A stretch of 64,000 nt of DNA from Marsupella aquatica (lineage: Eukaryota; Plantae; Marchantiophyta), in NCBI GenBank assembly GCA_973895155.1, contig OZ316899.1, positions 7,877,241 through 7,941,240 on the forward strand, written 5' to 3'. Shown here piece after piece: positions 1 through 64,000 of this stretch (the first letter of the stretch is position 1; each line of letters begins with the position of its first letter). The notes below the pieces were generated by a model. That model had not been told where the DNA came from and made no database searches. It saw only the letters and a list, made by a program, of their open reading frames with translations. The translations under genes were made by a program, and so were the position numbers.

Positions 1-1624
1 ACATCTTCAGACTCAGAACCGTCGGATTCAACAGCGACAGCTACAGCCGCAATAGTGGTAGCCCATTGTCGAGAATTTTCAGCAAGTGATTCACAATGGG
101 CTTTAAGTGAGGGAACTCTCTCGCAAAGGTAGGAAGCAAAAGCTTCCACAAAATGCCTCTCGGACTGAGAGTCACAATAAACAAAGCATTCCCTATCGCA
201 AAAAAATGATGTCTTCATGACTTGGCCACCGGAGAAAAAATCTAGAACCAAATCTCCCGGTTCTGATAAGGATTCAATAATCCTTTGGATCATCCGCGTG
301 GGTTTGGCATGAGGATTAACCCATCCTCCGCGACTACCAACTGTCTCAAATCGAGGGGCCATATTCATAATCTTGACGGCCTCTTCCGGGTCCAAAACCA
401 CTTTTAGGTCGTCGTTTTGTGTCCCCTCATCTGATTCCTTAGCTTTCCCCTTTCCCTTGTCGATCTTGCATACTTCATAATCAACATCCTTTGAAGTATA
501 CAAGAATTTTGGCTTTGGATAGTTGGGCTTGAAAACTTCATTCCAATTGACGTCTTCATCTCGAGAAATCCCTGCAAAGATAACTTCTTCAATCCCTCCA
601 CCCCAACATGAGTCATGAGGGTGCGGTTGATCATCTCGTGAATAACTCCCATACTCAATGTGAATGGTCAAAGCTTTCTCTTGTCCCAATTTACGAAGGG
701 CACCATGGACATTCAGTGCAAGTTGTCCAGGATGAACTGTTATCGTCACCACAATCGTGGGATTTTGTGGAAGCTCCACAATGTATTCAAAGAGAACAAG
801 AATCTCTGCTTCAGTCCACTATTTTTGTGGAAGCCGGCTAAAATCAACAATGGCAAGAGGGCAGGTCGGAGGAGCTTCTTGCAATGACTCTGGATCAATG
901 GTCTTCATGAGATTGTCGCTAAAAAATGTAACCCATGGTAGGGTCCGAGAACGTGATCCTCCGCCAAATCTCTGGCAGTATATATCATCTAGGCGGAATA
1001 CCAATGCCGTCGGCAAGATTGCGCTCTCCCGCGTATGATTTGGCTTTAAAAGGTTGGCAAGATAGACCTCGCCAGCGGCTCTTCGACACCTGCTGAACTC
1101 TGAATCAATTGCTAGCGTAGGAAGAACCTCAACTACTTTCCTCCAATTAGTATTTGTCGGGAAATTCACCGCATCCTTGGTGCAATAGTAGTCTTCAATA
1201 AGGGACTTGAGTTTCCGCACGATCTTCACATCTTTGGCCAACTCCTCTATAGATGGCATGTCTGATTTATTAGAGGCATCTTTCTTTAGCAATACCTTTC
1301 CTGACTTCACCCGCGTCAGTATTCTTGTGATGTCTCGTTGTGAGATCAACTCACCATCAAAACAATGAAACATGGCAACAGTAATTGCTTTTTCAGACTT
1401 CTCATTTCCTTCTACACCAGCTCCATCGGGAAGTTTCCCATCCAACCACAATTGGCATACCAAACTCCATAAATCAAAAAGAGCATTGTCGGCAAACAGT
1501 AACCAGTAGACATTACGACAATCTTTCCTTCCCATGGTCATTCTTGCAAGAGCCAACCAATCCTACAATTGCAAAGGAAAGTCTGTTAGTTCTCCATAAC
1601 TCAATTGTTTGAAAGCACTCAGGT

Positions 1625-1975
1625 GCGGACTGAGACCATCCCAGTCCAACACAGAACTAGACAGTATCAGTGGAAATATTATATTGAATGTGCATGATTT
1701 AGTTTGGACTAGGACCATCCCAATCCAAAACAAAACTAGACGGTATCAGTGGAGAAATATTCTACTGAATGTGCATGAATCCATTTGGACTGGGACCATC
1801 CCAGTCCAACACAAAACTAGACAATATCAGTGGAAATAGTCTATTGAATGTGCATGAATCCATTTGGACTGGGACCATCCCAGTCCAACACAAAACTAGA
1901 CGATATCAGTGGAAATATTCTACTGAATGTGAATGTATCCATTTGGACTCGGACCATCTCAATCCAAAGCAAACT
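1625..1975. repeat. About 4.5 copies of an ~80-bp tandem repeat inside intron 2 of the cargo gene
   Basis: Repeated GGACTGGGACCATCCCAGTCCAACACAAAACTAGAC..TATCAGTGGAAATATTCTACTGAATGTGCATGAATCCATTT; the core is related to the reverse complement of the 27-bp unit. Confidence 0.9.
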
Positions 1976-2819
1976 TGAAGCTTTGTGGTCAAAGACTACC
2001 ATCTCAATTGTAATCACACATGGAGAGTCTACGGTATTGTACCAATCAAGCAGTAACACTTCATACCTGAAATTTTTGATTGTCTTGAGCGTTTGTTTTG
2101 TTGTCCCCATGTTTTGGCCGGCTAGGTTTTCCACATTCCACAAATTGCCGCCTAGCATGAACGACTGTATCTTTGAAGCATGACTGAAACACCATCGTGC
2201 TATTGATAGCATTAGATCGCATTGAATGCTCAACTAATATTGATGATGGTGTTCGATGAGATAATATTCTTGACTTTCGAAATTCCAGCTTTTTTGCCAA
2301 TGCTGTTAGCTTGGCATCCTTGTTTGCCCATTCTCGAATCCATCTGGCTGCTCTGGCCGAATGTTGACCGCTAATGGCAAGGAATTGAACCTCCCCCTTT
2401 TTCACGGCTGCTACAAAGTCCCTCCTATCTGATTCCGTGTTGTCATATTGCATTAGGTTTCTATGTTTTGTAGTGTAAGGAATCAAGTCTGCTATGTGTG
2501 GTTCATGCCCTGGATTTCTTATCATGGAATTGGCCACCTCCTTTACATGGTCTGCATTCAACATTCTGTAACAGAGTCTTGCCGACGCAGGGAAAATACT
2601 CTCTACGGGAATAGAAAATATCGAATTGATCCCAAACGTATAATATTGCTCCATTTGTTGTAGTACCTCATTACCTTCTAAGACCTTCTTCTCCTCAGGA
2701 GCGTCCAACTGCTCGTCCATATCTTGTGAATGCACTGTCAGGTTTTCTGTAGTGTCATCCATGATGGCACTGTCAATTTTCTGTTTCTTCTTTTGTCTTG
2801 GCCTCTTTTCACTTGCACT

Positions 2820-2960
2820 TGGCTTCTCAACCGGACGTTTCTTCTCAACTGGCTTCTCAACTTGGCTTCTCGTACTCGGCTTCTCAACTGGCTTCTGAAC
2901 TCGGCTTCTCGTACTCGGCTTCTCAACCAGCTTCTCAACTGGAAGTTTCTTTTCAACCGG
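2820..2960 (-). repeat. Coding tandem repeat (VEKPSTRS / VEKP) in the linker of the cargo protein
   Basis: Repeated GGCTTCTCAACT and GGCTTCTCGTACTC units; protein reads VEKPSTRSRVQKPVEKPSTRSQVEKPVEKK. Confidence 0.85.
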
Positions 2961-3894
2961 AGGTTTCCTTTGGCTTTGTTTTTGTTTTCCCACTGCTCTT
3001 TGAGAGGTTGCTGCTGTAGTTCCCGCGGTCTCTGTTGTAGGTTCTGGAGCTTTCTCTGGCGCCTTCTCGGGCACAGGGTTTGTATTCACCGTTGGAAGGT
3101 TTCTCGTCTTTGACAAAGATTCTATCCATTGCTTTGCTTTGACTAAATCAAAGTTGGGATCAAATGCAACATCCTTATCAATTAAAACACCAGGCTCCTC
3201 TGACTCCAACGATAACAATCCAACTTTCTCAAGTAAATTGCTTAACGTCCAAGTAGTTGCAAAAGAGAAATTGCCTTGGTGCTTCATCATGTTGAGTTTC
3301 AAATATTGAAACCCATACATAATGTCGACTGGAAGCATACCAGTTACCCCGATGACCAACTTCTTTGTGTCATATGTCTTTGGAAAAAATCCCATTGACA
3401 AAACGCTCAAGTCACCACTTGCGTGCCATTCGACATAGAATTCTGAGGAGTATGCCTTTGACATGAGGTTAACTTTAACCCAGCATGACCTATCGTGCAT
3501 CTCCAGAATGACCGAATTCATCCCTCTCCCTCCAATGCCAACAGAGACCACAGGTCCGCAAACCAAAGTCAGGCTATCATTTGCTCTGCACTTTAAGGTC
3601 AAAACAGGTTCAATCGTGCTTGATGGCACTTCATTATTAAGCGGGGTTCTTGAGAACTCAAGCCCCCATCGGAAGCCTGGGGATCTCTCATCTAGTAAGA
3701 ATCCGTCCCGGCAGTCGGTCGGTGCAATCGCGGGTTTGAAACCAACAAGATCGCTCCCTGCATCATAAAAACATCATCCATGTTAGACTTATTAAGTTTA
3801 AAACATTTGAATAACTCTTGTTGGATTAGGATGGTCCTAGTCCAACTTGAGATGGTTTTAGATTTGCTCCTACAATCGAGATTCAATCTCCTGG

Positions 3895-4160
3895 ATGGAT
3901 TAGGATCATCCGAGTCCAAGTTTGGATTGGGATCATCCGAGTCCACGTTTGAATTAGGATCATCTGAGTCCAAGTTCGGATTGGGATGGTCCGAGTCCAA
4001 CTTTGGATTGGGATCATCCGAGTCCAACTTTGGATTGGGATCATCCGAGTCCATGTTTGGATTAGGATCATCTGAGTCCAAGTTCGGATTGGGATGGTCC
4101 GAGTCCAAGTTTGGATTGGGATCATCCGAGTCCAACTTTGGACTCGGATGGTCCCAGTCC
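3895..4160. repeat. 27-bp minisatellite (GGATCATCCGAGTCCAAGTTTGGATTG, about 10 copies) inside intron 1 of the cargo gene
   Basis: Directly visible; it produces the spurious DSDDPNPNL repeat ORFs. Confidence 0.95.
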
Positions 4161-5382
4161 TCTAAGACTTAGGGAGGATAGGTGATGGATACTTACTAGG
4201 GATTCTTGATTGAAATTGTTTGGAGTCTTCAAGTGCCAGTTCTACACTGTCGCTCATAGAGGAGAGGTCAAACTCCTCTGTTGCTTCCACGGAGGACTTC
4301 ACAAGGACGCGATTCGCTTCCATCTTTCTGACACGTGGCAGAGTGACACGTGGCTTCTTAGCAGGCATCCGATTTAGGGCAATGAAAAAGAATGGAGGTG
4401 GAGGCGGAAGCAGGCAGAGGCGGGGAGGCGGAGAGAGAGCGGAGAGCAAAGAGCAAGGAGAGCGAGCGAGTGGAGGCAAAGAGCAGAGAGCGGAGGCGGA
4501 GAGTGGAGAGCGTGAGCAGAGTGAGGAGCGAAAGAGTGAGAATGAGAATGAGGTCCTGGCTGGACCTCTCCGTCCCTTTACCCCCTCTTGCCTCACCCCG
4601 GCCTGCGTACGGCCGGTTGCCTCCTTCTCCTACGTACGGCCTGATAGTGCGTACGGCTTGCTCCTGCGTACGGCCCGTTGCCCGCACCCTGCATACGGGC
4701 CTCCTTCCTTGATGTCCTGCCTACCTAACAGCCTTGCACGGTAGTCCCCGCGCAATTAGGCTCGTGAAGATAAGGTGTGCCGCAAGCTAAGGTGAAGGGG
4801 TACTCAACCCTTATCTTCACGCGATTTCCGTTTGAGCCGACTCGAGCAAAGGGTATATTTCGGGAGACGCCCACTTCGGAGCTCATTCTTGTTCTAGTTT
4901 CCCAAATCTAAGCTCCATGTAATCCGGAGTTTCTCTTAAAGTGTTATGTATTGAGCCACTTACCTTCAATGGGTCAGCTTAGCCAGCTTCTTGACTTTTG
5001 GGGTCCTCTCAGTTTATCTTTTACAGACATGTGTGGTTTAGGGTTCAGTTTGTTTTTTACTCCCAAGATTTAGTGGCATATAGCTTGTATTTCAGGGTTC
5101 TGGGAAAGTTTTTACCAATCTACAGACAACAATGTATCCCCCTTGGATGTGATATTCATATTCTACCAGATCTTAATACTAAGGTGAGTATAAGGTTAAC
5201 GCATTCAAATATAAGGCTAGGCTTCATTATTTCATGAAACTGTATGTAGACATTAGGGTCTACCTTAAGACCACGCAAACTTTAGGCTACACCATATAGG
5301 GAGATCCGTAAAATACGGAGTCTTCCTAAATTTGGAATTTTCTTAGCTTAAAATGTTTGAAGTTTATCTCCCGTTACATTAT

Positions 5383-6180
5383 GGGTTGGTCTAGGATGGT
5401 CCTAGTCCAAGTTTGGATTCAGATGTGGACTAGGATCATCCGAGTTCAACTTTGCATTGGGATCATCCGAGTCCAACTTTGGATTGGGATGGTCCGAGTC
5501 CAAGTTTAAACTTGGATGGTCCAAGTCCTAGTTTGGATTGGGATGGTCCGAGTCCAAGTTTGGACTTGGATGGTCCAAGTCCTAGTTTGGATTGGGATGG
5601 TCCGAGTCCAAGTTTGGATTAGGATGGTTCAAGTCCAAGTTTGGATTGGGATGGTCCGAGTCCAAGTTTGGACTTGGATGGTCCAAGTCCTAGTTTGGAT
5701 TGGGATGGTCCGAGTCCAAGTTTGGATTAGGATGGTCCGAGTCCAACTTTGGATTGGGATGGTCCGAGTCCAAGTTTGGACTTGGATGGTCCAAGTCCTA
5801 GTTTGGATTGGGATGGTCCGAGTCCAAGTTTGGATTGGGATGGTCCTAGTCCAACTTTGGACTGGGTTGGTCCCAGTCCAAATCCAGAATCGGAGGATCG
5901 TACTCCAAATCTAGACTCGGAGGATTCCAGTCCAAATCCGGACTCGGATGGTCCCAATCCAAATCCATAATCGGAGGATCGTAGTCCAAATCTAGACTCA
6001 GAGGATTGCAATCCAAATCCGGACTTGGATGGTCCCGGTCAAAATCCGGTCTCGGATGGTCCTAGTCCAAATCCAGAATCAGAGGATCGTAGTCCAAATC
6101 CGGACTTGGATGGTCCCGGTCCAAATCCGGAATTGAAGGATCGTAGTCCAAATCCAGACTTTGAGGATCGCAGTCTGAAT
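5383..6180. repeat. Array of the same 27-bp family (GGATGGTCCGAGTCCAAGTTTGGATTG), diverging in its 3' third, upstream of the transposase acceptor site
   Basis: Directly visible; lies between a candidate donor AAG|GTGAGT (~5183) and the acceptor TGTGCAG| at 6227. Confidence 0.92.
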
Positions 6181-6227
6181 CAAAATTTGCATGACTTTGG
6201 TTGTAATCCATTTTTTTCAATGTGCAG

Positions 6228-9200
6228 GATAATAGGAAAAGGATGTCTCAAAGGTTTTCTAGGGGCGATGATGTGACCTTGACAATGGATGGTTACGACG
6301 TTGGAAATGGGACAGTTCAAAAGACAGATCCGCAAGAGAGTGTTCAAAATATTGTGCTGGGAGATAATCGAATTGGGGTTCTCATTGAGAAGGCCTTTGG
6401 TGAGACCAGGAAGCTCCCTTTTCCAATGCCTAGGGCGGAAAATCTTCATGATGCCATTGACTCATGTGTCATTTGGGATATGTCATGTGCATATCGATCT
6501 GCGGATAAGATTACTCAAAAACGCATCAGTATTGGTAGTTGTTCGACTTGAAAAGATAACAACATCCATAATTCTGCAAATGTACAGGAGGATGCTTCGA
6601 CCACCCTAAGGCCAGGTGATGAGGTTGAAATGTTTATCTCTGGCCATTGTGTGGCCTTTGGAGTTGTTTTCAAGACTGATCCAATGGAGAGATGTCATAA
6701 CATATTACTCGGTGAGTCTCGGGTTAGTGTAAAAATCACAGATGTGATTCATGGTAGTAAGACTTTACCTTACGCACATGGTGGAGCTGCAACAATTGAA
6801 GAGGCAAAGGGCTCCTGGGTTCTATGGGATGTGGCTGACGTCCACAATAAAGTATGGAATGTTGATATCGATGGGAGCAACAAATCTTCCTCTAAGAAGC
6901 AGAAGGACAAGGCGGATTTTGTTTCACAGTCTTGTTCGGCAAACACCACAGACACTAAGTGTGACTATTTTCATCGGGCAAACTGGATGTGAGAGTTGGT
7001 TGAACTCTACACTGGTTTGGATCGAACCAAAATGGTTGCCACGGGAACGATCACTGTCCCTCAAGTGATGGCGGCAGTTGATGATGAAATTCTTGGTGAT
7101 GACCATGTTGGGATTGTTGTGAAAGATGTCGTGGCAGCACAATACTTTCCCAACATCCACAAGGGAGTAGTGAGTTTGATTCGATGGCGGATTGATTCAA
7201 CAAAACTAGTTGCAAATGGAAAATTTTTGTCAGATATTTTGGTGGAAGGTTCTGAAAGGATGGACTCAATGGATAGGGATGAACTCAATGCGGATGTAAG
7301 TGATAGAGGAGTACTGCGTTCAAGGCCCTACAATTTTAACAAGAGGAATCAAGTAGATCCAAATGAAAAGAAGAGGAGGTTGTTGGAAACCAAGGCAATT
7401 TCAAAAACAACAGAGGCGTCAATTGATGACGTGAAAAGAGAAAATTGTTGCAAGCAAAAATGTTGTCTCATTATGCCAAGGGAAAACATCGAAGATATTA
7501 GGATGGAATTTCATGGGATGTCAAGCGAGTCAAAAACGTCACACATTTTCAACCTCTTTCACTATAGAGAGGATGATGTTCGTGATAAGGGACACCATGT
7601 TCTTAAGGGTATGGTCGTATGCAGACATGCATTTGCAATTATCCATGGTTTTAGCCACACCAAATATTATGATTACAAAAGGAGATATGTGGAGGGTTGC
7701 AAAATTGGGTTCCATGGCAATACGGGCTTGATGAAAACAAGGGCAAATACCTTGCATGCACGAGCTCTGTTGGAGGCTTTTTTGACTCGAAATGCAGAGC
7801 CCATGCCTCATATGCCTTATGGAGGGGCACATGGGACAGACTCTATTGAGTACCGTCTTCCGGGGTGTTACAAAAAGCTAGAGATTCTGGAAGATGTGAG
7901 AACAAAGATGAAGGAAGAAGGGCTTCCTCCTGTCACAGAGAATACTCTCTACAAGATCTGGAGTAACTCATTTGCAAACTTCAGTTTTCATAAAGATGGT
8001 GCATTTGCCAAGTGTACTCTTTGTTGTGAATACAAAGACAGTTTGATGCGAGAAAGAAGGAAAAAAGAACGTGCTGAAATTGAAGAAAAACGAGCGCAAC
8101 ATCTTCGTGAGCAAATGTCACGTAGATATGTTTACTACGCTCATTGAGTGATGGCCAAACAACACCCAGGAGAATATCTTTGCATTATTCACGACAAGAT
8201 GGATCAAGCAAAGACATGGATTCCAAAAATGGTTAGTACTCCTAAATCTCTTTCGGGTCATGGAATGCCGCTACCTATTGCTCTCACAGGGATGTTGACC
8301 CACGGGAGGGATCCAGGAGTTTATGCACACTTTAGTGTCACTGGCCTTTGGCCAGGAGATGCCGATTTCACGGTGACATCCTTGGCTAAGTGTCTTCGAG
8401 ACCTTGAAGAGTACAATGGAGACAAGACAGGTGACATGTTGGATGGCCTTCATTGGGAACCTCACAGACCTTTCTTTCAAGCCCTACTTGACTTTGAAGC
8501 ATTTTTGACGGGTTATTTGGAACCAAAGAATATACCGGTGAATAGGTATATTGGTTCTGAAGATGGAGCTGAGAGTCGGACTGAGACCGTCCCAAACCAG
8601 CAAGATGAGGATGATGGAGAAGACATGCAAGGAGAGCAAGGCAGTCCATCGTTCAAGCCCTTGCCAAGGCACCTAACATTGCAGATGGATAATTCAGCAA
8701 AGGACAACAAAAAACCAGACTGTCATGGCATTTTGTAGCGAGCTTGTGAGTAGAGGAGTATTTGAAACTGTTCAAATGTCTTTTCTAATGGTTGGTCATA
8801 CGCATGAAGATGTTGATGCACTCTTTTCAAAGGTATCATATCAAGTTCAGCACAAAGAAGTTGCAACCCTCCTTGCTCTTATGGCAGAGGTATGGGAATG
8901 CGAGAGCATTCATCCAGTTCCCAGATTGATACAAGAAGTTGCATCTTACAAAGAATATCTTCAAACTTTCAAGGTGAAAGATATTCAAGGTCACTCAAAA
9001 CCTGTATCATTTCTTTTCTCTATGAGAGATAATGTACCAATATTTCAGTATAAGTCCCATGTAAAGCAAGCTTGGGCTCCACTTGGTGGAAGGTGCATTT
9101 GGGCAACAGATCTGACAACAAATTCTCTTCTTTTACCAAGTGGAGAGCCCTTAGCTAAATCCATTGGAGAGATACACAAAAAATCTGAAGAGATTATCCC

Positions 9201-10005
9201 ATTTCTTAACAAGTACCTTGATTTTTTGAGAAGGAGTTGCACTGATGAGACATCTATAGCATATAAGGAAAGATTTCCTCTTGTGAAATATTGGGAGAGA
9301 ATTGTGGAGTTGTTGACAAATGGGCTCGCACTAGAAGGGGAGGGAAGTACTCAATTTCCCTTGGAAAACAGATTTTGGCCTAAGACTAACCACGGCACTG
9401 GTTACAAGGTCAACCAACCGGAACAAAGTGGTCCTCCAAGTGAAGATGAGGAGAATGCAGAGATGACGGCTCTTCAAAATGAGGTCTTGGAAGAGATGGA
9501 AGATCAGGCAGCACCATTTGTTGGATCTCGAGCTGAGAGAGAACAAGGACGATGGATTCCTTTACAAGATATTTGTGAAGGAAACTTTGTATTTCTTCGA
9601 CCCAAGGATGACTGGGAGAATAAAAATGGTGGAGGTCATTTCTGGTTGGTGAGAGCTTTGGGTTTGGTGGACCCAAAGCATGAAGTCCCAACTACATCTT
9701 CAACAAACCCTTCTCTGCCTCGACAGTACGCTCCAATGTTCCCAGTTGAATGGTGGAGGCCTAAACACTCTAGTAAACTTGATGTGACTGAGAGTGCGCG
9801 GTATCTAAATTGTTTCATGTCCACTAAGACATGGGAACGAGATCCAGGGTTTGGTGAGAATACTCAACATTGGCAGTATGCAAATTCTGCAATGTATGGT
9901 TTTAAATCTGGAATGAAAGAAGAAAACATGGCAGGCAGAGGTTTGAAGATCCCTCGAAATGTTCTACAAACTGTCCAAAATTATCTTCAAAGGATGGACA
10001 AGTAG
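6228..10005 (+). pseudogene. DDE-type transposase pseudogene (DUF7869-like core) with three N-terminal En/Spm Tnp1-like domains, a Cys-rich region and a C-terminal beta-barrel-like domain
   Basis: ORFs starting 6222, 6630, 6996 and 8148 share one frame, separated by single TGA codons (6549, 6990, 8145), with a frameshift in the A-run near 8710. Motifs: FAKCTLC, IIHDKMDQAKT, LTLQMDNSAKDNK, FLMVGHTHEDVDALFS. N-terminal repeats of the form VAxGxV..DP....LG....V.I......LP.....DA.G..V.W. Confidence 0.85.
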
Positions 10006-10254
10006 ACTTAGTTGTTAGAAGCTATAATAATTAAATAGATAGTTACTAGTTTTTATGTAACTAAGATAGTCACTCATTCAAACATAGTAATTTATGTACT
10101 AGTTATTTACTATTCTAATAGTTTTAATGTGATACTATCTCCTCATTTTCTAAACTTTTGATCATTATAAATATGAATGTTTGCTTTTTCTACATAATTA
10201 AAAATGTTTTTCTATTCATTCCTTTCTTTTAAATGATTATAATAAGAGTTGGTA

Positions 10255-10610
10255 GGCAAATGTACACTTTTTAGGCCAAATGTACACTTTATTGCACTAA
10301 AAGTTACACTTTCTAGACCAAATGCACTTAAATGTACACTTGTTAAGCCAAATGTATGCATTTTGCACTCAAATGTACACTTTCTAGGCCAAATGTACTC
10401 AAATGTACACTTTTAAAGCCAAATGTATCTATTTTGATGTTCAAATTTACACTTTTCATTGCCCAAATGTACACTCTTTAGGCCAATTGTAAACTTTTCT
10501 ATCCCCAAATGTACACTTTTCATTGGCCAAATGTACACTTTTCCAAGCCCAAAAGTACACTTTTCACTGCCCAAATGTACATAAATCAAATAATAATACA
10601 CTTTTAATGA
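10255..10610. repeat. AT-rich ~21-bp tandem repeat (CCAAATGTACACTTTT core)
   Basis: Many AAATGTACACTTTT units visible. Confidence 0.9.
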
Positions 10611-10869
10611 ATAGGCTGATAAATGCAATAGGATCTCTTGTACCCTGGCCATTAGAGTGTGTTTGTCTTCCGTAGTGACTAAATGCAAATGTAGATAGAA
10701 TCATGTGAATTGTGTTACATTTTGACATTGACTTAGTCAGATCCAAGAAATACATGTACCAATTTTGAATTTGGTAAAAAAGATGAAAGATATGTTGTCA
10801 TTTTATGAGTGACATGTATATTTCTGGATTCTGTATATATGTATGCAACAAGTGATTAATGCCAAACTA

Positions 10870-11190
10870 TGGATCTATGGTGATTGTCTATGATACTTGA
10901 ATCTATTTTGTGTCATTTCAAATTAGTGTACATGGTATAGAAGAATGCATTGTGACCTATCTTGCTGGTCTATGATGTTGAATCTGTTTTGAGTCATTTT
11001 ATATTAGTGTACATGGTATAGAAGAATGCTTTGTGACCTATTATGCTGGTCTATGATGTTTGAATTTGTTTTGGGTCATTTTAGATTAGTGTACATGGTA
11101 TAGAAGAATGCTTTGTGACCTATTGTGCTGGTCTATGATGTTTGAATCTGTCATTGCATATAAGTGTACATGGTATAGAAGAAGGCTTTC
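10870..11190. repeat. ~80-bp tandem repeat, about 4 copies (TAGTGTACATGGTATAGAAGAATGC...GGTCTATGATG)
   Basis: Directly visible. Confidence 0.88.
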
Positions 11191-11690
11191 TAAAACTCGA
11201 TGTGTTCTAATGTTAGCATGGTGAATGGTGAGTTTATAGAGTGAGTGTACACAAAAGAACATGAATGGAATGTGTTAATTGTGCACAAGAGTCAGGTCAT
11301 TCTAAGTAGTATAACGGGGTCTTCATCACTAGTTGACATGAAAGACTTATATAAACCCCACACATGCAGTATCTCCTTTAGTCATTTTATGAACCCATCA
11401 AGTATTCTTAAAGACTACCCACTAACACCATTTTAGTTATTCCCAATGACTCACCCAAACAGCCCATAAAAGACTGAAAATGACTCCCCAAAGCTACCCA
11501 TACAAAGACTACAAACGACTGAAAATCCAATCTCTTGTACGACTAATCATGTGGTTCTATAAAGGACTTAGTGGATTGTAGTGACAATAAATATGACTTA
11601 CAGTCCTATAAAGGATTGTAGTCCAGCACAATCGTTTGCAAGTCCTAAACGGTGGTGAATAGTTGTTTAATAGGGTCTAAATAGAGCCTG

Positions 11691-11703
11691 GTTTCTACTA
11701 GTG
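11691..11703 (-). repeat. Candidate CACTA-type terminal inverted repeat (CACTAGTAGAAAC on the minus strand)
   Basis: Matches the CACTAGTAGAAA terminus of plant CACTA elements and follows GACT/AGTC-rich subterminal sequence. The partner TIR is not in the window. Confidence 0.55.
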
Positions 11704-12520
11704 ATAAGTAGTAGTGGCAAGCCATGGTGTTAGGGATTTTCACACACTTCCATCAAAGGCTTTGCAAATCTCAAGGAGAATTTCCCTTCTCTCCACTTAT
11801 CTTATTTGTTTTTACAAAGTACTTTTCATGATCGGCCATCATCAGTATTATGTGTGCTCAGAGCACTTGTGCACTTTGTTCCATAGCATGTGCTAAAGGC
11901 ACTTCCTCATTTGATATCATTTGCAAAATGGAACTCAAATAATCCAATGGATGCATATGAGGAGGGTGTACTTCTCTCCCCCTCAAATCTCAAATTCTTA
12001 TTTGTATGCGCATTCTTCACCCATACAGGTCAGAGCTTGCACAGATGCTGTCGTCCCCTCCCACGAGTAGTGCTCAGTCTGGAGCCACGATTCCCTTCAG
12101 GTTGCAGAGTGCTGTGCGTAGCTCTGCCAGAGCATGGTTCATAAAGCAGCTAGAGCATTCAGGATCTTTGTACACTGTAAGCACTGTTTAGTGACTGAAG
12201 ACTGTTTCGTAACATAGAATACCCCCGGGGTGCTTTGCCTAAGTCATCAGGGCAGGATAAGCGGCGCCGTTGCTTTGGCGGCGTTTTTTTACTTCTAGGG
12301 TAAGACCCCCAAGTCCCGTTTTTGGGGGCGGCCACCTATTTGGTGGTCCCCGACACCTCTGAAATATTTGACGAATGTGAAGTTTCATGTGGTATATTGG
12401 TCTGGGGGTTAGTCCCTCCTAGGACTAAGGATGCCCGATATCGGGTTATCCATTATGTTGGCTTTATTCCCCTATATCGACCAAGTTCCTCTTATGACAC
12501 AGAGAGAGAGAGAGAGAGAG

Positions 12521-14085
12521 ACATGTTTTATAAAGTAGCAAAAAACACCCAGTCAAGGCCACATCAAGAAGTTAATTTGTCCATACATACAGTATGTCTA
12601 AGTCCTACAGTAGGGTCTGGGAGGAGTCCTGGATAGATAAGCATTACACCTTATAGTCCAAGTCAGAAAACTTCATATATTGCCGGTGACAAATGGTAGA
12701 GTAAGTTCACAGAAGTACAGTGAAAAGTTCTGACGGAGAATATTGGTAAAAAAAAGGTTACTACTCATACAACCCTCAATTTGTTAACAGGACAGGTCTC
12801 CAAATAGCTTACTCAAAGCGTAGTGGCAGGTGCTGCAATTGGAAGTACAACGTAAAACAAGGGATAGAAATAACTAATGATAGAAGTAACAAGTGTCAGA
12901 AATAACCAGGATTTGTTTATAAAAAAACTTTTCATAGAGTAATAGGTAGATAGATCTCAATGCCAGGGGTATAGAAAGAAGGATTACTCTATCAAGTCAA
13001 CAAAAAACAATTTCTTGGAGATACTAGTGGTGTGGATAGGAACGAATTGCTGCAGTGTTAGGAACAAAAATAATTATTAATAGTTAGCATGGTTAGTATA
13101 CGACATATATGTAGCTTGTTAGAACAAGCATATAGCTCTAAGCAGAGCTCTATGCATGGACCATTGGTGCATCAAATCGGTTAGTCTTACAGACAGAAGT
13201 AGACCATAAACCATAACTGACATGTAGTTGACTTGACTACATTGCAAGCCCCAGGTCCGTCATTCAGCCCCCGTCCCTGGGGTGAATCAAGTCAATTAAC
13301 TGACAAATTCATGCTATATGTTTCTGTTACCAAGATGCCCAGGCGGTTATATCAGTTATGGGCTAGACTAAGCTATTCATGAAATATAACAAAAAAGGAA
13401 TCAATATGAGAAGAGCGGTACCTGTTGAGCGCGCGCCATAGTTGTGGTGGACAGGAAAGGAATCTTACACAAGTGTGCCCTGGACTGCTCAGAAAGTAAC
13501 CCTATAGGGAAAAGAAAGAAATGCTAGTGGTAAAGGACAAAAGAGCAGTGTGGGGCAGAGTGCTAATGGTGAGAGATGCAAAGGACAAAAGCATAGAGTG
13601 GGGCAGAGTACCAATGGTAAGAGATAAGGGAGCAGAGTGACAGTGGGAGGAGATGAACAGCACCTGAGCCAGTCATTCAGCGTGGGGGATGAAGATGCTC
13701 AGAAGAATGCTTACGCAGAGAGGGGAGGTATCATGCAAAAGGAATGTTGAAGAACTGTGCGTCAGAACCAGTGGTGACTGTCTATTTTATAAGGATAAAA
13801 GTGTTGGTAGGGCATCTTACGTAAGAAGGGAGAGAAGTTGTTTTTAGGTTTTTAGTTTTTAGGCGTACGGTAGCCGTTAGATCTAGGTTGAATTTAAATA
13901 AGTGGTGTAGATGTATAGATCTAAGTGTCTCTTGCGTAAGGTGAGCAATACGTACTTAGATATTATTTTCATGAGTATGTATGGTTTAGTATTAGTATTT
14001 TAATGGGTATATTTTAGAGAGAATCATAGAGTTGCGGTACAAGGTGCTTAACTAAGACAAATTTATATTGAATGGGTCATCTTGT
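12521..14085. repeat. Long direct repeat (pseudo-LTR), copy 1
   Basis: Runs ACATGTTTTATAAAG...GGGTCATCTTGT and aligns with 18267-19836 apart from a few substitutions and one 5-bp duplication. Confidence 0.95.
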
Positions 14086-14219
14086 AAAAAAAGAGAGAGA
14101 GAGAGAGAGTCCCAGCACCATAAACCCGTGGTAGAGGCATTCCCCTGAGGTGAGTGTGGTATGCACTCACCCCGGAAGGGGAATGCATACCACACTCGCT
14201 TCATTCTCAGATTTCAATC

Positions 14220-16390
14220 TCACTTTCTCTTAATGATACGAAGACAGACCCGATGATTGATTTGTTCGTCTAGTAATCGACATAGTTCTACGATGGGGAA
14301 TCGAATACCAGGGAATGTATTTCTAGAGCAAAGTTTCAGAATAATTCTATCTAAGCGTGCTTCCTGAAATCCATTTTTCACAAGAGTGGATTTTAGGATA
14401 TGAATTTCAGCTAATGCAAGGATTGCGCTGCTAGACATATAGAGGATGGGTACTACCTGAGAGATGGAGATGTTATAAGATTGCAGCACAGGCCGGTTAG
14501 ATCGAAGCTGGATATACTGTTGGAAGGGAAAGGGGAGAAGTCGTCTTTTATCAAACTTGGTTGTCTCAAAAAGTCCGGAATGCCGATCTAAGATGTTGAT
14601 TTGGACGTTGAGAAAATGTCCAGCTGTTCCGAGGGCGGGTTCATTAGGTACATGCTCATCTATTTCTGATTGTAAGCTGACTACTTGTAATGGATAGATC
14701 CAGTATGGATTAGAAGTAGTCCGTGGTTCCATAGGATCCAGGAATCTAAGTATGTTTGGGTTGTTGATGATGCAGAAGTCGTTGATGTATCTGTATGTAT
14801 CTTTGAAGAGTGGTAGTAGATGGTGACACTTTAATCTCGCTAGTCGTTGCATAAACCAAAATTCATAAGAGACAAAATAAAAATTACACCATTGTGGGGA
14901 GCAGGAGAAGCCCATCGGGATGCCAGTAGCTTGTCGCCAAACTTGATCCCCAAGTCTGATAAAACAGTTTGCGATCAGCCAAGACTGTAGTGCCAAAAAA
15001 CGATCCAGTGTGAATTCAATCCAGCATGAGGTGCCAGGTGCTTGCCGACTCCAACGTGATTCAGTGGCAAGCCCGGATGTAGTATTGATGCGTACCCATA
15101 ATTTCTCCTCTTGGCGAAGGGAGCAGTTGTGATGTTCGAAGGCAATTTTAGCGATGTGACAAAGGGCCGAAGGTAGATTATCTTCACCAACTAAAGGGAT
15201 GGATTCATAGCATCGAGTTATGTCTGCCACAAAAAAATTGTGAATTGTAGAGGGAAGGTTTAGAGTGAATTCGTAAAGAGAATCGATAACCCCAAAAAAG
15301 GAAGTCTGGATATGAAAGAATGTACGTAGGAATTCTATCTGTTTGAAGGCCCAGGCTTTGAGTTCTAGCGAGATGCAGTTTAATATCTGTGTGATGATAC
15401 TAGTAGGTCCAGAGAAGATGCAGCGGGACGCATTGGTTATCCATCTATATTTATGTTTATGTAGTTTGTAAGAAGCCATAATATATGGTAGGCCGGCGTA
15501 TTGGAAAGTAATTTCGGGGATCAGTTGTTCGAGCTGTTCTTGGCAAGTATGCGTGACTTCCTCCAATGAGCGAGTGTCGAATATGAAGTCATCCCCTTGG
15601 AGCCGGTGTAGAGCTTGCTCCTGAATGTGTTGGATGCATAGGATACATATGTTGTTGGCAGCTTTGTCCAGCCCTGAAAAGAAGAAGTGATCTAATAGGA
15701 AACGTAATTCGGATAGTGCTGCCGGGAAAGACCTCCAGATTGATGTCGTTGGTGGTGACCGATGTTACGTTGTGCGCCCGTTTGCCAAAACGTGTAGCAG
15801 ATGTTAGGGAGCAGGTGACTACCAGTGTTGATGTCGGATTCCTCCATATCGAGAGCAGGTCCGAGCATCCGCCAAGCATGAATGATTTTGGAAAGCGCAT
15901 CAGTAAACTTCGTAGGTTGGGGAATTATGTGATTGAGACCAAAGGATAGCGAAGTTCGAAGTAGTTTATCATGGATGATGTCCAGATTGGTCATTCGTAC
16001 ATGGCTGGAACCTGGTGTTTTCACTAAATGAAATTCATTGCTAGTCAGTGGATCTAAGAATATTTTAAATCTGTTAAACTGACAGGCACAAGTTTCGCTA
16101 TCAGTAGTCAAGGAGGAAATGCTGAAGTTACAGAATACCATAGTAGGATGATAGCAAAGTGTAGATACAGTGTCCATGTATTTCCATCCAAAACAAATGT
16201 CTTCGAGTGCAGGAATAAGTGCATTCAGTTGGCACAGTTCAAGACACTCCGTAAAAATACGCCGAAGAGGTAACCATTTGAAAGATCTGTTTGTGTATAA
16301 CAGATGAATAAATTGTAGAGAAGAACGATCCCGACTGCGTGTTATCGTATGTCGGCCATGCGGCAGTTGGAGAAGGTGTCGGTCTTCTAG
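14220..16390 (-). pseudogene. Penelope-like reverse transcriptase (frameshifted), Naiad/Chlamys-like
   Basis: RT motifs ADITRCYESIP, QATGIPMGFSCSP, YRYINDFC (YIDD mutated) and thumb FDKRR...SNRP..SYNISISQV...LVKNGF. Upstream Zn-knuckle-like CACQ...HV..TNLDII...LR..LS.GLNH and FIHLLYTN...GWKYMDTV segments resemble Naiad/Chlamys proteins. Confidence 0.8.
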
Positions 16391-16646
16391 GAATGTAGAT
16401 ATACATACGTGTGTTAGATAATGTAGTGTAAGGAGATATAGATAGATGATTGCAGGGATTTACGATGTGTAGTTGCCATATTGCAGAAGCGTTGGTTCAA
16501 AAATAAATCATAATAATCCTAGAGATAAGAAGCGCAGTTTCATCGAAGCTGGTGCTAAGACATGCTATTGAAAACAAAGCAAGTAAGATTTATGCTCCAC
16601 TATGGGTCATTGTGAACAATTTGATGGTATGCTAAAGCGACTACTT

Positions 16647-18149
16647 TTAAACATCGTTGAAGTTCATGTTACGGCGAGGCAGGGGTGATTGCCCGATGGA
16701 GGATCCCGCATTGCTGGACAGTGCTTTATTGGGAACTTTGTTGTTCTGGAATCGCGGACGTGATCCAGGTGCCGATTGGGGAGTGTTGGGTTGCCATGAA
16801 TAGTTGTCGCGTCCACGTCCACATTGGGGAGTTTGGTTCGCATAGAAGCTCCTATGATTACCAAATTCAACAAATGGGGAATTGCCATTGAGATTCCATT
16901 TGCGTTTGGGCGTTGGATCTTGCTCTGAAAATTCTCCCGGTTTGATGAGCATTTCGATGATACGAGCTCCTTTAGCATCCCCATGATTGGCGAGTAGTTG
17001 TGCCGAGGGATCCCAAAGTTGCTCACCAGCTGCTTCTAGTAAGAGTTGTCTAGTAAAAAAGAATGCTACCTGATCCAATACCACACGGCGTGCTTCTCCT
17101 CCTAAGAAGCTCATCATAAGAATGAGTCGAGCCTGTATAGACGATGCAGCAAAGAATAACTCAAGATGATTAGCCATGTACCATATAGCATGATCGAACC
17201 ATATGATCTGGCCAGTGCAGCCACCTTTAGACGTAGAGTTGCAGGAGCATCGAAGGAAAGGTCGATGCCAGTTCCAGAGTTTGGTTTTGTGTTCCTGTGA
17301 AGAACGGGAGGAATTGGTGACGAAGTTACCGCGGATCTTAGCACCAACTGCCATGGTACATTTATATTTGGGAGCACCAAATATCATCATGGGCCAATTA
17401 GTTGATAAATTGGGGGAGGTTTCGATCCAGGAAAAGCCGCGGAGAGCATGCTCTTTGCAGACTTTGATCTCTTCAGTAGACAAAGAAGCCCAAGACTTCC
17501 ACATACCAAGTGAGATAGGCGCCAGATTGTTGATGTTGGGGATCCGCCACATGCAGCAGTCTACTTTAGCCGATTCCCATTCGAGAAAACGTGGGGGATT
17601 ATTGGGAATAAACGGCTCCCCGTCCTGCTTGGAATCGTCCAGCTCTTTCTGTGATGTCTGTACCCCATCGATAGCCTCGTCAAAGGCCATGCGTTCCTCC
17701 GATAACCAAGCAGTGTTGAGTAGAGGGTTTTCGCGAAGCTTTGAAGCAACATCGGCCGTTGGTGAAGAAGAACGATTGTCATTTGTGTTTAGAACACTTG
17801 GTGTATAGGCGAGCATGCGTGCAAGCTTACGACTAGTGGTGCGGGATGTTTCTAGTTCGTCTTCATCAATGCTTTCAAAAGTATCTAGTGAGCTAATGAG
17901 GGAATCGAGTTTAGTCAAAGCAGCCTCAGTGCTGATACAGCCAACAGCCTGGTAGACAGTAAACCATTCATTGATCCCTAAAACATGCAGAAGTAACTGA
18001 GCTGGTGCTTCGTCCACTCCACGATTCATTACTTCCCGATCATGTGTCTGGATGGCGGTATGAATTTCAGTTTGGCGAATAGAGGCCAGTGTGGCTTGGA
18101 TTGCCATGTTACATGGGCGAGGAAGGTCATTATCATATCCTAGAGACAA
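16647..18149 (-). CDS. ORF1 of the Penelope-like element, unknown function (may extend to ~18270)
   Basis: 500-aa open frame between the direct repeats, upstream of and co-oriented with the RT; contains WHRPFLRCSC...GGCTG and a basic disordered C-terminus. Confidence 0.65.
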   Translation of the reverse strand: MSLGYDNDLPRPCNMAIQATLASIRQTEIHTAIQTHDREVMNRGVDEAPAQLLLHVLGINEWFTVYQAVGCISTEAALTKLDSLISSLDTFESIDEDELETSRTTSRKLARMLAYTPSVLNTNDNRSSSPTADVASKLRENPLLNTAWLSEERMAFDEAIDGVQTSQKELDDSKQDGEPFIPNNPPRFLEWESAKVDCCMWRIPNINNLAPISLGMWKSWASLSTEEIKVCKEHALRGFSWIETSPNLSTNWPMMIFGAPKYKCTMAVGAKIRGNFVTNSSRSSQEHKTKLWNWHRPFLRCSCNSTSKGGCTGQIIWFDHAIWYMANHLELFFAASSIQARLILMMSFLGGEARRVVLDQVAFFFTRQLLLEAAGEQLWDPSAQLLANHGDAKGARIIEMLIKPGEFSEQDPTPKRKWNLNGNSPFVEFGNHRSFYANQTPQCGRGRDNYSWQPNTPQSAPGSRPRFQNNKVPNKALSSNAGSSIGQSPLPRRNMNFNDV

Positions 18150-18266
18150 AAGTTCCCGTGACCAGCGTTTCTGTGAGCAGACAGTACATCAATGTATGGG
18201 ATTAGTATCTATCTTGATAGTGGTCCTCCAAATCCAATCAGAGGAGTGGAATAAAGTTAGAGAGAG

Positions 18267-19836
18267 ACATGTTTTATAAAGTAGCAAAAAACACCCAGTC
18301 AAGGCCACATCAAGAAGTTACTTTGTCCATACATACAGTATGTCTAAGTCCTACAGTAGGGTCTGGGAGGAGTCCTGGATAGATAAGCATTACACCTTAT
18401 AGTCCAAGTCAGAAAACTTCATATATTGCCGGTGACAAATGGTAGAGTAAGTTCACAGAAGTACAATGAAAAGTTCTGACGGAGAATATTGGTAAAAAAA
18501 AGGTTACTACTCATACAACCCTCAATTTGTTAACAGGACAGGTCTCCAAATAGCTTACTCAAAGCGTAGTGGCAGGTGCTGCAATTGGATGTACAACAGA
18601 AAACAAGGGATAGAAATAACTAATGATAGAAGTAACAAGTGTCAGAAATAACCAGGATTTGTTTATAAAAAAACTTTTCATAGAGTAATAGGTAGATAGA
18701 TCTCAACGCCAGGGGTATAGAAAGAAGGATTACTCTATCAAGTCAACAAAAAACAATTTCTTGGAGATACTAGTGGTGTGGATAGGAGCGAATTGCTGCA
18801 GTGTTAGGAACAAAAATAATTATTAATAGTTAGCATGGTCAGTATACGACATATATGTAGCTTGTTAGAACAGGCATATAGCTCTAAGCAGAGCTCTATG
18901 CATGGACCATCGGTGCATCAAATCTGTTAGTCTTACAGACAGAAGTAGACCATAAACCATAACTGACATGTAGTTGACTTGACTACATTGCAAGCCCCAG
19001 GTCCGTCATTCAGCCCCCGTCCCTGGGGTGAATCAAGTCAATTAACTGACAAATTCATGCTATATGTTTCTGTTACCAAGATGCCCAGGCGGTTATATCA
19101 GTTATGGGCTAGACTAAGCTATTCATGAAATATAACAAAAAAGGAATCAATATGAGAAGAGCGGTACCTGTTGAGCGCGCGCCATAGTTGTGGTGGACAG
19201 GAAAGGAATCTTACACAAGTGTGCCCTGGACTGCTCAGAAAGTAACCCTATAGGGAAAAGAAAGAAATGCTAGTGGTACAGGACAAAAGAGCAGTGTGGG
19301 GCAAAGTGCTAATGGTGAGAGATGCAAAGGACGAAAGCATAGAGTGGGGCAGAGTACCAATGGTAAGAGATAAGGGAGTAGAGTGACAGTGGGAGGAGAT
19401 GAACAGCACCTGAGCCAATCATTCAGCCTGGGGGATGAAGATGCTCAGAAGAATGCTTACGCAGAGAGGGGAGGTATCATGCAAAAGGAATGTTGAAGAA
19501 CTGTGCGTCAGAACAGAACCAGTGGTGACTGTCTATTTTATAAGGATAAAAGTGTTGGTAGGGCATCTTACGTAAGAAGGGAGAGAAGTTGTTTTTAGGT
19601 TTTTAGTTTTTAGGCGTACGGTAGCCGTTAGATCTAGGTTGAATTTAAATAAGTGGTGTAGATGTATAGATCTAAGTGTCTCTTGCGTAAGGTGAGCAAT
19701 ACGTACTTAGATATTATTTTCATGAGTATGTATGGTTTAGTATTAGTATTTTAATGGGTATATTTTAGAGAGAATCATAGAGTTGCGGTACAAGGTGCTT
19801 AACTAAGACAGATTTATATTGAATGGGTCATCTTGT
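18267..19836. repeat. Long direct repeat (pseudo-LTR), copy 2
   Basis: Same sequence as 12521-14085 with an extra AGAAC near 19511. Confidence 0.95.
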
Positions 19837-20729
19837 AGAGAGAGAGAGAGAGAGAGAGAGAGATCTTATATGAGGTTGGCCCCTATATCCTCCATGGTAA
19901 GCTTAACAACTATCCCCACTAGATATATGGGGTGAAGCTCTATCTATACCTTGTATTAGTAATTAATATTGTCAGTTTGTATTTGAATGCCTTAAGGGCT
20001 ATATGATTGGGGCAATGCATTCTTTCTCCCCCTCAAATTGAGTTCTAGGGAGTTTTCATTGTAATAATTTATGCCAGCCAAGCAAACAGATGATCCTTCC
20101 ATGTCATGTTACTTTGTTCCCTCTTATACATCTTTCATATTTTGTTCCAAACACTTGCTCTTTTTAATAAGTATGTAATTTATACCATTCAAGCAACTTA
20201 GACTTCAATCATGTATTGGTCCACATTTTACTTCTTGATGTATGGTATAAGTGGAAACCAACTAATTGTGTCTTAGCATTCATATGTTTCTCATCATTGA
20301 GGAAAAAATTCAAAATGTTCTTCTTCATTTTAAGCCATTTTTGTTTACCCAGTTGCTATTTCAACTCATTGAACTGTGAAATAAAGTATCCAAGCTCAAA
20401 TTTACAAGATGTTACATTTTGATTTATAGGGTAGTGGGGTAGATTTTTGTTTTTCATTTTGATTAGTGGTAATTACCACCAATAATTCATTTTGATGACC
20501 CAATCAAGGGCTTAATTATGCAATTGCAATTTGATTTTGTAGTGGCAAAATTCTTTGTTTTGTGTTGCAATGATGGGAAATGACTTTCCTTTGTGATTTT
20601 TCGAGGGAAACTGACATCAATGTTGTTGTTTTTGTTGTCTTTGTTTGTGGAATGGCTCGATATAGGTTTATGTAAGAAACTTGTTATTTTTTTGTTTTTT
20701 GAACAAGGAATAGTAAGAAAGACGTTTTA

Positions 20730-23460
20730 GTGTTAGCAAAGTATTTAGGGTTTACAACCCTAAGTAACTAGGGAAGGCTAGTAGTAAATAATGAAAGGGA
20801 TAAGATATGATGTTCCAAGAAAGTGTCAAGGGATAAGTAAGGTCTTTATGGTAGGGTAGTAAATGTTCTGTCCTTATTTAGAATAGGCGACTATTCTAAG
20901 CCGGAGAAACAACCCAACACTTGAAGTCTTGTTTTTGGTTCAGATTTTTCCCATAGATGCTAGGAGGTCCCTAGAGCACCCCTAAAAAGTTAGATGTCAA
21001 GTGGGGTCTCAACCTAGGGTTTCCTTGTGTTTCGGTGGGACTTAAATTAACAAAATAGCGGGTCTAGGGAAAAATAGCTGATGAGTAAATTTAGGAGTTC
21101 CAAGTTTGGAAGTGGGTTAAATATGGTTCACTCTATCCCTAGGAACTTGCGTTAGAACTTGGGAGCATCTCAAAGTTGAAAATAATTTTGGAAAACATAA
21201 TAATTAACACTCTTTACCTAATTTTAAAAAATCCTTTATAAGGTCTTGTTTAGATATTAGTAAATCAGTACATAGTCTTATGTCCAAAAAATCTGTGGAT
21301 TTACTCAAAAGTCTTTTTGGACTCATGAGTGATTTTTTGGGGCGGTCCAAAACAACCTGGAAATGTTATTTTTCCAGAAAAAAATGTCATTTTTTCTAAG
21401 TGTTGGAACGACGACGCGCAAGCTACGACTCAAGCACGAGGCCGGTGAGAAAGTCAAGCACAAGGAGGCTCTCCAAAGCTGTTGCGTGTGGCTTGAGGTG
21501 CCAATTGAGCACAAGGGCGACTGAATTGAAGGAAGGGATGCTTGAATTGACCTGGTTGCATGCTGCTGATCAGAATTGGTAGGCTGCCTCGATGCTGCTG
21601 AATTGAATGATGTTGTTGCTTTGCTATCTGAGAAATTGATTGTGCTAGCTGCAAAATTGAAGGGCTAGCTATGAATAGGGGCTGCTGCTCGGACCACGAC
21701 CTTGACCTGCTTCTAGGTAGCATGCAAATCAAGAAGAATCAGCACAAGATCCATGCTGCTGCCTTGCAAATAGAAGCTGTGAATTGAAATCAGACTATGA
21801 AATTGGCTTTGCTAGCTGCAAAATTGAGCTAGTTGGCTGCAAGCTATGGAGGACTATGGTAAGCTGCTGACCAACAACACAAGATCCATGTTGTTGCTTC
21901 ATCCATGGTGCTCCTTCATTCATGCTACTACTTCATCCACGATCATGCTGTGTGAAGAACCGCACCATCTCCTTAGTAAACTCTGCCCTGAGTAATAAGC
22001 AATGTGGTCCTTATGAGAATTGTGGTCCTCATGACACGTGGAATCTCCATAAGGGGCATGTAAAGAGTAAGTGTAACCGGGTCACCGCTTACATCCGCTT
22101 TACACCAAAAATAGGTCTTGGGAGAATGGGCATAACTTTGGCTAGGGATATCCGTTGGGGCCAAAATTTATTGTGCTGAGTTAGGGGAAGGTAAGGCACC
22201 CCTTGGTGAAGTTGGAAACCCATAAAAAGAATCACTCAAATATATTTTCAGCCGAGGCCACGAGGGGGTCCCGATAGCTTGTAAACCAAACTCGGCATAG
22301 GGGAATGAATACCAGATTTAGGGGCTGACCTTTCTTGCACCCATACCACTTTAGTTAGGCTCTAGGGAATGGTACTTACCTTTGCTCAAGGATTTCAGGT
22401 CATAAAGTTAAGAGAAGTCAAGTAAAGGGGGTAGCTTACTTAAGGTAGTAAAAGGGTTACAAGTAAAATAAGACCAACTTTGACTAAGCATAACTTGAGA
22501 CTCACTCACTCGTTTTGCGAGATTTCAAATGGGTTGGAAATTTGGTGAGGATGACCATAAGTGGGAGCAGGTTTGGAGGTCAAAGCATGCAACTCATGTG
22601 TGGCATATTCCAGGGCTTGGAAGGAGGCAAAACAGTAGGTAGTAGAGTGGGCTATGAACTATAGAGTTGGACTTTGTGTGTTAGGAGGACTTGGGGGAGG
22701 TGTAGTTGGACCCCAGGTTGAGCTTGGTTGGTGTGGAAGGAGAATAGTATAAGAGGAGGAAGTTTTCCTTTGTTAGGGACCGAGAGTCTCATCTCTTAAG
22801 TGGAATCTCGACCTTGCCAAGGTAGGGCTAAGCTTGAGAAGGGAGAGGTGGTCCATACTTAGTGTGGAGAATGTGTAGTGAACTTTTGTTGTAAGGATTG
22901 AGTATGCAATGAAATGAGTCTTCCCAATCTCCATTGTGACCATTAAGTGTGAGAGAATTTGAAGTGTATGAGGGCAAGAGAAGAGTCCATGTTTGGATGC
23001 AATCTGGGTCTAAGCTTGAAGGGGATGTGTTGGTACACAACCAAGGCCAGGGAGGCAAGGTTAAGGTGGAGCACTACTTTGAGACTTAGAGAGGATTGTA
23101 TCTTGAGGATGGAAAGTACCTTGCCTTGAGTGAAAACAAGAGGGAAGAGCCCTTAGAGAGAAGAGTTGTCTCTAAGAGCTCAAAGGGGATGTGTGGACCC
23201 AAACCAAGGCCAGGGGGCAAGGTTGAGGGGTAACTTTACTTTGAGGGTCTTGAGGAGACTTTAAGCTTGAAGAGGAAAATACTTTGGGGTTCTTGGGTGT
23301 TTGTGTGAGAATCTACTCTAAGGTGACAGCTTGGAGTGGAGACCCCCCTTGCTAATCCTTGGAGTAGAGGAGAGGAGAAGGTGTGAGCGCAAAGTAGTCA
23401 AGGGGACTACCTCTCTAGACGTGGAGAGCTGAAAGTACTTATGTATGGTGTGATTAGACA
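20730..23460. mobile_element. Degenerate non-coding retroelement/LTR-like relic
   Basis: No real ORF; internal direct repeats (about 22980-23130 vs 23160-23290) and CTG-rich tracts. Ends and TSD could not be defined. Confidence 0.3.
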
Positions 23461-26459
23461 TTGCAAACACATTTCAAAAGTTTTGTCAATACTTTATGAC
23501 CCTGGTATGATATGGAGCAGGTATTAGGTAGTTTTTTGGGGAGAAAAGTCACTTAAGTTCCTTGACAAGTGTTTGACAATGTTACAGGATCTGACTGTGC
23601 TGCATGCATTCCTTTCATGCTCTTGTTCCCCTCTCATCCCTGGCTTGTCGTCTACAACCTCTGCTATAGCAATGAAGTGTTCTTGAAAGGATTTTTGAGA
23701 GTTTCAGCCTTTTCTCTCGAGTCTAAGTGCGCGACTATACCTTCGTTGATCCTTTGTCACCTCAGCGGTCCACAAGGTTTCTTTTTGTGGATTCTCTAAT
23801 TCAAGTCCCTTGCGTTATACACAACTACATTTTTGAGCTTTTAACGTTGTCTCCCATGTCATTTCATACGGGTTTTTAAGTCATCTGTGTACGTTGTACC
23901 CATCAACACAAATCAGGGTACTTTATTTACAGCCCCCAATAAGACGTTCCTATACGTCTTGACATGCAAGGATAGTTTCCAAGCACAAGAGGACGTAAAA
24001 TGACTTATCATCGGCCTTGAAGCATATATTTGTGAATGACAGGGGACGCAAAAGGCGTTGTTAGATGTATTGGTGGAAAGCAAGATTGAAGGGTACTGAA
24101 TTTTCCCCTTTTTCTCCAATTTCAAGGATTGAGTCCTACTAAAAGACAAGAAGCCCAAAGTGTTACATGGAATGGCTAGGATCTCTTCATATTGAGTTAA
24201 TCATATAAGGACCCTTAGATTTGCAATGAATACCATTTCTTCCATTCATTACCACATGGGGAAGCGTCCAAACTTCGGCAGGTGGTCAAGTTTTGTCCTT
24301 TGTTGCGTCAAGGACTTTACTTTAATTCAAAACCCTTAATCCACGCTACGATAGGTAATAGTGCTTTTATGAAGACTTTCAGTTCAAATTTTGAATTAGC
24401 GCCAATGTCTTTTAATACAAGTCTTGACTCAGATTGAATACAAGGACTCACAGTCCTCACTAAACCAAGGACTCGGCATTGCGGGCTAAGTTACGCTACT
24501 CCCAAAGTGCGAGGGCTTGGCATTGTGGGTTGTCACCATGGAGGAAATCTGAACGAGGATGTCAAGCTTGGCAATGTTGTGAGCTGTCACGATCCAGGGC
24601 AAAATCAGAATGTTGAGAGATTTGATCAAGTATCATTTTATAATTTTGCATTGAGGTAGAGCGCGAAAGGTAGTCGTAGTCAATTGAAGGCAGGGCCGGG
24701 CCTAGGCATAGTGAAGCCAACTTGAACAAAGTTTTAGGGATTCATTGTGTCTACCTTCTAAGAGTCTAATGTAGATTAAAGGCCGTCACAAGTGTTCATG
24801 CATGCAATTTACAATTTGAGATGACAATCATAAGTGAAGAAGAAGACAAAACAACAAAGCAGAAGAGATATGCACAAAATTTGAGAAGGCAAAGGATTAT
24901 TATGATAAGTCTATGAGGGAGTTCAAGAAAAGATGTCATCAAGCAATCCAATGTAGGTGTCACTCATGAGATTGATGTGCATGAGCAACTGATTGCTGAT
25001 GCGAAGGGGCGCAGTGAAAAGTTGCTTGCTAATGCAAAGCAAGAAGGTCCCCACATTGCTCTTGATGCAGAGCAACAAAGTCAACAAATACTTCTTCAGG
25101 TCAAGCAACTATGTGCAGAATTGAAGACCGCTGCCAAGAATGAGGGACGTCAAATAGTTGGAGAGTCACGTAGAGAGGCAACAATGTTGCAAGGGTGCCT
25201 GTGGACCATGAAAATTAAAAGGAATTGGCTGAGAGCAAGGATAGGTTGCAAAGGTTGCAATCAGACATAAGTGTAGAGGCAGCACGCTGGAGAACCTTGG
25301 AAACTGATAAAGTACAGTCTCCCGATGAGGGTGGGATGACAGTTCAGAAGGACAAGGGTGAAGCATTTAGGAGAAAAGATGCAGCAAGAAAACAAACTTT
25401 GTATTGGCAGTGGCACGCGAGTAGGTCAAACCGGAAACGTAGTAGAGGATGCAACAACAGTGTCCAATGGAGTACCTACAGGACTGAACAGGTCAAGAAG
25501 GTGTGACAATCTTTTAGTCACACATATAGTTTCAGATTTAATGAGACAAATGGAGACCTTTAATGAAGGTGCCAAAAAGTTGGTCTTGGAGGGGTTCTGG
25601 CTATACAGCTTGCTGAAGGATTACCAACCAACAATGCTTGGCTGCCCAAGACTAGATGCATCTGTAAGTGCTGCGGTTGTTGATCATCTAGCTACAAAGC
25701 GAGCATTGCTAATAGCATTGGTAGGACAGTCCACAGTATCTAATCGCAACCAGACCTCATTGGCCATAGCTTTGGGTATCAAAAGACGGAACCTGCATAA
25801 AGTGTCAGCAATTAGAAAGCAACTAGATGAGAACTCTTTAGCAAGATATCCTATGGGTGAGCAAAAGACTCGAAGTGACAAGATCTCAACTGAAGTGAAG
25901 AAGATTGTTGAAGGCTTTTGGGAAGCAAATACTCAAATTTCTCCTTGCAAAAAGGATGTTGCTAGATTACGATTGGGAGTGAAAGAGTACGTTCTTCATT
26001 CAAAGCACTGGCTGGAGGATACAGAGGTAGCTAATTCTCCTATGTTATCCAAAGATTGCATCGGGATTGTATTGCATAGAGTGCATTTTGGATCAAAGTT
26101 AATTACACATTCATTTGGGCCCTTTGCCTGTTAGGTCCACGAACCTAATCGGGACATACATTTTTTTGAGATACAATCTGCCGTTGTTTGATTTCGCAGG
26201 TTGAGTTTTTAAAAAAACTTCGCAATTGGTGCACCACAAAAGGCAATTTGGTTTCTATAGGCTTGAGGGCCTTCCAAAACATGAAGCCATACTACATCCG
26301 CACCATGAAGGACCAAAATGTGTGTTGTTGCAAACACATGTTGAGATGGATCTATTGAAAGATGCAATGAACAAGTTCAGGAGGCACCACCACAGTAAGG
26401 ATTGTACTTGCCATTGTTCTATATGCACTATGCACCCCCTTAAAGGCGTCACACAGGGC

Positions 26460-29221
26460 TGTTAGTTAATTTTTGAGCTTATTAAGATTTATAATTATCT
26501 ATTTCTATGTAATTTTAGTGTAGTTGAAGGCTTTAGGCCTTGGTCAACTTTGAACCTAGAAGATTAAGTGAGAAGTTAATAGTGATAGTTTTAAGGTAGA
26601 GTAGCATTTTGTGATATTTTAATCAAATCTTTGTAGGTCATGAAAAACTCTGAAATTTTAATGAGTAGATAGATTTTAGATAGAGAAATTTACCCAAGAA
26701 AATATCAAACAAAACGGACATGTCGTTAGGAAGTTAGGGTCATTTTTGTTTCGCATATTAACACTTTGGTTTTTTGACACTTAGAATAGTTTTCTATTTT
26801 TACAACTTTATACTAAATTAGCATCTTTAGGTATTTTATTGATAAACTTAGATTAGTCCAAAAAGTATGAGTTTTTGTGCCAGATAATAGATTATAGGTA
26901 GAGGAACGCACTGGAAATATTTCAGCACAAACGGAGTTCAGGTTATATTTTTAAAAATTGCAAGGAATAGGTGTCTAGTAGTTTTTTTGCGAAACCGTTA
27001 GGCCGCTAAGCCATTTGGCCGTTTTGTTGCGAGTTAACCAGGGAGGTACTCTTGAGTGAAAAGAGGTTACTCCTGAGTGAAAAAAATGGTACTCCTAAGT
27101 GAAAAGATGGTACTCTCATGTAGATGAGGGTAGTCAAAAGAAGAGGAAAGAAGAGGTAGAGGAATCAAAGGAATAAAGAAAGAAATAGAAAATTACTTAG
27201 TTCGTGATGAGATTGATTGAGGCATGGAGTTAGGTAGGAGTGAAGACTCCATCAACAATTGATTGGTGAGATATGGTGGATTAGGTGGTCATCAATTGCA
27301 AGCAATGAAGTGAAGCAGTCCTGGCCTGGAAAGACAAGTTGAATTGGAGAGATAATGTCGAATCACAAGTCGTCAAAGCCAAAATCGCGGAAAACTCATG
27401 GTAGGAAAAATCAGCGACACCAAATATTTTCTGGAGCCACATTTGGTTAACCAAATTGGCTGATTTTTTTGTGGAGGTAGAAGGGAAATAGGCTCACCTT
27501 TTGGAAAATTATGAGCACCAACCGAGGTCTGGTTGGTGAGAAATAAATCAGATGCCAAAGGGGGTCTACAGCTTTCCAGCTTTTGCTGCAAATCTGATTT
27601 CACACCTTCAAGCAAATGAATGCTATTGTAATCAATTGATTGGTGGAAAGAAGGTGATGGTGATTAGTTGTGATTGTGAGGTAGAAGGTGGTAGGTTGGA
27701 AGGGAAGGTTGAAATGGAGTTAAGAGTTCCAATCGCAAGTCGCCGAAGTTGAAATTTGCGAAAATGAATGGTAGGAAAACTCAGCTACACCAAATATTTG
27801 TTGGAGCGACATTCACTAGACCAAATTGGCTGATATTTTTTGTGGAGGTAGAAGGGAAGTAGATGCACCTTTTGGCAAATTATGAGCACCAACCAAGATC
27901 TGGTTGGTGAGAGATAAATCATATGCTGGAGGGGGTCTGCATCTTCCAATTGTTCTGCGCGAAATTCAATTCTATGATTTGAAGCACGTGGACCAAGATT
28001 GAATGGAAGTAGGAGATTGATTAGGAGCTAGTAAAAGAGGAGAGCATCCAGCCCATGGTGATGATTGGATTGGAGTGGCTGAAAAGTATTTAAAGATTGT
28101 AGTTTTTTATGTTGAGGGACAGATGTCTGGTTGCTTAGTGGAAACTTCATCCACATGGAGTGGAAACTAAGATCAACAAGCATATGATCCCAGAGTTGGA
28201 TAGTTGTAGAGAAGTGAGGAGAAGGACCCTGGACAAAGGTTCCATTTGTACCAGGAAAATTTATGATGTTACATAAAGTCTTCTTTTCTTGCATCTTTCT
28301 TTGCTATGACTCCAATTCTGTAGTTGACATGAGAATTGAACTTAAGAGGGATTGAGTACCTGGATGTTACCTTGTACCCAATCTGGTTGATTTTCTGGAG
28401 GTTTAGTGAGGAGAGAATATTGTGTTGTGATTTCAGGTTTTCCCTGGTTTGGGCAGTATACCTTGGCAGCGTATTGGCGATTCCTTATGGTGCTTTGGTG
28501 TCTCTAGCTGTGGACTTTTGGCAAAGCAATTACAAGTTTTCCCTGGTCGTTGTGTTTGGAATACATTAGTAAATCTGAAAGTGCAACCTTCTCACCATGT
28601 GTGTTTGGCTGTCCTGATTTGGCTGTTCTGTTGGCCGGAGTTAGTAGACACCCCCAAGAGTGACAATCTGAATCTTCAGAGCTGGGAGGTGATAAGAAAT
28701 ATTGATTTGGTCAAGAGCTGCTGAAACTTGGGTGCTTGAGATTGGGTTGCAGCCAGGACCAATGGGCTCAGCCCCTACTTTCGTTTTGCAAACCAATTGA
28801 TGGTAGGAGGAGCTGATGTGACCCCAACAACATGGTTTGTTCCAGTGAGCTTTTAGCAGGGTGATTTCTTACAGGTTTTCCCTGGTCACCTTGTGTAAAG
28901 AACTTTAGTAAATTTGGCACTCTCATGAGGGGGGGGGGGGGGGGTCCTTGTGGAGAGTTAGATCTTGTTGTTTTGTCGTTGTAGTCTATTGTTTTGAAGT
29001 GGAGAAAACTCTCCATCCTCTTGGAAGATAGAGGTGGGATTTTGTTTGGTTTCTAAAAGGTTTGTTCGTCCGTCTTCCGCTTGTGGTCCCACCCTAAGCT
29101 CTTCCATGGGAACGAACTGGTAGAGATAGCAATATTTTTGCTTGGGTTGTGTGCTACCCGTGAGTTACCCTCCACGACATGCACTACTGTGGAGAATGCT
29201 TAGATTGTAGAGGGTACATCA
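26460..29221. mobile_element. LTR-like non-coding insertion interrupting transposase 2
   Basis: The transposase reads ...VTQG|C-VAYKSS across the insertion. The right end GGGTACATCA resembles a TGATGTAC.. LTR terminus; there is an internal ~230-bp direct repeat (about 27360-27600 vs 27735-27960). No TSD found. Confidence 0.5.
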
Positions 29222-30478
29222 TGTGTTGCTTACAAGAGCTCTATTACATCTGTGCGAGAATGGATGGAAGGAGCTCTATGTCCAAAACTTGAGGGGCAAG
29301 AATGGCATCAAAAGACTTGTATATTTGGTACCTATAACAAATGTGGAGTTGACAAGCTAGTGTGGTGTGCCATGGAGCTGGATCCCACAGAAAACCTTGC
29401 TATCGATCGGGAAACATTTCAGTATGTGGAATTGGATGAGAAGGCACAGACCAGAAGGGAGAAGAAGAAACTAAGGGACTACTGAGAGTGTAGTCCAAAA
29501 GGTGAAGCGATTGCGGACGATGCATAAGAGGACTTCTCTTCTGGATTTCAAGGTACAAGTATTGAGTACAATGAAGACTTTTCTGATTCATAATTTTAGA
29601 GCTCGATGGCAAGCTCATCAGTCAAAGTTGTGCTTAAAATTGTTTCCAAGGGGAACTATAGTCTCCTCTATAGACTTCTCTAAGAATTATACTTTCAAGG
29701 TTCAGAATGAAATCCAAACTCAGCATTGGGACAATCAGTAAATTACCTTGTTGATTCACGTCACATATAGACATTGAGAAGATGTTCAGTCCATTGAGGG
29801 TGTTGTGGGTAGGTTTGTAGAGATGGCACAAGATGAGACAGGAATCAAGACATAATAGCTGATTATCACTTCTACATTAGTGATGATAATACCCACGACA
29901 CTCTCTTTGTGCAACACTGCATGGACTTACATGCATAGTGGATGAAGGACAAAGGTATTACATACAATCAGCATTGGGTTTGGTCGGATGGAGCGGCTTC
30001 ACAGTTCAAAGCTTGCAGACCTTTCTATTATGTTGCTAGGTATTACAAACAACATGGTGCACGGATGAAGTGGTTCTTCCATGCTTCAGGACATGGAAAA
30101 AGAGTTGTTGTAAGCATTCTAAAACTCTGTACCTAGCTTCTCTCTCTTGCCAATTCTTTGATAATTGCTGTCATTTAGTTATTTTCAGAAACGTTATATC
30201 TCTATAACTGACCCTATGGTTGTTATTGTTGATTGTAGGATGCTCTTGGTGGTCATGTAAAGAGTGGAATTGAGAAGGAGCAGTTAAAAGGGATTCATGG
30301 AGTTAGGTTAGAGAATGCACACGATGTGGTTGCATTTTGTAGACATAAGTTTGCGCTTGGCAAAGAGAAGGAATACAGTGATGTTCAGTTGGTCAAGCGC
30401 TTGTTTTGGGAAGTTGGTGCTGAAGATGTTAACCGGAGAAAGAAGTGGGACTGCAATCCAATCAAGGGAAGTAGATCA

Positions 30479-31951
30479 TGTCGCGGAACTCAACTACTTT
30501 AACACTTAGCTTTGGCGTCGCTGACTTCGACGCCAAGCTCCCTTATGGTCCAGGCCCGGATAGGCCATCCGGGGAGGACTTAGCATGGGGAGACTTGTGA
30601 GCAACGAGACGTGGCGCTAGCAAAGGCAAGGAGCCAAGTTGGTGACACACACTAAGGACTTGGACTAGCTGAGAGTTGTTCGGGTCAAGGGGAAATGGGC
30701 CAGGCTCAAGGACGACCGTCCGGACCTCCGGATGGACTTTGAGTTCTTAGGGCTTGAGTGTGAGCTCCTCTCGGGCCCAAGGCCAATGGAGTTGACGCCA
30801 TGGGCAACGGACGCTTGGGGCGCAAGTTATGGACCGATCCGGGGCCCCAAGCGGTGATGAGACTTGAGGACCTAGGCATGAGCACTAGGTTGACCCGATC
30901 ACAACGGGCTAAGGCACTCCGCTTGCGGATGCCCAACTAGAAAGTTATGGGCGTTGCCAGTTGGTGGCATGCCCATTCTGTGCAATAGGATCCGGGTTGG
31001 GGGCCAAATGGTTAGGGACCAAAGCTGGTCCAGGGATGGCAGGTCTTGAGAAGCATATATGAGGGGAGTGGTGTCTCCCTGGGGGCTATGAGCGAGCCGA
31101 AGTTGTGAACCGCGGCGGTCGCAACACTAAGAGAAACCGTCAAACGGAAATGATGATATCTTTCCAACGGGAAGTCTGTTGAAGGACTTCTTGGGTGCAT
31201 TGGAAAGCTCTCAACAAGGGCTACGCCCTCCTAAGCTCAGCTGGGTCTGGGGGCACCATGGGTTCTCAGGGTTTGCGGGTGTTTGTTCGCCCACTTGCCA
31301 AATCCTGCCAAACAGTAGCCAAGCCGCGTTCAGTCTCGCAAGGGAGCTTGCGTTGGGGAGGCAAGGCCAAGTAGGTGTGGAGGTTGAGTTCCAAGAATGT
31401 TTGGCCCCTAGACCATCAGTGAGGCAAATTGGGAGTTGGTTGCTAGAGTCGAGGCCATTCTGGTCCTGGCGTGTTGGGACAAGCTTTAGGACAAGCTACG
31501 CTATTTGGGCCATGAACATGTCCTGGGGTCAGGGTGGTCAGTTGGTGATGGATAGGTACAAGGGGGAACCCGGGCCGCGCCCAAGGAAGGAGCTGTTCTA
31601 GACGAACAGTGGGCGTGGGTTCTGGTTCCGGCTTATGGCATTGGGTGGACCTATCACTGACCTATTTACCAATGTCTGTTGAGCTTGAGTTAGGATGCTA
31701 GACTTGGCAAGTTCTAGATCCTGAAGGGTTACTTACCAAGGTGCTTGGTTGCTTGTGCAGACAGTGAGGACCGTTGAGTAGCGGTTGTGTTGGAGAGCAA
31801 GTGCGACTTCGTATGGGAGGGGCCGCTGGCGGTGCAAGGGGCACTAGGGTGCTTCCTCGAGGTATTCCGTGGAGGCGTTTGGGCATCGGGGGCACTTAGG
31901 CATGAGTGCTAGGATTGGTGAGGGCGTTGGGTGGCTAGGTCCACCACTTGA
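30479..31951. mobile_element. GC-rich retroelement-like insertion interrupting transposase 2
   Basis: The transposase reads GSRS|LHCF across the insertion, which begins TGTCGCGG (LTR-like) with an abrupt GC shift. No TSD found. Confidence 0.55.
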
Positions 31952-32859
31952 TTGCACTGCTTTGATGGTTTTAGTAACCGTCTTTCAACTCTTATGCAAG
32001 TGAGGGAGCTTTGCTGTTTCTGTGTATATTGTGTAGATGATGAACCAACCAAATGTGAGAATGTATAGTGGGTAGGGAATTTTAGACTAGAGATGGTCAA
32101 AGGGATATTTCTTGTTGATGTTAGACCTGACATACAGAACATTGGAGTGGGGGAAGGAGTGTCTGAAGGCAAGGAGGTATTGCTAGCAGACCTTGTCCAA
32201 CTAGGTGATTTCTATGCTAAGCAAGCTGAGCAGCCAAATAATTGGAATGTAGATTTCTATGTCCTTCAATGTGAGGAGGTGTTGCACACAGTCGCAAAGA
32301 ATTTTACAGATGGTTATGACGTCCAGTTTGAGAAAGGTGACCTGGCATTGAAGGGAAGGTGGTTTCAGCCAATTCCAGGGCGGGAAACCAAATTTGTATA
32401 TAATAATATTGCACCTTCAAGCTACACTGATGCAAAGTGTGTCGTTCACATTAGATTTGCCTTGACTCCATGTGTGGTAGGTAGGGGTCAAAAGGGTGGT
32501 AGTAGAATGCACTTCATCGACCCCTGACACAATAGCAGCAATTGCTACTTCCTTGACTTTGCCAATTTAGTTGGTACCTATTTAAGTGGTTGTGTGGGTA
32601 TTGAAGCTACACCTGGTGATCTAGTGCTGGCAGGCTGTTCAGGTATTTTGCCCTCAAGTCGCCTTGCTTGAATTGTTGGTGATCTTGGTTCTGTGACTCC
32701 TAATACATGTGTTAGTTAAAGTCCTTTCTCTAAAATTCTTGATTGTTGTGCTGATATCCATTCCTATGAACTGCCAAATGTGTTTATCCAAGTCCTTATA
32801 GGCTTAAGTACAATTGTGATCTTACATCAAGGATTCTGGTCGTTGTCTCCTTATGGTCT

Positions 32860-33510
32860 GAAGGACTTTAGTCCTACATTGAGCTTATGGTCGTAAAGCA
32901 ATGTCTTCATTTGGCCTCTGAATAAATATCAGTCCTCAAGCGTAAAAGGACTGTATTCCTTTATTGTCACGAGGAAGGACTTCAGCCCTGAAGTGTTAGG
33001 ACCGTAGTCCTTTATTGTCCTTAGAAAGGACTTTAGTCCTCAATTCTGAAGGAATATAGTCCTTTATTGTCATGAGGATCAAAGGACTTCAGCCCTGAAG
33101 TGTTAAGGACCGTAGTCCTTTATTGTCCTTAGAAAGGACTTAAGTCCTCAATTCTAAAGGACTATAGTCCTTTGTCGTGGAAGGACCCAATCGTGAAAGG
33201 ATGTAGTCCTCACTACGTGAGGACTAAGTCCTCAATTCTGAAGGACTAAGTCCTCAATTCTGAAGGACTATGGTCCTCTATCGTGGAAGGAGCCAGTCCT
33301 CAAGTGAAAGGATATAGTCCTCAAGTATTAAGGACCCAGTCCGAAAGTCGTAAGGACTAAAGACCTGTCCTTCCGTCCTGAAATCTTGAGGACTAAACTC
33401 CTTTCTCGTGCTTAGTAAAGACTTAAGTCCTCAGGTCTGAAGGACTATGGTCCTTTATTTTCCATCATAAGAACTTAGCACCCTTGCACATGATGACTTT
33501 GGTCATTTAT
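32860..33510. repeat. AAGGACT/AGTCCT-rich degenerate repeat array downstream of transposase 2
   Basis: Dense AGGACT..AGTCCT inverted and direct motifs. Confidence 0.8.
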
Positions 33511-35689
33511 TGTCCTGTGACAAAAATAAGGCTAGAAGATATGTTCAGACTGAATCTTTGGTAGGGAATTCTTTGGTCCAAGATGATGGTCCTTTCTTCT
33601 TCAGGATTGTGGACTGTAACATGTTTGTCTGTGTGCAAAGGAGGGTGGTCCTTTATTATCCTTTTGAAGGACTTCTAGAATAAGGTCCCTGTGAGTTGTA
33701 CATATTTTGGTATTTAATTGTATTCTACATGACCTTCATAAGAACTTTTTGCTAGTTCTTTGAGCAGAGTTGATATTTTCAGATTCTAACCAACAAGCTT
33801 AAATATTAAATGTACATCTAACCCAAAACTCTGTTGCGCTGCAGGGCTTTGGGAACAGGTTTTATAGAGGTGCACTAGTAAGAGCAAAGTGGACTAGTTG
33901 TAAGTGTAGAAAAAGAAACTTGTAGTTGTGTACCAGAGACAACCTTAGGCAAAATAGCTTCAGGCCACCTTAGGCAAAATAGCTGGTACCCACAAAAGTG
34001 ACACACTAGTTTGATGGTGCCAATCTGTGGCCATTGAGACTATGAAGTCTGCATTGATCTCCCATGTACTTACTCTGTTGAAAGAGGACAACCATTTGTT
34101 TTGGTTTGTTTCTGAGCGTACTAGATATATAAAGAAATTCAATCCACAGACCATGACTTGATCCACCTATGTATGACACTTTATGATCACTTCTGATCAA
34201 CAAAGATTTCTCATTTCTCTCTGGGCTGCAGTGTTGTATTATCATTTGTATGTACATGATATTATTTTGGGTCTAATTTCAGACACTTAGGTTTAGGCTA
34301 CAGTCATCAGTCAATTGACGTGCCCAAGTGCAATTTTCCCTTGATTTCCTGTCAAAGGGAAGACTGGCCCACGACATGCACTCTCATTTGACAGATCACC
34401 AAAATTTTCCTGTCACGGTCAAACATAATGTTCCTTGCTCTGTGATGGGAAGAACATTTTGTGCTAGTTACTTCTCAACGGTGCACCTAAGGATAGGAAG
34501 GATCCTTGAGTAGGTTCATAATCACCCCTCCGTGTCATTGGAAATTGAAGGACTCAGCCCAAACACATTGTTTACAAAACTTTGACATTTCATTAAAAGG
34601 GTCAAAGATCATATCGATCATGTACATTTTGATTGAAGTCTATCAAAAACCTATCATGTACATGCTATGTGTATAAGCAAGATCTAGATACTATCAATGC
34701 CCAATTCCAACCACATGCACTAGCGCTTCCTGAGTGCTTCCATTGGTGCATGCAAATTCCTACTCTGAAATGCAAAATGACTTCAAAGAGGACACTATGT
34801 CCCCTGACAGATCACTAATAGCTCCCCTGAATCTCCTAAATGATGCTACAAGTGAGCTTTGATCCTTAGTTGGATCAGCTGTCTCTTCACCATCACTATC
34901 CCGAGCACTACCCATATCAGAGCACAACTTCCCCTCTTTGATATCTCGCTGTATAGGGGCTTTGTTCACAACAGATATCCCATCAGATGCTATACAAGGG
35001 CTTCGTTCAAAACAGAGTGCTCGAGGCAAATCATCTCCAGAGTCTTTCCTCACATAGCTAACGGTTCACCACACACTCATCACCTGTTCAAAAATTCTTT
35101 GTGCCTTCTCCTCATCATTACTGCATGAGTCCTTGAAGGCTGTCCTGAAATCCCCATCAATTGCATTCCAATTGCTTCATTCACCTTGATGACAATATCA
35201 TCAACTTTCACAGCAAAACAGTACATGTATGTGCCAGTCCCATCCGCACAACAAACATGCTCCCCTCGGCCTCGAGAATTAGGACCCAGTGGAGACTGAA
35301 GATCCACCCTCCTAAGTCTGCGTTTGTGCTTCCCCAATGCACAGGGCCAACCATCCTTTAGCAGAACCCCACAGCCTTCATACACAAAATCTCCAGCACA
35401 AAGTTCCCACATCTTCTCAATGTTACCCTTCTTGAGCGTGCAATACGAGTTGTGCTTGTCCATCTGTGGTCATCAAACAACAGGAACACAAAGTCTGAGT
35501 GTATGTGTCCTGACTTGCTTAATGAGAAAGGGGTGCCATACACTCACTAATCAAGGACTACCTGTTTTTAAACTCAGGACCTTCAATTCAATTGTGAATT
35601 GGTAAGGATCGAAAGGCCTTGGCTAGGGATCAAAGTTTACTTTAGATGAACCTTGGGTCCTTGACAAACCATAGAAAGTGCTTAATTGA

Positions 35690-36030
35690 AGAAGGACCGA
35701 GCCTCGAGTTCTTCAAAAAGAACCTCGAGTCCTTGAAGGACACAGAGTCCTTGTATAAGAAACCGAGTCCTTGTATCAGGACACTGACTCCTTGTATAAG
35801 GAGTCAGAGTCCTTGTACCAGGACACGGAGTCCTTGGATAAGGACACTGACTCCTTAGGTACCCCAGAATGTCCTTACACAAGGACAGGCAATCCTTACA
35901 ATCATCAGGACATGTAGTCCTTGTCTCAAGACAATGAGTCCCTACATAAGGACAGAGAGTCCTCAAGTAGTCAAAGAGTCCTCAAGTGCGGACATGGGGT
36001 CCTTGGGAAAGAACCTGTAGTCCTTGCAAC
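35690..36030. repeat. GAGTCCTTG tandem repeat related to the AAGGACT family, probably intronic
   Basis: Repeated GAGTCCTTGTA / GACTCCTT units. Confidence 0.8.
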
Positions 36031-37524
36031 CAGATTCATTACAAGTAACTTCTAGCAAGTGGTATGCTTGTAAACAACAGCAAAATTGCAAATGTGGAGA
36101 AACAGAAGTGAACTTACTTTAAGTGCAGAGATTTTCTGGCCCCAATTAAAAATAATGTGTTGCGCCTGCCTCGGACTACTGGCTGCACAGAGTAAAACTT
36201 ATCAAAACAAAACTCTGATTTTTTCAATTGTACATCACCACTCCTGCATGCACAAATCACAATTTGTCCCTGATTCTAGTATGAGGTTGATGTATCAAAT
36301 TCACACCAATTTCAGGTCAGCTTAGCTTGTAACTCAAGGTTCAAAATGAAGCTGCAATTTCTTTCTCAACTTGATTGATGACTCATAGGGAACAGGATTG
36401 ATTGAACCAGATTGGGGCAACTGTGGATGCGAAAGTTGAGAGTTCACTTCAATGAGCTCTAACATCCTCCTGAAGGAACCTTGAGATAGAGACTCTGGGC
36501 TAAAGGGCATCATGCCAAGCTCAGGGCTAGTCACAGGTTTGCTTGTCACCTTCCCAGTCGGTTCCACAGTCCTTGCTCTCTTCCCTAATACTTCACCCTC
36601 AGCTTTTGTTGTCACCGGCTGCACTTTACTGGATCCATCTTGTGGATCATGTTGAAGTTGGCTTGATATGGGAGGGGCCTCCTTATCATTCAACAACAGT
36701 TCAGTTGTTGCAACAATATTAGCCTTAAATTGAGCAAACAATGCACTTCAATCAGCAGTGGGAATATCAGAGTTCAATTGTCACTAGATGCTTCTAACTT
36801 CTAGAAATACTAGCTCGGTTTGACTGTGATTATTCCATAGGATCACAGTCAGACTGAGCAATTTTGGAAGGACAGTTACAAAAACTACATATGAATGAGA
36901 TAATGCTTAAGGGAATAACTACATGCACCACTGATAGAGCAATTGAGAGACCGAATCTAAAGAATTCATCATGCTCAATTTGTTGGATAGGATCTACTTA
37001 CCCTTCCTTGCCCACATTGAATATGCTCGCCTAGTTGTCTCCATTTCAAAAGTTGCATACTGTGTTTCCCGTACAACATCTTTAAGTCTTCAATGTGAGA
37101 AACTCGAATCTCATCTCCATGAGTGGGTAAGCCCCAACTCCATAGCCACTCATTTGAGAAGAGTGCATTGCAAGCTAAGCACGTTGGACTATTCATTGAA
37201 GCGCCAATCAGCGGGAAAAGACAGCTCTGATGATAGGCGTGCCCACACGATGCTAGGACCCAATTATAGCAATGATAGCCATTACAACAAACTGGACAAC
37301 TTGAGAATGTAAATTGTGTCCCCATTGAATTGGCTGCTGTTGGAACGGGGGGAATGGGGTATTTACAAATGACAGGAAACAGTAACAGGAAACAGAAACT
37401 GGTAACAAGAAAATGAGTGTAATTTTTTTTAATTTTTTTTTTTAAATTGGGTTGCATAATACATTTTTTTGCTAGCGCCCAAAGCTAGCCAAAAAATGTT
37501 GTTTTTTTGGGGGGGGGGAAATGT

Positions 37525-37662
37525 TGTTGTGGTGTGTCAACAACTAATGCTTCATTCATCGTCCAACCAGTACATATGGTTCCTTAGGTAGCTAGGCAGT
37601 TAGGCGGTTATGACCAGCCTGACTGCGACAGACTTGACCTTGGGTTAACTCGGGTTACAACA
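37525..37662 (-). repeat. 3' LTR of the copia element (138 bp)
   Basis: TG...CA ends, matches 43216-43354, preceded by TSD AATGT. Confidence 0.95.
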
Positions 37663-38284
37663 CTCCTCCTTGGGGGTAACATGACTTGGGGGAAATGTTG
37701 CCACCATCTGAAGTCTACTCTAAGGAATGATGATTTTTGATCTATTTGAAGTTTATACTTAGGAGGGGAATGTAACCTCATTAAAACCCCCCCTCCTTTC
37801 TTGTAGGGGGAAAGAGTATTACCATTCCCTCCGGGTTATTTAAATGATTTAATGTGTATGGTCTAATGTAAAAATAGTATGATGTTTGAAGGTGTATTTA
37901 TCAGGAGGGCTACGAGCTTGCAGGGCGAAATGCCACAAGCCCAAACTAAACCACATAACATGAATGTATGTGTCTAATTCCTTGGTGGTGCGGGGTACTT
38001 GGAGCATTAGGGCTCCTCGGAAATTGCTGTTGCGCTTTTTAAGTTGTGTTGCAGGGTCTTGCCAACGTTTGATGGCTCCCGTCAATCGTTATGCTGGTGT
38101 CAATCTGTTCTTGGCTTGTGTATTGTGAGGTGCCTCGTTGGCTTATGTTGGGGAGGTATCGGCGTCTACAAAGTTGCAGTTTTTTGGCTATAGTTGGGCG
38201 AATCTCCCCCTGAATGCTGCAAGCACGTTAGCTGCAATCCCCAACTCTGTCAGTTCAGCAATAATTGAGATAAGCTTTGCAGCC

Positions 38285-41200
38285 CTATGGAATGTGCATG
38301 ATTTTTGTGAAGGGCAGGAAGTAGGGATTATGTATATCTGCAGAGTTTGATTCACTTGGAATCCAGCGTACTTCAATGTTCTTGCTCTGCTGCTTGTGTG
38401 TAAAGAAGAACTTAGGAGCAATGTGTTTCGTCCTGTCACCCTTGATGAAACCTGCTTGAATTTGGTCGACGCATGGTCGGTTGTCTTCGTATACGTGTGT
38501 AGGTGCGGTCAGTCTTGGGGGTCCAGTGTTTTGATGTATGTGGTTGATCACGTTTCGTAACCATATGCACTCCCGGCTAGTTTTGTATAAAGCAATTATT
38601 TCGAAGTGGTTTGATGAAGTCGTGGTGAGCGTTTGTTTGTTGCTCCTCCACAAAATTGCCGTTTGTCCCATCAAGAACACGTACCCTGTCTATGACTTGG
38701 CGTCTTCAGGGTCGGACAAATATCCTGCATCATTCAGCGTATCCAGTTAGTAAGTTAGTAGCGTTCTTGGGGTAGAATAATCCCAGATCTATGGTACCTT
38801 TGAGGCAGCGGAAATTTCTCTTAACGCCATTCCAGTGGCGTATGGTTGGTGCTGCACTGTGGCAGGCCAACAAGTTCATCGAGAATGCCAGATCAGGTCT
38901 TGTCTGGTTGGCAAGGAACATTAGCACACCTATAGCAGATAGGTATGGTTTTTCTGAGCCAAGTAGTGGCTCGTTCTCGTTTCTCTTCCGGAAGATGTCC
39001 TTATCCTTATCCAAGGAACAAATGTCCATAGGAGATTGGACTGGTTTTGCCTGATGCATGTTAAATTGCCTCAATATCTTTTTTGTATATGTAGATTGAT
39101 GCAGGAAAATTCCAGTGGGTAAGTGTTTGAATTGCAATCCAAGGCAGAAAGTAGTCTGCCCCAAGTCTCTCATCTCGAATGCCTGTTTCAGTAATTTAAT
39201 AGTTTCCAGCATGATTCTGCTGGTGCCAAATAAGTTCAAGTCATCTACATATATGGCAATGATAATGAGTTTGCATCCTTCTCACTTAATAAAAAGGCAT
39301 GGTGTTATATCAGCGTTTGTGAATCCCATTGCTAGCATTTCTGATTTAAATCTCTTATACCATGTCAGGCCGCTCTGTTTCAGGCCATACATTGAGTGGA
39401 GTACTTGTACCGCAAAACGAGTTTGTGTGGTAAGAATTTTCTTTTGCAACTCTTGCTTTAAAGAAGCTCCCAATGTTATTGATTTTGCTGTTTTATTAAG
39501 TACTGCTGCGTTGGCGTGGTTGAAGGTACTGTGTGTATGCTTAGGGTTTAGGGTTTAGGGTGGTTCTTGATGTATTTGCTCCCCCCTTACTGTGGTGTTC
39601 CGCTCGTTGTATCAGTTTGGGTGGTGCCTCCATGTGAATTACTGTATCCAGGTGGCCATATAAATAAGCTGTCACTATGTCCATTTGATGCATCGATAAG
39701 TTGTGATGCTGGGAAAAAGTGATCAGGTAGCGGTAAGTGATTACGTCCATCACTGGGGAATATGTGAGGTCATAGTCCCTGCCTGGGATTTGAGTAAATC
39801 CCTTAGCTACTAAGCGGGCCTTGTGTCTAACCACTTCCCCTTTTGCATTGCACTTCTTCACGAAAGTCCATTTGTATCCCGTCAGGTGTGTACCTGGTGT
39901 TGCTAGGGTTATTGGGTCAAAAACTTGGCGTGATATAAGTGAGTTCAATTCTAGGTGAATAGCTTTCTCCCACTCTGGCCAGTCTGGGTGAGTTTGTGCT
40001 TCTCGGATTGTCCTCAGGTCAGGTAAGTCTTGAACTTCTATATGTTGAGATACATGGAAGGAAAAGTGTTCATCTAGTATTGTCTGTTGTCTGTCCCATA
40101 TGTGTCCTGTGCTGCCGTAGTTGATGGCAATCTCTTCGTTATCTTCTCGTGTTTGAGGCTGTGGGGAGGCAGGGGCCCTATCGATTGGTGCTGCCTCTCT
40201 GGAGGGGGTTGCCCTCCTCTACCTCGGTTGTTTGTCTCCAGAGCGTAGTGGGCGGCCTCGCTTGGCTCTTGGTGCCACCACTGTGGCGGGTTGAGTTTCT
40301 ATCTGTATTCTAGATGGTGCATTTGCCGCCGGTATATGGGATCTAGTCATTTTTGCAGCGTTTGCAAAAGAGTCTGGTAGTTGTTCTACCATCTTTGCGA
40401 GGTGCAGAATTTGTTGAACTTCTGTGTCTAAATGGCTGGTTCGAGGGTCATTCCAAAATGCAGATTGGATTTGCCAAGTGAGCGCCTTGTCTTTCTCCAT
40501 TTGCTGTTTCGTGTGTAGTCTCGGGAAGGTGTCTTCATAGAAATGGCAGTCTACAAAGCGTGCTTTGAATACATCGGATGTGGTTGGTTCCAAGTAGAAA
40601 ATAATTGATGTGGAGTCGTATCCAGTATATATACCTGGTTGCCTCTGAGGGCCCATCTTTGTTCGCTTGGGGCCCAAGATTGGTACCATTACTTGGCAAC
40701 CGAACGTCCTTAGGTGGGAGACATTTGGAATATTGCCGAATGCCAGGTGGTGGGGTGAACTAGAGTTGAATGCTGATGGTCTATAGCTCAGCAGTGTGGC
40801 GGAGTGGAGAATTGCATGCTCCCATGCTGTTGTGGGGAGGTTACTTTGCATTAATAGTGGCCGAGCAATTATCTGGAGGCTTTTTATCAAGGATTCTGCT
40901 GTCCTATTCTGGAAGTGTATGTGGGGGACCGGGTACTGTATGTCTATTCCTGTAGCAGTACCAAGTTCTTCAAAAGTTTTAGAGGTAAACTCCCCTGCGT
41001 TATCTACTCTGAGTGTCCGAATGTGGTTATCCGGAAATTGTGCTCTCAGTTTTAGGATATGAGATAGGAGACGAGAGAACACTAAATTTTGTGTGGATAT
41101 GAGGGAAATTTGGGACCATTTGGTAGATGCGTCTATGACTACTAGGAAGAAACAAAATGGGCCGCTAGGGGGATCTATGGGTCCGCAGACATCAGCGTGT

Positions 41201-42870
41201 ATTTGCTCCAAAAAGTTGGGGATTTGGCTTTTAGTTTTTGATGGGGAAGGCCGATTTATCAGTTTTCCCTGTGAGCATGCTAGGCACGGCTCTTGCATGG
41301 ATGTGGGGTGTACCGTGGTTGGTATGCCCTTGGTTTGTTTAATAATCCTCTAAAACATGTTAAGGCCAGGGTGGCCGAGCCTCTTGTGCCAAATCTTGGT
41401 AACAGTATTATTGTGAGTTTCGGTTTGGAAGCTCTGTATGTTTGTGATGTAAAATCCGGGAGGGGTTGCATCTAGTGTCTCCAAGATTCCTTTGTTTGTT
41501 GGTGTCTTGGATGTTATGTGTAGGACTTCTCGTTCATTTGAGGTTCTCATCTCTATATGCAGGTTGTTGGCTCTTATGTCTCCAAAACTTATCAGGTTTC
41601 TCGTTGCTATGGGTGCGTAAATGGCCGAGTGTATTTTTATGGTTGTCCCTCAAGGTAGAATCACCATTGCCGGTCCATATCCTTCCTCCAATTGATGTTG
41701 GCCCATTATTGTTGTTATCTTGCGTTGTGATGGTGTTATGTGAATGAAGTATTCTTTATTTTTCAAGATAGAATGTGAGGTCCCGCTATTGACGCTACAG
41801 TAGGAAGGGTCGTCTGGTGTTTTTATGGGGTTCCTTGTGGCCATATTTATCTCAGGCAGGATCTCCGTAGAGTCCATAAATGTTCCATACGTTTTGGGTT
41901 CATTTGTTGTGATACTTTTCTTATAGAGTGCCACTAGGTGTATAGGGGCTCGACATGTTTTCTGGATGTGCCCTATAGTTCCACAGCAAAAACAAAGAGG
42001 AGGGTTTTTGATTTTATCTCGTGAGTTGTATTGCTCTTGATTGAACTTTGTCCGGGGCTGATTGTTGTTATCTTGTTTCCAGGTACTTCTTGAGCTCCCT
42101 CCATTATATTGGTATCTGCCTCGTCCTCGTCCACGTGGGAAATTTCCTCTTCCGCCGCGTTGGAAATTAGTTCCTCGGCCCCTGTAGGGCCCTCTCCCTC
42201 TGCTACCTCCTTGGCCTCGGTAAGATGTTCCCTCTCCCCTTTGCAGTTCTGCATAGTTGATTTCTGGAGTTGTGTGTGGGGGGAGGGTTCCTGGGGGTCG
42301 CTTCTGTGCATTATGTAGTAAGAGGAGCTGGTGCTTCTCAGCCAGAAGCATGTGGGCAATTAGTTCGGAGTATTAGGTGAATGCCATATTCCTGTATTGC
42401 GTTGAGAGTATTAGATTGGCTGAGTGTAGAGTAGATAGCATCTTTTTGATTTGCTCCGCGTCGTTTACTGGCTGGCCGCAAATTGCCAATTGCGCTACGA
42501 TTCTGAATAGCTTGCTATTGTAATCTACGATCGTCTTGTAATCTTGAACTCTCAAATTAATCCATTCATGTCATGCAGCTGGCAGGTAAATGGTTTGAGT
42601 GTGGTCAAAGCGGGATTGAAGCTCCTCCTAGAGTACTCGCGGATTGAATTCGTTCAAGTATTGTCTTTTTAGGAGTTGCTTAAGTGGTGTCGGATTAGTA
42701 TCAAGGCTTTTGCCTTTTGCTATAAAGTTGTTCCTGCATTTGTTATGATTGTGTCCTGGAGATCCTTAGCTGCAAGGTGTGTTCTACGTCTAAGGTCCTG
42801 GATAAGTAATTAGTGCCGTCTATACTGAGGGCTTGAAATATGAGTTTTTTTATGGGGTTTGTGGGGATTG
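38285..42870 (-). pseudogene. Copia gag-pol polyprotein remnants
   Basis: Collinear fragments 42373-42555, 41650-42351, 41350-41550, 40219-41298, 39541-39948, 39282-39473, 38730-39239 and 38285-38680, separated by stops and frameshifts. Confidence 0.92.
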
Positions 42871-43196
42871 ACATCCTACTAAATGTGTAGGATCAATGAT
42901 ATTTTTGTATGGTGGTTCTTTCTATGTAAATTGAAGTTGGTGAGCTCTATGTTGGCTTGCATTTATTCTCCCGATGGTTCTAATCGCCCGCGTCCTCTTG
43001 CAATCGAGTACTTGTTTGTGATTCACTTATGATTTTGGCCTTTGGTGCCTTGTCTCTCCGTGGCGGTTCTATAGGTGGTCTATTGACAGATGGTCAATCT
43101 CCCTAGTCCATGGCCCTGTTCCTCCATTCTTGGGTGGTCATGAATCGTTTATGAAATCTGAGTAAAAAAATGAAGGGAGAAAAAAATTAAGGCAAG

Positions 43197-43215
43197 GAGC
43201 CTCGTGCTGGTAACG
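43197..43215 (-). promoter_or_regulatory. Primer-binding site complementary to the 5' half (anticodon arm) of tRNA-Ile
   Basis: Plus strand GAGCCTCGTGCTGGTAACG resembles plant tRNA-Ile GAGCGTCGTGCT(A/I)ATAACG and abuts the LTR; half-tRNA-Ile priming is a known Bianca trait. Confidence 0.7.
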
Positions 43216-43354
43216 TGTTGTGGTGTGTCAACAACTAATGCTTCATTCATCGTCCAACCAGTACATATGGTTCCTTAGGTAGGTAGGCAGTTAGGCGGTT
43301 ATGACCAGCCCTGACTGTGGTAGACTTGACCCTGGGTTAACTCAGGTTACAACA
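43216..43354 (-). repeat. 5' LTR of the copia element (139 bp)
   Basis: TG...CA ends, followed by TSD AATGT. Confidence 0.95.
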
Positions 43355-46300
43355 AATGTGACTTTTTAGGAAATATTTTGACACTGTCATTTTTTCTGGT
43401 AACAGTAAATTTTTGCTGGTACTAGTAAACCTGTTTCCTGTTTACTGTTTACTATCACGCATGTCATACCTTGTTGGAACAAAAGTTGGTGTCAACCTTG
43501 GACACGGAGTGAGTAATACAACAGCCAGAGTGGAATACTCTGACTTTTGAGCTTCCTCAATCTCCTCAAGTCACTTCAATTGTAGATGGAGTGCTTCAAC
43601 AATTGATTTCAAGCGGACCACCATCCCAGGAACTGCTGCAAATTGCTTCTTGTCGGCTACAATGAGCTCCTTGACTACGGCTATGTCCTTCAAGATTCTT
43701 TCCCATTGCTCCTTCAAGTCCACCGTCTTGGCGTTTTCAGTGCTCAGTCGGGTTTCCAAGATTTCTGCATATTGAACCACCTCCTGTTTTCATGAACACA
43801 ACAGTTCCATTGTAAGAAAACTAAGTGGTAGAATTGCAAGACTAATAGCTAGATCACTCATCGCTTAATTACACCAAGAGCTTACAAGTCAATATGCAAC
43901 CAACACTAATTTTTGCACTGTCTGAAATTTAGCTAAGTAAGGTATATTTGAGTATATACCTCACCAATCTTGTCTTCCCTGTTCTGCTCCAGCTCAATGT
44001 TAGTCATGAGCTCTTCAATAACTTTCTTTGTTGACTCAATCTCCCAATCAAGTTCAACAACCTCCTTCTCCTTAGCTTTGCAATCTCCTGCAAGTTTTGC
44101 CCTCGGTGCTTCTTGATCCTATTCATCTGCAAGTATCGCCTCCGTTGTGGCTTCAACCTTCCTGATTTTGTTAAAAGTCTCTAGCCTTCGGCACTTGGTT
44201 GACACAATTGCTGAGTCAATTATTGATAGTAATATTGACTGCAATTGCTTGTCGAGAATGGAAACCTCGGTTTTACTAGCAGAAAAGGATGTGTTTGCAA
44301 TAGATAATTTGAGCTCCCCAACGCCTCCTATTGCAACACCCGCAGAGAAGTTGAGACCTCACTTTGCCTCTAGAAACGACAAGCTTAGTCTCCTCATCAA
44401 AGTCTTTGTGGACTGGAGGATCGTACATACGCATTTTCCTCACACAAGGAGGCCCATCCGGCTTACCTTTTCCCTCCCTTTCCCATTGCAAAATCTGGCC
44501 CTTGAGTTTATCGGCGGCATATCCGGCCCAGTTAACTTTCCAATTCAAGATGCGCTCGGCATAAGCACCTTTCACAAATGTGTGAGACAACATTCCATTC
44601 ACTGGCTTATTGTACCCATCAACGACTTGGGACAAGTGTAACATATCCTCAATCATGGGAATTTTGACACAACTATTCAACTTGTGACCACTCCTGGATT
44701 TCTCACCAAAACATGTACTCAGTGCTTCCTTGCCAATATCAGTTATCTTATACGTATTTTCCCCTTCATCGGGCAGTCCAAAAGTTATGGCAAAATAGGT
44801 TGCATCTTTCTAGAACTCTACTGGATCCCAAGAAGCTATGGGCTTATCCAGAACGGATTTTCCTTTTGAACCAGCTTTTGGTTTCTCAGTAATTGGATGA
44901 CTTGGCATCACGGACTCTACAGTCTTGGACTGTACATTCTTTCCACTCTTCTCATCTAACTCAGGACTTGGTGATTTGTCACGCACAATCTTATGGAGTG
45001 TCAATGGAGGCACGAGATGCATCGAACTGCCCTGACGAAATGTGCACAACGCAACAAATAAACTCTTGCAAACAATGCACGGGATTGGAACTCTTACTAT
45101 GGCAAACATATGACGACATGTTTTTTGTACAAACCAGGATTGCAAGCTACAGAGTTGAGTACATGCTTAAGATATTCAATGTCGACAGACTACAAGCATT
45201 GGGAAGCAACTTGAACAAGGTTGATGAGTGCTCACCATAGCTATCCAACAATATAATTTGGAGTGACCACCGCGCTGATGCAATATAGGCTCCACCATGA
45301 TGCTCCAACATTTACCTCGATCCACCAATCCCCTAAGCGGGCTCTGAGCAACTCTTTGCGAAGCACAATGTGAACACATTCCAAGCCTATCATGCAAACA
45401 CACTTGAAGCAAGACTCAACGAGAGATTTTGTAAATGCTTCATAGATTTGCACAGGAAAAATGAGAGCTCAATGACAGAGTGAGTTGTGGCAATCGGGAG
45501 CACCAGCCTTTCAGGAATTCTTCTCTATGCACCTATCAGGAGCACTAGCCTTCTAAAAATTCTTCCTTACGCACGACAAACCTAGCCTAGACTTTGCACG
45601 CATCAACTTCAAAATTAAGAGTTAGCGCGCAGTGAAAAGGAGACTTCTCCCTCACGCTATACAAAAAGGACAAGAACAGCTTTGGCTTGGATTCCCCCAC
45701 CACTCCTTATAGCCGGGCATTAAAGGTCAACATTCAAAATGGCCCTCAAATGGCGCTCAATGATAGATATGTCCAAAGGACTTATCATTAGGCCACACTG
45801 TCCGCATTGTCTTTGCCCAACCTATATAAGGACATTGTGTCAAAAAACAGTACTTGGTAGTTGAAAGATGGTGCAATCCTGGCCACCCATTAGGAAAAGG
45901 ATTGAAAGCACTCCACTCCTTTTTAGATTGTCCTTATTTCCTCCTTTGGTACCCCTCAATCTTGATTTTGACCTACTGATTTTGGTAACAAACGTCGTGG
46001 CATGAGTCGTTAAATATGATGTAACATTGTGGTGGTTAAGTTAAAGAACCAATCACTGGAAGATGTTAGTTTAAGAAATGTCCTTTGGTACATGGAATAG
46101 TGTCGTACGGTGGAGGACGTTACCGTGTTTACGTCCTCTAGTATGAGGGTAAGTTCTGGTCCAGGCACGACGTTTGAGTGTGATTATATTATTATTTTTG
46201 CTGCCAATTGGTGGTTGGGTTTACTATTTCATCAAATATGTATGTATGGTGGGGTGTTGGGAATATATAACATAGTGTATACACACACAAAATGAATCGT

Positions 46301-46825
46301 GATTAAGATGACAAAAATTATTTACAATTGTGGCCTACATAGCACTATCCTAACATAGCACTATCCTACCTAGCACTCCAATGATGATGCCCCGCATCCC
46401 TACTAGATTGTGATGACCTACGCCAAACTAGGTGGTCGCTATCTTCCTCGGTGGCATTTGGCTTGGATGCACGGTGTCGCGTCCTCCTCCTACCCTCCTG
46501 TGAGTGTGCACTATCTCTCTCACATACCCTGGGTAGCCCCTCCTGACTGCCATGTACTATCGGTCTCCCCTCCTATCTCTAGATCCTCCGGGAAATAGGT
46601 CACATGCGGCATGAGTACCCTCAGGACTCCTGTAACCTACACCATCAGCACTCGCTTGTGCCTGCCAAAATGCCTCCTGAGTGGGACGCTCCTCATTGGC
46701 TAAGCCCGTCTCATCATTCTCATCATCCTCAGATATAGGACGACGAATGCAACCTATCGGAGCACTCCAATTAACCTACAACACAAGTTCACGCATGAAT
46801 TAGTGACATGCATGCAACCATGAGG

Positions 46826-48726
46826 CTATGGATGTCTTAAGCAATGAGGTATGAGGTTTTGTCCTTCATGCTCACCTCCTCCCCCTCGCCTGTTGTGTCT
46901 AATCGTAGCCATAATGCGCGAGGCCCATATCTCTTTGAAAACACTCTCTTGCTCTATGGGCTCAACATCACAACCATACTTCAATTTCTGCACATGCATT
47001 CTCAAAAATGTCATTCCATAGGACGTTTAGAAGTTACTTTATGTCGTCAAAATGGACGTTCATTACGTTGCCTAACACATTATGTCTCCTAAGACGATGT
47101 TTCCTGCTTTGTACAATTTTTCAATGGCATTAACATTGTCAAAGCGACGTTAACCTAAACAAACATTGTTTTGAACAATGTGAAATGGCAAACCCTAATA
47201 TTACGACATCTAGAGAGATGTAAACATGCAGTGGCTACAACGTTAAGGCTGAAAACCGACATTAAATTGGGAAAAAACCAAGGTAGGCACACTTGAGGGG
47301 GGCAAAAAGGATATCCAATTTCTCCACCAAAAGGATTCTAGTCCTTCCCAATTTACAAGGTGGCTAGGATTAGTTTGTTGAGATTGGATGGTGAGATCTT
47401 GCATGCCAAGTCTTTGGAAGTGTGTCCAGGCTTTTAGGAAGTCTCAATCTTCTTGGAAGTGTGCACAACAATTTTGGAAGTGTGTCAAACCTTTATGGAA
47501 GTGGTGTTCAACTAAATCTTTATGATCTTTGAGTCCTTTTTCTCTCCTTTTTGAGCTAATCCTTTTTGCATCCTTTTGCCCCCCTCAATCTTGCAATTGA
47601 CCACTTACATATTTGGCGAGAAACCCCCTCCACCCGCCTTGTCCCCAGTAGTTGGTGACCACTTTCTTGGGTTGCGACATTCGCTTTTGAATGGCAGCAT
47701 CCCCCATTTGTGCACAGCGTCCCGTTGGTGTGTCAGGTGTTGCTGTGAGCTCCTTCACTATAATCTGAAAGTCAACCTCGACCATCCCTTCAGGTCAGTT
47801 GTACTGTTTTGTGGTCCGGTCTTGGAGGTCCCTTACCTTCTCTTTCCACCTGAAGCAACGATCGGCCAGGTGGGAGATGATCTTTGACTTGAAGTGCAAG
47901 TAGTTTATCTCTCGGCCATTCTTGAATCCGGCCTGCACATCATTGATAATGAGCTACAACCTCTGACTGTCCTTTTGCAAGTCCTTCCAAATGGTCCAGT
48001 TGGGACAGTGCCGGCCAAGGACCAACTTCACGCAATTTTTCAGGCCTTTCTCATCAAGGACCTCTGGAACCGCATCAAACACTAACAACTTGATCATTGG
48101 CAGTGGAGGATGTGATGCGCCTTTCGACCCCTGCCGTGATGTTCTCGTGGTGAGTGTTGTCTGCTCCTCCTCTCACTCTTAGTGGTTTGATCTTGCCTTC
48201 TTTCTTGTCTTCTCTCACTCCTTCCATCGCTCCTTCTGTCACTTCTATGTCTTTCCTTCCCCTTCCTTCTTCTTTGCTCATCTCTCTTTGAAGACAAACT
48301 CATCAAAGGAGTTTGTTCTCGTTGTTGTCCTCTCAATCTGTCCACTACATGAACCTGACTTTGGACTGGCGTGGGCTGTAGGGGGACCTGGGTGTCAAAA
48401 ACGCCAACAGTAACATTGTCCCAAAGTCCTAAGTCTGGAGGAGGAGGAGCCAAAGGTTCTAGAAGATCTGTAGAGTATCTGTGAGCAACAAGAACCGGTC
48501 CCACATCCTCCTCCAACGAGACCTCGCACTCCAAACACTCTAGGTAAGCAATAAACTTTGACTCCTTGCTTCCATCCGGTAATCCCATGAACTTCCAATT
48601 GTGTGTGAAAGCTACTATCATTGGGTTTGTTGATTCCATTGTTGTGCACACCTTCTCAATCTCTTTTGCATCTCCATTCTTAACTTTCTCTACATCAAAG
48701 TTCGGTGAGAAAGGAACCCCTACCAT
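46826..48726 (-). pseudogene. Decayed transposon accessory gene, weakly TnpA/Ptta-like
   Basis: ORF 48094-48726 plus downstream fragments (PNWTIWKDL...IINDVQAGF...HLADRCFRWKEK; YWGQGGWRGF). The resemblance is by eye only. Confidence 0.3.
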
Positions 48727-49047
48727 TGTTGTTGCTCACTATTTTATGCAAAACCCTGAATGTGAATGTTTTGAATGTGGAGGTTTACAATGGGGCATCT
48801 CCCTTCCATTCCCCTCCTTCCCTTCCCTTGGTCCACGTTCCCACCGCTTGAAGCCTTGGGAACATGTCATTTAACTAAGTAACGTTATTTTGAACGACAT
48901 TCATGCGCTAATTGCGTCTTTCCATACAACGTATCTAAAGCTTTACGTATGTTGGGAATACACAAGTAACATCGTCGGAGTGACATATGACGTAGTTTAC
49001 ATTGTTTGGAAGGTTGTTAATGCTATTTACTTTGTGGGGTAGCAAGT

Positions 49048-49542
49048 ATCATCAGTTATCAGCGGCTAATATCAGTTATTCATTTTTTTGTTGAATTTTT
49101 TTTGAATCTTAGCTGAGCAGCTGAGATGATGACTTTGCACTTACACGCATCTCAACTAGGCGGCTAAGATTGACTCAATCTCAGCTGACCTCGTCGAGAT
49201 TGATGTGCAGACAAAAAAAAGAGAAAAAATTAATAAATTATTTTCTTGAAAAGTTCAAAATGAAGAAAAAATTTGAAGAAAAACAATTGATGAAATTTGG
49301 TGTCCGTACCGTACGGACGCATGGCCATCTCGGCTGGCCCCGTCAAGAAGTGATGTCCATACGGTACGGACACCCATAGTGAAAAAAATTTCAAAAAAAG
49401 TTTTTTTTTCTTCATCAAATTTTGAGAAAAAAATTTGATTTTTTTTTCGCATTTTTTTTAGCTCCGCATCTTGGCGGCCTCTTTGAGATGATGTGGCGAC
49501 TGATATCAGGTAGACTGATGGAAACAACTGATAACTGATGAT
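49048..49542. mobile_element. MITE / foldback element
   Basis: 15-bp TIR ATCATCAGTTATCAG...CTGATAACTGATGAT, complementary A- and T-runs, and an inner inverted pair GTGTCCGTACCGTACGGAC / GTCCATACGGTACGGACAC. Confidence 0.75.
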
Positions 49543-50159
49543 GTAACTTTACTCTTACTTTGTTCTGTATGACATTAACATAGTTAAGTCTTGGGTTTAG
49601 GGTTTGTGGCAAGTTTAGGGTAATGGTTCTTACTTTGCCTGGATTTCTAGGCAAGCCAAGGGACATGTCCGACTCAGATTCAGATGGGGATGGGAGGTGG
49701 AGGTCTCGTGATAGATCTTGCCATCGATATAGACATCGAAACAGGAGTCAAGATTGTCATGATGATCATAGTGATTCTTCAATTCATCGGGATTGGAGGC
49801 GACGCCATTGTCTTGTATCAAGATGTCACCATCATCGTCATTGACGTCAGTCTTCATCCACATCATCTGGTTCTTTACCTTGGTCGACTTGTGTGGAGAT
49901 TGCTACTATGGCTGCTATGGATTCATATGTTCCACTGCAAAAGACCCCTTGCCCATACAGACGGTGCAAGGGAGTGGTGGATCAGGATCAGTCTACTATC
50001 TTGAGCCATTGTGGGACCCACAATCAATATGTACCCCCTCCACAATAGGTAATGTTTGCAATTGTTAGTGACAACATGTACGCCTCCATACTATTGTCTC
50101 CTACTGCTTGCTATAACAAAAATACCCACCACTAATGATTGCATGTTTGCATTTAACAG

Positions 50160-52584
50160 AGGCGTCCTATTTTTTTAGTGGTTACAAGTTTGGAGGACAT
50201 GAGTCGTATGGCACGTGCGGCTATGACATCTATTGTTCACCCATCAGCGATAGAGGCATCACCTGCCGGGATTAAAAATATAGCAACGAGATCTTTTGTA
50301 CAATCTTTGTGTGAGATCCTGGGTGATATTCAAGATATCAAAGAAACATAAAATTTTCAGTCTCTAATGGTAGTTTCTACTCCATATAAGTTTGCATCTC
50401 TTTTCAAGAGTGCTAGGCAGGACCAAAAAGGTCGTGGAGAGTTGGATTTTCTGGTCAATATCAAAAGAATATCAACATGCCTTTTCTCTAGAGGTACATC
50501 CTTCCAGGTCAAGGGTCTCAAGAAGACAGGCCTCACATATTCAAGATGACTTCCAAAGGCCATGGGTCGGGGGTGGATCTTTTGCGGCAAATGCAACCTG
50601 GAGGGAGTCTTGAAGGTGCTTGGGTAAGCTTGAATGTGATGAAATGAATGACCAAGGATTGGGTGATTTTCAGCGCACATATTTACGATCACAACTACCG
50701 TGCGTTGTGTACGATATTCACTTGCGAGCTAAAAGCTGAAGACACAGAGTCCTTCGAGAAGGCTTGGAGATTAATGATTGAGGTATGCAAAGAGAATGGC
50801 TAGATAATCCAACTATTCATGGCTTTATGGCAGACAACGCCCAAGCCGGATGGTTACCAGTCTGGAATGTTTTTTTTGGAGGGCATCCAAACCTTGAACG
50901 GGAGTGGACCGACGCTTTTCATTTTTGCGAAGCGTTTCATTGCCATTCTGTTGAAGGAGTGTTGGAAGAGAAGCAGGTAGAACATTGAATGCTATGGGAT
51001 AAAATACGTAATGCACCGACATTTGTGGAGGCCTACGACTTTTAGGAGAGATCTATGGTGGCAGTCTAGTAACTGCTTCCCTGGAAAGCTTTGAATGCTG
51101 CAGAGTTGGATATCGTGGTGGGTTGTGCGTTGGAGGTAGTGGGGAAATTTTATTTGTTTGGTGAGTAATAGCGCTTGGCGCTAGTAATATGCAAGTTGGT
51201 TTCCCTTGTAGAAGTACAATACAATTCCACTCCTGAACATTTGATTCCTAAGCACCATATCCAAAGCATGTAATCCATTCTCCTAGACTGACCAGATATG
51301 AATCATTTATTTTGAGAAACATATGATTACACAATAATATTGATGGTTTTGTCCAAATTTTCTAACTAGCGCCTGGCGCTAGTATCTTCAGCGGATGCTA
51401 ACTAGTTTTTATACTTTGTCATTCCAGGACAAAAGTGCTGCAGAAGGCGCTAGGATTCCAAACTGCATAGGACTAGAGTCAGTTCACGCAAGAATGAAAG
51501 CATGGGTAATGAAAAAAAGGTTGGGCTCTTTGAGGCATGTGAAATGGATCAGAATCAAGCTATATCTCAGGTCGCTGCATATACCGCATATCGAAAAGGA
51601 TTGAATAGAGGGAGAGGTCCAACAATATGGGAACTGGCTTTCCGTTCAGCTGATCAGGCAGGTCCCTCGAAGCTGTTCGAGGATGCAATGAACATGCTAC
51701 TCTCCAATGCTGTTGAGTTTGACTTGGAGAGAAGCATTCCTCCAAATGGAGATGTTGTAAGAAAGTTGGTGAAGAGGAAAGGACCTGCAACTGGGAATAT
51801 CTCACCACAAGACTCCCACTAGCATGATAAAGTCCTTATCACATCGCCAAATACCAGATTGCTTAAGCGTAAAAATCTGAACCACACAATGTTTTCTTCC
51901 ATATTGGAAGACAAACCTGATGACATTTCCATTGTCAATTTTTCAGGAAGTGATGATTCAAGGGATGTACAACGGGACAATTTTAGGACACCGCAGGGTT
52001 GAGATCAAACACGTTCAATGCAATACCCACACACCGCTCCCACTGTCCTTTAGCAAACATTGCTCAAATCTCTAGTGCTTGAAATAGAAGTCATGCAAGG
52101 TGCATGGCATTTGCGCCGGAGATCAAAATTTGGGGCGGGTCCGCGGTGCAATGCATCATTTGGCGGTAATTCCGAGAGCGATGAGTGTCGAAATAGAGTG
52201 AAGAAAGTTGGATGCCCCTCAGCAAATGGTGTCATCGACATTGTTGTCAAAGGACAACGCATGTTTAGGGGGGAACCTATAGCCAAAATGATTTGGTTCT
52301 GCCCAAACAATACATGTTATAGGAGCCGTCCCCGTCGTGGTGTAGTAAACCTGCCCTCCTTCCCTGATATGCTGCCTGTTATAAAAGGAACAAATGTTTT
52401 GGAAGCTAAGATGAAGTATCTTGTTGACCAGGGAGTACCTATAGTCCAAGGAAGGCATGGTCCTCTAACTCCACCATCACTTTTCAACCTTCAAATCAAC
52501 GTCAACTTATTTCCAGAGAGGGTCAATCTTCTGGAACCCACCGTTTGTCTCCAAAGTTGGAATGGGAAGAACACGGTTCCTTGA
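50160..52584 (+). pseudogene. MULE/Mutator-like transposase relic
   Basis: Fragments FKMTSKGHGSGVDLLRQM, AHIYDHNYRALCTIFTCELKAEDTES, IHGFMADNAQAGW, FHF, ESVHARMKAW, and C-terminal WHLRR...C...WFCPNNTC...LPVIKGTN; many stops and frameshifts. Confidence 0.65.
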
Positions 52585-53487
52585 TCAACCTTGATCCAGG
52601 CTATGTCACGTTGTCAGCCTAGGCCTTAACCCAAGCTTTGGCTTAGACAGGCACGTCCTTTGTGAATATGAGGGTTCGGGTAGGGAGGGATGCACGGAAT
52701 GCTCCTAATTCATGTAAACTAGCGCTAAGTGCGCTTACTATTATGTATAGACACCTCCTAGGTATAGTTTGTGTTCCGCCGCTGGAACATACCTTAGTCG
52801 ACACAGGGTCGGCCCCGGCTCACGGACTTCTAAGCCTTCATGTTACTGCCTTTGATCTGGATCTGTTAGTACAAGAGCTCAACCCGGGCTCGCAACCCTG
52901 TACCCGTATCCTGCACCCCGTGCACGGTTGGCATAACGTGTTTGGCCCGGCATTGATACTTGCACACGAGACTCATACATGCATACATACATAACAGAAA
53001 TCTCAATTTACACGAACGAATTTAAGGAGAAAGGATTTCATTCATTTATGATCATACACTTTACGATTGGTTGACCCGACACCTCGTGAACGACCGGGCC
53101 CAAGGCCGAGGAGTATACACTACAACAGAGCCCGGCTCCACACTTGCCCAGCAAGCTTAGTCGTATACCCTCCCCTTGGTCCTCCGGTACTTCACCGAGT
53201 TTAAGACTCCCCGTGCGTACTGCGAATGGCCAACTTCTGAGTCTAAAATCCCCCTCCCAACCTCTACTAGGGGGGGCTGCTAAATACTAAGGGCTGAGGA
53301 CCGGCCTGGCCTCGTGCCCGAATCTACGCTAACTTATATCCTTACTAAGCTGGTGCTTGCTTGTCCTATTAGTCTAACCTATTCTACACAGGCTGGCCAA
53401 TGTGTCAACGCCGCTATCTTCTGGCCGGCACTTGTCCTACCAGCCTGTTTTAGCTACTCCTAAGTCTATTCTAAGCCTAACCCTCCG

Positions 53488-55696
53488 CTAATGTCTGGTG
53501 CGCTTGCCAGAGCCGTTCGAGTGGGAGTGGCCATCCCGCTGCCTACGGAGTCTGTCATTGTCTACCTTGAGGAGCTGGACTTGGTCCAACAGAGATTCGT
53601 TTTCTTGCTTTGCCGTGTCCGTCTCCTCAGCTGCCTCCTGGCATGCCTCTTCCAGTTGCTGGCCGTTGCTCGTCAGCTTGTCCACCACCTGGGTCTGTTT
53701 CTCGGCTTCGGCTTGAAGCCGTGCCACTTTGGCCTGTAGGGTGGCAATCTCCGCAATGTCACGTTGGGCCCGCTCTTTGGTCTCCTCTAGGTCTTTCTGC
53801 TAGATGACAGTTTGGTTCTTCAAACTGTCAACCTGGGTCTGGAGCCGTGCAATCTCAGCCTCCTTCCCGGCTTTGGCCTGTTCGGCCAAGGTGGTAAGGG
53901 CATGCGCATTTGCTAACAACTCATCGGTGGCTGCAACCTTGGGTCGTAGTTGCAAAAGCTCAGCCTCTTGAGCTGCAACTACATCCTTTAGGTACACGGA
54001 TTCAACCCAGTACCGCTCTATCCGCTGAAGGGCCTCCGACTGAGCCCGACTTGCTTTTACTGCAGTAACCAACTCCTGATTGAAGAAGTAGGCTACCTTC
54101 CGAGCCATGAACTCCCCGGTATCCCGGGCTATCTATTGGGAGAAATCTCCCAAAAGCCCATTTAGAAATGTACCCGGTACGAAGAGTTCCGGGTGGTCCA
54201 GGTTATGCCCGTCTGGAGTTGGGCACGGGCAGACGTTAACTCGCGTGGGAGCCGGGGTAGTGACATCCAGCCCTGGGGATGTAGTGTTGGAAGGGGCTGG
54301 AGTGTCCTCCTCCACCATTGGGCCGTCCTTTGGGATAGCCACTGGTGGGTCTTCTGGACCTTCGGGCTTGGGCAAGGCCTCCACCACCCCGACTTCTGCA
54401 CCAGGCTCGGCCAGGTTGATTGTGGCTAAGGTTGCGATCACTGCCTCTTCTGGTACTTCTTTGGCCACGACTGCCGCTACCTGTGGAGGTTGGATGGGTG
54501 AGGCCTACGTCGCCGCCGGACTTTGGGCCTCGGGTTGAGGCCGTCTCTCCAAGGCTGGGAAGATCTACTTAGTTGGGACCAACTTAGTTACGTTGACCTG
54601 GGGAAGGGTTTGTCGATCAAACCGGGTGTACCACTCGAGAAGGATCTCAATGTGGCTCGCAAAATACGCCTTCCCGCCGATGTATAGCGACTTCCTTTGC
54701 CGCTCCATCTCTTCATGGAACTTCTTAGCAAAGGACGAAGCCCACTTCCTAGGTCGATAGTTCTTGACCTGGATAACCTGGGCAGCGGAGATCTCACCCC
54801 GGGGTTCCATCATGTGGAGGGCGTACCTTTGGAACTCCAGCCGCTCAGCTATCTCGGGGATGAGGCAGGTCCTCATCACGAACCCGTTGTCCACTGACCC
54901 CTTGGAGGGAAAACTCAAGGATTGGTACTTGGCTCCCTTGCCCCCGGGAGCCCGTGATTTGACTTGGTGATCGCCCTCGGTAAGCCCGTGATTCAACTCG
55001 GTGATTGCCCTTGGGTAGCCCAAAGATCATCCTGAGCCGTTCCTCTGTGAGGGACATATTCCTCCCACGCAGCCGAGTATGCTGACGGACGTCGTCATAA
55101 TTCTTGACGAACTCCATCATGTCCTCCTCGTAGTATCTGCAGGTGTTCCAGGGGAGAGAGGCAAGGAGCTCAAACGCTTGAGTCTTCAAGTACACCGCAT
55201 GTTTGGGGTGGAGGATGTTCTTATGCACGTTTTCCCCCATGCGGTGCATTGTTACCTTGGCCGCGGCTACCGTGGCCATGGGTAACCCAGATATAGCTGC
55301 GGGTTCCTTCCTCTTCTTTCCCTGAGACTGGCTTGAGGAGGGTGACACCTCCCCATCCTCTCAATCGGGTGTAGGTAGTGCCACCGCCATTAGTATTGGG
55401 GCCGGGGCGGCTACGGTCACCGTGTTATCTGCTAGAGCCGCTACTCTGGTCCGGGCCTGGGGAAGGGGCGATGTAGTGCCGGCTCCCTGGGTACTTACTC
55501 CTCTAGGCCGCCTGAGCAGGGGTAAGGTAGCCTCTTCATTGTCGCTGAGGTCCACAGCGTTGATGACGGATCTCACGTGTAGGGCCGGGGTGACTGGTGG
55601 CGGGGGTTGGCTAAGCTGAGGCGGAGCCTGAGCTTGAGCTAATGCTGGAGCGGGCACGGCTGGGCTGGCACCGGTGGTCGATGGTGTGGTTGCCAT
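53488..55696 (-). pseudogene. Retroelement extra ORF A: low-complexity N-terminus, TE-associated FGLP domain, Pro-rich linker, coiled coil
   Basis: ORFs 55361-, 54845-, 54565-, 54133-, 53800- and 53488- join through four in-frame stops and one frameshift near 55020. Motif ASLPW...MMEFVKNYD...LTEERLRMIFGLPKG...NGF..TC..P.I.E.LEF. Confidence 0.7.
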
Positions 55697-57035
55697 GAAA
55701 TTTTGTAGGTGCCGGTAGAGGTTTTTTGACGCAAGTGTAGGCGCCCTTGTAGATCGGGTAGCGCTGGACTCGCTGTTGATGATGTCCCGGACCCGAGCGG
55801 GGATGTGGTCAAAGTGGTGCTGCTGTAAGTTGATCGTGCCCGGGATATTGAAGACCTCGTCCGGGACCTTGTCTGGGAAGTCTTGTGAATGCTTCCCAGA
55901 GATAAAGCCCCTGGGCCAGACGGGATGACAATTGAGGTTTACCAGGCCTGCTGGGTGTTCATGCAAGACGACCTGGTAGCAATGGTGCAAGAATTTTGGC
56001 TTACGGGGAACTTAGCTGTGCAGGGATTAAAGAGGGGATGATTAAGTTTATTCCAAAGAAACCTGATAAGCAGTATCTCAGGGATTGGCAGCCTCTTACT
56101 ATGCTGAACACAGGTGTGGTGCGTCCCATGGCTCCCTAAACCCAAGAAACCCCCCAGCTCAAGCCGATTCCCGCGGGTTTCGCGCTTGGCGAGGCCGTTT
56201 CCGCGGCTTAGCGGCATGGGACGCTGCTAACCTTCTACTACTACTATTAACATTTTACACACATATACTGGATAGATCCTTCATCGGGTCATGAGATACG
56301 TAGCCGGCCTAATCTAGGCCTTCCCCTGTCTTCCCCTGTCTTCCCCTCCGTCTTGTTAGGTATGTTTGGATTCCGCCGCCGGAATGATCCCCAATAGGCT
56401 TGGTTAAGCCGCTAAGACCTCTCTCAGCTCGACACATCCAACTCTCACTCCCCTGCTTACTTTCCTTCCTTTGGTTGATGTGGGCACTCTTCACACAAGT
56501 TAATGCGACACACAAATAGCAAAATGACTCATTCTGACTGAGTCATACCATGCACTTGCCATACAAACAGTACATCTCATACACAAGTTCTGCGAACTAA
56601 GCCGTGAGGCCAACTCTATTCAGCTCTTAGGCATGAGGAAACATGAATATACACAAGGGTCACTGTATGACTAACCGAGAGCTTCTCGTACTACTTGATC
56701 CCAGCCCGGCTGGTGCAAACTAAAAACTTGCTAAAGAAGAGGCCCTGAGCTCCCCGCTGCCCAGGTACTTATCCTGGTAGTGGATCCGCCATTCTTTGCA
56801 TCGTAAGCCTAATCTACTTAACAGTAATCTACTTGCCCGAATCTACCTATGTACAGCAAGGCAGGAGCACAAGTGTTGCTCCTACCAGTGGGACCGCAAT
56901 CCCACTAAGCTAAGTGTCAGGGCCGCTCCTGGTTCTGATCCTAATCCTAAACGTGGAGATCCGCGCCCGCCCTGCCCACTCACGCCTCCTCCCTCCACGT
57001 CCGCCCTCCCTAAAAGGAACGGCGCCCTTGCACCG

Positions 57036-60000
57036 TCATGACACCGGTGGTGGATCCTTAATGGACGCCCCCAACGCTTCCTCCTCAGCCACTGCCGTAG
57101 GCTCATTCCCTGACAGATTACCTGCCCTTGACTGAGTCAACTCTCCATCGGCCTGACTGGGTCCACCATCGGCGTCGGCATCGGCTCGAGAATTGGTTAC
57201 GGCCTCAGCCTCGGCTACGGTCTCCCCGGCCTGCTCAAGAGGCGGATCTGGAATACCGGCCTTCTTACTGAGTAGTTCGGCTTGGGCCGCACCACCCCCA
57301 CCTGTGATCATAGCGGGATCTATTGCCGTATTCATGTCGGAGGATGGTGCTGGTTCTACCTCTTTGGTCACCACGGCTTGTGGAGTCGGATTACTCCTTG
57401 ACCCTGAAGGTTTCCACTTTTTCTTCTTTTCTGGTTCGGCAGCTGGTCCCTTCCCCTTCCCACTTACCTCCGGCACTGGTGCAGTTGGCGCGGCTTTTTC
57501 TTCGGCCAGTACCACTCCTGGTAACTTGGTTGCCCCAATTGGAGTTGGGCCTGATGAAGACAAGCACTTAAATACTGCGGCTTGTTTCTTCAGCCGCTCC
57601 GTTTGGTTGTCGGCCCGCCGCTGGAGGTTCTCCATCTTCCTCGTGATTTCCTCCAACTCCTCCTGGGTCTCATCCAGGTCCTTGCGTGCCTCCTCTAGTT
57701 CCTTCTGGGCTTCCTCCCGTTCTTGTTTCAAGGTAGTCCTCTCCTCCTGGGTTGCTTTTAGCTCCTTGTCGAGCTCTGCAATGATGACAGACTCCATCTG
57801 GTTCATCTTGGCGTAAGTCTGTTCGAGCATCTCGTCCCTCTCCCTTAGGTCGGCCTTGAAGCTGGCCGTCAGGGACGCAAGCTCCTGCTGCAGCGCCATA
57901 ATCCCTTGATAGGATTTCCCTAACTCGGCCTCCTTCTGCTCAAGGGCTCCGCGGATTTTCTCGAGCTCCCCTTTCAACGCCCATTCCTTTCTTTGGGTCT
58001 CCGCCATGGCCCGGCTGTTGGCTGTTATGTGGGCCTCCTCTGTATTCTTCAGCTCTTGCTTCCACTTCTCCCTCTCTTTGATCGTGTCGGCCAACTCTCC
58101 CTGCGTCTGAGTCAGTTTATCCTTGATATTCTGATTATCAGCCTGCGCGGTGTCCAACTGCCCCTACATGATGTTCAGCTCATGTCGTTTAATCTGCAGT
58201 TCATCTTGGGCTTTCTTGGCCGCCCTTAGATCTTCAATCTCGGCTTCCATCCTCCTAAGCCGCCGAATGACCTCGTCCTTCTTGCTTCTCTCTAAAGCCA
58301 CCGCTTCTTCTAATTGGTGCTTCTCCAACTGCTCCCTATGGAAAAAGGGTCCTACCTCCAACTCTTCTCCAAAGATGCCGAGCGCAAGTTCCCCACACAT
58401 CTCACCATACTCCATGGCTCTATTCTTAGCATAGGTGGAGTAAGTAGAAGTGATCGGCATCGCCCATCGCGGCCTCTGCTCCCAAGCCGTCCTGCGGATC
58501 TCTTCAATCTTGGCTAGAGGTTTGCTTCCTTTTTTGGCTAGCCGCCTGAAAGTGATGTCCTCCGGCCAATCTCCTCCTGGTAAATCCTTTTCCTTAGCCA
58601 GGGCTGCCTCCTCCTCCTGCTTGATTCGCTCCTGAAATTCCTGCACCGTCTGTTTTATGCCGTCGAAGCTCGGGGGAGCAACATCTGGTGGGGGAGACTC
58701 AGGGCTACTCTGCTGGTTGGGGTCCCCTCGCACTACCCTTGGAAGTGTGGGGACAAACCGGCCACAGGTCCTTACTCCTGGAACGTGATGGTCCGACCCA
58801 TAGCCGGAATTATCATGGCTGCAGTCCTCCACTGCCTCCTCTACCTCTTGGACGTCCGGCTTCTCCCTCTCCTCTTCGTCGGTAGGAGCTTCAGGCAATT
58901 CTGCCTCAGATTCGGAGCTTGAGGTTCCCACGTACATTCGAACACCTGGCTTGGATTCCGGCCTGATTCTCTCCTTGTCTCCAGCAAAGGGGTTTTCTCT
59001 TGTGAGCCGGTGTAGGCCTACCTCTGTAGTAGTGTCCTGCATTGTTGCCGTTGCCGTTGTTGTTGCCGATGCCGATTTCTTTTCTTTCTCCAGTAGTTTC
59101 AGCAGACTCTGCATGCCTGGTTGCTGCATCGGCAAGTCCTCCTTCCTGGGCCTAAACACCTGCTCGATCATAGGGCTAACAGGTGGTTGAGGCTTCTCAG
59201 CCAACGGCCTCGGCGTTGGAGCTTCCTCGGGTGCCCTTACCTGCAGGGGAAGTACCGGGGCAAAAGTCTGACCTCTGGCATACCGGCACAACAGCGGCAT
59301 GTGATAGCCAAGCCGCGACACACTCCCCATGCCAATTACCTGCTGCTCCTCCTTTAAGATCTTCTTCAATTGGTTGAGGAGGTACCCGTTGTAGTCCCGG
59401 CTTGGGTCTGGCCTTTCTGCCAGATAGACCTGTGCCTTGCCGATCTCTGCCCTTGGCAAGTTACAATGCATGGTCACCCGCAAGAAGTCGATCATCTCTC
59501 CTATGTGCGGGTTGGTGCAGGTGTTCCGGAAGAAGCCATTCTTCGTTGATGGCCCGGGGAACGACCGGAACTCCTTGTCAGGCAAGGTCTTCCTGGTATC
59601 AACTTTGGTCTTATTGCCTATCGGCAAGCCAAACACTTCGGCAATTACCTTGGGAGTAAGATAGAAATCCTTCCCATATATCCTCGTGCAATTGGTCTCG
59701 GGTTCCCATGACCCCACGAATTCTAATAGGTCTGACTCCGGTACCTCCGGCTTCAGCCATGGTAATCTTACAAAGGCCTCTAAGCCGGATCCGGCCATGA
59801 AGCCTTGGTACTTCTTGGTCTGCATGGCCGTAAAGCATGCATCCTCCTCCCGTGCAAAATGTAGTTGCACCTCCACCGGTAGGGTTGCCGCCCAGCCCTT
59901 CCAGGTGTCATCCCTGGTTGGAATGGCCTTGATGGGATCGACCTCCTCCTCTTCGGCTTCTCCCTGCCTCCTGCTCTGCTGCTCGGCTGGCTTCTTTGGT

Positions 60001-60674
60001 GCCGCCGACCTCGTTCTTTTTGTCGGGGTGGCTTCATCGTTGACGGCTCCCTTCCTCTTCATCTCTGCTGCCGTGGAGGTTTCTCCTAGCACCGTTGCCT
60101 GGGTCCACCTTTCCGTGCTTCCCTTTAATTCCCAGTGTATGTCGTTGCAGTTCTTGATGGCCTCTCGGATGCCGACGACGCTGTCTTTGCAAAACAGAAG
60201 ATCGTCGAGTTGATTGGAAGTAGGCGTCCACAGGAACTCGTCCTTGATGAGTTCGCCTCCTAAGAAAGCCGTCTTCTGCAGCTCCCACAATCGAGCGAGC
60301 TCCTGCCGTTCTCGAGCTGCCCTTTCTGATTCCTCGTCCTCGTAAGTCTTGATGTACTCAGTTGCCCGTTCGAACAGGCATCCCCAGAAATGTGCCGCTT
60401 GATTGACGTTGCTCATACCCTCCTTAGGTCGATCGTCGGTATCTACTCTCTCCCCGAGTGCTTGCCTAAGCAGCTGACAGTAGTTGGCCTCCCGTAGTCG
60501 TCTGCCTAGTTCGTGCTCGCAAATGAGCCACCATCTCCTGCAAGCGCTCCTTACCCCTCTCCTCTGCCGGTCCTTCTTCCCGTTGATCCTTCCTAGCCGC
60601 CGACGCTTAACGCGCCCTAACCCTAATCGGGTTTTCACCCTCAGCCTTACCTCCGGCCTCGGCCCGGGTTCCAT
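57036..60674 (-). pseudogene. Retroelement extra ORF B (~1210 aa, one in-frame TAG at 58164-58166): TE-associated FGLP domain and long coiled coil
   Basis: 58164-60674 and 57036-58157 are in the same frame. Motif FVRLPW...LLEFVGSWE...LTPKVIAEVFGLPIG...NGFFRNTCTNPHIGEMIDF is paralogous to ORF A. Confidence 0.75.
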
Positions 60675-60779
60675 GGTTGCCCCTAATTGTTTATATTTTC
60701 CTTGTTTTGTCCCTATACTAAGGTGTTCCTAGGGTGCCTTCCTGCTTTACCCACTTAACCGGCCGAGTGATTCCTGTCT

Positions 60780-62610
60780 AGGCATCACAACAGGCTATAA
60801 GCTGATTGCAAAGTTATTGGCATTAAGGCTAATTTGAGTCCTACCAAAGGTTATTAGCCCTCAACAAACAGGTTTCATTCCGGGGAGAAATATACTAGAG
60901 AACATTTCGCTGGTTTGGCTAATGTTTGACTGGGTGAAAAATAGGAAGGTTGAATCACTTTTCCTTAAGCTAGATTTTGAGAAAGCGTTTGATAGGGTAG
61001 ATCATAGCTATATATGGGAAACCATGCACTTGTTGGGGATAAGCGGAACGTTCATAAAACTAGTCAAGGCGCTATTACAATAGGCATCCTCATGGATTTA
61101 CGTGAATGGGCTGCTTTCCTCTGAGACTGGACTTTCGAGGGGAGTTTGGCAGGGCTGCCCTCTTTCACCTCTCTTATTTGTGATATCAACTCAGCCTTTA
61201 ATGGATTTTATGGATGCTGAGATTGAGGCAGGGCGTTTAGATGGCATTCAAGTCTCAACAGACTTGAGGATATGCTATAGATTCTTTGCTGACGACTTGG
61301 GGATGTTTATCCCAGCTAAGGAGAGAAGTTTGTAGAAAGCAACAACAGTACTGCAGTGTTACGAATTGACCACGGGGGCAAGACTGAATCTGCGTAAATG
61401 ATCTATAGTCATCCCGCTAGCAATGATGAGCATTCCAGCATGGTTGCAAGCCACTGGATGTGTGATTAGCAAGAAAGCAGAGTTAAAGAAATATCTGGGT
61501 GCACCTTTGGGGGTGGATCTGAAAATGGAACAACTGCACAGCTTTTGTTTGGATAAAATTGGGAAGAGGCTATCTTCTTGGTCGAACAAAATGCTTACTT
61601 TCACAGGACGTTCGCTTCTGATTAGGCACATACTTCAAGCAATTCCCATTTATCATACAATGTTTCTAAAGGCGTCTGCTGGTTTGGCTAGGAAAATGAC
61701 TGCACTGTGCAGGAATTTTTTATGGGGCTATAACAAGGAAGGGGGTAAGCGAGTTTTGCTTGTTTCCTGGGCACATCTTTCCCCAAGCTGGATGGCGGAG
61801 TGGGGTTTCAGGATTTCCGCAGTCACTCGGATGCGTTGCTATCAAAATGGTTTACCTATGCAATGGACTACCCAGATATGGAATGGGCCAAAATGTTTGC
61901 TGAAAATTTGAATCGGATTGGATGGACTAACTATAAAGAGATGCGGAGGAATGGGTATACCTTCCGGGACAAGATGGTACTTGGCTGTCCCGGGGCTCTC
62001 CACAGAATGGCATATACGGGGGATCTATGGAAGGCCTAGGAATTGTCGAGAACTAATCTGATTTTCTATCCCTCTGAGCGGATACTTGGTAGTGGTCGAT
62101 TTGTGATGTGCTCCGATGTTTAAAGGGAACGCAGGCATGGAGCACTTGTGACAGGGAAGCAGTGACGGTCCTTTGTGGACAACTGGGAATCAGGAGCACG
62201 CAAGATTTATGGTCAAGTGAAATGAATGGATGGCAAGGGCTGGCAGGACAGTGGTTATATCTACGTGGCTTCTCTGAGGAACACTTAACACTTGGACGCA
62301 GATTCATTGGACTGTTAGCAGACATCCCTAGCTATGAGTGGGGATAGAGCCTGGGCCGGAGAGCTGGTGTTGGGCTGACAACCCAACAGCTCTAAGGATG
62401 TTCAGAGTATCCAATAAGAGAGCATATCAGATGCTGAGAGATCGAGGAGGTGGGAGATTTACAGAGTTTAAACAGGACATGGGGAATTGCTAGCACGGGC
62501 GACGAATGGAGTGCAAGTTGGGCGGGGCTGTGGGGATCGGACTTCTCTATGAGGCTAAGACATTTATGTGGCGAGTAGTAGCATCTAGGCTCTTCACGGT
62601 GTCATGCCGA
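60780..62610 (+). mobile_element. 5'-truncated, decayed L1-clade LINE (RT through the zf-RVT region)
   Basis: YKLIAKLLALRL, SPQQTGFIPGRNI, LKLDFEKAFDRV, RGVWQGCPLSPLLF, FFADDLG, KYLGAPLG, NFLWG, KTFMWRV; several stops. Confidence 0.92.
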
Positions 62611-63469
62611 GGGACAGTGCCGCTTGTGCACATCGGCATGTCCCTCGCATGCCCGCTAGGTATGGTTAGGGCTAGTGTACTACTTGAGTTAGTGTCATGT
62701 TCTTGTAGCGAGTCTGGGCTGTTCTTGAAGCAAAAGAGGTTTGTTAGTGTGACGCCTGGACCCGGTCCTACTTAGGGCATGTTTTTCTTTGCCGTTCTTT
62801 AGTTCTTCTTGAATCGCTGTGAGACAGAGTTTTTCAGAGGCTGCTCGTCGGTTCCGTACACGGAATTCACACAGTGATTCGTTAGATGCTCCCGGCCGAT
62901 CTTGGCATCTCGCCGGTTTTCGATTCGATTTCAGTACGTTTGTTTCTATCACGCCTTTTATTCAAGAAGAACTGCCGAGTTAGCGGTGAGGAGAAGAAGA
63001 TTGCTCGTGACGATTTTGACAATTTTTGGGTGAAGCCATTGCAATTTCCTTGACGAACATTGGAGCGACGGAATGAAAGTTATGGGTTTATGTTGTTATG
63101 TGTATACTTAAGTGTATACACATATCAATGCTCCCGAGGAGGTCTGGAGTTCATTTTCTGGTTGCATCCGCGACCCCTTTGCTTCTTCTTATTGTCACTG
63201 CCGCTTGCTGCCTCGACTGCTTTTGGGGGCCGTTTTCGCATTCCCGGCCACAGCTGCCGGCGAGTTTGCCTCGGCCGCAGCGAGACGCCTGCATAGGGCC
63301 GTGTGCCCTGGTTTCGACACGCTTCCACCCCGGCCTCCTCTTTACGTTTTCGCCTTTGAAGGCCCCGTTTTCTTCTTTTTTTCTCGACCTCCTCCGCTTT
63401 GGTGTGCAGGCTGTGCATAGGGCATCGTGCCCTTGCCTCGCCCATTTCTAAGCAGCCAGAGGAAGGGAA

Positions 63470-63880
63470 AGGAGCGCCAGGAGAGGGCACGAGGCCCTAG
63501 GCAACTTTAAAGCAGAGGGGGAGGGGAGTACATTCAACTCCCTCTCTCGGGAGTCCTGCCAAGCACGAGGCCCTAGGCAATCAATTAAAGCAGGGGGAGG
63601 GGGAGAAGCGCAAGGAGAGGAGGGCACGAGGCCCTATGGAGGATTAAAGAGGGGGGGTTACATTCGACTCCTTTCCCCTGGAGTCCTTCTGCCACTCTGC
63701 CACTCTGCCAGGCACACAAGCATTCATTAAAGCAGGAGAGGAGGGGGAGCGAGAGTGCCAGGAGAGGGCACGAGGCCCTAATAAGTAACATTAAGGAGGG
63801 GAGGGGGAGTTAGTCGCTCCCTTCTCTTCGGGAGCACATGAGGAGCCAGGAGGGGGCGCGAAGCCCTATGCAGGGCCCGA
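63470..63880. repeat. Purine-rich degenerate tandem repeat (GGAGAGGGCACGAGGCCCTA...TTAAAGCAGGGG)
   Basis: Four to five imperfect copies visible. Confidence 0.75.
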
Positions 63881-64000
63881 GCCATTGATTGAGACCCCTT
63901 TTCTTTTCGTTTTTGGTCGCTGCGCGACCTGCAGCGCCCATGTTTTTCCAAATCACAGTGGTTTGTGCATAGGCCCTGGTCTTAATTGGGGCCCCATTTC

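Follow-up and report, generated by a model that had tools for sequence, protein, structure and literature searches.

Positions 1-11703 of the window, by which we mean the whole 64,000-nucleotide stretch of Marsupella aquatica DNA analysed here, probably hold the majority of one decayed member of a multicopy family of cut-and-paste DNA transposons from liverworts, with an accessory protein that has a non-catalytic, DNA-targeting role, a judgement that covers both halves of this statement jointly. The element pairs a DUF7869-type transposase with a divergently oriented accessory gene in which a ParB/sulfiredoxin (Srx) fold is fused to a beta-class methyltransferase (MTase) fold. Hundreds of DNA contigs from the same organism, 90-100% identical, map onto positions 1-4600. 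Both genes are broken in the window copy: the accessory gene carries a TAG, and the transposase has stops and a frameshift. The first-pass annotation, made from the letters of the DNA, had proposed a transposon-borne, spliced fusion of ParB/Srx-like and beta-class amino-MTase-like parts lying head-to-head with a transposase; exon borders, Pfam and fold searches confirm the fusion, and its linkage to the transposase is kept across liverwort species (Calypogeia fissa and Riccia sorocarpa).

The decayed transposase gene occupies 6222-10005 on the plus strand and encodes three TNP1-like repeats at its N-terminus together with a Cys-rich region and a DUF7869 core (DNSAKDNK...GHTHEDVDALFS) that matches PF25273 in Pfam with an E-value of 6e-26. 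In-frame stops close its open reading frames (ORFs) at 6551, 6992 and 8147, a frameshift falls near 8712-8738, and its relatives come mostly from Riccia and Calypogeia. Subterminal arrays at 10257-11151 comprise 22-bp CAAATGTACACTTTTCATTGCC units (10257-10581) and 82-bp units (10886-11151); the C. fissa element at locus L002 has similar 22-bp arrays at either end. The sole terminus within the window lies at 11690-11703 on the minus strand, where CACTAGTAGAAACC reads inward (...CTACTAGTG at 11703; listed as CACTAGTAGA). Locus L002 has CACCAGTAGAT at 1430 and the reverse-complement CACAAGTAGAT at 16547, an inverted pair 15.1 kb apart. An earlier assignment to the CACTA class holds only in part: the conserved terminal motif is CACNAGTAGA, and the transposase is not of the Pfam CACTA type. 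Transposase_21 was not matched, and PF25273 was accompanied only by a weak match to Transposase_23 (TNP1), at E 0.17. The 3-bp target-site duplication expected with that assignment is absent from L002, whose flanks read TAT and GTG.

The accessory gene runs on the minus strand in three predicted exons that share one frame, and sequence inspection agrees with the canonical GT/AG borders first proposed. A search for RNA runs returned none, and splice joints were not observed. Putative exon 1 (4368-4197), placed by splice signals only, starts with ATG, encodes a basic N-terminus beginning MPAKKPRVTLPRVRK... and ends at the donor A/GTAAGT. Intron 1 (3758-4196) is followed by exon 2 (3757-2067; acceptor ...TGCAG/GG, donor CAG/GTATGA), which encodes, from N- to C-terminus, a conserved region, a K/E/P-rich low-complexity stretch and the ParB/Srx-like domain. 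Beyond intron 2 (1563-2066), exon 3 (acceptor TTGTAG/GA) extends from 1562 to 1 and continues past the window start, encoding a helical linker region and then the MTase-like domain. The splice phases are compatible (172 nt plus 2 nt), exon 2 terminates at a codon boundary, and the junction between exons 2 and 3 is backed by P0005, a gene model of C. fissa, and by homologues with continuous ORFs. In order, the predicted product comprises a ParB/sulfiredoxin-fold domain, a helical linker of ~230 residues, the fold of beta-class N4C/N6A DNA methyltransferases and, at the C-terminus, a small conserved domain. Both peptides singled out at first reading, FLAISGQHSARAA and NPHAKPTRMIQRIIESLSEPGDLVLDFFSGG...CDRECFVYCD, are present in the translation, as is the single in-frame TAG at 819-821. 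Other copies were predicted to have a sense codon there, and the DNA contigs indeed carry CAG or CAA (Gln), differing from the window on the plus strand by 821 A>G and 819 C>T. By this comparison of copies, the TAG is private to the window copy or to a minority of copies. Homologues P0007, P0009, P0010, P0014 and P0060 span the exon 3 region without a stop, and P0060 is an uninterrupted ORF of 1009 residues that contains the ParB-like and MTase-like domains together.

The ParB/Srx-fold domain is encoded at 2196-2663 on the minus strand (IPVESI...RMLN.DHVKE..NSMI.NPG...FLAISGQHSARAA), close to the 2200-2640 interval in which such a fold had been anticipated. The assignment comes from structure prediction. 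A model of the ParB-like part of exon 2 (pLDDT 75.5) returned Noc, PadC, ParB and Srx as best Foldseek rows, with probabilities of 0.9-0.99, and in a wide VIA search of 48,161 chains the best eight matches were all ParB/Srx (Z 8.3-5.3), followed by an unrelated match at 3.4. By family, the Z-scores were 8.3 for PadC, 7.9 for KorB, 7.6 for serine kinase, 6.7 for pNOB8 ParB, 6.5 for SbnI and 6.5 for Srx. At the sequence level, no ParB-type Pfam family matched the window sequence up to E = 1, and a profile search of PDB sequences with the ParB-like region gave no match. The pentapeptide SGQHS is invariant in the family, usually inside SGQHSARAA. The corresponding G-x-x-R or arginine box of ParB reads GERRxRAA, and DndB-type members have DGQHR; judged against these motifs, the liverwort box keeps the Gly and the later Arg and has His-Ser where ParB has two arginines. 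NTP binding by the domain is uncertain, since GQHSARAA departs from the arginine-rich ParB box II.

The beta-class amino-MTase-like domain, encoded at 140-950 on the minus strand, is supported by Pfam, a phmmer search of PDB, the family alignment, a structure model with fold searches, and hhalign. The resemblance to MTases exceeds what chance would give. Exon 3 matches PF01555 (N6_N4_Mtase) at E 5.6e-7 with 30.2 bits, above the gathering cut-off of 26.7, and five of six homologues tested match the same family (P0010 at 29.2, P0036 at 26.7 and three others under the cut-off; P0060 gave no match). M.RsrI was matched at E 1e-3 by phmmer. We modelled the domain of an intact homologue (L003:737-1669; pLDDT 83). 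The model aligns with CcrM over 206 residues (Z 16.2, rmsd 3.3) and with M.BceJIV, M.MboIIA, M.RsrI and M.PvuII over the whole domain (Z 14-15); CcrM, M.PvuII and M.RsrI came up in the structure search at E ~2e-7 and Z 14-16. The Rossmann MTase fold anticipated by the first-pass annotation is thus recovered by profile and structure searches alike, and the predicted fold has the permuted order of motif IV, target-recognition (TRD) region and motifs X, I and II: SDNL at the place of the GD motif, LAIVDFSR at that of motif IV, a TRD-like insert, NPHAKP (motif X), DFFSGG (motif I) and RECFVYCD (motif II).

The fold is recognisable, and the residues expected at its catalytic centre are replaced. 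The motif IV place was assigned from model strand 23-27 and by comparison with GDNL...DLIATDPPF of the bacterial MTase P0046. There, at the end of strand 4, the Pro-Pro-aromatic of (D/N/S)-P-P-(Y/F/W/H) is absent from all aligned members, which instead have DF[ST]R, DFAR, DLLR or DLVR. In an hhalign comparison, DFFSGG at the place of the SAM-binding motif I (F-x-G-x-G) aligns with DPFCGSG of P0046 across a one-residue gap that leaves it shorter. The acidic residue after strand 2 (YCD/YSD) is kept in most members and lost in P0010, P0018, P0019, P0028 and P0036. These degenerate motifs (CPLAIVDF[ST]R, DFFSGG and RECF.YSD) are shared family-wide, and none of 51 matches is a close sequence relative with SPPY or DPPY.

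The same features bear on whether the fusion protein is a working N4C/N6A DNA methyltransferase that marks the element's or the host's DNA, as originally proposed. The complete beta-class fold, the recognisable motifs X, I and II and the strand 2 acid of most members would fit such an enzyme, and a beta-class 4mC enzyme, MpDN4MT1, is indeed at work in liverworts (bioRxiv 10.1101/2021.02.12.428880). MpDN4MT1, however, retains TSPPY, whereas the transposon family never has the Pro-Pro-aromatic; its motif I is one residue short against P0046, and five members lack the strand 2 acid. Because DF[ST]R-type residues stand in place of DPPY, motif I is short and the phosphatase-like partner described below has DxN, a working 4mC/6mA writer is quite improbable. 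From these substitutions we infer that catalysis has been lost; alternatively, the active site may be non-canonical. CcrM, M.RsrI, M.PvuII, rotifer N4CMT and MpDN4MT1, the last also from a liverwort, resemble the liverwort protein in fold and permuted motif order, but they keep (D/S)PP(Y/F) and belong to hosts or restriction-modification systems, in contrast to a transposon-borne family with DF[ST]R.

The accessory gene is also part of a larger module, which lay out of view of the first reading. Downstream of the MTase-like gene, related loci carry a NIF/FCP1-like gene; the window copy's counterpart falls beyond the window. The Pfam match to NIF (PF03031, FCP1/SCP) has an E-value of 2.8e-15, and tblastn locates the gene in L001-L006 and L008 (in L007 it is a weak Pfam NIF mark of the gene model only). 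The catalytic DxDxT is absent from the NIF-like genes, which instead have LDxN (L003 LILDLNKV, L001 LILDCNGM, L002 IVLDLNKI). In L002 and L008 (C. fissa) and L007 (R. sorocarpa), the NIF-like, MTase-like and ParB-like parts follow one another upstream of the divergently transcribed transposase, all three pointing away from it.

Calypogeia and Riccia belong to different liverwort classes, and the two share this gene order and orientation at 25-48% protein identity. Such conservation stands against a reading in which the ParB-MTase-like and NIF genes are functionless passengers that the transposon captured as pieces of host or bacterial genes. Gene-fragment capture is frequent in plant transposons, and stops are present in the window copy and in both C. 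fissa copies examined. Unselected passengers, though, would not retain their order, long intact ORFs (1009, 901 and 830 residues) and motifs kept across ~35 family members, and we regard this reading as highly improbable. A further possibility is that the module is primarily a liverwort host gene family with a cellular function, acquired by some DUF7869 elements. In three Riccia loci (L004-L006) the fusion and NIF pair has no transposase within 10 kb, and one of these loci adjoins a UDP-glycosyltransferase gene; the module might also exist independently of the transposon. A host origin of this kind is nonetheless unlikely: near-identical Riccia paralogues (P0043 and P0062) lie on different chromosomes, the CACNAGTAGAT termini of L002 enclose the transposase, MTase-like fusion and NIF genes, all three, the module is multicopy in the window's organism, and transposase-less copies look as expected of non-autonomous derivatives.

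The preferred reading, a transposon-encoded targeting factor, draws on the non-coding parts of the element. The 64 kb contain 31 occurrences of the 21-bp palindrome GGAYTNGGAT(GG/CA)TCCNAGTCC, all of them between 1627 and 6102, where they form arrays in the two introns and the divergent promoter region. In intron 1 it forms a 27-bp array at 3896-4160; intron 2 has 79-bp repeats at 1627-1967 with the palindrome GGACTGGGACCATCCCAGTCC in each; and the divergent intergenic region (4369-6221) combines a CT/GA-rich stretch with a 27-bp palindrome array at about 5388-6175. C. fissa has arrays in the corresponding places, built on another palindrome, and the Riccia locus L005 has no such palindromic arrays. 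The tie between the fusion protein and the arrays is one of co-occurrence alone.

With its catalytic loop lost and DxN rather than DxDxT in the phosphatase, the module is most likely non-catalytic on DNA bases. The fusion protein would then be a DNA-targeting factor, possibly under nucleotide regulation, for which the element's own DNA is the target and the palindromes are candidate recognition sites, and the CTD-phosphatase-like partner would tie that DNA to the machinery of transcription or silencing. Its role might be transposition control or anti-silencing, by analogy with TnpA of En/Spm or VANC of VANDAL (Mutator) elements (PMC5735166, PMC10398659). These, too, are accessory proteins beside a transposase, with element-specific short motifs arrayed in non-coding parts and differing between related families, but the analogy is of layout, with no kinship in sequence or fold. 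A more specific version, in which the ParB/Srx-pseudo-methylase and its pseudo-CTD-phosphatase partner form a sequence-specific self-recognition/anti-silencing system, is speculative and rather unlikely as stated. In this version the former would load on the element's palindromic arrays, in the manner of ParB on parS, with arrays and protein co-evolving between liverwort lineages, and the latter would engage the silencing machinery or RNA polymerase II; if true, a prokaryote-derived partition/modification module would have been reused as a chromatin tool of a eukaryotic transposon.

DNA-modification-type genes are already known from transposons: retrotransposons carry DNMT, DAM and an inactive MTase, and the KDZ elements of fungi carry TET/JBP. 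The KDZ case, reportedly described by Iyer et al. in 2014, likewise ties a DNA transposon family to such a gene, but transposase family and cargo differ, and the liverwort cargo is probably non-catalytic. For DIRS1 retrotransposons, the MTase domain is regarded as inactive, with a binding function instead, and other retrotransposons carry DNMT or DAM genes (PMC4738411; bioRxiv 10.64898/2026.05.21.726589); these share a prokaryote-type nucleic-acid MTase domain on a transposable element, but their MTase classes are different, whereas the liverwort element belongs to the cut-and-paste DNA transposons and combines a ParB fusion with a phosphatase-like partner. Bacterial and phage ParB-methylase fusions (e.g. 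Bacillus cereus Bce_0392; PMC5512222) also place a ParB/Srx-superfamily domain N-terminal to an amino-MTase in one polypeptide on a mobile element; in the liverwort protein the MTase fold is of the beta class. The liverwort gene, in contrast, is eukaryotic and predicted to be spliced, with the long helical linker, a replaced DPPY loop and an extra C-terminal domain. We found no account in the literature of a cut-and-paste element from a land plant that combines a ParB/Srx and beta-class amino-MTase fusion with a CTD-phosphatase-like partner. Since the architecture is kept between Calypogeia and Riccia while the catalytic motifs are lost in every examined member, the sequences suggest that a mobile element has put two enzyme folds to a non-enzymatic use that is under selection. 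For annotation, PF01555 matches in liverwort genomes will include many dead transposon copies, which are not to be counted as DNA methyltransferases, a point that concerns the very lineage in which a real 4mC enzyme is known.

We show that the window holds a decayed copy of a transposon family that carries a conserved fusion gene, with a ParB/Srx-type domain joined to a domain of beta-class amino-methyltransferase (MTase) fold, and a NIF-like neighbour. The fusion gene lies on the minus strand, and the three-exon frame with one TAG proposed for it by the first-pass annotation can be read there. Predicted exon 1 (4368-4197) begins with an ATG and ends at the donor A/GTAAGT; exon 2 (3757-2067) lies between the acceptor TGCAG/GG and the donor CAG/GTATGA; exon 3 runs from the acceptor TTGTAG/GA at 1562 off the window start. 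The phases of the predicted exons are compatible, the only stop in the exon 3 frame is the TAG at 819-821, and both peptide strings quoted in that annotation are present in the translation. The predicted splice codon joining exon 2 to exon 3 is the same as in the Calypogeia fissa gene model P0005. No RNA run containing this stretch was found among the sequencing runs searched; the contigs aligned to the window are of DNA type only, and joints at the predicted introns are absent from them. Exon 2 contains a 12/39-nt coding repeat (2841-2971, minus strand), whose translation (PVEKPSTRS...) is of low complexity, rich in K/E/P, and separates the N-terminal region from the ParB-like domain. This repeat swamped the first word-based homology search; exons were queried singly in the homology searches. 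A CT/GA-rich simple repeat (4433-4528) directly precedes the ATG of putative exon 1, within the promoter region shared with the transposase, and a similar CT-rich array occurs at 8176-8505 of the C. fissa locus L002.

The fusion of the two domains, also anticipated by the first-pass annotation, is borne out by the homolog P0060 (1009 aa, L001:271-3300), where a ParB-like domain, a linker, an MTase-like domain, and a conserved C-terminal domain follow one another in a single unbroken ORF. The small C-terminal domain (GY.W..GP.KG ... [DE]EYGSF near the stop) has no Pfam match; it occupies residues ~930-1009 of P0060, recurs at the C-termini of P0007, P0010, P0014, P0018, and P0026, and would fall past the window start in the present copy. 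Named relatives come only from liverworts, C. fissa and Riccia sorocarpa, the others being environmental or Logan contigs. In DNA-type runs from three coded organisms, hundreds of contigs align to positions 1-4600 at 90-100% identity, so the family is multicopy, and most of the other copies read CAG or CAA, encoding Gln, at the codon of the window TAG. The two C. fissa copies differ greatly in protein sequence, and both contain stops.

Sequence and structure comparisons together confirm that the MTase-like part has a beta-class amino-MTase fold, as was first suggested. The minus-strand stretch downstream of the TAG (3-818) matches Pfam PF01555 (N6_N4_Mtase) over motifs X and I with an E-value of 5.6e-7, a match above the curated cut-off, and five of six family members tested match the same profile independently, some over profile positions 92-212. 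In phmmer searches of PDB sequences, M.RsrI (E 1e-3), M.MboIIA, and CcrM match the same stretch. A complete HMMER search across 1.8 billion representatives returned 51 matches, the majority forming one coherent family; bacterial MTases, among them the triple MTase P0046 (E 3.8e-6), account for a few of the weakest. For structure prediction we used an intact homolog, L003:737-1669, which shares 46-48% identity with the window piece, with an alignment free of bacterial MTases. The AlphaFold model (pLDDT 83.4, pTM 0.83) matches CcrM, M.PvuII, M.BceJIV, M.MboIIA, and M.RsrI in Foldseek at E ~2e-7; in VIA-align the best Z is 16.2 (206 residues, rmsd 3.3) with the whole domain covered, and rotifer N4CMT aligns at Z ~13.

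The model of the MTase-like part runs strand 23-27, helix, strand, helix, hairpin, insert, helix, strand, helix, strand, which we take to be the beta-class order, placing strand 23-27 (LAILD) where strand 4 would be. At the motif IV region the bacterial domain of P0046 reads IYHGDNLSLLREIGTETVDLIATDPPFN and the window reads FFSDNLMKTIDPESLQEAPPTCPLAIVDFSR; read by eye, and supported by the model strand, the upstream SDNL of the window would be the GD motif and VDFSR would occupy the place of TDPPF. All aligned members have DF[ST]R, DFAR, DLLR, or DLVR at this place, and none has Pro-Pro-aromatic. Motif I (DFFSGG) aligns to DPFCGSG in hhalign only with a one-residue gap, and the acid after strand 2 is missing in several members. 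At default settings, the hhalign alignment is confined to motifs X-I-II; an N-terminal register obtained at low mact had zero confidence and was discarded. Since motif IV is replaced, motif I shortened, and the strand-2 acid lost in several members, the domain most likely belongs to the MTase fold family but has lost methyl transfer, and the DNA-writing activity initially envisaged is unlikely. In contrast, the Marchantia 4mC enzyme MpDN4MT1 retains TSPPY (bioRxiv 10.1101/2021.02.12.428880).

The ParB-like part was detected by structure comparison only, having no match by Pfam, phmmer, or a family profile against PDB sequences. A model of window:2067-2708, built from nine sequences (pLDDT 75.5), returns Noc, PadC, ParB, sulfiredoxin, KorB, and SbnI as the top Foldseek rows, with weak E-values and probabilities of 0.9-0.99. 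Among 48,161 chains compared by VIA-align, the top eight all belong to the ParB/Srx superfamily (Z 8.3-5.3), and the next scores Z 3.4. On this predicted structure, the ParB/Srx fold proposed from the sequence is confirmed. SGQHS is invariant in the domain, and most members have SGQHSARAA; its position is presumably that of the superfamily's G-x-x-R box, where His-Ser would stand for two arginines.

The divergent transposase gene (6222-10005, plus strand) is decayed: in-frame stops end its ORFs at 6551, 6992, and 8147, and a frameshift falls between DNSAKDNK and the GHTHEDVD block. Together with the TAG in the fusion gene, these lesions leave the window copy dead in both genes. The Pfam match of the transposase is DUF7869, not the Pfam CACTA transposase, and the name DUF7869 is not mentioned in the literature searched. 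Three tandem, mutually similar domains (~70-100 aa) lie at the N-terminus (6222-7200), and these repeats match Pfam Transposase_23 (TNP1) weakly (E 0.17). Close relatives of the window transposase are massively expanded in Riccia.

The expected linkage of fusion gene and transposase recurs in three related loci. In L002 and L008 of C. fissa, tblastn of window pieces recovers the NIF, MTase-like, and ParB-like parts in that order on one strand, with the transposase diverging from the ParB-like end, and in L007 of R. sorocarpa the ParB-like, MTase-like, and transposase parts are found. No NIF is detected by tblastn in L007, where an annotated gene model of 1391 aa has a weak NIF mark and joins NIF to the upstream protein. 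In six of seven fetched related loci (listed as L001-L006 and L008), tblastn places a NIF/FCP1-like ORF after the MTase-like gene, lying 3' of the fusion gene at L003 3100-4184, L001 3480-4510, and L002 14450-15469. In these ORFs LDxN replaces the catalytic DxDxT, and the lack of a nearby ATG 5' of the LDxN points to an upstream exon, the ORF itself being perhaps a downstream one. The Riccia loci L004-L006 have the fusion/NIF pair but lack a transposase within 10 kb of it; they could be either host copies or derivatives that are non-autonomous. The module copy at L004 4385-5854, which adjoins a UDP-glycosyltransferase gene and likewise has no transposase within 10 kb, may be non-autonomous or domesticated.

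The element terminal motif is CACNAGTAGA. The window contains a single terminus, ...CTACTAGTG at 11703, with subterminal arrays of 22-bp and 82-bp units before it. The transposase, the fusion gene, and NIF of L002 lie between the two members of an inverted pair, CACCAGTAGAT at 1430 and ATCTACTTGTG ending at 16547, which are spaced 15.1 kb apart; by our own calculation, the expected number of occurrences of the 9-base pattern is ~0.08 on each strand of 21 kb. The 3-bp target-site duplication predicted earlier is absent at the L002 termini, and neither L007 nor L008 yielded termini that fit the motif. All 31 occurrences of a 21-bp palindrome, GGAYTNGGAT(GG/CA)TCCNAGTCC, in the 64 kb fall between 1627 and 6102, in arrays within intron 2 (1627-1967), intron 1 (3896-4160), and the divergent intergenic promoter region (5388-6175). 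At equivalent relative places, the 35-bp arrays of L002 are built of another palindrome, GCCTCGAGACCGTCTCGAGGC (6748-7282, 8786-8970, 10661-10754, 13232-13328, 14184-14330, and 15633-15876). The palindrome arrays could be protein-binding sites or sources of hairpins or small RNAs.

No plant DNA transposon with ParB/MTase-like/NIF cargo was found in the literature searched, which describes a DAM gene carried by retrotransposons (bioRxiv 10.64898/2026.05.21.726589), an inactive MTase domain in the DIRS1 retrotransposon and algal or chytrid ParB-HTH-Dam fusions (PMC4738411), and MpDN4MT1 as a host enzyme (bioRxiv 10.1101/2021.02.12.428880). Bacterial ParB-methylases, for example Bce_0392 (PMC5512222), have the domain order of the fusion, so that the fusion may plausibly have been acquired as a single unit. 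The layout of the window element resembles that of VANDAL elements, with VANC and its target repeat arrays (PMC5735166, PMC10398659), and of En/Spm with TnpA. We propose that both enzyme folds are non-catalytic and that the element would use the module as a factor that targets DNA, possibly the element's own palindromic arrays.
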